Below are positions 1 to 64,000 of a stretch of 64,000 bases of DNA, piece after piece; the first letter of the stretch is position 1, and every line of letters begins with the position of its first letter. Origin of the DNA: Longimicrobiales bacterium (GTDB lineage: Bacteria > Gemmatimonadota > Gemmatimonadetes > Longimicrobiales > Gaopeijiaceae). The stretch spans positions 2,400,001 to 2,464,000 of the forward strand of contig OZ250165.1 of NCBI GenBank assembly GCA_965238005.1, given 5' to 3'. The notes beneath the pieces are model-generated. The model was given only the letters and a program-made list of their open reading frames with translations. It was not told where the DNA came from and did not search any database. The position numbers were made by a program, and so were the translations under genes.

Positions 1-333
1 TGCGGGACCCCCCTTCCCATTAGCGAACACATATGAAAACGAGCTCACCTGCCGGGAGGACCGTTCCGATCCGGTCAGTGTGCACGAGGCGCATGGTAGG
101 TGTGGAGCCGTTCGGGCTGCAGCGCTACGGGGTTACGAGTGGCGCCCGCCAGCTCCCTCTTCTGCGCCCGAAGCCGTCACCATGGATGCGACGGCTTCAC
201 GTGGACCCGTGGGGATCACTGGCACACGCGTCCAGCGGAGGAGGCGTAGGGAGAGGCATCCCTACCGCACTCCGGCCAGTGCTCCCTGTGTAGGCGCGTA
301 GCGGCTCACGGGGAGGTGTGGGCTGGTCGGCCG

Positions 334-410
334 CTACTGCGGCCGATCTTGCTGGTTGATGTACTGCTGCATTACCAAGGCGGTGCTCCACCACAGGAGA
401 GGAGGCAGGA
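334..410 (-). pseudogene. tnpA: IS200/IS605 Y1 transposase TnpA, C-terminal fragment (frameshifted)
   Basis: Two frames join as SCLLSCGGAP / LVMQQYINQQDRPQ*, matching the TnpA C-terminal pattern SYC..SCGGAPL..I.QYI.QQ. Confidence 0.7.
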
Positions 411-797
411 TGAGAAGCCGGGGTTCCCCCGGTACAAATCGCCGAGTCACTTCACTGGGTGGGGATACAAGAAGCACGGGGATGGCTGGCGCTTCACGCT
501 TGATACCGATCACCGGCACCGGATCCGAAACGGCACGCTCCGGATCAGTGGGATCGGGGAGATGCGCCCCCCGCGGCAGGATGCGTACCTATGGTCTTCC
601 GAAGACCTGCCTGATCGTCCAGGAGCACGGACGATGGTATGCGTCGATCACTCCTGTGCTTCCCCGGGCGGGAGACGACCGGCCAGGCCGCAGGCATTGA
701 CTGGGGAGTCTCGACCTTCGCCACGGTGGCCACGGCCGAGGGTGGTGTAGCCCAGATCCAGAACCCCAGACTGCTCCGGTCCGCAGAGAGGCTCTGG
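410..797 (+). pseudogene. tnpB: TnpB fragment, two frameshifts, truncated after RuvC-I
   Basis: KPGFPRYKS..FTGWGYK..GDGWRF, then RGRMRTYGLPKTCLIVQEHGRWYASIT, then AAGIDWGVSTFATVA..IQNPRLLR in three successive frames. Confidence 0.8.
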
Positions 798-808
798 CCC
801 AGGCGCAG

Positions 809-1004
809 CTCGAGCTCGACGATGGGAGCATGGTCCTCGAAGGTCCGGGAATCGGCCGGGGCGGCGTCCCCATCATCAACCGCATCACCTGGTCGGTTGT
901 GAACAGGGACCCGGATCATGTCCGGCAGCTCTGGCAGACCTCCACCGACGACGGTAAGAGCTGGTCCGTGGCCTTCGACCGACACTACCACCGCGGGGGG
1001 AGAA
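809..1004 (+). pseudogene. 3' fragment of a conserved hypothetical (DUF1579-like) gene
   Basis: GSMVLEG..INRITW..VRQLWQTSTDDGKSWSVAFD.HY; no N-terminus; lies between the tnpB remnant and a MITE. Confidence 0.45.
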
Positions 1005-1284
1005 CTAGTGTGGTGTCCCAGAAGTTCGCGAGCCACCGAGAGTGCCGAGGCGCCGGATTCGGGGCACCCGCGCCGTTAGGCGTGGATCAGGCGCGACGAC
1101 GAGGAGTAGCAACGCGGGCACCGCGGCCGAAGGCCGTGGTCCGAGGAGGAGGAACACCGCAGGGCCGGATGCATCGGTGCTCGAGCCGAGCGACCTTCAT
1201 GCTTGCCGTGAGCGCCGAGTCGACCGCGAGACGATCGAGCGCAGCGAGATCAATGGCCGAGACACTTCTGGGACACCACACTGG
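1005..1284 (+). mobile_element. MITE family A (IS630-like ends), full copy
   Basis: Perfect 19-bp inverted repeat AGTGTGGTGTCCCAGAAGT (1007-1025) / ACTTCTGGGACACCACACT (1264-1282); CTAG at left; second copy at 33006-33182. Confidence 0.85.
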
Positions 1285-1446
1285 GAGCCTGCTCCGGCGC
1301 CTCGCACTTCCCGAGGCCTCAGCCGGCACGATCACGGCCGGCCGGAAGTGGCCCGCTTCATGCACATCTGTTTCTGCGACTTCAATGCCAGCCTATCTTG
1401 CCGCGGCCCCGACCAGATGAAGACAACCGAGAGAGACCGGAGAACG

Positions 1447-2391
1447 ATGGCAGACACCCAGCCCTTCAGCGAGCTCGAGCGCAGGCTGGGCTCGGAGCGG
1501 CTCGAGGTGGACGCCCCCCTGGCACCTCTCACCACGTTCAGGATCGGAGGGACGGCGGACCGGCTGTTTCGTGCTCGTACCGCCGACGAGCTCGTCGAAT
1601 CGGTCCTGGCTGTGCGGGAGTTGGGGATTCCGCACTTTCTGCTGGGTAAGGGCGCCAACGTTCTGGTGGGCGACGGTGGATTCCGCGGCGTCGTGATCCG
1701 CTGTGAGGTACGGGCTGTGGACTTCCTCGAGTCGGATCTGGTGAGGGCCGGCTCCGGAGTCGACACCTACCCGGATCTCATCGAGGCCACCGTCAGTCGA
1801 GGACTGGCCGGTCTCCATCACTTCGTTGGCATCCCGAGCACGGTGGGAGGGGCCATGTGGCAGAACCTGCACTTCCTCTCCCCCGCCCCGGAGCGAGAGC
1901 GCACGATCTTCATCGAAGAGATGGTCGAGGCTGCCGAGATCCTCACCGAAGAGGGCGAGCGGCGCACGGTGGATCGGGACTACTTCGATTTCGGATACGA
2001 CTACAGCATTCTGCACGAACGGGACGACGTGGTCCTGTCTGTGGACCTTCGCCTTGCGCGAGCACCCGAAGCGGAGCTTCGCCGGGTCATGAGCGAAAAT
2101 CTCGAGTGGCGCAAGGACCGGCATCCGGACCTCCGGGTCCACGCCAGCGCCGGGTCGATCTTCCAGAAGATCGAAGGGATCGGGGCGGGACGGCTCATCG
2201 ACGAGTGCGGCCTGAAGGGGCGAGTACACGGGCGCGCTCAGATCTTCTCCCGGCACGCCAACATCATCGTGAACCTGGGGGGAGCCACGGCAGCAGACGT
2301 ACGGGCCCTCATCGACCTGGCCCAGGAGACCGTGGCCCGGGAACAGGGACATGACCTGGTTCCGGAGATCACCTTCGTCGGGGAGTTCTGA
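1447..2391 (+). CDS. murB: UDP-N-acetylenolpyruvoylglucosamine reductase
   Basis: TTFRIGG, LGKGANVL, GIPSTVGGA, SAGSIF, HANIIVN motifs; RBS GGAG before ATG 1447. Confidence 0.95.
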   Translation: MADTQPFSELERRLGSERLEVDAPLAPLTTFRIGGTADRLFRARTADELVESVLAVRELGIPHFLLGKGANVLVGDGGFRGVVIRCEVRAVDFLESDLVRAGSGVDTYPDLIEATVSRGLAGLHHFVGIPSTVGGAMWQNLHFLSPAPERERTIFIEEMVEAAEILTEEGERRTVDRDYFDFGYDYSILHERDDVVLSVDLRLARAPEAELRRVMSENLEWRKDRHPDLRVHASAGSIFQKIEGIGAGRLIDECGLKGRVHGRAQIFSRHANIIVNLGGATAADVRALIDLAQETVAREQGHDLVPEITFVGEF

Positions 2392-2398
2392 GGGTAGG

Positions 2399-3061
2399 CT
2401 ACCCGGCGAGCTCCCGCAGGAGATCTCCGCCCAGGTCGTGGCCGCCGGGATGCGTCAGCGTGCGGAATGGGACCTCCATGTCCGCCAGCCTGGCCTCTTG
2501 CCGCTGGTGAGCAGCCTCCGAGACGTAGGGATCCGACAGGCCACGAACCAGCACCAGATCGGTGCCGGCCAGGCGGGCGGGGCCCCGCTCCCCGTCGAGG
2601 TCGTCGGGCGGGTAGGCGCCCCAACAGACTAGCAGCCGTACGGGCATCTCTCCCGCGACCACCCACCGGCAGGCCGTGTGGACCCCCTGGGAGAAGCCCA
2701 GGACGATGAGGCTCTCGGGCGGACCACCCATTTTCTCCTCCACCTCTCCGACGACCGCATCGAGATACCCTATGTAGTCGCGGATCTCACTCAGCCGGTC
2801 CTCTCTGGTCATCCACGTGGCGCCGATGGTATCGTCGGGACCGTGTTGGCGTGTGCCGTCGTCCAGGTAGAAGCGCGACAGGCCTTCGGGCGCCACGATG
2901 AGGCGAGAGCCTTCATCCAGGCCCCGGAAGTCGCGTAGGAAGCGCCGGGCGAGCTGTCGGTATCCATGGCAGACGAGCCACAGCTGGCGCGTGTCAGGGC
3001 CGGCGGTGCCCAGGGTGAAGTAGCGGGCCGTCCTGGAAACCTGGATGTGGTGCTCGTCCAC
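2399..3061 (-). CDS. Phospholipase/carboxylesterase (alpha/beta hydrolase)
   Basis: HGY.Q, APEGLSRFY, GFSQG nucleophile, D and GGH catalytic residues; GTG start inferred. Confidence 0.85.
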   Translation of the reverse strand: MDEHHIQVSRTARYFTLGTAGPDTRQLWLVCHGYRQLARRFLRDFRGLDEGSRLIVAPEGLSRFYLDDGTRQHGPDDTIGATWMTREDRLSEIRDYIGYLDAVVGEVEEKMGGPPESLIVLGFSQGVHTACRWVVAGEMPVRLLVCWGAYPPDDLDGERGPARLAGTDLVLVRGLSDPYVSEAAHQRQEARLADMEVPFRTLTHPGGHDLGGDLLRELAG

Positions 3062-3069
3062 GTGTCGCC

Positions 3070-3447
3070 TCAGATCCCGAACCACAGGTAGACGGTGTAC
3101 CTCAAGAAGCCGACGTGGGAGAGCAGGAAGAGCGCGAGAACGCCCCGCCGCCACCGGCTTCGGTCCACCTTGAAGTTCTTGAAGATGAGACCGATAGGCA
3201 GGAGCAGGATCCACCCGACGTAGGGCAGGAAGTGAGTCGCCAACGTCGGGAAGGTGTCCAGGAATACGGACGGCTGCCCCGACGACAGCCCGAGGCCTCG
3301 GAGTAGTGTCCGCAGCCCCAGGGGAAAGAGCACGCAGTACTCCGGAATGACAAAGAGGGCGTTCACGAAGAAGAGCATGCCCTCGCGGGTTTCGATCCAG
3401 GGCTCAGACGGATTCTCGCCGGGTGCCTGCTGCGTGGCGTCCGTCAT
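3070..3447 (-). CDS. Hypothetical membrane protein
   Basis: About three hydrophobic segments; ATGA overlap with the rmlC stop. Confidence 0.7.
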   Translation of the reverse strand: MTDATQQAPGENPSEPWIETREGMLFFVNALFVIPEYCVLFPLGLRTLLRGLGLSSGQPSVFLDTFPTLATHFLPYVGWILLLPIGLIFKNFKVDRSRWRRGVLALFLLSHVGFLRYTVYLWFGI

Positions 3448-4004
3448 TCTCCGTACCGGAAAGGACTGACGCCGTCCTGGAGGAGCGGTAGCGTCCGATC
3501 ACGCTCCGAGAGAACGGGATCGTTGAGCGGCCACGGGATCCCCACCGAAGGATCGTCCCAGGCGATGCCGCCGTCGAGGTCCGCGTCGAACTCGGCAGAT
3601 ACCTTGTAAACCAGGTCCGCCGCCTCGCTTAGGCAGAGATATCCGTGGGCGAACCCGCGAGGGATGTAGAGGATCTCTCCCTCTTCTCCGGAAAGCACGC
3701 CTCCCACCCAGCCACCGAAGGTGGGCGATCCGACCCTCAGATCCACGGCCACATCGAAGACCTCGCCATGGACGACGCGGACGAGCTTGGCCTGGGCCCG
3801 CGGTGGCGCCTGGAAGTGCAGACCACGCAACACGCCACGGGTGGACCGGGCGTGGTTGTCCTGGACGAAGATGTCCGGCACCCCGCCTTCCTCGAAAGCT
3901 GATGCACGGTACGTCTCCGAAAAGAAGCCCCGCTGATCGTCGTACCGGGCCGGTGTGATCCGGATCACGTCCGGTATCTCGAGTCGCTCAAAACGAAAAG
4001 ACAT
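3444..4004 (-). CDS. rmlC: dTDP-4-dehydrorhamnose 3,5-epimerase
   Basis: DQRGFFSE, FVQDNH, LRGLHFQ, DVAVDLR, GFAHGY, WDDP motifs. Confidence 0.95.
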   Translation of the reverse strand: MSFRFERLEIPDVIRITPARYDDQRGFFSETYRASAFEEGGVPDIFVQDNHARSTRGVLRGLHFQAPPRAQAKLVRVVHGEVFDVAVDLRVGSPTFGGWVGGVLSGEEGEILYIPRGFAHGYLCLSEAADLVYKVSAEFDADLDGGIAWDDPSVGIPWPLNDPVLSERDRTLPLLQDGVSPFRYGE

Positions 4005-4201
4005 GGAACCGTGTGCGGCTTTCGGTCGTCCTATTTGTGTGGAGACCCCGTCAGTCCGACGGCTGCCCGCCGAGTCGCGCCGAAAGGTGTCAGCGCGTCT
4101 CCGGCCCGGCAACCGTCCCACTGTCAGGAGAACTCCTTTGCTCGACCGCGAGGTGGCGCTATGCTGAATACCACGGAAAGAACCGCTCGAAAGTGACGGT
4201 A

Positions 4202-6472
4202 ATGAGCCCAAAATCAGCCGCCACGGCTACCCTCCTCGCGGGACTGCTCATGACGCCCGGCTTCGGCCGGGCGCAGGAGTCGGACTCGCTCGTGCAGGGG
4301 CAGACGCCCGGCGACGCGGTGGATCCCGTCCGACAGCCGGGAGCAAACCCCTTCTCGGGCTTCGAGACGCACTTTCTCGCCAACGGGCTCAAGGTTTGGT
4401 TCAAGCGTCTGTCCGACGCCCCCAACGTCTCCGTCAGCCTTGCGGTCCCGTTCGGCTCGCACTGGGATCCTCGGGGAAAGGAAGGCCTGGCCCACTTCAC
4501 GGAGCACATGCTCTTCTCGGACCACGAGGGTCGATCCGAGCAGGAGGTGAAGGACGCCATCGAGGGACTCGGAGGACGGCGCAACGGCTTCACCACGGCG
4601 GACCACACCTGGTACTACGCCACCATCGACAAGCGACACGGGCTCTTCGCCATCGAGTGGCTCTCCCGTATCGTCTCGCCCCACGCCATGGATCCGGAGG
4701 TGGTGGAGCGAAACCGGCAGCCCATCGCCCTCGAGACGAACGCCAGGCCCCGTGAGATCTTCGAGCACGTTTGGTCGTTTATCAACCCATCGGTGCTCAT
4801 GCCACCCGACTTCTGGCAAAAAGAGTATGGGATGAACACGCGCGGCCTTCGGCCAATGGACCGATGGGCCACCCTGCACGCCATCACGCCGGAGGACCTG
4901 CGCGGGTTCTACGACACGTACTACGTGCCGGCGGCCATGACCCTCACGATCGTGGGTGACCTGGATCGTGACGAAGCGCTGGCAACGGCTGAGAGCACTT
5001 TCGGAACTCTCCCGAGACGCTCTGTTCCTCCCCGCGAGATCGCCATTCAGGATCCGAACAGGATGAGGGCCACCTACGCCTGGGGCTTTCCCTCCAACGT
5101 GCGGTACACGGCGCGCTACAAGCTCTACCACCCCAGCGCCGAGGACGAGCTCATGATCCTCTTCACACGGGATCTGCTCAATCGGCGCCTCAACCAACGC
5201 CTGCGCTATGGTGAGCAGAAGGCGGTCTACGGCCTCCAGGTTGCGTCCTCCAAGAGGGGCCCCGCCGGGTTCCTCCAGGTGAGAGGCTCTATCGACGAAG
5301 ATGAATACGACTTCGCTCTCGGTGTCATCGAGGAGGAGATCGAAGCACTCCGGACCGGCACCCTGGACCCCATCGCCTTCGAGGCGGACCGGACGGCCGT
5401 CATCGAACGCCTCCGTAGCGGAAATCAGACGTCGGCGACCCTGAACTTCTGGGTGCACCGCAACTTCTACGACCCGGACACGTTCACGGACTTCCCGGAC
5501 GTCCTCGGGTTCTACGAGGGCGTGACTCAGGAAGAGATTGCCTCGTTCGCGGCGCGAAACCTGGTGCCCGAACGGCAGGTCCTGTCCGTCCTGCACATCC
5601 ATCCGGTCACCCAGGGGATCATGGTGGCGGCTCTTCTGATCCTAGTGTGGGTGGCCGTTCGGATCGTCGGATGGGGTCTCACGAGCCCGGTCACGATGAG
5701 CGACATCCGGTATGTGGCACGATTCCGAATGCCGATCGTTTTCAGGGTCGTGGCGGTCCTGGCCATCGGGGGTGTGGGCCTCGTCCTGGCCCGACTCACC
5801 TTCTTCGGCCTCCAGTGGATCACGCTCACCTACGTGGCGACGGTGGACGATTACGCGATCCAAACGGCGAGCTATGCCCTCATGCTAGTCGCGGTCTTGG
5901 CGCTGTTCCTGGTCTATCTATCTCGCTTTCCCAGGAAGCTCCTGATCTTCCCGGATCACCTGCGAGTCAAGTCGCTGGCGTATCGCTCCCGGGTCTTCAA
6001 GCCCGAGGATCTCGAGGAGATCTCGCTGCGACGCTTCCACAAGGTCTGGCTCAGCAGGGACCTCTTCCGCTGCTTCCCTATGTCGATGGGGTTGATCCGG
6101 CCCGGTATCTACCTGCGGCCCATGAAGGGGCGGGCATACTTCTTCCGCACACGGGACAGCAAGGAGCTCATCGAGGTCCTGGGAGCCTGGCGAGGCGAGC
6201 CCATCACGAAGGCGACCCCCGAGCCACGTGACGAGGCGACGCGCGAGCCACGTGACGAGGCGACGCGCGAGGATTCCGCCGGGACCTCTTCAAAGGCGGG
6301 CGTCGTACCGCAGTCGACAAAGTCCCCGGCGCCTGTGGCGCCGGATCCGTCACTCGTCGAAGAGAGCCACGACGACATCGACTTCGACAGCATCGGGCTC
6401 ACGGACGAGGAGATGGAAGAGCTTCTCGGCGAGACCAAGCGAGACGACGGCTCTACTTGCGGAGGCGACTGA
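4202..6472 (+). CDS. M16 (insulinase/pitrilysin) zinc peptidase with signal peptide and C-terminal membrane domain
   Basis: GLAHFTEHM (HxxEH), NGFTT.D.T.Y; three C-terminal hydrophobic helices and an acidic tail. Confidence 0.85.
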   Translation: MSPKSAATATLLAGLLMTPGFGRAQESDSLVQGQTPGDAVDPVRQPGANPFSGFETHFLANGLKVWFKRLSDAPNVSVSLAVPFGSHWDPRGKEGLAHFTEHMLFSDHEGRSEQEVKDAIEGLGGRRNGFTTADHTWYYATIDKRHGLFAIEWLSRIVSPHAMDPEVVERNRQPIALETNARPREIFEHVWSFINPSVLMPPDFWQKEYGMNTRGLRPMDRWATLHAITPEDLRGFYDTYYVPAAMTLTIVGDLDRDEALATAESTFGTLPRRSVPPREIAIQDPNRMRATYAWGFPSNVRYTARYKLYHPSAEDELMILFTRDLLNRRLNQRLRYGEQKAVYGLQVASSKRGPAGFLQVRGSIDEDEYDFALGVIEEEIEALRTGTLDPIAFEADRTAVIERLRSGNQTSATLNFWVHRNFYDPDTFTDFPDVLGFYEGVTQEEIASFAARNLVPERQVLSVLHIHPVTQGIMVAALLILVWVAVRIVGWGLTSPVTMSDIRYVARFRMPIVFRVVAVLAIGGVGLVLARLTFFGLQWITLTYVATVDDYAIQTASYALMLVAVLALFLVYLSRFPRKLLIFPDHLRVKSLAYRSRVFKPEDLEEISLRRFHKVWLSRDLFRCFPMSMGLIRPGIYLRPMKGRAYFFRTRDSKELIEVLGAWRGEPITKATPEPRDEATREPRDEATREDSAGTSSKAGVVPQSTKSPAPVAPDPSLVEESHDDIDFDSIGLTDEEMEELLGETKRDDGSTCGGD
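6221..6268 (+). repeat. Perfect 24-bp tandem duplication (EPRDEATR x2)
   Basis: GAGCCACGTGACGAGGCGACGCGC repeated twice. Confidence 0.95.
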
Positions 6473-6510
6473 TCGGAGGGCTAGCCGTACCCCATTGCTC
6501 GGACGGACCC

Positions 6511-7893
6511 CTAGACCCCGACCTCCACGCCTTCTTCGAGGTGCAGCCTCCTGAGATCCCGTCCGAAGCGAACCCGCACACGCATCAGTAGGAACACCGA
6601 GACGGCTGCCAGGCCTGCAGCCATCCCCCACCAGAGCCCCAAGGGGCCGAAACCCGCGCGGAAGCCGAAGTAGAGGCTGATGGGCAGTCCGATGAGCCAG
6701 AAGCCGACCAGGTTCACCACCATGGGCGCCAGCGTGTCACCGACTCCCCGCAGCACGCCCGAGGCCACCGCTTGCAGCCCGTCGAAGACCTGGAAGATCC
6801 CAGCCACGGGAATGAGCGCAGCCGCCAGGCTCACCACCACCATGTCCGGGCTGTAGATCCGCGCCAGCACTCCGGGAACACTCAGGAACGTGACGCCGAA
6901 AAATGTCATCATGCCACCGACGAAGAGGAGGCCCGCACCTGCCGAGCGCCTAGCCTGCGCCGGATCCCCCGCCCCTACGGCCTGCCCCACAAGGACCGCG
7001 CACGCCTGCGTGACCCCCACGGCGGCCATGAAGGTGAAGCTCGCCAGGTTGATAGCCACCTGGTGGCTCGCCATGGGAATGGTCCCCAGCCACCCCATGG
7101 AGATCCCGATGACGCCGAACACACCGAACTCGAGAAAGAACTGGACACCGATGGGCGCGCCGAGACGGAACATCCGGAGCAGGGGCCCCGCCGCCATCGC
7201 CTGGGGCCGCAACGGCCACAGATACGGTCGCAGGACAGGCCAGGCCACCACCAGAAGAGCCATGACCATGACCCACCTGCTGAGCGTCGTGGCCCATCCG
7301 GATCCCACCGCGCCCATGGCCGGAAAACCCAGGTTGCCGAAGATCAGCACCCAGTTGAAGAAGACGTTGGCCAGGTTGGCCACGAGGATGACCACGACGA
7401 TGGGAGCCACCCGGCCCATGGCCTGGAGGCTCTGCCTCAGAACGATGAAACCGTAGAACGGCAACACGCCCGGGATCGAGACCAGGGCGTACTCGGCCGC
7501 CACCGGAATCACGTCCGGAGGCTGGCGCAACAAGGTCAAGAAAGGCAGGCCAGGAGTCAGCAGAAGCGAAGAGAAGAGGGCGAGGAGGGCGGCCATGACG
7601 AATCCACGCTGGATACCACGGGCGATTCCCGCTCGGTCGTCGGCTCCAAAGGCTTGGGAGACCACGGGATCCAGCGCGAAGAGCGTGCCGAGCCCGAAGC
7701 TCGCCGTCAGGAAGAAGTACAGGTTGCCTAGAGCTACGGCCGCCAGGTCGCGGGCCGATAGGTGCCCCACCATGACGGTGTCCACCGCACCCATGAGCAT
7801 GACGCCCACCTGGACGGCCGCCACGGGCATGGCCAGTCGGATCAGAGCGGTGAAGTCGCCCTTCACGGGGACCATTTGGCGAACGACGCGCAT
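6511..7893 (-). CDS. MATE family efflux transporter (NorM-like)
   Basis: VDTVMVGHL, FQVFDGLQAV, G.LRG.GDT; about 12 TM helices; start uncertain. Confidence 0.9.
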   Translation of the reverse strand: MRVVRQMVPVKGDFTALIRLAMPVAAVQVGVMLMGAVDTVMVGHLSARDLAAVALGNLYFFLTASFGLGTLFALDPVVSQAFGADDRAGIARGIQRGFVMAALLALFSSLLLTPGLPFLTLLRQPPDVIPVAAEYALVSIPGVLPFYGFIVLRQSLQAMGRVAPIVVVILVANLANVFFNWVLIFGNLGFPAMGAVGSGWATTLSRWVMVMALLVVAWPVLRPYLWPLRPQAMAAGPLLRMFRLGAPIGVQFFLEFGVFGVIGISMGWLGTIPMASHQVAINLASFTFMAAVGVTQACAVLVGQAVGAGDPAQARRSAGAGLLFVGGMMTFFGVTFLSVPGVLARIYSPDMVVVSLAAALIPVAGIFQVFDGLQAVASGVLRGVGDTLAPMVVNLVGFWLIGLPISLYFGFRAGFGPLGLWWGMAAGLAAVSVFLLMRVRVRFGRDLRRLHLEEGVEVGV

Positions 7894-8162
7894 GAGCACG
7901 GGGAATCGAGGTGGCACCGGATACGCAAAGGACCGCGCCGGGCCCGGAGGGTCCGACGCGGTCCGAGAAGGATAACGCTTTCGAGGCGAGCGGTCCGGCG
8001 CCCGGGCTCAGGCTCCCTCGATGGTGGGTGTCACTACGAGACTGAGGGCACCGCCACCCACCAGAGCCGAAGTGGTCCCAAGCACGAGCGACTGGCCATT
8101 CGATGGAGATGTCGGAGACGCCGTTGGCGTTTACCGGAGGGACGAGGGCGGGATGGAGATCG

Positions 8163-8450
8163 CTACTTCCCGGCGGCGTCAGTGTGGCCGGACACCCGGG
8201 CCCGCTCTTCCCGACGGGCGCGATCCCGTCTGATCTCGAGCAGGAGTCGTTGCTCCTCTTCCAGTTCGCCTCGCCGCGGCGCCCGCACCCGCTCGGCCTG
8301 GGGAGCCACGAACGTGGAAACGAGAGTGATGGGGAATCCCAGCCAGAACGCGGCGAGGCGCTTGAAGCCCCGCTCGCCGTTCCGCACGTAAGAGCAGTAC
8401 GCGAAGTTGGCCGCCACCCAGACGAACGCCCCCAAAAGTCCACTGAACAT
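8163..8450 (-). CDS. Small hypothetical membrane protein
   Basis: GGAG RBS; two hydrophobic segments followed by a charged helix. Confidence 0.6.
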
Positions 8451-8765
8451 CTCACGCTCCCCACATCCAGGGCTCGTACACTTCCTCGCTCGGGCCGAGG
8501 GAGGCACTACATCGCTCTCAATTACTACGCATCTCCAGCGTCATTTCGTCTGTCCTGTGGAGTTGTCCCCGCCTTCGAGCGTACACCGCTGGACCTCGTA
8601 CGGTCGGGCTCCCGTGACGGGAGTCGACACAAGGTCCTATCTTGGCAGGCCCGATCGCGGTCGGCCCTGGCCGCAGGCGACGAATCTGCTCCGCAAGGAG
8701 GCGAATGCAATCTTGGACGTCCATGCTTCCGACCTTCGAGGTCGACCGATGAGGGGGTCCCGCTA

Positions 8766-9248
8766 ATGGTTCGCACCGCCGAGTCACCCGGAGCGCACCT
8801 GCACCGACTCTGGAATCGCCTCTCCGCCCTCCCTGGCGGACGACGGATCTTCAGTTGGACCCTGCGCCTCATGGTCCCATACAGCGGGTACATCGGTCCA
8901 CGTGTCGAGGCCCTGGAGCCCGGTTACGCTCGCATATCGCTCAGGGATCGGCGCCGGGTCCGAAACCATCTTCGGTCCGTGCACGCCGTCGCTCTGGTCA
9001 ACCTGGGGGAGCTCACCACCGGGCTGGCCATGGTCACGGGACTGCCGTCCACCATCCGGGGCATCGTGAAAGGGCTCTCCACCGACTACCTCAAGAAGGC
9101 ACGAGGTCGGCTAGTCGCCGAATGCCGCTGCGATCCGCCCCACGTCGACGAGCCCACCGACTACACCGTGACCGCCGAAATTCGGGATGAAGACGGGGAC
9201 ATGGTGGCCAAGGTATCGGTCAACTGGCTCCTGGGGCCGGTCAAGTGA
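8766..9248 (+). CDS. Hotdog-fold thioesterase (PaaI/DUF4442-like)
   Basis: [25 protein letters not shown] motifs. Confidence 0.85.
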
Positions 9249-10267
9249 CGGAAGACACGTCCGTTCCCGAGGTCACGACACGGCTCACCCAGGACGCCGG
9301 AGTGCGTGTCCCCATCATCTGCGGCGCCATGTACCCCTGCTCCAACCCGGAGCTCGTTGCCGCGGCGTCCGAGTCGGGGGGCCTGGGCGTCCTCCAGCCC
9401 ATCTCCCTCACGTACGTGCACGGCTACGACTTCAGGGAGGGCATCCGCAAGATCCGATCTCTCACCGATCGTCCCATCGGCATGAACGCCCTCATCGAGC
9501 AGTCGTCGAAGACCTACCGGCGGCGGATGGAGGAGTGGCTCGACCTTGCCCTGGAAGAGGGCGTTCGCTTCTTCGTGACCTCGCTGGGCAAACCGGATTG
9601 GGTCGTCCGCACTGTTGAGCCCCATGGCGGCAAGGTCTACCACGACGTCACCGAGAGGAAGTGGGCCCAGAAAGGGATCGACTGCGGGGTCCACGGGCTC
9701 ATCGGCGTGAACAGCCGTGCGGGAGGCCACGCGGGCGACCTCGACACGAGGGCCCTCCTCGACGACGTGGGAGATCTGGGACTGCCCGTGGTGTGCGCGG
9801 GCGGGATCGGCACGGAGCAAGAGTTCGTGGATGCTCTCGAGCTCGGCTACGCCGGTATCCAGATGGGCACCCGCTTCATCGCCGCCGACGAGTGCTCCGC
9901 CAGCGACGAGTACAAACAGGCCATCGTGGACGCAGCCGAGGAGGACATCGTTCACAGCGAGCGCCTCACCGGAGTGCCTGTGGCCCTGATCGACACCCCC
10001 TTCGTCCGCCGGATGGGCCTCAAGGCCGGGCCCCTCGCCCGCTGGATGCTGAGAGGCCGCCGGACCAAGCACTGGATGCGCACCATCTACGCCCTGCGTT
10101 CCCTCTGGCAGCTGCGACGGTCCTTGCACGCCACCAGTGGACGCGGCGACTACTGGCAGGCAGGGCGGAGCGTGGCCGGCGTGCGGAGCGTAGAGCCGGT
10201 CGGCTCCATCGTGCGGAGATTCGCCCTCGCCGCCCATTCGGCTGCCCTGCCCGGCCCGGGCGACTGA
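9245..10267 (+). CDS. Nitronate monooxygenase family flavoprotein
   Basis: [37 protein letters not shown] overlap with the upstream gene. Confidence 0.9.
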
Positions 10268-10306
10268 ACGTTCGACGAATTCGACTTCCCAACCGGGAGA
10301 TTACAG

Positions 10307-11614
10307 ATGCCTCGAAGCCTTCTCTGCCTCACCGCCCTCGTCCTGCTCCTGCCGGGGGTCTCGACCGCCCAGGAAGCGCGGCGACGCTGGGAGAGGATGG
10401 CGCAGATCCGCCGGGACAAGTTTGACCTGGTCCTGCCGGAAGCCATGCGCGAGAACCAGATCGACATGTGGATCACAGTCATGAGGGAGGGTCACCTCGA
10501 TCCCCTCTACGAGGATCTCGGCCGGGGCTACGTGGGCTCTGTGGCTTACTACGTCTTCACGCACCGGGGGGGTGACCGGATCGAGAGGGTGGCCCTGGGC
10601 GTGGGCGGATATCTCCTGGAGCAGAACGGCGCCTATGACCTGGTCACGGGGAGCTACGACCTCCGCGAGTTCGTCCAGGAGCGGGATCCACACCGCATCG
10701 GCGTGAACATGTCCGACGCCATCGGCGCGGCGGACGGCCTGTCTCACACGTCGTACCAGGCCCTGGTGGAAACCCTCGGCGAGCCGCACGCGTCGCGCCT
10801 TGTTTCGGCCGAGAAGCTCGTCTCCGACTTCCGGTCGCGCCGCGTTGCGTCGGAGCTGGTGGCCTTCGGAGAAGCCGGCGAGATATCGAGAGAGATCGCC
10901 GAGCGCGCCTTCTCGAACGAGGTCATCACGCCGGGGGTCACGACTCTGGAGGACGTGGCCTGGTGGATGATGGACCGGCTCCTAGAGCGCGGTCTGGGCT
11001 CGTCCTTCGACATGCCGTCCGTGTACATCACGGGACCCACCGGAATCGAGGCCACGTCCAGCGACCGCATCATCCAGCGGGGAGACCTGATGATGGTCGA
11101 CTGGGGCGTCGGCTACCTCAACTTCTACACCGACATGAAGCGCACCGCCTACGTACTTCGCGAAGGCGAGACCGAGGCGCCCGCCGGATTCCAGAACGCA
11201 TTCGACCGGGCCGTTGAGGCCCGGGAGGTCATCAAGAGCACCATCCGGCCAGGCCTGACCGCCGCTGACAACTTCGAGTTCATCAAGGAGGCTCTGTCCG
11301 GGGCCGGATTCGGCGTGATGGAGACGTTCAATCAGCCGTCGGACTCGGATCTGACGGACCTCATCACCGGGAATCACTCGGTGGGCAATCTCGGGCACGG
11401 CGTCGGCCCGTCCATCGCCTGGTTCAACCCGGTAAGCATGACGTACGAAGTGAGACCGAGCAACCTGTTCTCCATCGAGCTGTTCGCCTACACGAGCGCC
11501 CCCGAGTGGGGCGGCGCCAAGGTGCGGATCCCCCTGGAGGACGACGCGGTGGTCACCGCGCGAGGCGTCGAGTGGCTATACCCGGTGAACGAAAGAATCC
11601 TGCTCATCAAGTGA
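10307..11614 (+). CDS. Exported M24 family (Xaa-Pro) aminopeptidase
   Basis: Signal peptide; D.G..YTD.KR, H, SIE and LEDD metal-ligand motifs. Confidence 0.85.
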   Translation: MPRSLLCLTALVLLLPGVSTAQEARRRWERMAQIRRDKFDLVLPEAMRENQIDMWITVMREGHLDPLYEDLGRGYVGSVAYYVFTHRGGDRIERVALGVGGYLLEQNGAYDLVTGSYDLREFVQERDPHRIGVNMSDAIGAADGLSHTSYQALVETLGEPHASRLVSAEKLVSDFRSRRVASELVAFGEAGEISREIAERAFSNEVITPGVTTLEDVAWWMMDRLLERGLGSSFDMPSVYITGPTGIEATSSDRIIQRGDLMMVDWGVGYLNFYTDMKRTAYVLREGETEAPAGFQNAFDRAVEAREVIKSTIRPGLTAADNFEFIKEALSGAGFGVMETFNQPSDSDLTDLITGNHSVGNLGHGVGPSIAWFNPVSMTYEVRPSNLFSIELFAYTSAPEWGGAKVRIPLEDDAVVTARGVEWLYPVNERILLIK

Positions 11615-11634
11615 GGAACGACATGAGGGATACC

Positions 11635-12555
11635 ATGAAGAAAATCTGGATCGGATCGACCGTCACGGCGGCGCTGCTCGCCCTCTCTGCTCTGACCCTC
11701 CAGCCGGGCGAGGGCTTAGCCCAGGACGGCTTGAAGATACACATCTCCGCTGATATGGAGGGAGTCGTGGGTGCGGTGACCAGCGCCCAGCTCGGGCCCA
11801 CCGGCTTCGAGTACCAGCGCTTCCGCGAGTTCATGACGAACGAGGTGAATGCGGCGATCGCCGCCGCCCGGGCCGGCGGCGCCACGGAGATCGTGGTGGC
11901 GGACTCTCACGGGAACGGCCAGAATCTCCTCATGGACCGGCTGCCCAGCGACATCACGCTGGTCCGCTCGTGGCCGCGGCGGCTGGGGATGATGCAGGGC
12001 ATCGACGAGACCTTCGACGCCGCCATCTTCCTCGGCTACCACTCGAGCACCACCAACCCGCGCGGCGTCCGGGCGCACACCATGTCCAGCGCTAACCTGG
12101 CGGCGGTGAAGCTCAACGGGATCGAGATGCCCGAGGCCGGCATCAACGCGGCCATCGCAGGACACTTCGGTGTGCCCATCGTCATGATCTCGGGGGACGA
12201 CGCCATCGTCGAAGAGGCTCAAGGGCTCATCGGTGACATCGAGGGCGCTGTCGTGAAGTGGAGCTATGGCTTCCACTCCGCCCGGACCCTCATGCCGGAA
12301 GCGGCCTACACCCTTATCGGCGAGAGGGTCACCCAGGGTCTTCAGCGCCTCGACGGGTTCGAGCCGTATCGCCTGGAGGGTCCCATCGAGGTCGAGATCA
12401 CCTTCAAGAGCCACATGCCGGCCGAGGTGCTGAGCTACCTGCCAACCGTGGAGCGCCTGAACGCCCACACGGTCGGGTTCGTGGGGCAGGACATGGTGGA
12501 GGTGGCCACGTTCCTCCAGTTCATGTCCCATTACAACATCTCGCTGACGCCGTAG
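11635..12555 (+). CDS. M55 D-aminopeptidase (DppA family), exported
   Basis: ISADMEG, DSHG, GYHS, AHT motifs; signal peptide. Confidence 0.9.
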   Translation: MKKIWIGSTVTAALLALSALTLQPGEGLAQDGLKIHISADMEGVVGAVTSAQLGPTGFEYQRFREFMTNEVNAAIAAARAGGATEIVVADSHGNGQNLLMDRLPSDITLVRSWPRRLGMMQGIDETFDAAIFLGYHSSTTNPRGVRAHTMSSANLAAVKLNGIEMPEAGINAAIAGHFGVPIVMISGDDAIVEEAQGLIGDIEGAVVKWSYGFHSARTLMPEAAYTLIGERVTQGLQRLDGFEPYRLEGPIEVEITFKSHMPAEVLSYLPTVERLNAHTVGFVGQDMVEVATFLQFMSHYNISLTP

Positions 12556-12619
12556 GGAACCTCGACTCGCCACGAACCCCCTCGACCACCAGGAGCCGCC
12601 TACCAGAGGTGGTGGGCTC

Positions 12620-12791
12620 CTAGTGTTCCGTTTCCGAAGTTCGCGAGCCACCAAGAGGGTCGGGGCGCCGTGGGATCAAGGCGGGACGACGCGGCGTAGC
12701 GTTAGCGGGCACCGCGCGAAGCGTGGTCGCAAGGAGTCCCAACGCCGAGCCCATGGATGCACCGTGCCCTCGACTGGCCGAGACACTTTGG
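12620..12791 (+). mobile_element. MITE family B, right end truncated
   Basis: Begins CTAGTGTTCCGTTTCCGAAGTTCGCGAGCCACC; closely similar to 46911-47097 but stops within the right TIR. Confidence 0.85.
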
Positions 12792-12998
12792 TTTGACCGG
12801 ACAAGTAACGGGGCCCCAGGTACTCGCGTACGAACTGATCGTGGCCACGAGCTTCTTCGGCGGTTCCGAGCTAATGGGTGGTCCCCGCCACCATCCAGGT
12901 GACGTTGTCGGCGACGGCCAGGAGGTCCGTGACGTCGTGACCCGTTACGACGACGGCGCTTCCCTGCCCGGCTAGTTTAGCCGATCACCCGCCGGGCC

Positions 12999-13304
12999 TC
13001 AGCGTTCCTCCGGGAGATCCTCCTGGAGATTCACGTGGGCCTCCGCTTCCCCAGGTGGATCTGCCGCCACGTCGGTCAACATCCCGGAGTTGGCGAGGAC
13101 CCCCCGGGCACGCTGCTCGTCTTCCACCCGGACCACCAGTCGGGCCGGATTCACGAAAGCCAAGCCGACGTCCATTCCGCCCGCGTCGTCGATGAGGAGG
13201 GCTGTGGGAATCCCGGCGCCCTCCAGGTAGCCGCGTGCGAGCTCCGCCTCGTGGCGGTAGTGGAAGCGGGCCACCACCGTGGTGGGAATGCGGGCCCGGC
13301 TCAC
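12999..13304 (-). CDS. DUF2007-like putative signal-transducing protein
   Basis: EAELARGYLEGAGIP...RLVVR.ED.QRA pattern. Confidence 0.7.
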   Translation of the reverse strand: MSRARIPTTVVARFHYRHEAELARGYLEGAGIPTALLIDDAGGMDVGLAFVNPARLVVRVEDEQRARGVLANSGMLTDVAADPPGEAEAHVNLQEDLPEER

Positions 13305-13359
13305 TGGATCAACCCCGCGTTCTCGATCAATGCCGTCCTCACCATTCCCAGCCTCTCCT

Positions 13360-14478
13360 CTAACCCGGAAAAAGAGACCGATCGATGGCAGGCACCAGCC
13401 GGACGGCGTTCTCGTAGTAGATCTTCCTGAGCACCTCGTCGGGAAGGTCGAGGCCGTACATCTGCCAGAAGGCGTGATACCGCCGGTAGTAGTCGAAGTA
13501 TTCGTCGGCCGTTTCGAAGACCCGGAAATAGGTGTAGAACTCCTCCTGGTTGTAGGAGTCCTTCCCCATCAGCACGCGGTCCTGGTACTTGTCGAGCCAC
13601 TTGGCGGCGAAGCGGGGCTGTCTTCCCAGCTCGTAGATCACGGCTCCCAGCCCGACGTTCATGTTGGGGAGCTCGTCGAAGAGCTCTCCCAGACGGCCCA
13701 GGTCGTGACCGAGCCAGCCCATGTGCGCGGCGATAAAGGTGGTGTTCGGGTGCCGCCGGAAGAGGTTGTGCTGCTCTCCGATGATCTGCTCGAACGGCGC
13801 GCTCTTCCCTGGAGGCTGAATCCGACCCGGGCGAAGCTTGAGCTCCAGCCAGCGCTCGTTGAAGCGATCGAAGGGCTGCCAGAACTCGGCGGGATCGGCG
13901 GAGTGGATCAGCACCGTAATCCCGAGCTCACCGGCCTTGTCCCAGACCGGCGCCAAGCGTGGATCGTCCACGGGGATCCTCTGCCCGTCGGTATCGAGGG
14001 CCGAGAACCCCAGGTTCTTGAAGATCTTGAGTCCCGCGGCCCCGTTGCGAACGTCCTCCTCGAGCTGGGCCGCCGCTCGCTGGCCCCAACCGGGCTCTCC
14101 CACACCCTGGAAGTTCAGGTTGGCGAAGAACACGAAGCGGCCGGCATGGCCGCGTGTCATGTTTTCCAGGCCCGACACCAAGGCGTCCCCACTCCCGCCC
14201 GAGAGGTTTACCATGACCGCCATGTTGAGCTCGTCCATCTCGCCCACGAGCCGGTTCACGTCGGCGGCCGACATGCGTGTGGCTCTTTGATGACCGTGGA
14301 TGTCGACGAACGGGAAACGGGCTCGTGTCAGGGGGTGCTCGGAGACGACGAGGGTCTTTCGGGGGGTGTACTCCTCGACGGTCATCTCTTGAGCCCGCAC
14401 TTGGGAAAGCTCCCAGAGCACAGGCATTGAGGAGAGGGCAAGGGCAACACCCGCCAGAAAGGACGTGTTGAGACGCAT
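13360..14478 (-). CDS. Exported amidohydrolase family protein
   Basis: DIHGH, GLK, LIH, AHMG, GKD motifs; signal peptide. Confidence 0.88.
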   Translation of the reverse strand: MRLNTSFLAGVALALSSMPVLWELSQVRAQEMTVEEYTPRKTLVVSEHPLTRARFPFVDIHGHQRATRMSAADVNRLVGEMDELNMAVMVNLSGGSGDALVSGLENMTRGHAGRFVFFANLNFQGVGEPGWGQRAAAQLEEDVRNGAAGLKIFKNLGFSALDTDGQRIPVDDPRLAPVWDKAGELGITVLIHSADPAEFWQPFDRFNERWLELKLRPGRIQPPGKSAPFEQIIGEQHNLFRRHPNTTFIAAHMGWLGHDLGRLGELFDELPNMNVGLGAVIYELGRQPRFAAKWLDKYQDRVLMGKDSYNQEEFYTYFRVFETADEYFDYYRRYHAFWQMYGLDLPDEVLRKIYYENAVRLVPAIDRSLFPG

Positions 14479-14669
14479 TCGTCACGCTCCACCATCAGAC
14501 TTCGTAAATGGTCGGCCCCGCCCGTCGCAGCCGCCCTTGTGTTCCATTTCCACACTGGGACCCCGGACATACCCCGACGGTTTCTTCGCGAGCCCTGTTG
14601 AGATCCGCCGGCGACTCCCGGCCCTGCCATGACGAGGAGCGGCCGATCCCGATACCCCCACACCTGAGC

Positions 14670-15569
14670 TCAGGGGAGGGCCATATCACCATCCCACACA
14701 AGGTGGTGGATCCCGTTCCCCCCCGAGCGCTTCACCGCGTACATGGCCTCATCGGCGACGCGCAAGGCGTCGCGGCTCGTCTCCACCGACACCTCGAACG
14801 TCACGACCCCGATGCTGAACGTCACTGGCCATCCGCCCTTCTTCATGGACTCGACCAGGTTATCCTGGAGCTTTTGCAGGACGGACCCCGCCGATCCCAC
14901 GGTCGTTTCCGGGAGGAGGGCGGCGAACTCGTCTCCCCCGAGACGGCCGAGGACGTCTGTCTGCCGCGTGCTGGATCGCAGCGTATCCGCGACCCTGCTC
15001 AGCAGCTCGTCCCCGGCGTCGTGCCCCTCCAGGTCGTTGACCGCCTTGAAGTGATCCAGGTCGATGTAGGCCAGGGTGAAGGCTCGTCCGTACCTGGAAG
15101 ACCGGGCCAGCTCGGCGTCGAGCCTTGCGATGAAGGATCCGCGGTTCATCAGCTTCGTGAGCGTGTCCGTCGCGGCGAAGCTGGCCTCCTCCTTCAGGCG
15201 TGTGGTGAGGGTAGCGGTGAGCCCCCCCACCAGCAGTAGCATGAGGGCCACGGACGCGACGTTCCAGAGGATCGGCCCTGGATCAACCGCTCCATCGGCG
15301 AGAAGCGGCACACCAGTGAGGGTGAGGGCGGCCAGCACGGCAAGGGCGTAGGCGACGCCCGGACGGGCCAGCCATGCTACCAGGGCGACAGGTCCCGCAT
15401 ACAAAGGAAGAAGCGAGAGCGTCGGGCCCAAGAGCAGGTCCAAGACGGCAATGACGACGAGGAGCCCAACGCCTGCCTGCCCGACCCTTCGTTGTGGCCA
15501 CCCCTCGAGGGACTCCCGGACTCGACTCCTCAGATCCTCGGGGGGGCCTAGAGGTTGTCTCTCAACCAC
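14670..15569 (-). CDS. Membrane-anchored diguanylate cyclase
   Basis: TM region, then D.LT.L.NR, DLDHFK.VND..GH..GD, RLGGDEF, ADEAMY.VK. Confidence 0.92.
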   Translation of the reverse strand: MVERQPLGPPEDLRSRVRESLEGWPQRRVGQAGVGLLVVIAVLDLLLGPTLSLLPLYAGPVALVAWLARPGVAYALAVLAALTLTGVPLLADGAVDPGPILWNVASVALMLLLVGGLTATLTTRLKEEASFAATDTLTKLMNRGSFIARLDAELARSSRYGRAFTLAYIDLDHFKAVNDLEGHDAGDELLSRVADTLRSSTRQTDVLGRLGGDEFAALLPETTVGSAGSVLQKLQDNLVESMKKGGWPVTFSIGVVTFEVSVETSRDALRVADEAMYAVKRSGGNGIHHLVWDGDMALP

Positions 15570-15598
15570 TGGTTCTCACGATGATGTTCTGCAAGATC

Positions 15599-16093
15599 CT
15601 ACTGAGGTTGGACGTTCGTCAGCCCGGCCATCTCTCGGGCCAGAAGGTGGACCTCCGTGAGCTTCCACTGAGCCCGGATGCAAAGTACAGCAAGCAGGAT
15701 CAGTGCCAACGTCGCGGCCAACCCTCCGGCGCCCAGCTCGCCCGCCGTTTGGACCAGCTGTTGGCCCCGCGTCACGATGAGGTAGCCCCCGAAGAGATAG
15801 GGGACGAAGCTCCCCACGGAGATCAGGTCGGCCCAAGGGCTCCTCTTGTCCATCACCCGCTGCACGGCCTCGGTGCCATACGCCAGCATGGAGCCGGCCG
15901 ACACCAGGGCCCCGACGAAGACGAGGAGATAGTCGGCGCTGCCGAGGCCGAACCTCATGCTCTGGATCAGCCCGTAGGCGGCGAGCACCGCCAGGGGAGG
16001 AAGCGCCCGTCCGATCCTGGCGACCGTTAGACGCTCAACGGCCGCAGCGACTTCGGAGCCGGCCGAGCTCATCTCTGATGCAGGATTGTCCAT
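15599..16093 (-). CDS. Hypothetical membrane protein
   Basis: About four hydrophobic segments; start uncertain. Confidence 0.65.
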   Translation of the reverse strand: MDNPASEMSSAGSEVAAAVERLTVARIGRALPPLAVLAAYGLIQSMRFGLGSADYLLVFVGALVSAGSMLAYGTEAVQRVMDKRSPWADLISVGSFVPYLFGGYLIVTRGQQLVQTAGELGAGGLAATLALILLAVLCIRAQWKLTEVHLLAREMAGLTNVQPQ

Positions 16094-16285
16094 CCCGAAT
16101 GATGATCCGTCGCACAAGCGGGCGCCAGAGAAGCTTCTTGGGTGAGGGAGCATGCACATCCCGTCAGGGAACGGATCGGCCATCCCGGGGGTCTTGGAGC
16201 GGGAGGGTTCGACGACGCCAACGCGTGTCGTCATAGCGTTGAGGATGGGTGGTAGAATCGTGGGCCCCTTAAGGACTCACGTTGG

Positions 16286-17395
16286 TTGGGGGAATCTTTG
16301 CTCACACGCTGCGTCTTCTGTCACGCGCCCTTCCCCGACAACGGGGTCTTCGGGCGCCTGCCTCCCGGGCGCCGCCTGGCGTTCGATCCCGGACGAGGCC
16401 GTCTCTGGGTCGTCTGTGAAGGCTGTTACCGCTGGAACCTCTGCCCCATCGAAAAGCGATGGGAAGCCCTCCACCAGCTCGAGCGGATGGTTCGCGACAA
16501 GTCGCGACTGGTCGCCGAGACGGACAACATCGTCCTGCTGTCGGCTGATGAGCTGTTCCTGATCCGGGTGGGCAAGGCCGGATTGGCCGAGCAGGCCTGG
16601 TGGAGATACGGCCGGGAGCTGAACGCGCGTCGCACCCGCTTCCAGAGCACCCGCTCCCAGATCACCGCCTACACGTTCGGGGCCATGGCATACCTCTCGG
16701 ACATGGTGGGGCTGGGAGACGAGGACCTGAATATCGGCTGGGATGACGCTCCTGCCGTGGACATCCTCCGCTGGCGCCGGTTCGGCTGGGCGGCCTGGCA
16801 CGGCAGCATCGACTGCCCCTACTGCAACAGCTCCCTGAAGGCCCTCCGCTACGACCTCTCCTGGTGGGTCTACCCGAATATCGATCCGGAGTCGGGAAAC
16901 ACGACGGTCGGGGTGCCTTGCCCCCGGTGCGACCCGTGGACGCCCGAGAAGGTTTATGCCATCGGCGGCCCCGAGGCGCAGAATGTACTCCGTCGTGTGC
17001 TGGCGTACCAGCACATCGCGGGCGCGGGAGAGGCCACCATCAAGGACGCGGCTCACATCATCGAGAGCGAGGGGTCCCCCGAGGCCTTCGAGATGCGGGT
17101 CAACAGGGAGAGGAAGTCGCTGTGGGGAATGGGCAAGACTAAATCCATCGCCCTGGAGATCGCGCTCAACGACAGTGTGGAGAGACGCATGATGGAGCTC
17201 GAGCTAAAGGCGCTCGAGTTCATGTGGAAGCGCGAGGAGGAGCTGGCTCGAATCATCGACGAGGAGCTGACCCCGGAGGACGTCCGCGACCGGCACATGC
17301 AACGCCTTCCGGTGACCGTCGTGGCCAAGGGGCGCACCTCCGAGGAGGTGGGCACACTTCTCAAGGGCTCCGGAGGCGACGCGACGCGGGACTGA
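16286..17395 (+). CDS. Hypothetical protein with four CxxC pairs and C-terminal coiled coil
   Basis: CVFC, CEGC, CPYC, CPRC; codon usage fits the genome; start uncertain. Confidence 0.8.
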   Translation: MGESLLTRCVFCHAPFPDNGVFGRLPPGRRLAFDPGRGRLWVVCEGCYRWNLCPIEKRWEALHQLERMVRDKSRLVAETDNIVLLSADELFLIRVGKAGLAEQAWWRYGRELNARRTRFQSTRSQITAYTFGAMAYLSDMVGLGDEDLNIGWDDAPAVDILRWRRFGWAAWHGSIDCPYCNSSLKALRYDLSWWVYPNIDPESGNTTVGVPCPRCDPWTPEKVYAIGGPEAQNVLRRVLAYQHIAGAGEATIKDAAHIIESEGSPEAFEMRVNRERKSLWGMGKTKSIALEIALNDSVERRMMELELKALEFMWKREEELARIIDEELTPEDVRDRHMQRLPVTVVAKGRTSEEVGTLLKGSGGDATRD

Positions 17396-17445
17396 CCAGG
17401 GCCGAGCTCGCCGGCCAAGGGGGAACGGACTGATCATTCAGCGCG

Positions 17446-18717
17446 CTACGGATCGGTCGGTGATCCGTCGAGCAGACCCTCCAACGGCAGCTCCTCTGCC
17501 CCGTTCTCCGTGCAGATGGCGTAGTTGCTCTCACGAGCCCCGTACATGGCCACGCCGGCGTACTCCCCCTTCTTGTTGAGGATGAAGAAGCGCACGTCGA
17601 AGGCCGGTAGGCCGCGGATGTTCAAGAGCCGCTCTTCGACCGTGTTCTCCTGGATGCGCCTCAGAGCCACCATGCCTGCGTCCTTGGGTCCCATCCCCCT
17701 CCTCATGCTCTCCACGATCAGGAAGGACGCCAAATTGAACAGGTTGGCCTCACCGCGTCCTGTGGATCCGGCGGCCCCGACGTTGCCGTCCACGTAGAGC
17801 CCGGCGCCGAGGATGGGTGAGTCGCCGACCCGCCCCGGAATCTTCCACGAAAGGCCCGACGTCGTCGTGACCCCACAGATCTCGCCCTGGGGTGAGATCC
17901 CGTTCGAGTTGGTGGTACCCCAGAAGCTGTCCTGGGAGATGAGTCCCTCACAGACCATCTGCAGCCCGGCCTCGTAGAAGGCGCGAGAGCGGGCCCTCTC
18001 TTCCTCCGGCGACCAGCCGGGTCCGTCGGACCGGGTTCCGCCCTCGGACTCGGATCCTCCCGCGGCCCCACCTCCACCTCCGGCCCCTCCACCGCGTGAG
18101 CGCCGCTGGGTGGGGTCCAGGAAGTGCGACGGATCGACACGGCGCTTCCAGTTCAGCCACAGGGACCGGGACTTCTCAGTATTCAAGTCGTCCTCCACGG
18201 TAAACCCGATCTGCCGTGCGAACTGCCGCGCTCCGTGCCCTGCCAGGAGGTGGTGATCCGTCAGCTCCATCACCGCCTTGGCCACCATGGACGGGGTACG
18301 GACGCCCTCCAGCGCTGCCACGCCGCCGGCCCATTTCTTGGGCCCATGCATGCAGCAGGAGTCCAACTGCACCACGCCGTCGGCGTTCGGGAGCCCCCCG
18401 TATCCGATGCGGGACTCCTCGGGGTCGAGCTCCGGGATGTTGACCCCGGCGATGAGCGCGTCCAGCACGTCCTCACCTCGGGTGATCCCATCGAAGGCCC
18501 TCTCGACGCTGCTCTGCGGGCCACCATTCCGGTATCGGATGCCGCTGACGTCGGAGACGACCACGGGACGGATGAGCTGGGGTATGTGGACGAACGGGGC
18601 CTCGACCCCAGATTGGGGCTGGCTCGTCTCTTGGGCGGCAGCCGGTGCGGCCGCGCCGGCCGCTATCCCGAGGGTCGCCGTCTGGACGAACTGACGACGG
18701 TTCATGCGCTCAGACAT
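17446..18717 (-). CDS. Tat-exported glycosylasparaginase/isoaspartyl peptidase (Ntn hydrolase)
   Basis: MNRRQF Tat motif; GYGGLPN, GT nucleophile site, TTSGL, GRVGDSPI.GAG. Confidence 0.9.
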   Translation of the reverse strand: MSERMNRRQFVQTATLGIAAGAAAPAAAQETSQPQSGVEAPFVHIPQLIRPVVVSDVSGIRYRNGGPQSSVERAFDGITRGEDVLDALIAGVNIPELDPEESRIGYGGLPNADGVVQLDSCCMHGPKKWAGGVAALEGVRTPSMVAKAVMELTDHHLLAGHGARQFARQIGFTVEDDLNTEKSRSLWLNWKRRVDPSHFLDPTQRRSRGGGAGGGGGAAGGSESEGGTRSDGPGWSPEEERARSRAFYEAGLQMVCEGLISQDSFWGTTNSNGISPQGEICGVTTTSGLSWKIPGRVGDSPILGAGLYVDGNVGAAGSTGRGEANLFNLASFLIVESMRRGMGPKDAGMVALRRIQENTVEERLLNIRGLPAFDVRFFILNKKGEYAGVAMYGARESNYAICTENGAEELPLEGLLDGSPTDP

Positions 18718-19441
18718 CCTGGTGCTCTCCATCTGCCTGTGGTGTAGGGCTCGAGAGTCGGCGTGCCCGCTCCCAGACCGCGTCGAACATCGGCTCCGTG
18801 AGCTTTCCGGTAAAGGTGTTTTGCTGGCTCGGATGGTACGAGCCCAGCACCGTGGTGTCACCGAGGCTCACCTCCACGCCGTGAGTGAACCTGGGCCGGG
18901 GACGCGGGACGGGCAGGCCGCGAGCCCCGAGGAGGCGTAGCACCTGGTTGAAGGCGAATCCGCCCAGGGTCACGATCACCCTTGCGGCGCCGAGGACGTC
19001 CAGCTCCCGCTCCAGAAAGGGGCGACAGGAGTCACGCTCGTCCGGCGTCGGGCGGTTGTCCGGCGGCGCGCAGCGTACGGCGGCGGTGATGTACGCCCCC
19101 GACAGGGTTAGGCCGTCGTCGGCCGTGCGACCCTCGGGTTGGCTGGCGAAGCCGGCCCGGTGGAGAGCCCGATACAGCCAATCTCCCGAGCGGTCCCCGG
19201 TGAACATCCGACCCGTTCGATTGGCGCCGTGTGCCCCCGGTGCCAGCCCCACGATGAGGACTCCGGCCTCGGGATCGCCGAAGGACGGCACGGGGCGGCC
19301 CCAATACTCCTCATCCGCGTAGGCTGCCCGCTTGTCTCTGGCCACCTCATGGCACCACCGGATGAGACGGGGGCACCGGGTGCACGCGACAACCTCTGCG
19401 TTGAGCGCTTCGAGGCGGGCACTGTTCTCCCGCTCGGTCAC
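18710..19441 (-). CDS. Uracil-DNA glycosylase, family 5 (UdgB-like)
   Basis: C.RCPRL, GLAPGAHGANRTGRMFTGDRSG, YHPSQQNT. Confidence 0.92.
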   Translation of the reverse strand: MTERENSARLEALNAEVVACTRCPRLIRWCHEVARDKRAAYADEEYWGRPVPSFGDPEAGVLIVGLAPGAHGANRTGRMFTGDRSGDWLYRALHRAGFASQPEGRTADDGLTLSGAYITAAVRCAPPDNRPTPDERDSCRPFLERELDVLGAARVIVTLGGFAFNQVLRLLGARGLPVPRPRPRFTHGVEVSLGDTTVLGSYHPSQQNTFTGKLTEPMFDAVWERARRLSSPTPQADGEHQDV

Positions 19442-19678
19442 GCCCTGCTGGGGGTCAGGGGATCGAAAGTCATCAGGCCATCCGCTCCCACATCCCCGGC
19501 GACGTCAGTGACCGTGTCCCTCTTCGGCATCCCCTCGGAAGGAGAACAATGCTTCATTGATGCTCTCGGGTCTCGAGCTCGTCTTGTCTGTCCGCAAACT
19601 AGCACAAGCCCCTTGTGCTCGCTTGGTGCCGCCGAGCAGCTTGGGTTGTCGTACGAAACAGCGGGGTGGGGTAAATGC

Positions 19679-19918
19679 ATGGCTCACTTCGCAGGCGTGT
19701 CGAGCAAGGTGCTGGGAGATGCCACCATCTCGTTCCTGGCGGACGGGGGAGGCCGCACCAAGCCCACCGCCTCCTTCCCCGCCTCCGACGACGAGGGATG
19801 GGGGCGACACCGGGATGCCCTGAGCGACTCGGGCGAGCTCGTGACCAGCATCGGCGGTTTTCTCATCGAGCTCCCCGAGGGATGGGAGGACGGTGCCCGA
19901 CGCTGGAGACCCTTCTAG
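19679..19918 (+). CDS. Small hypothetical protein
   Basis: 79-aa ORF filling an otherwise empty gap; no recognised motif. Confidence 0.4.
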   Translation: MAHFAGVSSKVLGDATISFLADGGGRTKPTASFPASDDEGWGRHRDALSDSGELVTSIGGFLIELPEGWEDGARRWRPF

Positions 19919-19933
19919 GCCACGGCCCTACGG

Positions 19934-20518
19934 TCAGGCTTCACGCCCCCAGGGCCGGATGAAGTCTTCCGGATCGATCCCCAATCCATCCGCGATCCGC
20001 GTGATGTAGTTGAAGTAGGCCACGACCTGGGTGGCGTCGTGGATGGCCACGTCGTCGAAGCCGAGGGATCGAAGGTGATCCAGATGCGCAGGCGTGACGG
20101 TCCCCTGCTCGTGTGTCAGCCGGACGGCGTGTGCGCAGAGCGCCCGGTCGACCTCGGAGAGCGGCGCGCTGGCCCAGTCCCTGGCCACGGCGTGCACGAA
20201 GGCATCGGCCTCCTCGTCGGTGTCGAACATGTCCTGGACCTCTTCCCGGAGGTCGTGCGCGTGCGCAAGCGTTCAGTAGTGACAGTCAAGCTCCGCCGAG
20301 ACCACGGTGGCGAGCATCTCCCGTTGGACACGCGACAGCGGTGACGGTCCCTTCATGACCGCCTGGTAGAGCTCCATGCTGGCGTCCAAGGTCGGCGGGT
20401 TGGGGCTCATTATGCGAATGATGTTCCACACACGTCCTGCCCGCTTCACCGCCGCATCGTACTGCCGCTTCAGGATTCCGGTGGCTTCGGAAAGGGGAGT
20501 CAGGTGAATCCACGCCAT
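19934..20518 (-). CDS. AhpD/carboxymuconolactone decarboxylase-like protein with in-frame TGA (CHYU), probable selenoprotein
   Basis: ORFs 20273-20518 and 19934-20230 are in one frame: REMLATVVSAELDCHY-TGA-TLAHAHDLR...AYFNYITRIADGLG. Confidence 0.85.
20237..20254 (-). promoter_or_regulatory. SECIS-like hairpin
   Basis: GACCUC-CGGGAA-GAGGUC follows an 18-nt spacer after the UGA; G in loop position 2. Confidence 0.6.
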
Positions 20519-20527
20519 CTCTGTCGC

Positions 20528-21115
20528 TCAGCTAGAAGGGAAACCGTCGGACGCCAGGACGGCCTCCGCCTGGTTCAGGTGCCGCTTATCGTGCTCCACG
20601 AGAAGTCGAAGGGCGTCGCCGAGGCGGAAACGGATGAGCCCGCTGACGGGGGATCGTACTTTCGCTCGTCGGAGATCCACCCCCCGGCATCGTTCCACCA
20701 CCGATTTCATATGCGCCTGCTGCTCGATGAAGCGCTCCACGATCCCCGGTTCCACGTCGCCGCCGGCACCGGGTGCGGAAGGCTTGAACACGCTCGGAGC
20801 CTTGAACTTACGGGCCGAACCGGGACCCATCGCCGCGATGAATCGGGCGGCTACAGGGCCTCCTCGAAACCCCGCATCAGGGGTGGCCTTCTCGATCGCG
20901 CCGGCGAAGAGTCGGTCGATGCGCCCGATATAGAGACGGTTCGTGGTCACGAGATGCTCCAGGCACTCGCCGACGCTCCACGAGGCCGGAGCGGGTCGCC
21001 AGCCCAGCTGCTCGGTTGACAGGGAGGCGAATCGGGCTCTCGCCCGCTTCCCCAACGCATCGGAGTCCGCGGAGAGGCCCACGAGGTACTCCGAGGCCGA
21101 ACCCCACTTGGGCAT
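20528..21115 (-). CDS. DinB family protein
   Basis: WSVGECLEHL and H..RHL.QA His triad. Confidence 0.88.
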   Translation of the reverse strand: MPKWGSASEYLVGLSADSDALGKRARARFASLSTEQLGWRPAPASWSVGECLEHLVTTNRLYIGRIDRLFAGAIEKATPDAGFRGGPVAARFIAAMGPGSARKFKAPSVFKPSAPGAGGDVEPGIVERFIEQQAHMKSVVERCRGVDLRRAKVRSPVSGLIRFRLGDALRLLVEHDKRHLNQAEAVLASDGFPSS

Positions 21116-21129
21116 TTGTTCAGAGCCCC

Positions 21130-21593
21130 CTAGGTACCCAAGCGGCGTGTCTCTGGCCCGCGGCCACTCAGCACCGCCGCCTGATATCGATAGAAGCCGT
21201 AGAGGAGGACCGAGCCTGACAGCACCACGTTGATCAGGGACATCTGGTCGAACGGTCCCTCCAGCGGTTCCCCGCTCAAGATCGCTTCCGGCATGTTCCA
21301 GATCGGCAAGAGGATGGAGAGCATCAGCAGGAGAAGGTTCGTGGCACTCTCCCCTATTCCAACCCAAGGGGCGGCCGCCGGGCGGGCGTACGTGAGGGCG
21401 CCGCACAGCATCGCTCCGCCATAATACAAGAAGCGGAGATTCGAGTCCTCCAGAGCCGCCACTCGAAACGGCATGTCGAAGGCTACGTCGGCAAGGACGA
21501 AGGCCGGAGTGGCGAGGAGATAGGCGGCGATGAAGCCCCCGTGGCCGCCGGCCTCTTCAGCACCGAGGGCGCTCCCATGGAGTCGAGGCTCAC
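21130..21593 (-). pseudogene. Membrane protein with apparent frameshift at a G5 run (or sequencing error)
   Basis: Hydrophobic frame extends 5' of ATG 21474 with no start codon; starts at 21593/21578 are in another frame, joined at the run 21536-21540. Confidence 0.5.
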
Positions 21594-21627
21594 CCGTCGC
21601 TCGTCCCGCTCGGAAGCCCGTGGCCGC

Positions 21628-22323
21628 TCAAGCGAGACCCATCAGCATGGTAAGGGTTTCCAGGTCGGGCACCTTCAGGTCTGGCTCGGCTGTGGCCGCT
21701 GCGGTGGCGCCGGAGCCCGCCTTGCCCGCCCGACGATTCACCCACACGCACGACAGTCCCAGCTCACGTGCGGGACCGATGTCGTGATAGAGGCTCTGAG
21801 CCACGTGCAGGATCCCGTCCGGGCCGTGGCCCAGTCGCTCGAAAGCCGCCGAGAAGTTCTCGAGCGACAGCTTGTAGGAGCCGACCTGCTGGGCCGTCAC
21901 CACCTCGTCGAACTCGACGGGCAGCCTCTGAGCGCTGTGCGCGAAGAGGTCGTCGTCGATATTCGAGATCACGGCCAGACGGTAACGACTCTTGAGCGTC
22001 TGGAGGGCGTCCACGGTGTCCTCGAAGAGAGGCCACTCGCTGATCGACTCTGCCAGAGACTCGCGCTCCTCCACAGACGGCTTGAAGCCCAGGGCCTCTC
22101 CGAAATCGTCGACCACTTCCGCCAGAATCTCTCGATATGGGCGGTACTCCTCCGCCTCCACCGCAGACTCAATCCTGCCGAAGATCGTCAGCACCTCCTC
22201 GTCTTCCACGGTCAGGCCGTGACTGACGAGGATGGGCTGCAAGGCCGAGATGATACCCGACTCCCAGTCGATGAGAGTCCCGTAGCAGTCGAAGGTGAGG
22301 CTGTCGAAGGCGTCGAAGTTCAT
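21628..22323 (-). CDS. Haloacid dehalogenase type II (HAD family)
   Basis: TFDCYGTLIDWE, SN.D, SYK, HVAQSLYHD motifs. Confidence 0.9.
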   Translation of the reverse strand: MNFDAFDSLTFDCYGTLIDWESGIISALQPILVSHGLTVEDEEVLTIFGRIESAVEAEEYRPYREILAEVVDDFGEALGFKPSVEERESLAESISEWPLFEDTVDALQTLKSRYRLAVISNIDDDLFAHSAQRLPVEFDEVVTAQQVGSYKLSLENFSAAFERLGHGPDGILHVAQSLYHDIGPARELGLSCVWVNRRAGKAGSGATAAATAEPDLKVPDLETLTMLMGLA

Positions 22324-22348
22324 GGACGGTCGGCGTTTCGGGGAGCGT

Positions 22349-22561
22349 TCACCGATTCCGCCGCCGGGCCACGGCCGCGCCGATCATCGGACCGATGAGG
22401 CCGCCCACGGTGGCCCCGATGACCGTCATCACCGCAATGGGATTCAGATGCTGAAGAAACGGGCCGCCATTGGCCAGAGATCGGTAGATACTGAGAGCGG
22501 CGAACAGACCGCCGCCCCATGCCACCCCGAGGATCGTCCAGCGCAGCGTGGACTTTGACAT
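22349..22561 (-). CDS. Small two-TM membrane protein
   Basis: GAGG RBS; two hydrophobic helices and a basic tail. Confidence 0.6.
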   Translation of the reverse strand: MSKSTLRWTILGVAWGGGLFAALSIYRSLANGGPFLQHLNPIAVMTVIGATVGGLIGPMIGAAVARRRNR

Positions 22562-22593
22562 CGGACCCTCTCCGGACCCCGTGGCGTGACCGT

Positions 22594-24135
22594 TCATTCC
22601 TCGGCAGCCTCCGGCGGATGCCAGTCCAAGACCCCATTGAGGATGCGCACCGCATGCTCGGGCACGCCATCCAGCTCTACCTCCAGACCGCCGTCCTGAG
22701 CCTCGTCCATCAGCTCCCTCAACACCAAGGCTCCCGTGAAGTCGATGCGGCCAAGTCCTCCCAAGTGCAGGATCAGCCTGGTGGCCTCGCGAGCCTGGGC
22801 CACCTGCTCCGCAGCCATCTGCTCCAGGTATGCTGCCGACCCGAACCACAGCACGCCCTTCGGCTTCAGATGCACCCCCCGGGCATCGGTCCAGGACTCG
22901 ACACCGGGCTTTAGCTCCCGCCAGATATGAACCGCCACCGCCGCCAGGATGCCCAGGACCACTGCCTGCTCGATGTGCGGCGCCAGCCACAGGGTGAGCA
23001 CGAACGTGATCCACCCGACGGCCGCCTGCGGGCGTGACATGCTCCAGAGGGAGGCGAGGGGCAGCAGACGAATGAGGGGAGCCACCGCCGCGATGACGAT
23101 GGCGCTCAAGATCGCCCTCGGCAGCGGCGCGAGAATCTGCGCGAAGGGTAGGAAGACGAGAACCGCGAGTCCGGTGGCTGCGCCGCTCCAGCGCGTGTGG
23201 GCTCCGGAGAGATAGTTCAGGCTGCTTCGGGAAAAGGACCCCCCGACGGGGAACCCGCCGAAGAGGCCGGCCGCCACGTTGGCGGCCCCCTGGCTAACAA
23301 ACTCCCTGTCCGGACTCCAGGGCATGCGTTCCTTCGTGGCGTAGACCCGGGCGATGGACGCCGCCTCGGCAAAGCCTACCAAGGCAATCACGAATCCGGG
23401 GAGAACGAGGACCGGTAGGCTCCTCCACGGGAGGTCGAGACTTAGGGATGGCAGGCCCACCCGGATATCCCCTACTCGGGGACCTGTATACCCGGTCACG
23501 ACGGAGAACGCCAAACCCACGACCGTGGCGATGAGGACTCCGGGCATCAAAGGATGAACGCGATGTCCCAGGAGAATCACGGCCACGGTCGCCGCCGAGA
23601 GGACGACTGCGGCGGCCTCCCAGGAACCCGGATGGGCAAGCGTCCAGAACGCCCGCTGAAGCACTCCGTCACTAGGGGCCAGGACGCCGGCTGCCCCGGG
23701 AAGCTGCGAGCTGATGATCAGGATCGACGCCCCCGAGGTGAAGCCGTCGAGCATGGGCCTGGACATCATGTAGGAGATCCACCCGCCCTTGAAAGCGCCA
23801 ACCATGACGCGGGCGATCCCCACTACCAGGGCCAGAAGCGCCGCCAGGCGTACGTACTCGGCCGAGCCCGGCCCGGCCAGAGGGATGAGGGCACCCAACG
23901 TGAGTAGAGCCGTCACCGCCACGGGACCGGTCTGGAGGTAGGGCGACGAAGCGAAGAACCCCGCGGCAATGGGCGCCACCGCGGCCGCGAAGAGCCCGTG
24001 CCGACTGGGAAGGCCGGCCAGCTCCGCGTATGCCATGGCCTGGGGAATCAGCACCAGGGCCACGCCCACGCCCGACACGAAGTCCCTCGCGGAAGGCCTC
24101 GGGACAGCCGTCACGCCGGCACCCCCACCGCCCAT
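22594..24135 (-). CDS. SulP family anion transporter with STAS domain
   Basis: LIPQAMAYA.LAGLP, GSFSRS, C-terminal STAS (IDFTG). Confidence 0.92.
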   Translation of the reverse strand: MGGGGAGVTAVPRPSARDFVSGVGVALVLIPQAMAYAELAGLPSRHGLFAAAVAPIAAGFFASSPYLQTGPVAVTALLTLGALIPLAGPGSAEYVRLAALLALVVGIARVMVGAFKGGWISYMMSRPMLDGFTSGASILIISSQLPGAAGVLAPSDGVLQRAFWTLAHPGSWEAAAVVLSAATVAVILLGHRVHPLMPGVLIATVVGLAFSVVTGYTGPRVGDIRVGLPSLSLDLPWRSLPVLVLPGFVIALVGFAEAASIARVYATKERMPWSPDREFVSQGAANVAAGLFGGFPVGGSFSRSSLNYLSGAHTRWSGAATGLAVLVFLPFAQILAPLPRAILSAIVIAAVAPLIRLLPLASLWSMSRPQAAVGWITFVLTLWLAPHIEQAVVLGILAAVAVHIWRELKPGVESWTDARGVHLKPKGVLWFGSAAYLEQMAAEQVAQAREATRLILHLGGLGRIDFTGALVLRELMDEAQDGGLEVELDGVPEHAVRILNGVLDWHPPEAAEE

Positions 24136-24324
24136 ACTGGCGCGTCGCTCTTGAGGCCCGATCGCGTCTGGGTCTCCATGTCACTCCGGTTCGGGTGCAG
24201 ACGGCTTTCGGCGGCGGATCATAAGCCTACGTCAGGCCCGCGAACAGGTGGGATCGCACCGGCACAGACGGATCGGCCGGCACCCCGATCGGAGTGGTTC
24301 TCGAAAGGCGCCACCCAGGGCCGA

Positions 24325-25668
24325 TCAGAAGCGATTGTTCACCACGTTGTTGAAGATGGAGCCGAACTGATAGCTGAACCCTGCCCGGATATCGATGTCG
24401 AAGGAGCTGGGTCGCTCGAGTCTTCGGAGGAGGATCTCCTCGTCGGTGAGTCCCTCGGCGGCGAGGAAGATCTGATCACGGATCCGCTCTGCCCCGCCCC
24501 CGACGTTGAACCGCAGACCCCGAAACAGTCTCACGCTGAGATTCCCGTCGAGCTCCATGCTGTTCTGGGAGAAGTCGTCGAGGAAGGAGGACGCTTCCAG
24601 GCTCAGGCGGGAATCGCCCCACTCCTGGCGTTGGCGGAGTGAAACCTCGAAGCGATGACCCGGACGGGTCTCCGTGGTCTTACCGAAGATGGTCTCCTCT
24701 TCCCAGTCGAAGTACTGGATACCCGCCCGGTAGACGAAGATCAACGACCGCCGAGGCGCCTCTTCGTACGGCCACACGCTGTATTCGATGCCGGGCTCCA
24801 CATCGATCCCGATGTCTTGATTCGAGCGGGTGGAGGAGCTGGCACGAGATCCGATCCCTACCGACCAGTGCTCAGCCAGGGAGTAGACGAGCTGCTGGGT
24901 CACGTTCCAGTCGGCACGGGTGTCGACGAAGGTCGAGCTGTCGTTGAGCTCGAACTTATCCCGCCTGAAACTACCGTTCCCGCGGAAGCTGAACTTCCAC
25001 GTCGTGGTGGTGCGGCTGGCCGAGAAGTTACCCCTGATCCTTCCCGAGTTTTCGGACGATTCGGCGCTGTAGTTGCCGCTCATCCCCGCGTTGAAGACCC
25101 AGAAGTCCCAGGGATCCTCCACCTCGTCTCCAGTCACTAGCCGGTCCGTGAGATCTCGCGCCTCGTCCGTGCGCCGCACCCGCAGTCCCTCGCCCGCTCC
25201 GGCCAGAACGGAGTAACGGGCCAGCCCCACGGCCATCACCTGGGAGATGCCACGTCGTACCTCCTCCGACGTGTCGGTACCGAGGGACATGTAGGTGAGC
25301 CGATCTTCCTGTCCCGCCAGCTCCTCGAGCCCGACGAAGTCCAACCCATGCTCGTTTCCACCGCTGGCGTTGCGCTGGCTGGTCATGATCAGGTGGACCT
25401 GGGCCAAGGTCCGGTCCCGGACCCAATTCACCCAGTCGATCTCGGTCCGGTAGTAGCGGAAGTCGCAGTTACGGCCCGAACAGTCGAAGAAGACGCGGAG
25501 GGCCGCCGATGTCCGAATCCCAGGAGGAGCGTCGGGCTCCTGGGCCCAACCGGGCGAAGGCTGGAGGGCGATGATGAGGAGCGCAGTGAGGTTGAGAGCG
25601 ATACCGCACAGGAGCCTCGACGCCGCACTCCTCGGGCGGGTCGGGTGTCCCACTTTCTTGTGGCTCAT
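24325..25668 (-). CDS. Putative outer-membrane beta-barrel protein
   Basis: Signal peptide, amphipathic beta strands, ends FGSIFNNVVNNRF. Confidence 0.75.
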   Translation of the reverse strand: MSHKKVGHPTRPRSAASRLLCGIALNLTALLIIALQPSPGWAQEPDAPPGIRTSAALRVFFDCSGRNCDFRYYRTEIDWVNWVRDRTLAQVHLIMTSQRNASGGNEHGLDFVGLEELAGQEDRLTYMSLGTDTSEEVRRGISQVMAVGLARYSVLAGAGEGLRVRRTDEARDLTDRLVTGDEVEDPWDFWVFNAGMSGNYSAESSENSGRIRGNFSASRTTTTWKFSFRGNGSFRRDKFELNDSSTFVDTRADWNVTQQLVYSLAEHWSVGIGSRASSSTRSNQDIGIDVEPGIEYSVWPYEEAPRRSLIFVYRAGIQYFDWEEETIFGKTTETRPGHRFEVSLRQRQEWGDSRLSLEASSFLDDFSQNSMELDGNLSVRLFRGLRFNVGGGAERIRDQIFLAAEGLTDEEILLRRLERPSSFDIDIRAGFSYQFGSIFNNVVNNRF

Positions 25669-25850
25669 CCCGCTCCCAATCTATCCCTCAACCCTGAGGG
25701 TCGAAGCCTGAGCGTCGAAGCTCGGGTCTGACGACACCGTTCGGGTGCTCATGCGAACATCCCGTGATTACCCAATGGACACAGTCACGGCCCAAACCGT
25801 TGAGGAGACGCCTCCGGCGGGCGCCCACATCCCAACCCGCGGCACCCCCC

Positions 25851-28800
25851 CTACTCGGGCTGGGGCGTGAGTCCACCCGTGGGTCCCAGCGGATCGGAAA
25901 GCCTTTGGGAACGCACCGTCGCCGGCTGAGGCTCCGTGACGGGTCCGCCCGGGCTGACTGCCCATTCTACGTCGACGGCATCCTCGACGACCTCGGACGC
26001 CTCTTCTACCTCGACTTCTTCTGGGTGCGTGTAATGCCGCTTGAAGAAGTCGGTGAGGTCGTCGACGATGGAGTAGAGCACGGGCACCAGAATCAGCGTG
26101 AGGAACGTGGCGAACAGAATCCCCACGATGACCGCGATGGCCATGGGGCCCCACCAGGCGGCTTGCTCACCGCCCCAGTAGAGCTCCGGCTCGAGGCTCG
26201 TGTAGAGCCCGAAGAAATCGAAGTTGAGCCCGATGGCCAGGGGGATCAGGCCTAAAGCCGTGGTGACGGCGGTCAGGACCACCGGCCGGAACCGCACATG
26301 ACCACCCCGGACCAGCGCTTCGCGCCGGTCCATGCCGTCCCTGGTACGCAGAACGTCGATGTAGTCGATGAGGATGATGGCGTTGTTCACCACGATCCCG
26401 GCCAACGAGATGATCCCCACTCCAGTCATGATGATGCCGAACGGCATCCGGAAGATCATGAGCCCTAGGAAGACGCCGGCAGTCGACATGAAGACCGATG
26501 TGAGGATGATCACCGGCTTGACCACCGAGTTGAACTGGGTCACCAGGATCAGCCCGATGAGCATCACCGCTCCCAAGAACGCACTCTTGAGGAATGCGGC
26601 GGCCTCGTCCTGATCCTGTGACTGGCCGGTGTATTGCACCCGGTAGCCCACGGGCAGCTCGTTGGCGTCAAAGTCGGCCAAAACTTGCTGCACCTCGGCC
26701 AGGACTGCGTTGCTGTTCAGGCCGCCTCTCACGTCGGAGCTGATGGGGGCCATGCGCGTCTGGTCCTTCCGACGGATGCTGCCGTAGCCGTCTGCTACCT
26801 CCCACTTCGCCACCGACAGAAGGGGGATCTGTGTGCCCTCGTTCATGACCGTCAGGTCACGCAAAGCCTCGAGCTCGCCGCGGTATTCCTCGGCCAGGCG
26901 GACCACGATGTCGTACTCGTCGTTGCCCGTACGGTACTTCGCCGCCTCGATTCCCTGGATCGCTCCACGGATGGCAATCCCCACGTCACGGCTCGAGACG
27001 CCGTAGAGGGCGGCCTTTTCACGGTCCACCGAGACGGAGAGCTCGGGTCGGGCCTCGTCCAGGTCACTCTCCAAGCCCACCAGCTTGGCGTAGACCGGAT
27101 CGTCTTCCAGGATCGCCAGGACCCTGTCGGACAGCTCCTTGAGGGTTCCGGCGTCTTCTCCAATGATCTCGATATTCACCGGGGCGCCCTGGGACGGACC
27201 CTCATCCATCTGGTCGACGGTGATGTCGGCTCCGGCGATGTCCGTCCCCAAGGACGCCTGCATGGCGCTCAGAAGGTCGAAGGCGTCGTACTCCTGGTCT
27301 GCGAACTCCACCATGCTGACCGTCACGCGACCGGCGTCGGGACCCGAAGCTCCTCCTCCCATGACAGCCGCTCCGCCCGAGCCGCCCACGGTGGCCACCA
27401 TGGATTTGGCGTCGGAGATGCCCGGTACGGTCAGGATCTCGGATTCCAGCCGCCTGGCGATGGCGTCGGTGGCCTCGGCGCGACTCCCCGCCGGGAGATC
27501 GATGTCCACCAGGATCTCCTTCGGCGGTATGTCCTCTGGGAAGTACTCCACCCCGGCGTTGAAGCGGCCGAAGAGCATGAGCGTCACCACCAGGCCCACC
27601 CCCGAACCGAGGAGCACCAAGGCCCTGTGGTCCAGGGCCCAACCCAGCCGCCCCTCGTAGGTCCTGATTACACGGGGCAACAAGGAGTGCTGGAACCGGC
27701 TCGCTACTCCGACGATGAGATAGTGGTTCAGGGCCCAGAGGAGCGCCACCGTGGCAGCGAGCAGGACGGCCGTGAGCACGTTGTTCGCCGCGAAGATCAG
27801 CAAGAGCATCGCGGCCCCACCGATGAACGTCCAGCGCGCGGCAGGCCTGAAGCGCGGCGCGGGATCGTCCTCGAGGCGCAGGAACATGGCACACAGGGTC
27901 GGAATGATCACGAGCGCCACGAACAGCGAGCTCGACAGCGCGATGATCAGGGTCAAGGGCATGAACTTCATGAACTCGCCCACCTGTCCCGGCCAGAACA
28001 GGAGCGGTGCGAAGGCCGCCAGGGTGGTTAGTGTCGCCGCGATGACGGGCATGGCCACCTCCCCCGTGGCCTTCTTGGCTGCCACCCGGCGGTCCCAGCC
28101 TTCCTCCACATATCGGTAGATGTTCTCAACGACGACGATGGCGTTGTCCACCAGCATGCCCAGCGCCAGGATCAACGAGAACAGGACCACCATGTTCAGC
28201 GTCGTGCCCGTCAGCTGAAGAATGACGAACGAGAGCAGCATCGAGGTCGGGATCGAGATGGCCACGAAGAGCGAGGTGCCGGCTCCGAGGAAGAAGAGCA
28301 GCACCACGATGATGAGGATGAGGCCCGAGATGATGTTGTTCTCGAGGCTGCCCACCATGTCCGCGATCTGTATCGACTGATCGGAAGTGATCTTCACGAC
28401 GGTCGTGGGAGGCAGCTCCGGCTCCATCTCGCGGATGACTTCCTTCACGAGCTCGGACGTCTCGATGATATTCCGGCCCGAGCGCTTCACCACGTCCAGG
28501 GTCACCACCGGTGACTGGTCCAGGCGCGCATAGCTGTCACGCTCCTTGAAGCCGAACTCCACGTCGGCGATGTCGCGGACGTAGATGGGCCGGTCCGCCT
28601 TCATCGCCACCACAATGTCCTCGATGACCGCCGGATCGTCGAACTCGCCATCCACTCGGACCAGGTACTTGAAGGTGCCCACATCGATGGAGCCACCGGG
28701 AATGTTGACGTTCTCATCACGGATGGCGTCGATGAGATCCATGATCTCCAGCCCGTAGAACTGGAGGCGGTCGAGATGGACGTCCACCTTCACCTCTCTC

Positions 28801-29417
28801 TCCAGTCCGCCCCGCACGTCCGCCCGGAGGACCGACGGAATCTGCTCCAGCCGGTCCTGAAGCTCCTCCGCGATCTCTTTGAGCCGGACGACGCCGTACT
28901 TCCCGGAGAGGTTCACCTGCATGACCGGGAACTGGGAGAAGTCGAATTCCATGATCGATGGGTCCTCGGCTTCCGCCGGCAGGTCCGGCTTGGCCAGGTC
29001 CACCTTCTCGCGGACCTTCTGGAGCGCCTCTTCCAGGTTCACCGTGGACTCGAACTCGGCGACGATGCTGGAGTAGCCCTCCACCGACGTCGAAGTGAGC
29101 TCCTTGATGTCGGAGATGGTGGACAGCTCGTCCTCTAGAGGCCGCGTGATCAGGCTCTCGATATCTGCCGGAGACACTCCGCGGTAGATCGTGTTCACGG
29201 CGATCAGGGGGATCTCGATTTCAGGGAACGACTCCCTCGGAATCGTCCGGTACGCGAGCGACCCGCCTATCATGATGAACGCGAAGAGCACCAGCACGCT
29301 GGTCTGGTGGTCCACGGCCGCGCTCGTCGCCCGGAACTCCTTGAATCGGGCCAGGAATCCGGCGTCCTGCCGCTCGTCCAGGTCGCCGTCCTTATGTCCG
29401 TCCGTAGGCTTGATCAT
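25851..29417 (-). CDS. RND efflux transporter permease (AcrB family)
   Basis: GMLVDNAIVV, GIVVNNAIILID, RFRPV.LT motifs. Confidence 0.95.
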   Translation of the reverse strand: MIKPTDGHKDGDLDERQDAGFLARFKEFRATSAAVDHQTSVLVLFAFIMIGGSLAYRTIPRESFPEIEIPLIAVNTIYRGVSPADIESLITRPLEDELSTISDIKELTSTSVEGYSSIVAEFESTVNLEEALQKVREKVDLAKPDLPAEAEDPSIMEFDFSQFPVMQVNLSGKYGVVRLKEIAEELQDRLEQIPSVLRADVRGGLEREVKVDVHLDRLQFYGLEIMDLIDAIRDENVNIPGGSIDVGTFKYLVRVDGEFDDPAVIEDIVVAMKADRPIYVRDIADVEFGFKERDSYARLDQSPVVTLDVVKRSGRNIIETSELVKEVIREMEPELPPTTVVKITSDQSIQIADMVGSLENNIISGLILIIVVLLFFLGAGTSLFVAISIPTSMLLSFVILQLTGTTLNMVVLFSLILALGMLVDNAIVVVENIYRYVEEGWDRRVAAKKATGEVAMPVIAATLTTLAAFAPLLFWPGQVGEFMKFMPLTLIIALSSSLFVALVIIPTLCAMFLRLEDDPAPRFRPAARWTFIGGAAMLLLIFAANNVLTAVLLAATVALLWALNHYLIVGVASRFQHSLLPRVIRTYEGRLGWALDHRALVLLGSGVGLVVTLMLFGRFNAGVEYFPEDIPPKEILVDIDLPAGSRAEATDAIARRLESEILTVPGISDAKSMVATVGGSGGAAVMGGGASGPDAGRVTVSMVEFADQEYDAFDLLSAMQASLGTDIAGADITVDQMDEGPSQGAPVNIEIIGEDAGTLKELSDRVLAILEDDPVYAKLVGLESDLDEARPELSVSVDREKAALYGVSSRDVGIAIRGAIQGIEAAKYRTGNDEYDIVVRLAEEYRGELEALRDLTVMNEGTQIPLLSVAKWEVADGYGSIRRKDQTRMAPISSDVRGGLNSNAVLAEVQQVLADFDANELPVGYRVQYTGQSQDQDEAAAFLKSAFLGAVMLIGLILVTQFNSVVKPVIILTSVFMSTAGVFLGLMIFRMPFGIIMTGVGIISLAGIVVNNAIILIDYIDVLRTRDGMDRREALVRGGHVRFRPVVLTAVTTALGLIPLAIGLNFDFFGLYTSLEPELYWGGEQAAWWGPMAIAVIVGILFATFLTLILVPVLYSIVDDLTDFFKRHYTHPEEVEVEEASEVVEDAVDVEWAVSPGGPVTEPQPATVRSQRLSDPLGPTGGLTPQPE

Positions 29418-29430
29418 GTCTCTCAGGTCC

Positions 29431-30534
29431 TCACCTCGTCCCGACCACGTTCACGCGGTCCCCAGCCGACACCTGCTGCTGGCCCACCACGATGAGCCGA
29501 TCCCCAGACTCCAAGCCGCTCTCGATCACCACGCCGTTCTGCTGGCTGGGACCGACCTCGACGCTCCTGGAGACCACCACGCTCTCCTCGCCGGTGCCCT
29601 CCACCACGAAGGCCACATATCCGTCCTCGACCCGCACCAGGGCTTCCTGGGGAATCACCAGAGCGTCGGCCAAGGTCCTACGGACCACGGAGACGTTCGC
29701 CACCATCTCCGGCTTGATCACTCCGTCCGGATTGGCCGTCTCGAGCTCGATGAGGAAGGTACGATTCCTCGGATTGACCGTGGCGCCCACGTAGCTGATG
29801 GTGCCTTCGATCGAGATCTCAAGGACGTCGAAGAAGACCGTCGCCGAAGCACCCACCACAACGTCCGCGGCGTATCGCTCCGGCACGCCCGCGGCCACCT
29901 TGATCGGGTCGAGTGAGACCACGCGTGCCACGTCCGTTCCGGCGTTCACCATGGTCCCTACCTCGACCATGCGCGTTTCGAGCACACCGGAGATCGGTGC
30001 TCGGATCACCGTATGCCCCAGACGGGTTTCCAGCATCGACAGGCGAGCCGCCGTCTGCGCCGCGTTGTACTTCGCCTCCAGATACGCCAGCTCGGAGCCT
30101 ACCTGATCCTCCTCATAGAGGCGCTTGCGGCGCTCCCAGGTCTCGCTCCCCAGGGCCGCCTGGGCCGTGGCCTCTTGCACCTGGCTCTTGAGGATGTCGT
30201 CGTCTATCTGAAAGAGCTGCTGGCCCGCCTTCACGGCGCTGCCCTTGTCCACAAGAATGTGGCGGATGACCCCCGACTCCTGTGCCGAGATCGTCACGTC
30301 CTGATCGGCCAGGACCATGCCCGTAAGGCGAATGAGCTCCACGAACTCCTGTCTCTCGACGGTGGTCGTCTCCACGTTGATGACCCGGGCCGTCCCCTCG
30401 ACGAGCACCCCGTCGTTCCCGCCGGCTACGGCATCGGCATCACCACCGCACGAAGCTGCCCCGGCGAGGAGCGCCACCGACAGGCCTCCTCTGAGCCGAG
30501 CTTGTATCGTCATCGCTTGTCGAGCCTCCCTCAT
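29431..30534 (-). CDS. RND membrane fusion protein
   Basis: Lipobox-like AASC, IRAPISG, V.IP..A, GL..GD; start 30534 or 30513. Confidence 0.93.
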   Translation of the reverse strand: MREARQAMTIQARLRGGLSVALLAGAASCGGDADAVAGGNDGVLVEGTARVINVETTTVERQEFVELIRLTGMVLADQDVTISAQESGVIRHILVDKGSAVKAGQQLFQIDDDILKSQVQEATAQAALGSETWERRKRLYEEDQVGSELAYLEAKYNAAQTAARLSMLETRLGHTVIRAPISGVLETRMVEVGTMVNAGTDVARVVSLDPIKVAAGVPERYAADVVVGASATVFFDVLEISIEGTISYVGATVNPRNRTFLIELETANPDGVIKPEMVANVSVVRRTLADALVIPQEALVRVEDGYVAFVVEGTGEESVVVSRSVEVGPSQQNGVVIESGLESGDRLIVVGQQQVSAGDRVNVVGTR

Positions 30535-31988
30535 CACTGAACGCGGTCCAGGACGCGATCCGAGTCCACCATGGGAACGTATCCCACGGCCTGATCCAGG
30601 TTCGCCTGTGCCACGAGAAAGTCGTAAACAGCCTGCGCGTAGTTGAACTCGCTCTGACGGAGGGCCACCTCGGAATCGGTCAACTCCAGCTGGCTCCCGA
30701 GGCCCTCTCTGTATTGCGCGCTCGCGATCTCGAATCCTCGCTGGGCCTGCTTCACTGCCAGGCGCTGGGCATCCGCACGCTCCCGAGCCTCCCCCACCTG
30801 ATCCCAAAGGGTCTTCACCTCACTCTCGGCCCTGGAACGCGCGAGACGGTTCTGCGCCTGAACCTGACGGTGTGCCGCCCGCTTCTGGTCGATGCGGGCG
30901 TCCTTCGAGAAGCCGCTGAAGATGGGCCAGGTCACGCGGACGCCGACCTGGCGAGAGTAGGCCCTCTGCATGGAAGACTCGCCGAAGAAGTCGGGGCTAC
31001 CGTTTTCCTGGGCCATGATAGCGTAGGTTCCGAAGAGGACGATCTCGGGCAGATATTGTACCTGCTCCAGCCTCACCTCCGCATGACGGAGCTGCTCCAT
31101 GAGGTCGAAGCTGCGGAGGTCCGAGCGCTGGCTCTGGGCCATCGTCAGCAAGCGCTGCGGACCGGCTCCTTCCTCGCCCATCCATGAGGAGAACTCGAGG
31201 ATCTGGCGATTCGCAGCCGAATTCGCGGCCGGGTCGTCCAGGTCGATATCCGCCAGCGCGCCTGCCACCCGTACGTCGTCCTCGTTCTCGAGACCGAGCT
31301 CGATGCCCACTTCCCTTCTGGACTCGGATACGAAGTTCTGCGCCCGAAGCAGGTTGGGCTCCAGGTTGGCCAGCTCCACCTCGAGGCGGAGGACGTCGTA
31401 GTCGGCCGCCAATCCCGCCTCGTTGAGCGCCCGGGTCTCCCGGAGCGACTGCCTGACCCGCTCCACCGAGTTCTCCACGAGGCGCGCCTGCTCCTGTGCC
31501 AGCAGGAGGGTGTAGTACGCGATCCGAACACGGGTGACCACGGCCTGCGTGCGGCCCCGCACATTTTCGCGCTCGAAGTTCTCGAAGCGGCTGGCCGCCC
31601 CGACCCCGACGAACACGCCCGGCTTGAAGAGTGGCTGCTCGACGTCGATGCTGGTCGTCCAGATGTTGTCGGATCCGAAGCGGACCGGAATCAGCTCGGA
31701 CGGATCAGCCTCCGGATCGAAGATCACCGCCGGGAGGAAATTCGAAGCCACGCTCACGTTTCGTAGGTAGCCCGCAGAAGCGTCCACCTTGGGGTAAATG
31801 AGCGACCAGGCCTCGGACACCTGCTCTTCCGCCAATTCGAGCCCCATACGAGCGTCTCGAAGATCCTCGCTCTGTTCGAGAGCGGTCGCCACTGCCTGCT
31901 CCAGGGTGAGCACCCGCTCTTGGGCCGCCAATCCCCTCCCCATCAAGAAACCCGCAAGGGCCAAGGCCCCCAAACCACGCATCTTCAT
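30534..31988 (-). CDS. TolC family outer membrane channel
   Basis: LTLEQAV..AL, duplicated OEP helices; position in the efflux operon. Confidence 0.93.
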   Translation of the reverse strand: MKMRGLGALALAGFLMGRGLAAQERVLTLEQAVATALEQSEDLRDARMGLELAEEQVSEAWSLIYPKVDASAGYLRNVSVASNFLPAVIFDPEADPSELIPVRFGSDNIWTTSIDVEQPLFKPGVFVGVGAASRFENFERENVRGRTQAVVTRVRIAYYTLLLAQEQARLVENSVERVRQSLRETRALNEAGLAADYDVLRLEVELANLEPNLLRAQNFVSESRREVGIELGLENEDDVRVAGALADIDLDDPAANSAANRQILEFSSWMGEEGAGPQRLLTMAQSQRSDLRSFDLMEQLRHAEVRLEQVQYLPEIVLFGTYAIMAQENGSPDFFGESSMQRAYSRQVGVRVTWPIFSGFSKDARIDQKRAAHRQVQAQNRLARSRAESEVKTLWDQVGEARERADAQRLAVKQAQRGFEIASAQYREGLGSQLELTDSEVALRQSEFNYAQAVYDFLVAQANLDQAVGYVPMVDSDRVLDRVQ

Positions 31989-32063
31989 AGCTCTATGATC
32001 TCTGTTCAGCGTTCCGTGATCACCGACGCTCTCGCCGACTGCTGAGAGCGCCTGGCACAGGCC

Positions 32064-32777
32064 TCAGGCCGGCGTCGACGCCGCTTCCGTCCCCTGTCCC
32101 GGCGCCGGAGTCTCCGGAGCTTCCTCGTCCTCCCCGTCCCTCGGTCCCTCTGCCGCGAGGGAAGCCCGCACGTCCTCACCCATGGCCGCCGCGAACTCGG
32201 GCTCGGCCACTCCTTCCATGAGCCGCCAGCTCGACTCCAGGAACAGCCGGCGGAACTCGTCCTCGCTGATCCTGAGCAGTCCACGCTGATAGATGGACAC
32301 GAGCCCGTGGGCGTGTGCCCAGATGGTTCGTGCTACGGTTTCGGGCGAACCGGACTTCAACATCCCGGACTCCATGCCCTCGCGAACCCTGTCCACCATG
32401 AACTGACCGGTGGCACACGCCTGGTCCGTGGCGTCGTGGGGCAGGGCTCCGTGGCCCATGAGCTCGTGAGCCGTATGCAGGAGCTGGTAGTACCGGGGAT
32501 GCTCGAGGGCGTATGCCAGGTACCAGCGCCCGGTCAGGCTGAAGCGCTCCATGGGAGTGCGACCCTCCAAGGCCCGATATAGGTACTGGGCGAACACCTT
32601 GAAGGCCTCTCCCACCACGTCCACCAGCACCATCTCCTTGCTCTCGTAGTGCCGGTAGAGCGCAGGCGCCGTGACTCCCAATCGCTTGGCGAGCTTCCGC
32701 ATGGACAATCCCTCCAGCCCGCCGATGATGAGGAGGTCGCACGCCTCCGACAGAATCTGATCTCTTTGTGTAGACAT
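32064..32777 (-). CDS. TetR/AcrR family regulator
   Basis: LSMRKLAKRLGVTAPALYRHY HTH; WAHAHG C-terminal motif. Confidence 0.93.
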   Translation of the reverse strand: MSTQRDQILSEACDLLIIGGLEGLSMRKLAKRLGVTAPALYRHYESKEMVLVDVVGEAFKVFAQYLYRALEGRTPMERFSLTGRWYLAYALEHPRYYQLLHTAHELMGHGALPHDATDQACATGQFMVDRVREGMESGMLKSGSPETVARTIWAHAHGLVSIYQRGLLRISEDEFRRLFLESSWRLMEGVAEPEFAAAMGEDVRASLAAEGPRDGEDEEAPETPAPGQGTEAASTPA

Positions 32778-32778
32778 G

Positions 32779-32813
32779 GTTAACAGTGTAAACAAGACGA
32801 AAAGTTAAGTCAA
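32779..32813 (-). promoter_or_regulatory. Sigma70 promoter with overlapping palindromic operator
   Basis: TTGACT-N17-TACACT-N7-ATG; imperfect palindrome GTTAACAGTGTAAAC at 32779-32793. Confidence 0.75.
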
Positions 32814-32889
32814 CTGCCTATTGTGCCAAAAGGTGCATATGGTTCTGTGAATGCTGTTCAGGACGGTGGGCCATGGGATGGTGGTGGCT

Positions 32890-32996
32890 TGAACTGCTGA
32901 ATCACCGAGAGTGGGGCTCCACCACAGGAGACGAGGCAGTAGGATCGGCTCTAGAGGACAGGTTCGTAGTAGACCTGCCCGAGAATCCCCCGGAAG
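32890..32996 (-). pseudogene. tnpA: Second IS200/IS605 TnpA C-terminal remnant
   Basis: FRGILGQVYYEPVL*SRSYCLVSCGGAPLSVIQQ (W replaced by stop); DNA homologous to ~361-408. Confidence 0.7.
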
Positions 32997-33005
32997 CTGG
33001 TGCCG

Positions 33006-33182
33006 AGCAACGCGGGCAACGCGGCCGAAGGCCGTGGTCCGAGGAGGAGGAACGCCGCAGGGCCGGATGCGTCGGTGCTCGAGCCGAGCGACCTTCATGC
33101 TCGTCGTGAGCGCCGAGTTGACCGCGAGACGATCGAGCGCAGCGAGATCAATGGCCGAGACACTTCTGGGACACCACACTAG
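33006..33182 (+). mobile_element. MITE family A, 5'-truncated copy
   Basis: Matches 1108-1282 with about 6 substitutions in 175 bp; ends ACTTCTGGGACACCACACTAG. Confidence 0.88.
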
Positions 33183-33246
33183 GGGTGACTTCGCTTGGCG
33201 ACCCGCCCATCGATCGTGACGAAGGCCACCCACGGCCACGAACCGC

Positions 33247-34002
33247 TCAGTCGCCCGGTGCACTCCGCAGCGACGCCACGATGAGGTCGCGGTTCAGACG
33301 GGCGATGTACTTGACGCTGATCCCCTTGGGGCACGCAACCTCGCAGGCACCGTGATTCGTGCAGTTGCCGAATCCTTCCGCGTCGTGCACCCCCACCATG
33401 CCCAGCGCCCGGGAGTCGCGCTCCGGCTGCCCCTGAGGCAGTAGCCCCAGATGGGAGATCTTGGCGGCCGCAAACAGCATGGCCGAGGCGTTCGGACAAG
33501 CCGCCACACACGCCCCGCAGCCGATACATGTGGCCGCGTCCATGGCGTCGTCCGCCTTGTCCTTCTCGACGGGGAGGGCGTTCGCGTCGGGAGCGCTGCC
33601 TGCCCGAATCGAGACGTAGCCGCCCGCCTCGATGATACGGTCGAAGGGCGACCGATCCACGACCAGGTCCTTGAGAATGGGGAACGCCGTGGCGCGCCAC
33701 GGCTCGATCCAGATCTCGTCGCCGTCCCGGAATGTCCGCATGTGGAGCTCACACGTGGTGGTCATCGTCTTGGGGCCGTGGGGCACTCCGTTGATCATCA
33801 TGCCGCAGGCGCCGCAGATCCCTTCCCTGCAGTCGTGCTCAAAGGCGATGGGCTCGGCGCCGTCCTTGATGAGTCGTTCGTTCACCTCGTCGAGCATCTC
33901 CAGGAAGGACATGTCCGGGCTGACGTCCCTCGGGTGGTGTGTCTCGAAGGCGCCTGCCTGGTCGGGGCCCGCCTGCCGCCAGACGTGGAGCGTGAGGTCC
34001 AT
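33247..34002 (-). CDS. sdhB: Succinate dehydrogenase/fumarate reductase Fe-S subunit
   Basis: [22 protein letters not shown]....C...CP. Confidence 0.95.
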
Positions 34003-35918
34003 TACTTGTAGCTCCTCTGCGACAGCGGAACGTGCTCGAACTCCAGGGCCTCCGAGTGACGGACGGGCTCATTCCCCTTCCCCCTGTACTCCCAGACGGC
34101 AACGTGGGTGAAGTTCTCGTCGTCCCGCCGGGCTTCGCCCTCGGCGGTTGTGTGCTCCGAGCGATAGTGGGCCCCGCACGACTCGTCCCTCTTGAGGGCG
34201 TCGTGACACATGGTCTCGGCGAACTCCAGAAAGTCGGCCACCCGTCCGGCCTTCTCCAGCGACTGGTTCAGCGTCTGGGCGCTACCGGGCACGCGAACGT
34301 CCCGCCAAAAGCGCTCTCGAATCTCGGGGATCCCGTCGAGAGCCTCCCGTAGACCCTGTGCGTTCCGCTCCATACCGCAGCGGTTCCATATGAGGTGACC
34401 CAACTCCTGATGGAACTCGTCCACGGTCCTAGAGCCGTCCACGTCCAAGAGCCTGCGCGCCGTCTCCTGCACCTCTCTCTCGACGCTTCGGAACTCGACG
34501 GCGTCCGTGCTCAGGTCGTGGTCGTGCGTCATCCGGGCCAGGTAGTTCCCGATGGTCATGGGCAAGATGAAGTACCCGTCGGCGAGGCCCTGCATGAGGG
34601 CGCTGGCGCCCAGGCGGTTGGCTCCGTGGTCCGAGAAGTTGGCCTCTCCGATGACGAACAGACCCGGTACCGTGCTCTGGAGATCGTAGTCGACCCACAG
34701 GCCGCCCATGGTATAGTGCGGCGCCGGGTAGATCCGCATGGGCACGCGGTACGGGTCCTCACCCGTGATGTTCTCGTACATCTCGAAGAGGTTGCCGTAG
34801 CGCTCGGCGATGGTATCCTGCCCGAGACGCTCGATGGAGTCTGAGAAATCGAGGAAGACCCCGTTGCTCCGGGGTCCCGCCCCGTGGCCCATGTCCACCA
34901 TCTCCTTGGCGCGCCGCGAAGCCACGTCCCGGGGGACCAGGTTCCCGAAGCTGGGATAGATGCGCTCCAGGTAGTAGTCCCGCTCGTCTTCGGGGATGTC
35001 TAGGGGCGCTCGGTTGTCACCCTGGCTCTGCGACACCCAAATGCGGCCGTCGTTTCTGAGCGACTCGCTCATGAGGGTGAGCTTGGACTGATACTCCCCG
35101 GCGGGCGGAATGCACGTGGGGTGGATCTGCGTGAAGCAGGGGTTGGCGAAGCCCGCGCCGCGCTTGTGAGCTCTCCAGGTCGCCGTGACGTTGCACGCCT
35201 TGGCGTTGGTGGAAAGGTAGAAGACGTTCGAGTACCCGCCGGTGGCCAGGACCACCGCATCTCCCATGTGGGATTCCACCTTCCCGCTCACCAGGTCGCG
35301 CGTGACGATCCCCCGGGCCTCGCCCTCCACGACCACCACGTCGAGCATCTCGTGGCGGGTGTGCATCTGCACCATTCCGCTCTTCACGGCCCGCTGTAGA
35401 GCCTGGTAGGCGCCCAGAAGAAGCTGCTGTCCTGTCTGCCCGCGGGCGTAGAACGTACGGGATACCTGGGCTCCACCGAAGGAGCGATTGGCTAGTAATC
35501 CCCCGTACTCCCTTGCGAAGGGCACGCCCTGGGCCACCGCCTGGTCGATGATGTTCTCGCTCACCTGAGCGAGCCGATAGACGTTGGCCTCCCGAGAACG
35601 GAAGTCCCCACCCTTCACCGTGTCGTAGAAGAGGCGGTACGTGCTGTCCCCGTCGTTCTGGTAGTTCTTCGACGCGTTGATCCCGCCTTGCGCCGCGATG
35701 GAGTGGGCCCGCCGTGCCGAGTCGTGATACGTAAAGACCTTCACCATGTAGCCGAGCTCGGCCATTGTGGCGGCCGCCGCCGCACCGGCAAGCCCCGTAC
35801 CCACCATGATGACGTCGTATTTCCGCTTGTTGGCCGGGTTTACCAGCTTCATGTCGAAGCGGTGCTTGTTCCACTTCTGATCGATGGGGCCGGCCGGGAT
35901 TCCTGGATTCAGTTCCAT
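34002..35918 (-). CDS. sdhA: Succinate dehydrogenase/fumarate reductase flavoprotein
   Basis: [28 protein letters not shown]. Confidence 0.96.
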
Positions 35919-35932
35919 GCCCTACCGACTCC

Positions 35933-36625
35933 CTAGCGAAGGACTCCCATCAGGGCCGCGAAGGGCACCGACAGGAATCCTCCCACGATGACAAAGGTGA
36001 GCACGGCGGCGAACGGGCGACGCAGGTGGTCGTAACGAGGATGGCTCGCGCCCAGGGTCTGGAAGATGCTCCACAAGCCATGGTACAGGTGAAGCCCGAG
36101 AGCCAGGGTTGCCACGGTATAGGCGCCCACCACCAGCGGGCTCTGGAACCCGATGACGAGGTTGTGATACACGGCGCCGTGCGCGAAGTCCGGATGGACC
36201 GATCCGACGGTCATATGAAGCAGATGGTAGATGATGTAGAGAAGGATGATGACCCCACCCCAGCGCATCGTCCTCGACGCGTAGCTGAAGGAGATGGACT
36301 CCTCCTTGGCGTAACGTGTCGTCCTGGCCGCCCGGCTCTGAAGGTAGAGCTGCGTCGCCGACACGATGTGCATGCCGATGAGCGCCAGCATGAGGAGCCG
36401 GATACCCCAGAGGCCGAAGCCCTCCGGAAGGACGGGCTCGCCCATGGTCCGCAGAAACTCTGCGTACTCGTCGATGTGGTAGATGCCGGCTTCGTTGGTG
36501 CCCAGGAAGGCCTTCAGGTTCCCGGTCATGTGGCCGAAGAGGTAGCCCACCATGACGAGACCGGATACCGCCATGGTGGTCTTCTTGCCCACCGATGAAC
36601 CGTATAAAGTAAATATTCGACGCAT
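35933..36625 (-). CDS. sdhC: Succinate dehydrogenase cytochrome b subunit
   Basis: Five TM helices with heme His residues; upstream of sdhA. Confidence 0.93.
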   Translation of the reverse strand: MRRIFTLYGSSVGKKTTMAVSGLVMVGYLFGHMTGNLKAFLGTNEAGIYHIDEYAEFLRTMGEPVLPEGFGLWGIRLLMLALIGMHIVSATQLYLQSRAARTTRYAKEESISFSYASRTMRWGGVIILLYIIYHLLHMTVGSVHPDFAHGAVYHNLVIGFQSPLVVGAYTVATLALGLHLYHGLWSIFQTLGASHPRYDHLRRPFAAVLTFVIVGGFLSVPFAALMGVLR

Positions 36626-36707
36626 GGTGTCTCCCACCGATCAGCGCCGGCGGTGCTGTGGGTCCGGCCGACGAGACGGGGCGGCAGCCCCGGACCGACC
36701 CCCAGCG

Positions 36708-37640
36708 TCAGCCGGCGAGAGCCTCCATCGTGCTCCGGACGGCATCGACGCTGCTCGCCAGATCCGCGGCCTCGGCCTCGGTGATCTCCACTTCGACGAT
36801 CTCCAGCAGGCCGCCCTCGCCCAGCTTGCACGGAACGCCCAGGAAAATGCCGTCGTGGCCGAACTCGCCCTGGAGATACGCCGCGCACGGGAGGATACGT
36901 CGCTTGTTCTTCACGATGGCCTCGGCCATCTGAACGGCTGCCGCCGACGGAGCATAGTAGGCGCTTCCGGTCTTCAGGTGGCCAACGATCTCCGCTCCTC
37001 CCTTGCGAGTACGCTCGATGAGGGCATCGATGCGATCTCGGTCCAGAAAGTGTGTCAGCGGGATCCCCGAGATGTTGGTGGTGGAGACCAGCGGCACCAT
37101 CGTGTCGCCGTGCCCCCCGAGCACCAGAGCCTGGATGTCTTCGACGCTCACGTCGAGCTCTATGGCGATGAAGGAGCGATAGCGGGCCGTGTCCAGGACG
37201 CCGGCCATGCCGATCACCCTCTCCCTGGGGAAACCCGTGGTCTGCATCGCCACGTACGACATGACGTCGAGGGGGTTCGACACCATGATGATGATGGAGT
37301 CGGGCGCCACCCTGGCGATCTCCTGCGACACCGACTCTACGATGCCGGCGTTCGTCCTGAGGAGGTCGTCTCGGCTCATGCCCGGCTTGCGAGCGATTCC
37401 GGCCGTGACAATGAAGAGTTCCGACCCTGCGGCCGCCTCGTAGTCGTTGGAACCGATGATCTGCGAGTCGAAGCCTTCGACGGGTGCGCTCTCCCACTGA
37501 TCGAGCCCCTTTCCCTGAGGGATTCCCTCGACGATGTCGATGAGAACGACTTCGCGGGCGAGCTCTTTTTCTGCCAGTCGCTGGGCACAGGTCGCTCCGA
37601 CGTGACCCGCACCCACGACCGTGATCTTGTGGACGCTCAT
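36708..37640 (-). CDS. mdh: Malate dehydrogenase (LDH-like)
   Basis: GAGHVG, ARKPGMSRDDL, LD.AR, GGHGD. Confidence 0.96.
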   Translation of the reverse strand: MSVHKITVVGAGHVGATCAQRLAEKELAREVVLIDIVEGIPQGKGLDQWESAPVEGFDSQIIGSNDYEAAAGSELFIVTAGIARKPGMSRDDLLRTNAGIVESVSQEIARVAPDSIIIMVSNPLDVMSYVAMQTTGFPRERVIGMAGVLDTARYRSFIAIELDVSVEDIQALVLGGHGDTMVPLVSTTNISGIPLTHFLDRDRIDALIERTRKGGAEIVGHLKTGSAYYAPSAAAVQMAEAIVKNKRRILPCAAYLQGEFGHDGIFLGVPCKLGEGGLLEIVEVEITEAEAADLASSVDAVRSTMEALAG

Positions 37641-38620
37641 CAGCCCCCGGTCTGGGAGAGGGCCACGAGACCTCCCGACCCTTCGTCACTTCCCTGGATC
37701 AGGTAATGCCGCTCAGGCTTGATGCGGAGCGTTTCTTCGATGAGCGGAACCAGGTCGGACCCCTGGCGAAGCGGGTCTCGCAGGTTGGTCTGGAGAGAAC
37801 CGAAGAGACACGGGCGGAGCTGGCCATCGGCGGTCAGGCGCATGCGGTTGCAGCGGTCGCAGAAATTGTGACTCATGGGAGTGATGACTCCGACCGTGCC
37901 ACGCCCGTCTGGGAAGCGAAAATACGTGGCCGGGCCGTTCCCTCGAGGACCCTCCACCGGCTCCAGCTCCCCCAGCTTCCGGATCCTGGCAAGGGCATCC
38001 TGGCAGGACACGAAGTTGTCCGCGCTCAGTTCCAGGTTGGACCCCGTGGGCATGAGCTCGATGAAGCGCACGTGCCAGGGTCTGTGCCTCGTGATGAGGG
38101 CGAACGACTCGATTTCGTCGTCATTCTGGCCACCGATGAGCACGACATTGATCTTGAGCGGCTCGAAGCCGAGGTTCTCGGCGGCTTCCAGCCCGGCCAT
38201 GATGCGGCCGAAAGAGTTTGGTCGCCGGGCGATGGCGTCCACCCGATCGGCCCTCAGCGAGTCCAACGAGATGTTGACCCGATTCACGCCGGCATCACGG
38301 AGCAGCTCCCCCTGGTCGGCCAGAAGCACCGCATTGGTGGAGAGCGAGATGTCTTCGATCTCTGGGATCTCGGACACCATGCGAATCAGCCTGTGGAGGT
38401 CCTTTCGGACCAGCGGCTCTCCCCCGGTGATGCGAACCCGCTTGAGGCCCATCCCGGCCATGACCCGGACGATGTGCGCGATCTCCTCGTAGCTGAGAAG
38501 GCTCTCGCGCTTGAGCCAGTCGAGTCCCTCCATTGGCATACAGTATACGCACCTGAGATTGCACTTGTCGGTGACGGAGATACGGAGGTACTCCACTCGG
38601 CGGCCGAACTGATCGATCAT
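37640..38620 (-). CDS. moaA: GTP 3',8-cyclase
   Basis: YLRISVTD.CNLRCVYCM, FC..CNR.R, C-terminal GG. Confidence 0.96.
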   Translation of the reverse strand: MIDQFGRRVEYLRISVTDKCNLRCVYCMPMEGLDWLKRESLLSYEEIAHIVRVMAGMGLKRVRITGGEPLVRKDLHRLIRMVSEIPEIEDISLSTNAVLLADQGELLRDAGVNRVNISLDSLRADRVDAIARRPNSFGRIMAGLEAAENLGFEPLKINVVLIGGQNDDEIESFALITRHRPWHVRFIELMPTGSNLELSADNFVSCQDALARIRKLGELEPVEGPRGNGPATYFRFPDGRGTVGVITPMSHNFCDRCNRMRLTADGQLRPCLFGSLQTNLRDPLRQGSDLVPLIEETLRIKPERHYLIQGSDEGSGGLVALSQTGG

Positions 38621-39069
38621 GGCCGATCAACCTCCCGGAGCCGGGCGACAGGAGTCGTCCCGGCCACCCACTCCTCCATGCCGTCGCCATAGAGCTCCTT
38701 CTTCCAGACGGGAAGGCGCTTCTTGATCTCCTCGATGATGAATCGGGAGCTCTCGTAGGCCTCGGCACGGTGGGGGCTCGAGACCGCTATGGCCACGCTG
38801 ACATCACCCACCACCAGGTCACCGATACGGTGTACCACGGCGATGCGATCGGTTCCCAGCACACTCGCGGCCTCGTCCGCGATCTCGGTGAGAATTCCGG
38901 CGGCCATCTCCTTGTACGCGTCGTAGCGGACGCCCCCCACCGAGCGGCCCTCACTGTGATCGCGTACGACACCGACGAACAGGAGACCGGCTCCATCCTC
39001 GTCCGCTCCCACCCGAGCCAGGACTTCGGCCGGATCGATGGGGGCCCCGACAACCGCGACGAACGTCAC
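38617..39069 (-). CDS. moaE: Molybdopterin synthase catalytic subunit
   Basis: F.G.VR, HR.G.L, SPHR, PVWKKE. Confidence 0.94.
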   Translation of the reverse strand: MTFVAVVGAPIDPAEVLARVGADEDGAGLLFVGVVRDHSEGRSVGGVRYDAYKEMAAGILTEIADEAASVLGTDRIAVVHRIGDLVVGDVSVAIAVSSPHRAEAYESSRFIIEEIKKRLPVWKKELYGDGMEEWVAGTTPVARLREVDRP

Positions 39070-39070
39070 G

Positions 39071-39316
39071 TCAGCCCCCCGCCACTGGAGGGATCAGCGC
39101 CACCTCGTCACCTTCACTGAGGAGTGCGGCCGGGTCCGCGTAGCTCTGATTCACGGCTACGGCTGGGTCGCTGGGCAGAACCGTGAACGCCCCTCCACGG
39201 GAGCGGAGCGCCGACACCAAATCCGATACCGTCGCCCCCTCTGGGAGATCGAGAAGAAGCTCCCCGGTGCCGAGGAGCTCTCGATAGGATGCGAAGAACA
39301 GGGTGCGGATTTCCAC
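39071..39316 (-). CDS. moaD: Molybdopterin synthase sulfur carrier
   Basis: FFA..RE, AVN, ends PPVAGG. Confidence 0.94.
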   Translation of the reverse strand: MEIRTLFFASYRELLGTGELLLDLPEGATVSDLVSALRSRGGAFTVLPSDPAVAVNQSYADPAALLSEGDEVALIPPVAGG

Positions 39317-39380
39317 GGATTTGGGGGCGCCCAGGAGCTAGTAACAGTCTCGGGAGAGTAGAGGAACCCCACCGCTCCGG

Positions 39381-39941
39381 TCAACGTTCCAGTGGGAAGC
39401 CTCCCGGTGGCCCGAGCCCCGCACCCGGCCCTCGGCCCGGTGGGGGACCCATGCCACGACCTCCGCCCGCGCGAATGCTCTGAATCCTCTGATTCAGCTG
39501 TTCGCGCATGACGACAAAGTGCAGAAGCTGACGAGCGCTCAGAACTCCCACCAGCGCCTCCTGCTCTTCCCGGAAGAGCCGCACCTCTTCCTCGCGCAGC
39601 CGGATCATCTCCTGGAGAGCCTCGCTGGCCTGTTCTTCGGTGAGCTCGCCCTCCGTCCCGAGACGCATCAACTGTCTCCGGGTGCCCTGCTCGTCCTGCA
39701 CGAACTCCAATCGCTGCTCGCGGAAGCCCGCCAACACCTCCTGGAATCTCTGTTGCTGCTCGTCGGTGAGCCCGAGCCGCTGCCGAACCATGGCGTCGAA
39801 GCGGCCCCGGATCATCTGCTCCATCTGAGCGCGCCGGGCACCTCCCGGACGCTGTTGCGGCGGGCCCCTTCGCTGGGCGGCGACACCCTCGACGCCCATC
39901 ATTACGAGCAGGGCCATCAAGAAGCCGATCGAGCTCTTCAT
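39381..39941 (-). CDS. Exported Spy/CpxP-like helical protein
   Basis: Signal peptide; LGLTDEQ and LSARQ (LTxxQ-like) motifs. Confidence 0.7.
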   Translation of the reverse strand: MKSSIGFLMALLVMMGVEGVAAQRRGPPQQRPGGARRAQMEQMIRGRFDAMVRQRLGLTDEQQQRFQEVLAGFREQRLEFVQDEQGTRRQLMRLGTEGELTEEQASEALQEMIRLREEEVRLFREEQEALVGVLSARQLLHFVVMREQLNQRIQSIRAGGGRGMGPPPGRGPGAGLGPPGGFPLER

Positions 39942-40390
39942 CCTCCGAGCTCCTCCAACAAGAGAGCCAGATCCTCCTCGGACAGTTCTTCCAGCATCGA
40001 AGCACCGGCCACGAAGGCGTCGTCACTAGCCCAACCCATCAAGAACGACTCCTGTGCGAGCTGGCTCGTCTCAGGCAGAGTCTGGGCGCGCTGCCAGACG
40101 AGCGCCGTCCCCAAAGCGAGAACCACCGTTGCGGCAGCCGGGAGTCGCCAGCCCAACAACCACCGCGTACGCACTCTGTCGCGGGCCACCGCTTCCTTGA
40201 TCTCGGCAGCCAAGCCGGCAGGCGGCGCAGGTGTGGTCGTTCGGATCTGCCGGAGCAGCGCGACTTCGTCACTGCACTCCGCACAAGCGGATACATGCAC
40301 TTCGATCCGGGAGAGCTCCTCGTCGAGGAGCTCTCCCCGGACCAGCCCCGGTAGCAGGTCCTTTGTGTCTGCGCACGTGCTGTCCTTCAT
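39938..40390 (-). CDS. Zinc-binding anti-sigma factor
   Basis: HVSACAEC (HxxxCxxC) plus one TM helix. Confidence 0.88.
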   Translation of the reverse strand: MKDSTCADTKDLLPGLVRGELLDEELSRIEVHVSACAECSDEVALLRQIRTTTPAPPAGLAAEIKEAVARDRVRTRWLLGWRLPAAATVVLALGTALVWQRAQTLPETSQLAQESFLMGWASDDAFVAGASMLEELSEEDLALLLEELGG

Positions 40391-40947
40391 GGCTCCAACA
40401 TCTCCCTAAGGCGGCGGATCCCGTGATGGTAGTTCACTCGAGCCGAACCCTCTGAAGAACCGATGATCTCACCGATCTCCCTAAAGCTCAAGCCATCGTC
40501 GATTCTCAGCGTCACCGAGAGCCTCTGTTTGTTGGGGAGCTCGTCCACGGCTTCCCGGACGCGAGCCGCCTCGGAACGGAGAGCAACCTCCGTCGACGGG
40601 TCGTTTCCGGGGGCCGCGATGGCGCCCACATCCCCGAGTCCCCGCTCCTTCCGCCTGCCGACCTTGCGGAGAAGCCCACGGGCCTCGTTGCCCGCGATGG
40701 CCAGGAGCCACGTCCTGAAGGCGGCGTCTCCCCGGAACCGGTCCAGGGCTTTGAACGCCTTGATAAAACAGTCCTGGCTCGCATCCTCTGCAAGATCCTC
40801 GTCTCCAATGATTACCAAGCACGTCCGAAAGACCACGCCGTGATTCCGATCCACCAGCAGGTCCATCGCCCGACTGTCGCCAGCCTGTGCACGGCGAACC
40901 AGCTCCTCGTCGGAAGGTGGCTCGGTGCGTCGGTCCTCGGCCATCAT
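40387..40947 (-). CDS. ECF sigma factor
   Basis: AED..QD.F, FRTWL..IA.N, region 4 HTH. Confidence 0.93.
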   Translation of the reverse strand: MMAEDRRTEPPSDEELVRRAQAGDSRAMDLLVDRNHGVVFRTCLVIIGDEDLAEDASQDCFIKAFKALDRFRGDAAFRTWLLAIAGNEARGLLRKVGRRKERGLGDVGAIAAPGNDPSTEVALRSEAARVREAVDELPNKQRLSVTLRIDDGLSFREIGEIIGSSEGSARVNYHHGIRRLREMLEP

Positions 40948-40952
40948 GAATC

Positions 40953-40978
40953 AGATGCTCGTCGTCACCGAAGCGTTA
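40953..40978 (-). promoter_or_regulatory. Putative ECF-type promoter
   Basis: TAAC-N17-CATCT ending 5 nt before the sigma ATG. Confidence 0.4.
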
Positions 40979-41069
40979 AGTCCGTTGGGACGACGGAAGG
41001 CGAACGGGCCCAGACGACGCTGGATTGGGCTCGAGGCAAGACGAACCGGATACGCGACGGGCAGCGGTG

Positions 41070-41372
41070 CTACTCTACCGGCTGCCCGTCGAGCTGACTG
41101 ACGCGCGTCCGAAGGTGCTTTGAGGGCTTGAACACCGGAACGCTCCTGGACGGCACCTCCACACCTTCGCCAGTCCGTGGGTTCCGGGCCATCCGGCTCT
41201 TCCGCTTTCGCACCTTGAAGGTTCCGAACCCACGGATCTCGATGTTCTCTCCGTTGGCCAATGCCCGCTTTACGGCGTTGAGGAATCCATCGACAATCAG
41301 GGCGCAGTCCTTCTTGGTGATCCCGGGACCGATGGCTTCCGCGACCTGTTCGACGAGGTCCGCCTTGGTCAT
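41070..41372 (-). CDS. HU/IHF family DNA-binding protein
   Basis: MTKADLV, IRGFGTF, ARNPRTG, PVFKP; GGAGG RBS. Confidence 0.95.
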   Translation of the reverse strand: MTKADLVEQVAEAIGPGITKKDCALIVDGFLNAVKRALANGENIEIRGFGTFKVRKRKSRMARNPRTGEGVEVPSRSVPVFKPSKHLRTRVSQLDGQPVE

Positions 41373-41417
41373 CCATTCCTCCGCAATGCGAAAAGTCCGA
41401 GCGATGGCAGGGCTGCC

Positions 41418-41447
41418 ACGGTAACGCTCTCGAACCTGGAACGTCAA
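41418..41447 (-). promoter_or_regulatory. Sigma70-like promoter of the HU gene
   Basis: TTGACG-N18-TACCGT. Confidence 0.5.
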
Positions 41448-41460
41448 GTGCCCCTTGGAC

Positions 41461-42585
41461 CTACGGGCGCCGGGCCTCCATGAGTGCGATGAACTGATCG
41501 AAAAGGTACCGACTGTCGTGGGGTCCCGGAGCAGCTTCAGGGTGATACTGGACCGCAAACACGGGCCGTTCCCGGTGGACCACGCCCTCCGCGGTTCCGT
41601 CATAGAGATTGACGTGCGTAAGCCGGAGCTCCGGAGCTCCGGGAATCTCGTCCCCTTCTCCCAGGGTCACCGCGAATCCATGGTTCTGGGACGTGATCTC
41701 CACGGTATTCTGGTCGAGATTGCGGACCGGGTGGTTTCCCCCGTGATGACCGAAGGGGAGCTTGTAAGTCCTGGCACCGAAGGCCCGTGCGATGAGCTGG
41801 TGGCCAAGGCAGATTCCGAAGACGGGGGTGTCGTTTTCGGAAAGCCGGAGGATGGCGGCCTCGGCCTTCTCGACAGCTGAAGGATCCCCCGGTCCGTTGG
41901 AGACGAACATCCCGTCGGGGTGCTCGGCGAGAATGTCCTCCACCGACGTATCCGCGGGAATGACCGTCACACGGCAGCCCCCCTCGGCCAGAAGCCGCGG
42001 CGAGTGAGCCTTGACGCCGAAGTCGTAGGCGAGAACGTGGAAGCGCTCCTCGCCCACGGCCTCGACCACGTAGGGGTCGTCCGTGGATACGCCACAGGCC
42101 AGATCGAGACCTTCCATGCGTGGATGCGCAAGCACGCTCTCCAGCAGGGCCTCCTCGTCCGTCTCCGCCGGCGCGATGGCACCGCGCATGGCTCCCTCGG
42201 ATCGGATATGGCGGGTCAGTGCCCTGGTGTCGACCTCTGCGATTCCAACAACGCCGTGGGCCGTCAGATATTCCTCCAGCGAAGCCGTCGCCCGCCACGA
42301 AGAGTGCTGCGGGGGAAGCTCACGAACCACAAACCCGGTGACCTGTGGGCTATCCGACTCCCGGTCTTGGTCGTTCACTCCGTAGTTGCCGATCAGCGGA
42401 TACGTCATGACGACGTGCTGACCAGAATACGACGGATCCGTGAGGATCTCCTGGTAGCCTGTCATGGAGGTGTTGAAGACCACCTCCCCCAGTGAGGGGC
42501 CCGGGGCGCCGACGCGAAAACCGTCGAAGCGCCGGCCGTCCTCGAGGAGCAGGTACACGGGTTCGCGTGGATGAGTGCGAGCCAC
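41461..42585 (-). CDS. carA: Carbamoyl-phosphate synthase small subunit
   Basis: GEVVFNT.MTGYQE..TDPSY, SNGPGDP, GICLGHQ, QYHPEA.PGP.D. Confidence 0.96.
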   Translation of the reverse strand: MARTHPREPVYLLLEDGRRFDGFRVGAPGPSLGEVVFNTSMTGYQEILTDPSYSGQHVVMTYPLIGNYGVNDQDRESDSPQVTGFVVRELPPQHSSWRATASLEEYLTAHGVVGIAEVDTRALTRHIRSEGAMRGAIAPAETDEEALLESVLAHPRMEGLDLACGVSTDDPYVVEAVGEERFHVLAYDFGVKAHSPRLLAEGGCRVTVIPADTSVEDILAEHPDGMFVSNGPGDPSAVEKAEAAILRLSENDTPVFGICLGHQLIARAFGARTYKLPFGHHGGNHPVRNLDQNTVEITSQNHGFAVTLGEGDEIPGAPELRLTHVNLYDGTAEGVVHRERPVFAVQYHPEAAPGPHDSRYLFDQFIALMEARRP

Positions 42586-42797
42586 CAGCTAAAGGCCTCA
42601 AGTCCGAGTTAGATGTGTTGCCGTCAGTAGCCTCCGACCGCCGGCGGAATCTAGAACCGGAGCAAACCGAGTCAAGCTTACGCGCCACCCGTTCCGCGGC
42701 CCCTTTCGGCACCCTACCTTTCTCGCGATCCGCCGGAGGGCGAGCGCCGGCACCCATCCAGCAGGCAGACAATTGACCCAGGAGAAGAAGAGCCAAA

Positions 42798-43370
42798 ATG
42801 ACGGAGCCGCCCGAGATCGCCATCTACGCCGACGAGTCGTGCCTCGGCAACCAGTTCAGGACCCGTGCCAACCCTGGAGGCGCCGGAGGTCTCGTCGAGT
42901 ACTGGACAAGTGATGAGTGGGTGCGCCGGGACTACTGGGTCTCCGAGCCGGACACGACCAACAACCGCATGGCCCTTCGAAGCACGATCGAGGGCCTGAC
43001 TCTGCTACGGAAGCGCCGGTGCAGGGTCCACTTCGTCTCGGACAGCCAGTACATCGTGAAGGGGATGAAGGAGTGGCTGAAGGGGTGGAAGGCCCGGGGG
43101 TGGAGACGGAAGGGCGGTGAGATCGGCAACCTGGACCTCTGGAAGGAGCTAGATCGAATCGCCTCAGGGCACGAAGTCCGGTGGAGCTGGATTCGCGGCC
43201 ACGGCGGCCACGCGCAGAACGAGTACGCCAACCACCTGGCCACCCGAGCCGCCAAAGAGGGCACGGCGTCTGGGGGGCTCGTCGAGAGCGGATACCAGGT
43301 CTGGTTGGAAGAGCAGCGCGACAAGCAAGGTCGCTATCTCGATCATTTAGAGAACGCCCCGCCCGAATGA
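42798..43370 (+). CDS. rnhA: Ribonuclease HI
   Basis: IYADESCLGN, TTNNRM, SDSQY, N.DLW, GH.GH..NE. Confidence 0.9.
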   Translation: MTEPPEIAIYADESCLGNQFRTRANPGGAGGLVEYWTSDEWVRRDYWVSEPDTTNNRMALRSTIEGLTLLRKRRCRVHFVSDSQYIVKGMKEWLKGWKARGWRRKGGEIGNLDLWKELDRIASGHEVRWSWIRGHGGHAQNEYANHLATRAAKEGTASGGLVESGYQVWLEEQRDKQGRYLDHLENAPPE

Positions 43371-43421
43371 TCAATCGGTGCACGGAACCGGCTACGAGGC
43401 CTGCAAAAGCAAAACCCTGCC

Positions 43422-43466
43422 AAAAAAAAGGAGCCCCCGGCGCGGCAAGCCGCTTCGAGGGCTCCT
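43422..43466 (-). terminator. Intrinsic terminator
   Basis: Minus strand GGAGCCC...GGGCTCC followed by T8. Confidence 0.85.
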
Positions 43467-43770
43467 ATTTCGTTGGTAGAAGCTTCGTCTCGCTTGGAGT
43501 CCTACCCACCTTCCGGCTCGCCTTACGGCTCGCCTTCTGTCGGGCAGCTGACTCAGCTTCCCTTGTCCCGTTGTCGCGCGGTCAGCAACTTCGGGTCCTC
43601 CGAGCTCCGGAGGGTTCAGCGGAGACCAACGACTCCTCCGCCGGCTCACCGAGGTCCAATCCTCGACTCGCTTCCACCGCTACGACGTCCCGTCCGGTGA
43701 ATCACGTTTCGCGATCCGCATGAAGGGATGACCAACGCCATCGAATCAGCGTGCCACACCGGAAACGCAC
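43422..43770 (-). ncRNA. Candidate ~350-nt structured non-coding RNA of unknown family
   Basis: Bracketed by a promoter and terminator; dense hairpins; no credible ORF. Confidence 0.6.
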
Positions 43771-43774
43771 CTAC

Positions 43775-43803
43775 AGTATGGGCGGGCTCCTCCCTCGCGT
43801 CAA
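43775..43803 (-). promoter_or_regulatory. Sigma70-like promoter of the candidate ncRNA
   Basis: TTGACG-N17-CATACT, with AT-rich sequence further upstream. Confidence 0.6.
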
Positions 43804-44000
43804 GCTTCTAGAGCGTCGTCCGCGGCAAAACATATATTATCCCCCAACCAATTGTCAATCATAGTGTTACGCGATCGTGGAGATCGGTTTCGACCCCTCC
43901 GACGGAGGCCCGTAAACAGATTGGTTTTTCTCGCTCACACAGGGAAAGACGGGCGAGATCCGCGTTTGGGGTTCCGAAACAATAAGCCCCTTGAACGACC

Positions 44001-44714
44001 TCAGACCGCCTCTGAGGTAGGCTCATTTGTTGGCCCGCCAACACCAATATCGCGCTCAAACGCACTTGCGAAGGACTCGCGGACGACGGGGATGACCTCT
44101 GCGACTCCGATGGGCCGGGCGAGCTCTCTGGAGAGCGACGTCACCGAGCGGTCCGCGATGCCACACGGAACGATCGTCTGGTAGTAGGAGAGGTCGCTGT
44201 CGACGTTCAGCGCGAAGCCGTGGGAGGTGATCCAACCGCTGGACACACGGACGCCGATGGCCGCGATCTTTCGATCCTCCACCCAAACGCCCGTCAACCC
44301 CGGTACCGTTTCCCCCCGGACCCCCAGCTCCTCCAAGGCGGCGATGAGCATAGTCTCGAGGTCTCTCAAATAGCCGAGCAGATCCTGGCGATCGGGCTTG
44401 AGGTCCAGGATGGGGTAGCCCACGAGTTGGCCCGGACCGTGGTAGGTAACGTCACCTCCCCGCCCCGCTTCGAAGAGCTCGAGGCCGAGCTGAGTTCTGC
44501 GTGCGTCGTCGGCCAGCACGTGCTCGAGATTCGATCCTGTGCCGAGGGTGATGACGTGGGGATGCTCCAGGAGGAGGAGCTGGTCCGGTACCTCACCGGC
44601 ACGCCGACGCGCTACCAGATCCTCCTGGAGCTCCAGGGCCTCCCCGTACGGGACGAGGCCAAGGCTCTGTACCTCCAGCTCTGCCGAGTCACTCGAATAC
44701 GGAGGGTCCGACAC
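44001..44714 (-). CDS. lipB: Lipoyl(octanoyl) transferase
   Basis: LEHP.V.TLG, RGG.VTYHGPGQLVGYP, KIAAIG, HGFALN, PCG. Confidence 0.95.
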   Translation of the reverse strand: MSDPPYSSDSAELEVQSLGLVPYGEALELQEDLVARRRAGEVPDQLLLLEHPHVITLGTGSNLEHVLADDARRTQLGLELFEAGRGGDVTYHGPGQLVGYPILDLKPDRQDLLGYLRDLETMLIAALEELGVRGETVPGLTGVWVEDRKIAAIGVRVSSGWITSHGFALNVDSDLSYYQTIVPCGIADRSVTSLSRELARPIGVAEVIPVVRESFASAFERDIGVGGPTNEPTSEAV

Positions 44715-44721
44715 CGGATGT

Positions 44722-44812
44722 TAGTGTCCTGCTTCCAAAGTGGCGCGGCCAGTCGAGGGCACGGTGCATCCGACCCTCTTGGTGGCTCCCGAACTTCGGA
44801 AACGGGACACTA
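44722..44812 (-). mobile_element. MITE family B, internally deleted 91-bp copy
   Basis: Both TIRs present with TA on each side; its end supplies the E2 stop codon. Confidence 0.85.
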
Positions 44813-46216
44813 TGCGTCCTCGGGGAAGTCCTCCAGGAGCGCTTTGAGTCCCGAGAGGAATCTCGCGGCGTCGGCGCCATCCACGATCCGGTGATCGTAC
44901 CCGAGGGAGAAGAGCGACCGCTTCCGGATAGCGATGGCGTCCGTGCCCGTGGCCGGATCCTCCACCACCACAGTCCGCTTCTCGATGGCACCCGTGCCCA
45001 GGATCGCTGCGGTACCCTTCGGGATGACAGGCATCCCGACCAGAGTGCCGAGGACACCCGGGTTCGTGATGGAGAACGTGGCGCCCTGAATCTCCGACGG
45101 GTTGAGCCGCCTGGAGCGCGCCCGCTCGGCAAGGTCAATGATCTTCTTGCCGATGCCAACCAGGCTCAGATCGTCGGCGTCGTGGATCACTGGGACGATG
45201 AGCCCGGGATCGAGATCCACCGCCATACCGATGTTCACGTTGCCGCGGTGGATGATGCTGTTCCCTGACACCGTTCCGTTGACGTTCGGGAAGCTGCGCA
45301 GCAGGCGCGAGCACGCCCACGCCACGAAGGCCGTGTAGCTGACCCTGGCCCCCTGCTCCGCCCACTTGGCCTTGTTCGCAGCCCGGATCCGGTCCACGCG
45401 CGAGAAGTCGATCTCGATGAACGAGTGCACATGGGGTGCCACCCGCTTCGCCAGAACCATGTGCTTCGCCGTGAGCCGACGGATCTTGTCCATGGGCTCC
45501 ACCTGGTCGCCCTCGCGGACCGGGAACTCGGGGTGCTGCACCTCCCCGTAGAAGGCGGTCCAGAGGTCGGACGGAGCTGCTGCCGCCGCCGGTTGCGCGG
45601 CGGGTGCCGGAGCGGCCGGCTGCGCGACGGCCGGAGCTGGTTCGGTGGACGGAGCGACCGTAGGCTGCGCCGCAGCTCCGCCGCCCTCAATGAAGCTCAG
45701 GATGTCCTGCTTGGTGACCCGGCCGGCGTGGCCCGTGCCCGGCACGTCACGGATGGCGATTCCGTGCTCCTCGGCGATGCGCCTGACCACCGGAGTGGAC
45801 TTCGTCCGCAAGCGGTCCTCCGCCAACTGGGGGGCCCCGTCTTCGGACGGAGCCGGAGCACTCGGAGGAGGTGCGGGCTCAGCATCCGGCGCCGGTGTTT
45901 GCTCATCGGCAATGGGTGGTACCGCTGGAGCCGTTTCGGCCATCTCGGCTGGTTCGGCTACGGCCGGAGCACCACCCTCCGTGTCGATGAACGCTACGAT
46001 CGTGCCCACCTCGACCGTCTCCCCCTCCTGGATCCTGACCTCCACCAGGGTCCCCGACTGCGGGGAGGGGATCTCGGCGTCCACCTTGTCGGTGGAGATC
46101 TCCAGGATCGGCTCGTCTCGCTCGACCTTGTCCCCGACCTGCTTCAGCCACTTCGATACCGTGCCCTCGGCGATGGACTCACCCATCTGGGGCATGGGAA
46201 CCTCGATGCGGGCCAC
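44810..46216 (-). CDS. 2-oxoacid dehydrogenase E2 (dihydrolipoamide acyltransferase)
   Basis: Lipoyl domain STDKV, E3-binding domain, catalytic DHRIVDG. Confidence 0.93.
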   Translation of the reverse strand: MARIEVPMPQMGESIAEGTVSKWLKQVGDKVERDEPILEISTDKVDAEIPSPQSGTLVEVRIQEGETVEVGTIVAFIDTEGGAPAVAEPAEMAETAPAVPPIADEQTPAPDAEPAPPPSAPAPSEDGAPQLAEDRLRTKSTPVVRRIAEEHGIAIRDVPGTGHAGRVTKQDILSFIEGGGAAAQPTVAPSTEPAPAVAQPAAPAPAAQPAAAAAPSDLWTAFYGEVQHPEFPVREGDQVEPMDKIRRLTAKHMVLAKRVAPHVHSFIEIDFSRVDRIRAANKAKWAEQGARVSYTAFVAWACSRLLRSFPNVNGTVSGNSIIHRGNVNIGMAVDLDPGLIVPVIHDADDLSLVGIGKKIIDLAERARSRRLNPSEIQGATFSITNPGVLGTLVGMPVIPKGTAAILGTGAIEKRTVVVEDPATGTDAIAIRKRSLFSLGYDHRIVDGADAARFLSGLKALLEDFPEDA

Positions 46217-46310
46217 TCTGTTCTCTCCGATCTGTCGGTGCTCGAATCCGAATCGGCGACCCCAGAGTACCCGGAGGCTCGGTGGGCGGTCCCACGGTCG
46301 CCGTCCTGTC

Positions 46311-46560
46311 CTAGGAGCCCGTCCGGGTAATGGGGAGAGCCGCGTTAGGAGGCGCCACGAGGCCAGCCCCTAGGCGGCTCCCCGAAGGCATAGCCATAGC
46401 TACGTCGAGGGGCGCCAGCAACAGGGGGCACCGCCGCGAAGCGGTGGTCGGCCCCGTGCCGCCCTAGTCGGCCCCGTGCCGCCCTAACCGGGCACCGACA
46501 GGGCACCAGCCCTGTTGGTCGGGCACAGGGGGGTTACGCGGTTGATCGGGTGTCTCTCCT
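46311..46560. repeat. Repeat/MITE-like insert with cGAAg hairpin and 20-bp tandem duplication
   Basis: Starts CTAGGAGCCCGTCC; ACCGCCGC-GAA-GCGGTGGT hairpin; GTCGGCCCCGTGCCGCCCTA x2 at 46447-46486. Confidence 0.5.
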
Positions 46561-46561
46561 C

Positions 46562-46909
46562 GTCGTATGCCGGCGAGATGAAGTCCATGAACTGCATCTC
46601 CACCACCGGTCGAAGCCCCATGTGCGCCGCCCCGGCCGCCGCCCCCGTGAAGCCGCCCTCGACGATGGGGGTATCGATGACGCGCTTTTCCCCGAAATAG
46701 TCCAGGAAGCCCCGCGTGACCTTGAACGCGCCACCGTAGACTCCAATGTCCTCCCCGATGAGGAAGACCGTGTCATCGGCGACCATCTCCTCGAAGAGAC
46801 CCTCGCTGACGGCCTCGAGGAAAGTCACGGTCTCACTGCGTTCGGTCTTCGTTACGTGCTCCGGCTTGACCGTGGTCACGACCGTGTCCGACTCGCGCTT
46901 CGCCGTCAT
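46562..46909 (-). pseudogene. 2-oxoacid dehydrogenase E1 beta subunit, 3'-truncated
   Basis: [28 protein letters not shown]; similarity ends after about 116 codons. Confidence 0.88.
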
Positions 46910-46910
46910 G

Positions 46911-47097
46911 CTAGTGTTCCGTTTCCGAAGTTCGCGAGCCACCAAAAGGGTCAGGGCGCCGTGGGATCAAGGCGGGACGACACGGCGTAGCGCAAGCGGG
47001 CACCGCGCGAAGCGTGGTCGTAAGGAGTTCCAACGCCGAGGCCACGGATGCACCGTGCCCCTCGACTGGCCGAGACACTTTGGCAACGGGACACTGG
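46911..47097 (+). mobile_element. MITE family B, full copy
   Basis: TIRs AGTGTTCCGTTTCCGAAGT / ACTTTGGCAACGGGACACT (16/19 match). Confidence 0.88.
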
Positions 47098-47138
47098 CAT
47101 CGCCGCTCCGGCCTCCTGGCCCAAGGAACGATAGACGG

Positions 47139-47522
47139 TCAGTCGTTGCCTTCGTCGTTGCCGGTCGGGTTGTTGGCTTCACCAGTCTCGGTCGCCCCTT
47201 GTCCACCCTGATCGAGGGTGGGAAGGATCGGCTGCGCCGCAGGAGCCGTGGGCTGAGCGTCCGGACGAAGAATCGACTCGGGCAGCTGCGCTCGGGACGA
47301 CATGATGGACAGCACCAACGCCAACGCCATGAAGACGGATCCGGTGGTCCACGTGGCTCTGGTCAAGACGGTCGTGGCCTGCCGGCCACCCAGGATTCCG
47401 TCCGTGGCGGCGGCACCACCACCCATTGCCGCCAGACCGCCGCCCTTCCCCGACTGGAGGAGGACCACGACGCCGAGGAGAATCCCGTCGAGTACCAGGA
47501 GCGCAAGCAGTAAACCGAACAT
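47139..47522 (-). CDS. secG: Preprotein translocase subunit SecG
   Basis: VLLQSGKGGGLAA, LTRAT; follows tpiA. Confidence 0.92.
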   Translation of the reverse strand: MFGLLLALLVLDGILLGVVVLLQSGKGGGLAAMGGGAAATDGILGGRQATTVLTRATWTTGSVFMALALVLSIMSSRAQLPESILRPDAQPTAPAAQPILPTLDQGGQGATETGEANNPTGNDEGND

Positions 47523-47603
47523 GATCGTCTGGCTGAGAGGGTGCGAAACAGCAGATAAACCTCGCCGAGAAGCCCCCATGTGTCAACCCGGAAACCCTTG
47601 TAG

Positions 47604-48353
47604 TCAGCCGGCTTCAGCGATTACGGCGAAGGACTTGGCATCGAGGCTGGCACCCCCCACCAAGACCCCATCCACATCCGAGGCGGCCAGCAGCTCAGCC
47701 ACGTTGGAGGGCTTCACGCTGCCCCCATAGAGGATCGGCACTTCGGCGGCTCGATCCGCCCCCAGCGTCTCGACCATACGCTCCCGGAGAGTCCCGTGAG
47801 CGGCTGCGGCATCGGCCGAGGTCGCGGTCTCACCCGTACCGATGGCCCATACGGGCTCATAGGCCAGGAGGAAGCGTGGCGCACCCTCGGGGAGACCTTC
47901 CAGAGCTGCATCCAGCTGGCGGACAATCACCTCGTCGACACGACCCGCCTGGCGCTCTTCCAGTGTCTCTCCGACGCACACCACTGGAATGAGCCCCTCC
48001 CCGAGCGCCGCGGAGACCTTCTGCCGAACCTCGTCGTCCGTCTCGCCGAAAACGTGTCTGCGCTCGGAGTGACCCACGAGAGCGTACTGAGCCCCGGCGG
48101 ACAGGGCCATACCGGCCGAGTGCTCTCCCGTGTAGGCTCCCTTGGGCTCCCAGTGGATGTTCTGGATCCCCAGGGCCACCTCCGGACGGCCTGTGCGGGC
48201 TTCGACGGCGGCCAGCAGCGATATGGCAGGGGGGAAGATCACAATCGTTGGCTCTGGGTTCGAGAGCTCGGGCGAGAACTGGTAGAAGAATTCCCGCGTG
48301 GCGGAGGGGCCGTGATGCATCTTCCAATTGCCTGCGATTAGAGTTGGTCTCAC
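47604..48353 (-). CDS. tpiA: Triosephosphate isomerase
   Basis: AGNWKM, GHSERR, AYEPVWAIGTG, LVGGASL. Confidence 0.97.
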   Translation of the reverse strand: MRPTLIAGNWKMHHGPSATREFFYQFSPELSNPEPTIVIFPPAISLLAAVEARTGRPEVALGIQNIHWEPKGAYTGEHSAGMALSAGAQYALVGHSERRHVFGETDDEVRQKVSAALGEGLIPVVCVGETLEERQAGRVDEVIVRQLDAALEGLPEGAPRFLLAYEPVWAIGTGETATSADAAAAHGTLRERMVETLGADRAAEVPILYGGSVKPSNVAELLAASDVDGVLVGGASLDAKSFAVIAEAG

Positions 48354-48436
48354 TGGTCTTCCCCTTGGTGTCCTGTATTCTTGTGGTGCCCCGGATCCCT
48401 TAGATGTGCTCGATCGGAAGTTGTCATCGCAGCCCA

Positions 48437-49651
48437 TCAGCCCGACCGATCGGACAGCGCCTCGAGTCCCGGCAGCTCGGCGCCGGACAGGAAGTGGAGA
48501 GCCGCACCTCCCCCCGTGGATACATACGTCATCCGCGAAGCGACACCGGCGGCTTCGGCCGCCGCGGCCAAGTCGCCCCCACCGAGCACCACCGTGGCCC
48601 CGTCGGCGGCGGCCTGGGCGGCCACCTCGGCCATGGCGATCGTCCCGACCCCGAACTCCGGCACCTCGAACATTCCCATGGGGCCGTTCCAGACCACCGT
48701 CCCGGCGGCGGCCACCTCCTCGGCGAAGAGCCGGGTCGACGCCGGGCCGATGTCGCCGATCCGCTCCTCCGGCCTCACTTCCGTGCGAGGGACCTCTCGC
48801 GTCACGGCCCCGTCAGTAAGCTCCAGGGCAGTCACGACGTCCACCGGAAGCAGGATCTTGTCGCCGGCCCCGGCCATCAGATCGCGAGCAACCTCGATCC
48901 GGTCTGGCTCCACTAGGGACTGGCCCACCTCGAGGCCAAGAGTCAGGAAGAACGTGTTGGTCATTGCCCCACCGATGAGCAGCCGATCCACGGCCGGAAG
49001 AAGCGCCTCGATGACCTCGATCTTCCCTGAGATCTTCGCCCCACCGATGACCGCCACGAAGGGATGTTCGGGCTCGACGAGGGCGTCACCCAGGAAGCGG
49101 AGCTCGTTCTCCATGAGGTAGCCCGCCACGGCCTCGCCTCCGGCGTCCCGAACGGCGTCTGCGATGCCCGTGGTCGACGCATGGGCCCTGTGGGCGCTTC
49201 CGAAGGCATCGTTGACAAACAGGGTGGCACCGTGCCGAAGCTCCTCAGCCCACGCTCGTTCGTTGGATGTCTCTCCCTCGTAGAAGCGCGTGTTCTCCAG
49301 GAGTAGGACGCCTCCCTCCTCCAAGGCCTCCACTGCTTCACGGGCTTCGGGACCCGTAGTCGCGGGACAGAAGTGGACCGGACTCGCGAGCAGTACTTCC
49401 AGCCGCTTGGCGACTCCGCGAAGGGACAGGGCCGCATCGGGCCGCCCCTTCGGACGCCCCAGGTGTGAGAGAAGAACGACCCTCGCCCGGCCCTGGACGA
49501 GGTGGTGGAGAGTGGGAAGCGTCCGGTCTAGGCGCGTCTGGTCGGTGACCTGGCCGTCGTCGTCCAGAGGCACATTGTAGTCGACTCGGACGACCACGAC
49601 GCGGTCCGCGAGCGATTCAAGAGGAAGGTCTTGGAGGGTCTTCTTGGCCAT
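48437..49651 (-). CDS. pgk: Phosphoglycerate kinase
   Basis: RVDYNVP, SHLGRP, NDAFG.AHRAHAS, STGGGA. Confidence 0.97.
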   Translation of the reverse strand: MAKKTLQDLPLESLADRVVVVRVDYNVPLDDDGQVTDQTRLDRTLPTLHHLVQGRARVVLLSHLGRPKGRPDAALSLRGVAKRLEVLLASPVHFCPATTGPEAREAVEALEEGGVLLLENTRFYEGETSNERAWAEELRHGATLFVNDAFGSAHRAHASTTGIADAVRDAGGEAVAGYLMENELRFLGDALVEPEHPFVAVIGGAKISGKIEVIEALLPAVDRLLIGGAMTNTFFLTLGLEVGQSLVEPDRIEVARDLMAGAGDKILLPVDVVTALELTDGAVTREVPRTEVRPEERIGDIGPASTRLFAEEVAAAGTVVWNGPMGMFEVPEFGVGTIAMAEVAAQAAADGATVVLGGGDLAAAAEAAGVASRMTYVSTGGGAALHFLSGAELPGLEALSDRSG

Positions 49652-49685
49652 TAGCGTTGGAACATACAGAAGCCCGCCCGAACCG

Positions 49686-50139
49686 CTACCGGACGGTCAG
49701 GCTCCGACGTGCCCGTATGGGCTCCCACGCACGCGGGAGGGTGGCAACGATTTCCAGCGTGTAATCACCGGCGGCCACTTCGGTCAGCTCCACGGCAACG
49801 TATTCGGTTACCCCAACCGTCGTCTCTCCCCCACACCTCCGGGTCGTCCGGAACTCGTGCACTCCGGAGGGACATACGTAAAGCCGGACCGCGGAAGGTC
49901 ACGTGCGAGCCCGCGCCGTAATCCCAGAAGACGGTCCTTAGCTCACTGCCCTCGCCCATGGCTCGCACGGAAACGGGAGGGCCGTAGCGGAGCAACACCT
50001 CGACCGCATCGGTGTCCAGGTCTCCGAATCGGAGGTTTGCGTAAGTGGCCCTTGCGAGGTGCTCCGCTTCGCGCTCGTTCACCTCTGTGGTGAGGATCGG
50101 ATCGCGCGTGCCCCAGAACGCGTCGAGCGCGACTCGGAA
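49686..50139 (-). pseudogene. GWxTD-domain-like protein remnant
   Basis: FWGTRDPILTTEVNEREAEHLARATYANLRF...TD..EV..RYGPP directly after a stop; C-terminal GDYTLEIV..RSLTVR* in another frame. Confidence 0.65.
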
Positions 50140-50179
50140 TTAAGCCACTGCCGCAAAACACTTTGTTCCCCGTCGACCC

Positions 50180-50431
50180 TCAGTGGGTTCCCCCTCCACC
50201 TTCGTCTACCACGACCCTTGCTGCGGCCTGTTCCTGACTGGAGCTGCTCGCACTCAACTCCAGGACCGCCTCACAATGCCCGCAATTCAAACGCCGAGCC
50301 GAACCCACATCCAGGAAGGCACCATCGCGGTGCCCGCAGACGGGGCACGTGTACGAAAACCACGGCTCCGAGGTGCCAGCCCCCTTGGCCCCCTGTCGAT
50401 CCCGTGACCCGCGCAGAGATTCGGGGTCCAT
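50180..50431 (-). CDS. Small zinc-ribbon protein
   Basis: CPVC and CGHC; ATG 3 nt after the gap stop with GAGG RBS. Confidence 0.65.
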   Translation of the reverse strand: MDPESLRGSRDRQGAKGAGTSEPWFSYTCPVCGHRDGAFLDVGSARRLNCGHCEAVLELSASSSSQEQAAARVVVDEGGGGTH

Positions 50432-50434
50432 CGG

Positions 50435-51493
<1,059 letters not shown>

Positions 51494-52237
51494 TTAGACA
51501 TAGGGACAGGCCCGTGCAAAGGTCGATAGAAAGACCTCTGCGGCGCCTGCCTGAACGAGCCCTCGGGCCGCCGCCGACGCGGTGGAGCCGGTGGTCAAGA
51601 CGTCATCCACGAGCAGCACCCGGGCGCCTGAAAGCACGACCACGGCGTCGTCCCTGACCGCAAAGGCCTTCTTGACGTTAGCCCGGCGCTGAGCCGGGTG
51701 CAACCCGACCTGAGTGGGGCCTCCATGGCGCCTTTCGAGGGCCTCCTGAAGTGGCCGGCCCACCTCTTCGGAAACCGCCGAAGCGAGGAGGTGGGCCTGG
51801 TTGTAACCCCTCGATCGCATCCGTCGCCTGGTCGTCGGGACTGGGACCACGAGATAAGGGCCCGAGGCCAGGGGAGGAGGTATCGCGCACCGAGCCATCC
51901 GGGGGCCCATGAAGCCCGCCAGCTCGGCCCAACCACCGTACTTGAGTCCATGGACCAGATCGTCCGCCGGGGGTCTGAGCACCACCGCCGAGCGCGCGCC
52001 CGTCAGCTCCGCACCCCAACCGCCGCACTCCAGGCACACCGGCCCCAGCACGGCCCGCGAGCCGAGGGGATAGCCGCACCGGTCGCAGCGGGGCCAAGGC
52101 GGCTCCCGAAGCCTGGTCCGGCAGCGTCCGCACACCAGCTCCGAGGTGCGCTCCAGAGGAAGGTGGTCTCCACAGCCCAGGCAGGCCGCGGGCAGAAAGA
52201 AGTCGAGCAGTTCACGAGCGAGACTCCCGTGGCTCAT
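51494..52237 (-). CDS. comF: ComF family protein
   Basis: Double zinc ribbon, RGYNQA, LVDDVLTTGST. Confidence 0.92.
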   Translation of the reverse strand: MSHGSLARELLDFFLPAACLGCGDHLPLERTSELVCGRCRTRLREPPWPRCDRCGYPLGSRAVLGPVCLECGGWGAELTGARSAVVLRPPADDLVHGLKYGGWAELAGFMGPRMARCAIPPPLASGPYLVVPVPTTRRRMRSRGYNQAHLLASAVSEEVGRPLQEALERRHGGPTQVGLHPAQRRANVKKAFAVRDDAVVVLSGARVLLVDDVLTTGSTASAAARGLVQAGAAEVFLSTFARACPYV

Positions 52238-53085
52238 GGCGGTGGGTGGCTCGTCCTGGCAGCGGCCAGCGCACGCCTCATGGCGCCCACGGGGCCGGGT
52301 TCTCCCCACCACCTCTCGAAGGCCACCGCTCCCTGTTGCACGAGCATCTCCCCCCCGTCCACGGCTCGAAGCCCGAGGCTCTCGGCCGATTCCACGAACG
52401 AAGTGGTGTCCGAACCATACACCAGATCGATGACGGCACCCGCCCTCGCCAGACGGCCCAGGTCGACTGGGAGCTTATCGCCGGGAGCAAGGCCCAGCCG
52501 CGTCGCGTTCACGACCAGGTCGAAGATGCCGTCGTGCATGGCTCGCGGAGCCTCGGCCACCCGCACCCTCTCTCCGCCGATCCGTCTTGCAACCGTCCGT
52601 GCCCGCTCCGTCGTGCGATTCAGGAGGAGCACATCCTCGACGCCATCGTCCAGGAGTGCCACGAGGGCCGCCCGGGCCGCGCCGCCCGCCCCGAGGAGCA
52701 ACACACGGAATCCCTCGGGAGATCTTCCGAGGAAGTGCTGGAGCGCCCGGCGAAAGCCTTCGACATCGGTGTTGTCGCCGCAGACCTTTCCGTCTCTGCC
52801 CCAGAAGGTGTTGCAGGCCCCCGTACGCCTTACCGCCTCGGACCGCTCATCAAGGAACGAGGCGGCCTTCTCCTTGTGTGGCAGGGTGATGTTCCCCCCT
52901 CCCCCCGCGCGCCCGAGGCCGTGCATGAAGCCCACCAAATCGGGTGCCTCGCACCGGAGGGCCACGTACACGCCATCCACCCCGGCCTCGCGGAATGCGG
53001 CGTTCTGGATCACCGGGGAGAGTGAGTGATCTACCGGATCCCCCAGGAGTGCCAGCACCCGCGTTCTCGAAGTGACCGATGTCAT
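52234..53085 (-). CDS. aroE: Shikimate dehydrogenase
   Basis: HSLSP, N.TLPHK, NTD, GAGGAA, G..ML..Q. Confidence 0.94.
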   Translation of the reverse strand: MTSVTSRTRVLALLGDPVDHSLSPVIQNAAFREAGVDGVYVALRCEAPDLVGFMHGLGRAGGGGNITLPHKEKAASFLDERSEAVRRTGACNTFWGRDGKVCGDNTDVEGFRRALQHFLGRSPEGFRVLLLGAGGAARAALVALLDDGVEDVLLLNRTTERARTVARRIGGERVRVAEAPRAMHDGIFDLVVNATRLGLAPGDKLPVDLGRLARAGAVIDLVYGSDTTSFVESAESLGLRAVDGGEMLVQQGAVAFERWWGEPGPVGAMRRALAAARTSHPPP

Positions 53086-53624
53086 GGGTCGTTTCCCGCT
53101 ATCGATTTCCCGACATCCTCTGACTCCTCCGCAACCTCCAAGTCCCTGGAGTCGCGGTGGAGCCTTGCCACGGCGGCTTCCACCAACTCCTCCAGGATGC
53201 GGAAGCTGTCCCGATAGGCCTCGATGTCGCCAGCGAAGGGATCGGGAACCCCCCAGCCCCGGCCGCTCTCCTGACCCTCGGCGAAGGCCGACAGCATGGC
53301 CGCCTTGCCATGGCCGCCAAGCGCCTCCACCGCCGCCAACTGGTAGGCGCCCATGGTGAGGACGACGTCCGCCCACTCGACCAGCTCCTCGCTCAGAGGG
53401 CTGCTTCGGTGACCTTCGAGATCGAGTCCCTGTTCTGCCGCGGCCTGGACTGCTCCCTCGCTGGCGGTACTCCCTGGGAAGGCGGAGACCCCCGCCGACC
53501 GGGTCTCGGCGTCGTCCCACGCGAGGCGCTCGAGCATACGTTCGGCGATGGCACGGGCCATGGGACTCCGGCAGGTGTTTCCCGTGCACACGAACAAGAG
53601 ACGGAGGCGGGCCCGTTCACTCAC
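53082..53624 (-). CDS. Low-molecular-weight protein phosphatase, YwlE-type (arginine)
   Basis: FVCTGNTCRSPMA and DPF motifs. Confidence 0.88.
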   Translation of the reverse strand: MSERARLRLLFVCTGNTCRSPMARAIAERMLERLAWDDAETRSAGVSAFPGSTASEGAVQAAAEQGLDLEGHRSSPLSEELVEWADVVLTMGAYQLAAVEALGGHGKAAMLSAFAEGQESGRGWGVPDPFAGDIEAYRDSFRILEELVEAAVARLHRDSRDLEVAEESEDVGKSIAGNDP

Positions 53625-54303
53625 TGGACCTGGCCTCGATAACTGGACTGGCCTCGATCTCGGGGAGCACGCAACGAACTCGACCCAGAGGTATGGTGCC
53701 CTGCCGCACCACAACAGCCGCGGCTCCGGAGCAGTCGACGATGGTGGAAGGTGGCGAGGGAGGGAGGGTCCCTCCATCGAGGACCCAGAGCTCCTCGCCC
53801 ACGCCGAGGGCCCGCGCCAACTCCATGGCGCGATGCGCATCCAGCGCCGGTGGCTCGCCCGGCTCGTTGGCACTCGTGGATACGAGCGGCCCATCGAGCC
53901 CTTCGACCAGAGCCTTCACGAGGGGGTGAGGGCTCATCCGAACCGCTACGGCCCCCGATGCGCCACGGACCCCGGGGGGAAAGTGGGCTTCGGGATCAGA
54001 GAGGATCAGGGTGACGGAGCCCGGCCAGAATACGTCTGCGAGCTGAGCCGCCGCCTCCGTCCAGATCAGTTCGTCCACGGTCTCCTTGCGCGGAATCAGA
54101 ATCAGCATGGGCTTCCCGGATTCCCGGCCCTTAAGGGCGGCAAGCCTCGCGACGACATCGTCACTCGGGATTCCCCCGAACCCATAGACGGTCTCGGTGG
54201 GATATGCCAGGAGTCCCCCACCTCTGAGGTGCTCGAGGATGGGCGCGACGTCCAGGTCGTCCACGGGAATCGACCGAAGGTCCAGGAGCCGTGGCCCGCT
54301 CAC
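53617..54303 (-). CDS. tsaC: L-threonylcarbamoyladenylate synthase
   Basis: YPTETVYG, K.R, WPG, STSAN, STIVD. Confidence 0.92.
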   Translation of the reverse strand: MSGPRLLDLRSIPVDDLDVAPILEHLRGGGLLAYPTETVYGFGGIPSDDVVARLAALKGRESGKPMLILIPRKETVDELIWTEAAAQLADVFWPGSVTLILSDPEAHFPPGVRGASGAVAVRMSPHPLVKALVEGLDGPLVSTSANEPGEPPALDAHRAMELARALGVGEELWVLDGGTLPPSPPSTIVDCSGAAAVVVRQGTIPLGRVRCVLPEIEASPVIEARSSE

Positions 54304-55022
54304 GGCGCCCGTCGGGCCAGGACCGACTCCGCCACTTCCAGATCTTCCTGGCGCGTGATCTTCAGGTTCGTGGGCGACGATTCCACCATGACCACCCTGC
54401 CCCCACTCTTCTCGACCAGTGCCGCGTCGTCGGTGGCCGGCCAATCCTCGGCTACCGCCCGCCGATAAGCCTCGAGGATCTGTGCTCCCGGAAAGGCCTG
54501 GGGGGTCTGCGCGTGCCAGAGGCTCGAGCGCTCGGGAGTCCCGGTGACGCTCCCGAATTCATCGACCCGTTTTATGGTGTCCACGGCCGAGAAGCCGGCA
54601 ACGGCCCCCGCGCCGCCCGCGGCCACTTCGATACATCGGGCGATAACCTCGGGCGATACCAGGGGGCGGGCCCCATCATGCACCACGACGACGTCGAGGT
54701 CTGGAGGCAGCGCCTGAAGTCCCGCCCACACCGAGTCGCGGCGGGTCTCGCCCCCCTCGACGACCCGGATGCGATCGTCCCGGTCGGTCAGCCAGGAGGG
54801 GGGTTGCTCCACGTGTTCGGCGGGGAGCGTCACGACGACGACCCGCACGCCCGGGTGAGCAAGAAACGGCTGGACGGCTCGAAGAAGGATGGGCTCGCCG
54901 GCTAGGCTGAGAAACTGCTTGCGCTCCCCGCCCATGCGCCGAGCCATCCCGGCTGCGGGCACCACGATCCCGACGCTGGGGGCCTGCCCCGCCTCCGCAC
55001 CGTCAGCCGAGGGTCCGCTCAC
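54300..55022 (-). CDS. ispD: 2-C-methyl-D-erythritol 4-phosphate cytidylyltransferase
   Basis: PAAG...RM...KQF, VHDGARP, AQTPQ.F, TDD, N.KIT. Confidence 0.95.
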   Translation of the reverse strand: MSGPSADGAEAGQAPSVGIVVPAAGMARRMGGERKQFLSLAGEPILLRAVQPFLAHPGVRVVVVTLPAEHVEQPPSWLTDRDDRIRVVEGGETRRDSVWAGLQALPPDLDVVVVHDGARPLVSPEVIARCIEVAAGGAGAVAGFSAVDTIKRVDEFGSVTGTPERSSLWHAQTPQAFPGAQILEAYRRAVAEDWPATDDAALVEKSGGRVVMVESSPTNLKITRQEDLEVAESVLARRAP

Positions 55023-56434
55023 AGACCGTCGTGCCCGCCTGCCCCCGGGTCGGCCTCGTCCCGCTGCTCGCTGGTCACTGAATCGAAGCGCGTGTACGCT
55101 TTGTGGAAGTACAGGTTCACTACGCCGGTAGGGCCGTTACGCTGCTTTGCGACCATCAGCTCGGACTTCCCCTCCAGAGAGTTTCCGTCCTTGTCCACGG
55201 GGCCAAAGTAGTACTCGGGCCGGTACAGAAACATGACCAGATCGGCATCCTGCTCGATCGACCCACTGTCACGCAGGTCCGACAGTTGAGGCCGCCGATC
55301 CGTCCGCTGCTCCGGAGCCCGGTTGAGTTGGCTAACGGCGATGACGGGAACGTTGAGCTCCCGGGCCAGGGCCTTCAGGCCCCGGGAGATCTCGCTGACC
55401 TCCTGGACCCGGTTCTCCCACCTCGTGTTGCCCGACATGAGCTGCATGTAGTCGATGATCAACAGGCCGAGATCCGTATCGGACTTCAGCCGTCGGGCCT
55501 TGGCCCGCATCTCCAGGATCGTGCTTCCCGGCGAGTCGTCGATCCAAAGCGGAGCGGTGTTGAGGTGCCCAGCCGCCGCCGCGAGACGCTGGTATTCGTC
55601 CGGGCTCAGCTTGCCACGACGGAGCCTTTGGGCATCCACGCGACCCTCGGCACACAGGAAGCGCTGGACTAGCTGCTCCTTCGACATCTCCAGGGAGAAG
55701 ATGGCCACCGTCGTGTTGTGCTCGATGGCCGCGGTCTGCGCCACGTTCAGGACCCAGGAGGTCTTTCCCATCGAGGGCCGGGCGGCCACCACGATCAGGT
55801 CACCCTTCTGCAAGCCCGTTGTCATGCGGTCCAGGTCTCTCAAGCCGGTGGCCACGCCCGTGATTCCCCCGGCGGACTCCTGCAGCCGCTCGATGTGCTC
55901 GAAGGTCGGCCACAGGATCTCCTTGATCCACACGAAGCCCTCCCGGGCGTGGCTCTCGGCTACCCGGAAGACCCGCTGCTCCGCCTGGTCCAGCACCTCC
56001 TCCACGTCCCGCTCACCCTGGTCGTAGACGTCCCGGATGATGTCCGACGCGGCGCCGATGAGCCGCCTTAGGAGCGCCTTGTCCCGGACGATGCGCGCGT
56101 GGTACTCGATGTTGGCCGCCGTCGGCACGGCATCCAACAGCTCCGCCAGATAGGTGGCGCCACCGGCCGATTCGAGCTCGTTCGTCTTCTTGAGCTCTTC
56201 GTTGAGCGTGATCACGTCGACCACGTCGCCGCGCTCGAAGAGGCGGGCCATGGACCGGAACAGGCGCCGGTTGGCCTCCCGGTAGAACATGGAGTCGTCG
56301 ACGACCTCGATGGCCCTGGCGACAGCATCGTTGTCGATGAGCATTCCACCCAGAACCGAGACCTCCGCCTCGAGAGAGTACGGTGGCTGGCGGTCGTACT
56401 CGGGCGCCGCCGCAGGGATCGATGCAGTCTCCAT
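55019..56434 (-). CDS. dnaB: Replicative DNA helicase
   Basis: ARPSMGKT, IDYMQLM, SDLRDSGSIEQDAD, KQRNGP; no intein evident. Confidence 0.97.
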   Translation of the reverse strand: METASIPAAAPEYDRQPPYSLEAEVSVLGGMLIDNDAVARAIEVVDDSMFYREANRRLFRSMARLFERGDVVDVITLNEELKKTNELESAGGATYLAELLDAVPTAANIEYHARIVRDKALLRRLIGAASDIIRDVYDQGERDVEEVLDQAEQRVFRVAESHAREGFVWIKEILWPTFEHIERLQESAGGITGVATGLRDLDRMTTGLQKGDLIVVAARPSMGKTSWVLNVAQTAAIEHNTTVAIFSLEMSKEQLVQRFLCAEGRVDAQRLRRGKLSPDEYQRLAAAAGHLNTAPLWIDDSPGSTILEMRAKARRLKSDTDLGLLIIDYMQLMSGNTRWENRVQEVSEISRGLKALARELNVPVIAVSQLNRAPEQRTDRRPQLSDLRDSGSIEQDADLVMFLYRPEYYFGPVDKDGNSLEGKSELMVAKQRNGPTGVVNLYFHKAYTRFDSVTSEQRDEADPGAGGHDGL

Positions 56435-57216
56435 CAGCTTCCGTCCATTACCTGTCGAAGGAGCTGGAGATCGTCCCATGTGGAGCGGGTCCAGCCCGGG
56501 TTTCGTAGCAGCGCCGCCGGGTGGTAGGTCACCACCAGGGGGACGCCTTGGTAGCTATACACAGAGCCTCGCAGCTTCCCGAGGGGTCGATCGGTCGCCG
56601 TCAGGAGCTGAGCGGCGAAGGTGCCTACGGCCAGAATAACCTCCGGCGCAACCAGCGCAATCTGCCCCTTCAAATACGGCGCACAGAGGTTGATTTCATC
56701 CGCCATGGGATCGCGATTCCCAGGCGGACGACACTTGAGCACGTTGCAGATGTAGACGGACTCCTGCCGCGACAGATCCACCGACGCCAGGATAAGATCG
56801 AGGAGCTTCCCCGCCTGGCCGACGAACGGAAGACCGGTGCGATCCTCGTTGGCGCCGGGGGCCTCTCCCACGACCATGAGGCGCGCGTTGGGATTCCCGT
56901 CGGAGAAGACCACGTTCGTTCTCGTGTGGGCCAGCCGACAGAGCTGGCACACCTCGGCGGTGGCCTTGAGTCCTTCGTAGTCCAAGGCGCCCAGGTCGCG
57001 CGGCTGCGCAGCGGCGCCGTCGTCCGGTTCCCCTGCACCCGCCGGCGGTGAGGCGACGCTCTCCCCCGTCGACCGGGCCATCGCGAGCGCTCCTGCGGTG
57101 GTCGCCAGGACCTGCTTCCTGGAGAGCTCATCCAGGAAGAGTTCCGGCATGCCGAGCTCCTTCTTCTGCCCTAGGAAGCGCACGACTCGTTCGATCTCCC
57201 GGGGGCTACGGCTCAC
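56434..57216 (-). CDS. Uracil-DNA glycosylase, family 4
   Basis: C..C.L, GEAPG..ED..G.PFVG, KCRPP.NR, TYHP. Confidence 0.93.
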   Translation of the reverse strand: MSRSPREIERVVRFLGQKKELGMPELFLDELSRKQVLATTAGALAMARSTGESVASPPAGAGEPDDGAAAQPRDLGALDYEGLKATAEVCQLCRLAHTRTNVVFSDGNPNARLMVVGEAPGANEDRTGLPFVGQAGKLLDLILASVDLSRQESVYICNVLKCRPPGNRDPMADEINLCAPYLKGQIALVAPEVILAVGTFAAQLLTATDRPLGKLRGSVYSYQGVPLVVTYHPAALLRNPGWTRSTWDDLQLLRQVMDGS

Positions 57217-58454
57217 GGGCGGCTCTCCAGGAGGCTCGTGACCCGGTCCAGGATGATCTCGGCCACCTCGTCCTTGCTCAGGAGAGGCAGCTCCTCGTTG
57301 GGCTTCCCCGGGGTGAGCAGGGTCACTCGATTCGTGTCCACCTCAAACCCGGCACCCTCCTCGGTCGCGTCGTTGGCCACGAGCAGGTCGAAGTCCTTCG
57401 TCTCGAGCTTCTTCTGGCCGTTCTCCAACAGGGATCGGGTCTCGAGGGCGAAGCCCACCACGATGGACCCCGTCTTGCGACGCCCCCGGGTTCCCCCGGC
57501 AACGTCGGGATTCTCGGTAAGGCTCAGGGCCAGCTCGGGCCCCACGCCGGCCCGCTTGAGCTTCCCCTCCGATGGATCCGCCGGGCGGAAGTCCGCCACG
57601 GCCGACGCGAAGATGGACACGTCCGCTTCGGGCAGGCCCTCCGACACCTCGTCGAACATCTCCTGGGCCGTCTCCACCCGAAGGACCTCGACCCCGTGCG
57701 GGTCTTGGAGAGCCACCGGCCCGGACACAACCCTGACCTCGGCCCCCCGCCTCCACGCAGCCGCCGCCAGGGCAAAGCCCATGCGGCCTGATGAACGATT
57801 CCCAAGGTAGCGCACCGGATCGATGGCCTCTCGGGTCGGACCCGCCGTCACCAGAACGCGCTTCCCCTCGAGGGGCGAGGGCGTGACCAGGGCACGGCCC
57901 ACCTCTTCGATGATCTCGGCGGGCTCGAGCATTCTCCCAGGCCCCTCCCCCTCGCCGTAGGCCAAGGGGCCCACGGCCGGTCCGGCGATGCGATAGGACG
58001 AGGACTCTCGCAGATGGGCGATGTTGGCCTGGGTCTGGGGATGCGCGAACATGCGATCGTTCATGGATGGACAGAGGACCACTGGGGCACGGGTTGCCAG
58101 AAGCGTGGTCGTGAGGAGGTCGTTGGCGCGTCCCTGGGCGGCCCGTGCCAGGAAGTCGGCCGTGGCCGGCGCCACGCACACCACGTCGGCCTCCCGCCCG
58201 AGTCTGATATGGAGCGCCGCGCCCTCGGCGGAGAAGAGCTCGGTGAGGGCCGGGCGGCCGGTCACACCCTCGAAGGAGAGGGGTTGGATGAACTGCCGGG
58301 CGCCGCGCGTGAGAACGGCATCCACGGTGGCACCGAGACGCGTGAGGTCACGGGCGAGCTGGACGGCCTTGTAGGCCGCGATGCCCCCTGTGACTCCAAG
58401 AACGACCCGGCGTCCCTCCCAAGGACGCCGCGGACCCAATACGCTTCCAGGCAA
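57213..58454 (-). CDS. coaBC: Phosphopantothenoylcysteine decarboxylase/ligase
   Basis: GGIAAYK, PATA, TAGPTRE.IDPVR, N.SSG.MG, GFALET. Confidence 0.96.
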   Translation of the reverse strand: MPGSVLGPRRPWEGRRVVLGVTGGIAAYKAVQLARDLTRLGATVDAVLTRGARQFIQPLSFEGVTGRPALTELFSAEGAALHIRLGREADVVCVAPATADFLARAAQGRANDLLTTTLLATRAPVVLCPSMNDRMFAHPQTQANIAHLRESSSYRIAGPAVGPLAYGEGEGPGRMLEPAEIIEEVGRALVTPSPLEGKRVLVTAGPTREAIDPVRYLGNRSSGRMGFALAAAAWRRGAEVRVVSGPVALQDPHGVEVLRVETAQEMFDEVSEGLPEADVSIFASAVADFRPADPSEGKLKRAGVGPELALSLTENPDVAGGTRGRRKTGSIVVGFALETRSLLENGQKKLETKDFDLLVANDATEEGAGFEVDTNRVTLLTPGKPNEELPLLSKDEVAEIILDRVTSLLESRP

Positions 58455-58491
58455 GGCCCCTCGCTTCTGGCAGACGCCGGGCCGGTGGGGG

Positions 58492-58707
58492 CTATTCCTC
58501 CCGCTTCCGACGCCCTACCAGGCGGAATTCGATCTGTCCGGAGGTGAGTGCCTCCAGCGACTTGGTGGTGAGCTTCTTCTCCTCACCGAGCGGGAGCGTC
58601 TCCCTCGGCAACGCGTTGAGCTCCCGAGCGTACTTCGCTGCCACGAGCACGCCGAGATACTTGCTCTGGGTGTGCTTGGCAGACTCGTCGGGTGTGAATA
58701 CGCGCAT
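58492..58707 (-). CDS. rpoZ: RNA polymerase omega subunit
   Basis: SKY..V.VAAK.AREL; lies between gmk and coaBC. Confidence 0.9.
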   Translation of the reverse strand: MRVFTPDESAKHTQSKYLGVLVAAKYARELNALPRETLPLGEEKKLTTKSLEALTSGQIEFRLVGRRKREE

Positions 58708-58732
58708 CAGCGAACTCCTGGGCGACGCCCTC

Positions 58733-59434
58733 TTACGTTGTTTTCCGGTAAGGACTTAAGGTACTCCAGCTCGGGGCGGAGGTGAAGCCCGCCTCGAGGA
58801 TCTCGTCGATTCGCCCTTGAAGTTGGCGAATCGTGCCGGATAAGTCGATGGCCCGAGAGGCCGGAGATCCCTCGCCGGCGGCGATGGCTCTCACCTCGCC
58901 GACGGCCTGATCCAGATCCTCGTTGACTACCACGTAGTCGAAATCCAGAGCCCGCTCCAGCTCTCCTCGGGCGTTTCGAAGCCTCCGCTTCACGCGCTCG
59001 TCGTCCTCCGTTCCCCTCCCTCTGAGGCGCTCCACGAGGGTATCGGCGGAGGGCGGAAGAACGAAGACGAGGATCGCGTCCGGGACACGGGTCCGCAGCT
59101 GCATGGCACCCTGGACGTCGATGTCCATGACAAGGTGCTGTCCCCGTTCCAACGCCGCGTGGAGGTTCCTTCCCGGGGTGCCGTACATGTGCCCATGCAC
59201 CTCGGCCCACTCCAGCAGCTCCCCGGCGTCCAGCATCACCTGGAAGTCCGACTCTTCTACGAAGTGATAGTGTACGCCGTCCGCCTCGTGCTCCCGGGCC
59301 GGGCGCGTCGTGGCTGAGACCGAGAACACGAAGTCGTCCCATCCTCGGACGAGGGCCTTGGCAATGGACGTCTTCCCCGCCCCGCTGGGGGCGGCCAGAA
59401 CCACCGCTGGGGCTTCGCGGCCGCCCGAGCTCAC
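58733..59434 (-). CDS. gmk: Guanylate kinase
   Basis: APSGAGKT, SVSATTR, YGT, DIDVQG. Confidence 0.96.
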   Translation of the reverse strand: MSSGGREAPAVVLAAPSGAGKTSIAKALVRGWDDFVFSVSATTRPAREHEADGVHYHFVEESDFQVMLDAGELLEWAEVHGHMYGTPGRNLHAALERGQHLVMDIDVQGAMQLRTRVPDAILVFVLPPSADTLVERLRGRGTEDDERVKRRLRNARGELERALDFDYVVVNEDLDQAVGEVRAIAAGEGSPASRAIDLSGTIRQLQGRIDEILEAGFTSAPSWSTLSPYRKTT

Positions 59435-60324
59435 TCCACGTTCTCCAGCTGCTCGCGGAGGCGCTCGATCTCTTCCTTGAGGGAGACCGCCGCCTGACCG
59501 ATCTCCGAGTCGTTGGCCTTGGACCCGACGGTGTTGGCCTCCCGGTGCATCTCCTGGATCACGAACCCCAGGCGCTTGCCCACGGGCTCGGGAGGATCGG
59601 TCGCCAGGGTCTCACGGAAGAGCTCAACGTGAGAGCGGAAGCGAACGAGCTCCTCGTTGATGTCCCACTTCTCGGCCAGGTACGCGATCTCGCGGGCCAG
59701 CCTGTCCTCGTCCACTGGATGGCCTTCCATGAGCTCGGCCACCGCCCCCCGAAGGCGATCCCGCTCTTCGACCAGGCGCTCCGGCGCCCGTCGCTCCATG
59801 AGGCCGAGGTGGGTCTCGATGGCATCCAGTCGCTCCTTCAGATCCGCCTGTAGTCTGGCTCCCTCGGTCTCCCGCATGCCGACCACGGCCCCGGCGGCCG
59901 CCTCAGTGAGCTCCTTGATCACGGCCGTGTCCACGTCGGCAGACCCGCTCGCCGGGTCAGGGGCCCTGAAGATCTCCCCGAAGCGGGCCACGTGGGACAG
60001 CTCCACCGGCCCCTCGAGATCCAGCTCGCTCCTGAGGGTCTCCAAGAGCTCCCGGTAACGCGTGGCCTTGTCCAGATCGAGCTCCGGAAGGGCCTGGTCT
60101 CCGCTCGTGAGGCCGCGGTCCACCGTGAGGGTGTAGGTCACGTGCCCCCGTCCGATGAAGAGGCGCAGCCAGGACTGGATCTCGGTCTCGAGCCGGTCGA
60201 AGCCCGGCGGCGTCCGCAGGCTGGCGTTGAAGAACCGATGGTTGACGGTCCTGATCTCGACACGGACGAGGCCAGCGTCGGTGGCCTCCTCAGCCTCGCC
60301 GAAGCCGGTCATGCTTCGAATCAT
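59431..60324 (-). CDS. yicC: YicC/YloC family endoribonuclease
   Basis: MIRSMTGFG, VNHRF, EELVR..SH, QEM.REANT.GSK, REQ..NVE. Confidence 0.94.
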   Translation of the reverse strand: MIRSMTGFGEAEEATDAGLVRVEIRTVNHRFFNASLRTPPGFDRLETEIQSWLRLFIGRGHVTYTLTVDRGLTSGDQALPELDLDKATRYRELLETLRSELDLEGPVELSHVARFGEIFRAPDPASGSADVDTAVIKELTEAAAGAVVGMRETEGARLQADLKERLDAIETHLGLMERRAPERLVEERDRLRGAVAELMEGHPVDEDRLAREIAYLAEKWDINEELVRFRSHVELFRETLATDPPEPVGKRLGFVIQEMHREANTVGSKANDSEIGQAAVSLKEEIERLREQLENVE

Positions 60325-60389
60325 CTCAGAAAGTCCCTCGTGAATCGCAGAATGTAAGGAGGCGGTCCATCCAATTCCTCACGGTTCAT

Positions 60390-62459
60390 CTAATTATTCA
60401 TGGTCCAGCGAACCCCGTACAGTGTGCGAAAGCGGGGCTGCTGGCGACCGGGAAAGTCGAAGTTGTCGTCCTTCCCCGCGACGTTCTCCCAGCGAATGAA
60501 GATGTTCAAATTGACGATCCGCACCTGGATCAGCGTGAACCAGTCCTGGTAGAAAGGCACCCGTAGCAGAGGCGGTCCGGCCGGCTCGCCGTCGGGATCC
60601 GGCTCCGGGTCTCCCCCAGAGTCTACGGGATCGGCTACCGGCGGATCGGGATCGATGATGGGCAGAAGCATGGGATCGCGACCGGCCACTCCAATCGTCC
60701 CCCAGACCTCCAGGTTCCTCGACTCCTTGAAGACCCCGTGGTAGGTGATGGCTCCGTCCCAGGTGCGCTTGGGGAGGTAGGCCTGCTCTTCGTCCCACGA
60801 CTGGAAGGCCGCTTCCACCCTGAACCCCGACATGGGGAGGGGCAGGCTGACGGATACCTCGTAGCCGGTGCGCTTTCCGCCCTGCAACGCCACCGCGTCC
60901 CGATCCAGGAGAAGCCCCAGGGGGCGTAGTGAGTCCGCTTCCACCGAGAGCCACGCTCCCGACAAAGCCAGACTCCTCCAGGTGAAGGTGGCTCCAGCAC
61001 GTATTCCGGTCCGTTCCGTGAAGCGCGCCACGGGCCTCTCCAGGGGCTGGATGCTGTCCTGTGGCTCCGGTTCGGGATCCGGGGGTGGGGCCTCGGGATC
61101 CTCCGGATCCTGTGGCTCCGGCTCGAGGGATCGAAGGTACTCCTCGAACTCCGGAACGAAGGGTGCACCGCTTTTGCCGTCCTCGTAGGAGGCGAAGAGG
61201 GACAGTCCCAGCAGCGGTGCCGTGACGGCACGGGCTCTCCAGGAAGAAGCGCTCTCATCGGACCAGCGCTCCAGCCGCAGTGATCCGTCGACCGAGAGCG
61301 ACTGTGGCTGGGACCCGCCCACCGCCAGCTCATAGGTGCTGGTCGGCAAGCCCTCGCCGGAAAGAAACCGGGCGGCGGCATTCCCCCAGGCTCGTCCCCT
61401 CTCGTAGCCGGCCCGAAGCCCGAGCTGGGAGCGCCTGGCGTCGATGCCGCCGTACACGGGGTCGTCCACGTCGCCCGTCAGGGACGAGGCACCCCAGTAG
61501 GCTTCACCGATCAAGTCGTTCGTGAAGCGCCACCTTCCCCTCAGGTTCCAGTCGTTCCGGGTGAGGTTGCTGGGAAAGTCCTCCACGTCGGTCTTCGTGG
61601 CGAAGCGTCGGAGCTCCGCCGAGAGTCCGCCCCGATTGCTTCGGGCCACGGCGTACCTGAGCCCGATTCCGCTGAGGGAGCCGGCGGCGTCGAGACCCGG
61701 CCCCCGAGTCTCCACCCGATCCAGCGTGAACGTGAGGGCGCCGCCCAGCGAGTTGGGGTGGGCCAAGACGCCGCGGAGGACGTTCGTGCTCAGATCGCCC
61801 GTTCCCACGTCCACCATGCTCACGGGCTCCGGCTCGGTGGGCTCCCGGGTTCGGATCTCGATGCGTAGCTCTCCGGGATGCCGCTCCACCCGCACCTCGT
61901 CGAGTCCTGCCAGGCCGATGCGCGACAGATCCGCCGCCCCCCCATCCAGGGGGACCCACTCGAAGCCGTCCCAAAGGACCCGGACGCGCCCTCCCGCGGC
62001 GCCGAATGCCATGGCGGCCAGGGGCGTCCCGTAGTCTCCCCCCTTCAGGGCGATCACTCCCGGAACTTGACTGACCAGCTCGGCGAGCGTGAGCGCCCGA
62101 TTGGACGCCAGTGCGGATCGATCCCAGCTCCACACCGCCACTTCCCAGGAGGGCGCTACGCCGGACCGGAACTGCGGAAACGTATCCACGGCGCTGGACA
62201 GGGAGTCGACCACGGCCGCCAGCGAGTCCAGAACCTGCTGGAGCGAATCCGACACCACCGGCAGACTGTCCGGTACCTGCAGACTGTCCGGTGCCTGCAG
62301 CGTGTCCGGCACCTGGGCGCTCGCGATCCCGGGCATCAGGACGCCCGCGAGGGCGAGCCCCGTGGCGAAGCACCCAACGCGCAACGCCCCGGCCGTGCGG
62401 GCCCGGGGCGCGTAAGAGCGGCGGAAGGCCAGTCTCACGCGGCCCGGCTTCGAACCCAC
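60390..62459 (-). CDS. Putative outer-membrane receptor (TonB plug-like N-domain plus beta-barrel)
   Basis: Signal peptide, L.EL..QVPGV, V..DG plug-like motifs, YGVRW near the C-terminus; start uncertain. Confidence 0.7.
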   Translation of the reverse strand: MGSKPGRVRLAFRRSYAPRARTAGALRVGCFATGLALAGVLMPGIASAQVPDTLQAPDSLQVPDSLPVVSDSLQQVLDSLAAVVDSLSSAVDTFPQFRSGVAPSWEVAVWSWDRSALASNRALTLAELVSQVPGVIALKGGDYGTPLAAMAFGAAGGRVRVLWDGFEWVPLDGGAADLSRIGLAGLDEVRVERHPGELRIEIRTREPTEPEPVSMVDVGTGDLSTNVLRGVLAHPNSLGGALTFTLDRVETRGPGLDAAGSLSGIGLRYAVARSNRGGLSAELRRFATKTDVEDFPSNLTRNDWNLRGRWRFTNDLIGEAYWGASSLTGDVDDPVYGGIDARRSQLGLRAGYERGRAWGNAAARFLSGEGLPTSTYELAVGGSQPQSLSVDGSLRLERWSDESASSWRARAVTAPLLGLSLFASYEDGKSGAPFVPEFEEYLRSLEPEPQDPEDPEAPPPDPEPEPQDSIQPLERPVARFTERTGIRAGATFTWRSLALSGAWLSVEADSLRPLGLLLDRDAVALQGGKRTGYEVSVSLPLPMSGFRVEAAFQSWDEEQAYLPKRTWDGAITYHGVFKESRNLEVWGTIGVAGRDPMLLPIIDPDPPVADPVDSGGDPEPDPDGEPAGPPLLRVPFYQDWFTLIQVRIVNLNIFIRWENVAGKDDNFDFPGRQQPRFRTLYGVRWTMNN

Positions 62460-63925
62460 TGAACCAGGAGCCTCGTGGGGAATCCGGCGGCGCCTTTGCG
62501 CTGATACGGGAGCTTCCCTTCGCCGTATGCGGTGCCCGCGATGTCCAGATGGGCCCAGCTAAAGTCGCCCACGAACTCCCTGAGGAAGCAAGCCGCCGTG
62601 ATGCTGCCGCCAGGACGCCCGCCGACGTTCACGATGTCGGCCACCTTGCTGTCGATCTGCCGACGATAGTCGTCCCACAGGGGGAGCGGCCAGCAGCGCT
62701 CTCCCGCCAGATCGCCGGCATCCCTGAGCTCGTCCACGAGATCACTGTCCGTGCCCAGGACGGCGGCAGCGTGATGCCCCAGAGCGATGACGACGGAGCC
62801 TGTCAGCGTCGCACAATCGACGATGGCGGCGGGCCCCAGGCTCTGGGCGTACGAGAGGGCGTCGGCCAGGATCAGACGACCCTCGGCGTCGGTGTTTACG
62901 ACTTCGATGGTCTTCCCCTCCCGTGATCCGATGATGTCTCCAGGCTTGAGGGCACTCCCGTTGAGGAGGTTCTCGGAAGACGGCACGATCCCTACCACGT
63001 TCAGTGAGACCTTCAGCTCGGCCACGGCCTGCATGGCGCCGATGACCGCCGCCCCACCAGACATGTCGAAGATCATGTCCTCCATGCCCTTCGCCGGCTT
63101 GATGGAGATTCCCCCGGCATCGAAGGTCAGGCCCTTTCCCACCAGGACCAGGGGTGGATCCCCCTCTCCTCCTCCGTCATGGCGGAGGACGATGAGCCTG
63201 GGCTCCTGGTCCGAGCCCTTCGCCACCGCGAGGAGAGCGTGCATGTTCTCGGCCCGGAGCTCGTCGGGCCCCATCACGGTGATGTCGAGACCCCGCTCTC
63301 CGGCCATTCTCGACGCCTCGTCGCCGAGGTGGGTCGGCGTCGCGACGTTGCCGGGTCGCGACTGGAGCGTCCGCGCGAAGTTGGCCGCCCGGCCGATGAT
63401 GTGGCCGACCTCGGCGCCCCGCCCCGCCTCTTCGAGGTCCGATGAATCGGTCATGACCGTGAAGTCGGACACCTCAGGCGGATCATCGCCGTCGGAGGCA
63501 CTCTTCATCTCCGTGAAGCGCCAGGCCGCCAACACCGCACCCTCGGCCGCCGCCTGCCCGGCATGCTCGGCTCCGGTCTGCTCCATGCCACCCAAGTACA
63601 CGCCGACTCTCACGACGCCGCTGGACTCGGCCGCCCTCACGGTGTGCCCGGCCCAGCGCCGGACCGCCTCGGAATCCAGCTCCGAGGCCTTCCCCGCCCC
63701 GAGCAGGAGGAGTCGACGTGGCCCGCCGTCTCCACTCAGATATGCGACGACGAACTCGCCCAGCTTCCCCTTGAGATCCTCGGACAAGTAGGAGCCCGAA
63801 GCCACGTCCGCTAGATCCGCCGGAAGCGCCGGGTCTGCACCCTCTTCGGTCTCGAAGACCGGAACGGCCAGGAGTGGTATGTCGAAGCCGGCTGCACCGG
63901 CCGAGGAGACGTGATGAACGTTCAT
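62435..63925 (-). CDS. pepA: Leucyl aminopeptidase (M17)
   Basis: GKGLTFDAGG..IK, DM.G, NTDAEGRL, HLDIAG. Confidence 0.95.
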   Translation of the reverse strand: MNVHHVSSAGAAGFDIPLLAVPVFETEEGADPALPADLADVASGSYLSEDLKGKLGEFVVAYLSGDGGPRRLLLLGAGKASELDSEAVRRWAGHTVRAAESSGVVRVGVYLGGMEQTGAEHAGQAAAEGAVLAAWRFTEMKSASDGDDPPEVSDFTVMTDSSDLEEAGRGAEVGHIIGRAANFARTLQSRPGNVATPTHLGDEASRMAGERGLDITVMGPDELRAENMHALLAVAKGSDQEPRLIVLRHDGGGEGDPPLVLVGKGLTFDAGGISIKPAKGMEDMIFDMSGGAAVIGAMQAVAELKVSLNVVGIVPSSENLLNGSALKPGDIIGSREGKTIEVVNTDAEGRLILADALSYAQSLGPAAIVDCATLTGSVVIALGHHAAAVLGTDSDLVDELRDAGDLAGERCWPLPLWDDYRRQIDSKVADIVNVGGRPGGSITAACFLREFVGDFSWAHLDIAGTAYGEGKLPYQRKGAAGFPTRLLVQWVRSRAA

Positions 63926-63938
63926 GTCGTCTTTCGCT

Positions 63939-64000
63939 CTACATGCGCTCGATGACCGCCTGGCCGAACTCGGAGGTCTTCACCGTGGTGGCCCCCTCCA
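63939..64000 (-). CDS. icd: NADP isocitrate dehydrogenase, C-terminal end (runs off window)
   Basis: EGATTVKTSEFGQAVIERM*. Confidence 0.7.
   Translation of the reverse strand, partial: EGATTVKTSEFGQAVIERM

Follow-up and report, generated by a model that had tools for sequence, protein, structure and literature searches.

The gap between rnhA and lipB in this Longimicrobiales genome raises the question of what it encodes, as the initial annotation of the window (the whole 64-kb stretch of DNA analysed here) had placed in it a structured RNA gene that is free-standing, specific to the lineage and not assignable to any recognisable family. That proposal held up: the stretch has no Rfam match, occurs in a single copy, covaries among relatives and is present in RNA libraries. 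We estimate a probability of roughly 0.88 that positions 43422 to ~43768 of the minus strand are a free-standing, single-copy noncoding RNA gene of ~345 nt with a sigma-70-like promoter and a terminator, whose family is absent from Rfam 15, occurs here in Gemmatimonadota only and is built of at least 13 helices and three long-range pairings. This makes the RNA a strong candidate for a novel functional RNA class; the novelty concerns the RNA family, and its functional kind may still turn out like a known one. To our knowledge, new bacterial RNAs of such size and structural complexity are rare. Earlier large structured bacterial RNAs opened new biology, and Gemmatimonadota are widespread, little-studied bacteria of soil, water and sponges.

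The locus, its signals and its recovery from RNA libraries

Genes in the window were named after relatives' syntenic open reading frames (ORFs) matching CPSase_sm_chain, RNase_H, LplA-B_cat and 2-oxoacid_dh in Pfam, and the gap flanked by rnhA and lipB is real (Table 1). The RNA gene occupies its minus strand from 43422 to ~43768 (~345 nt) and holds no conserved ORF. A promoter scanner recovered the two hexamers that had been pointed out there, with their 17-nt spacer, at 43803-43775, and transcription would begin near 43768, ~7 nt downstream of the -10-like hexamer. The same scanner reported a second promoter-like site on the minus strand at 43858-43829 (10/12 matches), giving two sites in the region against 0.2 expected from shuffles. 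Among four tested relatives, an equivalent promoter was called in one (G011, 10/12 matches) and in none of the other three; by eye, these three show weaker promoter look-alikes that fail the scanner's rules. The sigma-54-like motif once offered as an alternative promoter is not conserved, even within the same genus.

At the other end of the gene, the GC hairpin and T8 described as ending at 43422 are present in the sequence and in the minimum free energy (MFE) fold, and the relatives' alignments carry a hairpin and a T-run at the same place. A terminator scanner found no site in the RNA-gene region because the loop of this hairpin exceeds the 3-8 nt that the scanner allows. The 354-nt stretch as a whole reaches an MFE of -162.7 kcal/mol, compared with -142.75 ± 5.87 kcal/mol for shuffles (z = -3.4; 0 of 100 shuffles as good).

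Table 1. Window coordinates of the genes, signals, helices and long-range pairings (PK-A, PK-B and PK-C) at the locus
Feature	Position	Strand	Basis or remark
carA	41461-42585	-	ORF list and synteny with relatives
rnhA	42798-43370	+	ORF list and synteny with relatives
lipB	44001-44714	-	ORF list and synteny with relatives
2-oxoacid dehydrogenase E2 gene	44810-46216	-	ORF list and synteny with relatives
-35-like hexamer of the RNA's promoter	43798..43803	-	promoter scanner, 9/12 matches, 17-nt spacer (site 43803-43775)
-10-like hexamer	43775..43780	-	same scanner match (43803-43775)
5' domain	43705..43767	-	P1, P2 and P3
P1	43767-43758 with 43715-43705	-	covariation
PK-C 5' strand, in 5'-domain internal loop	43754..43757	-	pairs with P10 loop 43581-43578
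P2	43751-43749 with 43719-43717	-	covariation, wider set
P3 hairpin	43742-43737 with 43732-43727	-	100% paired, 15 close relatives
P4	43699-43695 with 43679-43675	-	encloses P5; element 43675..43699
P5 hairpin, conserved 4-nt loop	43693-43690 with 43685-43682	-	covariation
P6 hairpin	43650..43665	-	loop 43659-43655 is PK-B 5' strand
P7 hairpin	43617..43643	-	loop 43631-43626 is PK-A 5' strand
P8 hairpin, variable loop	43597..43613	-	outer four pairs covary
P9	43595-43592 with 43570-43567	-	encloses P10; element 43567..43595
P10 hairpin	43589-43585 with 43577-43573	-	loop 43581-43578 is PK-C 3' strand
3' domain, long form	43479..43560	-	P11, P12, GNRA hairpin and PK-B 3' strand
P11	43560-43555 with 43484-43479	-	15 long-form sequences
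P12	43547-43542 with 43507-43502	-	long form and short-form equivalent
GNRA-capped hairpin	43529-43520	-	97.8% paired, 15 long-form sequences
PK-B 3' strand	43498-43494	-	pairs with P6 loop
PK-A 3' strand, just upstream of terminator	43471..43476	-	pairs with P7 loop
Intrinsic terminator, long G+C-rich hairpin then T8	43422..43466	-	MFE fold and sequence

We further looked at public sequencing runs and found 24 runs from 13 studies listed as holding part of the stretch, 17 of them recorded as RNA. Contigs of four RNA runs from four studies (51, 546, 1010 and 238 contigs), one labelled a sponge metagenome and one an outdoor metagenome, cover 43439-43762. Many of the RNA-library contigs are 85-99% identical to the RNA body, and they contain no joints or recurrent breaks. 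RNA libraries from several studies thus yield the RNA body as well as close variants of it; such contigs carry no ends, strand or level, RNA libraries can contain DNA, and word depth in RNA runs is a poor measure of expression. The stretches 43250-43438 and 43763-44050 carry no contigs; filters, dropped variants and faster-diverging coding flanks also leave gaps of this kind, so they are not evidence of ends.

Helices and long-range pairings

The structure was evaluated in three alignments, each against controls in which the pairing partners were slid (by 1-3 columns for the core), an arrangement that keeps kinship; shuffles in the covariation tests ignore relatedness and hence do not yield probabilities. 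Compensatory changes back a structure with at least 13 helices and three long-range pairings. In the core, 90.9% of cells are paired across 70 sequences against 38.6-48.7% in the slid controls, the covariation score is 0.564 against 0.083-0.115, and all 34 of 34 pairs changed on both sides, in a model-fitted alignment that leans towards the model. The full structure of 90 pairs was scored on 53 short-form sequences aligned by plain MAFFT with no model fitting, and there 79.3% of cells are paired (36-46% slid), the score is 0.333 (at most 0.131 slid) and 82 of the 90 pairs changed on both sides. For the window's own structure, the 15 closest long-form sequences gave 93.1% paired cells compared with 38-46% after sliding, with 33 of 86 pairs changed on both sides. 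The covariation expected of a genuine structured RNA was therefore recovered in relatives, at a paired fraction about twice that of the slid controls.

In the 5' domain, P1 is paired in 73.5% of cells over the 53 sequences, where 11 of its 11 pairs changed on both sides, and in 85.9% over the 15 close relatives; P2 is 81.6% paired with five of five pairs covarying in the wider set and weak (71.1%) in the 15. The P4/P5 element is 95.8% paired in the 70 sequences (9/9 pairs changed on both sides) and 98.5% in the 15. The hairpins that follow are likewise well supported in the 70 sequences: P6 is 82.2% paired with 6/6 pairs covarying, P7 93.2% with 8/8 pairs covarying (100% paired in the 15), the outer four pairs of P8 96.4% with all of them covarying, and P10 96.2% with 5/5. 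P9, which encloses P10, is 90.4% paired in the 15 close relatives and 52% in the wide MAFFT alignment of 53. Further 3', P11 is 94.4% paired in the 15 long-form sequences and P12 96.1%, and the short-form equivalent of P12 reaches 92% with six of six pairs covarying in the 53. MAFFT misaligns P7, P9 and P11 over the 53 diverse sequences (50-54% paired); support for P9 and P11 is limited to the 15 close relatives, and P7 is well supported in the model-based alignment. RNAalifold, applied to a first MAFFT alignment of 12 sequences, returned a partial and partly wrong structure with a spurious long-range stem, which we discarded.

The three long-range pairings connect hairpin or internal loops with distant strands. 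PK-A is 97.5% paired over the 53 sequences, with four of six pairs changed on both sides, and 100% paired in the 15; PK-B is 94.4% paired with 6/6 pairs changed on both sides in the 53, and 94.7% paired in the 15; PK-C is 78-85% paired with 4/4 pairs changed on both sides in the 53, and 96.7% paired in the 15. All three complementarities shift in step between lineages. Together they lock the helices into a compact body. We also compared duplex energies between each loop and its partner, independently of any alignment, and found that the observed value was reached in 0 of 2000 permutations for PK-B, 8 of 2000 for PK-C and 26 of 2000 for PK-A; the median rank of the cognate partner was 12-25 of 68, a significant but small effect. 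As the target windows are GC-rich and 125 nt long, this test is noisy, and the column counts were therefore relied on. In another order, the PK-C 5' strand is the loop of a simpler 5' hairpin.

The stems listed in the initial annotation fared unevenly. P6, P7, P8 and the GNRA hairpin are among them and are conserved, whereas the proposed closure of the 5' domain and the last-named stem are not. The closure has only 67.7% of its cells paired in relatives and two positions that are mostly mismatched; its nucleotides are used instead by P1 and P4, for which the same count gives 76.5% and 87.3% paired cells and several kinds of pair in each helix. The last-named stem conflicts with P12 (96.1% paired in relatives) and with the 3' strand of PK-A. 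A direct repeat that had also been noticed does occur here, but relatives, even congeneric ones, have not preserved the duplication.

Distribution, gene context and loss

BLASTN detected the RNA stretch in 13 of 41 related genomes, the source genome included. We then searched with a core covariance model of 131 positions (R1), built from 12 aligned homologues, and found matches in 87 of 151 genomes of the same family, spanning 59 of 81 genera and 62 of 110 high-quality genomes; the remaining 64 of the 151 had no R1 match. Each positive family genome holds one match, except five assemblies with two. Likewise, in the 4.84-Mb, one-contig source genome the stretch is present once, which disposes of the concern that it might be a mobile multi-copy repeat.

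Across an even sample of the phylum, R1 matched 16 of 151 genomes, including 6/16 in family f1, 1/1 in f3 and 8/31 in f5, and found nothing in f2 (0/2), in f4 (0/72) or in seven other families (0/28). A second covariance model (R2), built from 70 matches, gave three strong and two weak matches among 31 genomes of f2 and a single weak match (E 0.0086) among 41 genomes of f4. A motif scan of named genomes, which provides organism names of true matches rather than a distribution, returned at least 120 loci, mostly chance matches; of the 100 loci examined with R1, five passed, labelled Gemmatimonadaceae (three), Gemmatimonadota and Longimicrobiales, and the best locus among these 100 that did not pass had E = 0.009. 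Two motif loci outside the 100 look real by eye, and two loci from within the 100, labelled Longimicrobium, were read by eye as chance matches in coding sequence and set aside. Overall, the RNA family was found here only in Gemmatimonadota: most of the sampled genera of Gemmatimonadaceae have it, as do some members of three further families of the class, and it was found neither in the sister classes sampled nor in the largest other family sampled.

Gene order around the RNA differs between these groups. Gemmatimonadaceae keep the order E2, lipB, RNA, convergent rnhA and carA: 11 of 12 loci have a lipB-type ORF upstream, on the strand of the RNA (the twelfth was scanned for ORFs of at least 140 codons only), rnhA lies downstream at 9 of 12, with two loci stopping at contig ends, and carA follows further downstream on the same strand at 9 of 12. 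In one of the 12 genomes the RNA directly precedes carA, with no rnhA between them. Around the RNA at 10 loci from f5 and f3 stand genes with no relation to lipB or rnhA, and they vary from genus to genus; among them are a short-chain dehydrogenase, CBS-domain proteins, AMP-binding enzymes, HMG-CoA reductase, DNA ligase, an M28 peptidase and PaaD. Such unrelated and varied neighbours outside Gemmatimonadaceae indicate a free-standing gene, and the linkage to lipB is thus ordinary synteny and not a sign of function.

The RNA has also been lost. R2 gives no strong match in five complete, single-contig genomes of the family, two of which show weak ones (E 0.02 and 0.07); convergent rnhA comes almost directly after lipB in four of these genomes, and a different ORF does in the fifth. 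A genome of the same genus carries a copy that is 95% identical up to the point matching 43566 and lacks the equivalent of 43565-43421, a deletion that removes the 3' domain in its entirety along with two pseudoknot strands and the terminator; R1 found no second copy in that genome. Absence from some complete genomes and truncation in a congener show that the RNA is dispensable, which counts against a core housekeeping role.

Known RNAs and candidate roles

No Rfam 15 model reached its gathering score anywhere in the 64-kb window, so that the Rfam check named no known family at the locus. With permissive filters, all 4227 models and E up to 10, nothing matched the RNA body within 43300-44050; the seven matches in that interval all have E of at least 1.1 and all fall on the terminator hairpin. 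Models of the large orphan RNAs OLE, raiA, ROOL, GOLLD and HEARO were without a match at the locus at E up to 10. The initial annotation had also set aside tmRNA and RNase P RNA, correctly: ARAGORN found no gene in the window and hence no tmRNA at the locus, the RNase P RNA model (RF00010) has no match there, and both genes lie elsewhere in the genome (tmRNA, RF00023, at C1:1989784-1990140, 168 bits; RNase P RNA at C1:3884071-3884453, 265.9 bits). The genome's SRP RNA, also elsewhere, scores 37.3 bits, below the 40-bit cut-off. An open-access literature search, with supplements and subscription journals outside its scope, found no RNA motif of Gemmatimonadota or tied to lipB or rnhA. In the main texts of the sources it returned, "Gemmatimon-" is not mentioned (PMC11109978, PMC8632094, PMC4214555 and 2026 bioRxiv preprints), nor is lipB (PMC11109978, PMC8632094 and the 2026 preprints) or rnhA (PMC11109978 and PMC8632094).

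We compared the RNA with known systems, and the large orphan noncoding RNAs of bacteria were one such group. OLE, raiA motif RNA, ROOL and GOLLD are several hundred nt long, with many covarying helices and long-range pairings; they are free-standing, patchy in range, dispensable and seen in RNA libraries, and their neighbours are uninformative on function. OLE forms a ribonucleoprotein, and ROOL and GOLLD form RNA-only assemblies. The present RNA shares with these four, as they are generally known, its free-standing gene, its size, a covarying long-range fold, a patchy range, dispensability, presence in RNA libraries and neighbouring genes that give no clue to its role. It differs from them in that it matches no Rfam model, belongs to Gemmatimonadota and has no conserved adjoining partner gene.

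The RNA would act in trans as a stable, abundant and structured molecule, rather than serve as a leader or UTR or base-pair with targets as an antisense RNA. By analogy only, its rigid fold would offer the invariant nucleotides of its loops and junctions to a dedicated partner, a protein or a small ligand, and binding of this partner would make the RNA the core of a ribonucleoprotein, like other large orphan bacterial RNAs. We put forward only tentatively that it is such a core, or that its invariant loops and junctions serve to bind a protein or ligand. With somewhat better than even odds, we expect an undescribed, Gemmatimonadota-specific class with three pseudoknots that, going by how it is recovered in RNA libraries, may be among the most abundant non-ribosomal transcripts of these bacteria in nature and that acts as either a new ribozyme or a new ribonucleoprotein core. 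The RNA, at ~110 kDa and rigidly cross-braced, suits cryo-EM; its single copy and its natural loss and truncation variants offer a guide for genetics, and cultured relatives exist, making deletion or pull-down of the RNA possible. A covariance model for it would clear unexplained abundant sequence from metatranscriptome analyses.

The computed results do not tell binding of a protein or ligand apart from catalysis, and none of them points to a particular partner protein, ligand or activity. As a ribozyme, the RNA would use its compact three-pseudoknot fold to form an active site, processing itself or acting on another RNA, and its complexity (~345 nt, at least 13 helices, three covarying pairings, invariant loop and junction nucleotides) does lie in the range of RNase P RNA, by analogy only. 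It resembles type A RNase P RNA (RF00010) in size and in having helices tied by long-range pairings, but it has no match to that model and the true RNase P gene is elsewhere. Moreover, no Rfam ribozyme family matches, contigs from the RNA libraries run through most of the body with no joint and no break that recurs, and neither a substrate nor a neighbouring gene hints at an activity. We therefore regard catalysis as possible but unlikely.

It seems improbable that the RNA is the lineage's 6S-like RNA and sequesters RNA polymerase, a role that had been suggested for it. In favour of this role are its presence in RNA libraries and the near silence of the Rfam 6S model (RF00013), which has no match in the whole genome or on 43300-44050 at E up to 10 and is silent in 120 of 121 sampled genomes of the class, yet finds 6S RNA in 9 of 17 sister-class genomes (f10, 3/11; f11, 3/3; f12, 3/3). 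The one weak match in the class is in G025, an unpublished genome that contributes a single match to the f2 counts only, with both 6S models. However, a model retrained on six sister-class 6S RNAs detected a separate, full-length candidate of 150 nt at C1:3974984-3975133 (36.9 bits, E 1.5e-5), which folds modestly better than shuffles (z = -2.1), and the same model matches 16 of 41 relatives. In addition, f4, which is without the RNA according to R1 (0/72), is also without an Rfam 6S match (0/72); the distributions of the two RNAs are thus not complementary. Both 6S RNA and the present RNA have a promoter and terminator of their own and are present in RNA libraries, but the latter is about twice as long and globular, with three long-range pairings. 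It has neither a closing stem nor a rod with a central bubble, and its two ends are not base-paired to one another: the 5' end lies in P1, and the 3' tail forms a pseudoknot with the P7 loop. A divergent 6S RNA of its own is thus probable for this lineage, and the RNA between lipB and rnhA is probably an additional RNA of another kind.

We consider it equally improbable that the RNA is a very divergent member of a known family (a paralogue of RNase P RNA, tmRNA or SRP RNA, or a known large orphan RNA) or has already been described. Rfam sensitivity is limited, as illustrated by the 6S model missing the class and by the SRP RNA falling under its cut-off, and the literature search comprised open-access text only. 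On the other hand, no Rfam family reaches E = 1 on the RNA body even with permissive filters, the canonical RNAs are all present elsewhere in the genome, and the open-access literature searched, in the parts seen, held no motif tied to the phylum, lipB or rnhA.

The gene order in Gemmatimonadaceae would also fit a cis element, either a 3' UTR of the lipB transcript or a riboswitch-like control of read-through toward rnhA antisense and carA. There the RNA follows lipB on the same strand (an upstream lipB-type ORF at 11 of 12 loci), with carA downstream on that strand at 9 of 12 loci and directly after the RNA in one genome; like riboswitches and other cis-regulatory leaders, the RNA has a conserved, pseudoknotted fold that ends in an intrinsic terminator. 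But it lacks a consistent downstream gene and is much larger than known aptamers, the 10 loci of other families have unrelated and varied neighbours, and the next gene is convergent in most genomes. A promoter-like site belongs to the RNA itself, its terminator is strong and looks constitutive, and four relatives carry an extra hairpin between the last pseudoknot strand and the terminator, which leaves no compact expression platform. A cis-acting role thus appears very improbable.

That the region encodes a small protein and is conserved as coding sequence is hardly credible: there are overlapping open frames of 85 aa on the minus strand and 180 aa on the plus strand, but none of the four overlapping frames matches a Pfam family, and their frame and extent are not preserved, in line with the initial reading that there was no credible ORF; from one homologue to another the longest frames vary in strand, frame and extent, the three longest frames of the 95%-identical sequence of the same genus do not include the 85-aa one, stem substitutions are compensatory, and indels do not come in threes. 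Just as little speaks for a sponge of the CsrB/RsmZ type that would titrate a CsrA-family protein through GGA motifs, an idea prompted by ~15 GGA trinucleotides counted in the initial annotation, as CsrA (PF02599) has no match in the genome, with controls detected in three genomes, and the RNA adopts a unique, non-repetitive multi-helix fold with no repeated loop array, in which most G-rich runs lie inside covarying stems and the conserved loops are engaged in the long-range pairings.

Altered copies of the RNA gene in relatives

We found a truncated version of the gene for the ~345-nt RNA in a genome of the same genus (G001), in which the equivalent of window positions 43565-43421, comprising the 3' domain and the terminator, has been deleted and ~100 nt of different sequence has been inserted directly downstream of the truncated gene. 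A genome-wide search of G001 for a second copy of the RNA found none. The RNA core, the part matched by our covariance model R1, occurs twice, on different contigs, in six assemblies (G009, G091, G096, G098, G105 and G236; the copies of G236 are loci L060 and L068), which could be true paralogues or strain mixtures in metagenome bins. Separately, the complete genome G007 (locus L217) carries a long ORF after lipB, where the RNA and rnhA would stand; judged by eye from its sequence, this ORF resembles a RelA/SpoT-type nucleotidyltransferase.

A second promoter-like site

The promoter scanner also reported a second sigma-70-like site, which scores better than the RNA's own promoter (10/12 versus 9/12 matches). 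It sits in the lipB-RNA spacer, 55 nt upstream of that promoter.

Matches to known RNA families elsewhere in the genome

Outside the window, its own genome (G000, contig C1) holds a candidate divergent 6S RNA of 150 nt (36.9 bits, E = 1.5e-5), detected only by a model trained on 6S RNAs of the sister classes, which matches 16 of the 41 relatives. Across the phylum sample, the Rfam 6S model missed the window's class throughout, save for one weak match. The small SRP RNA scored 37.3 bits, below the Rfam cut-off of 40 bits, which again points to a poor fit of the Rfam models to this lineage. Five of the sub-threshold matches to the tmRNA model, also outside the window, are grouped inside 1.3 kb and probably represent a run of tRNA genes.

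Coordinates of the features described
Feature	Position	Strand
Truncated RNA gene (G001)	L003:1547-1776	
Second sigma-70-like site	window 43829-43858	-
Candidate 6S RNA (G000)	C1:3974984-3975133 (= L228:1501-1650)	-
Small SRP RNA (G000)	C1:1386954-1387052	
tmRNA-model match cluster (G000)	C1:4451713-4452981
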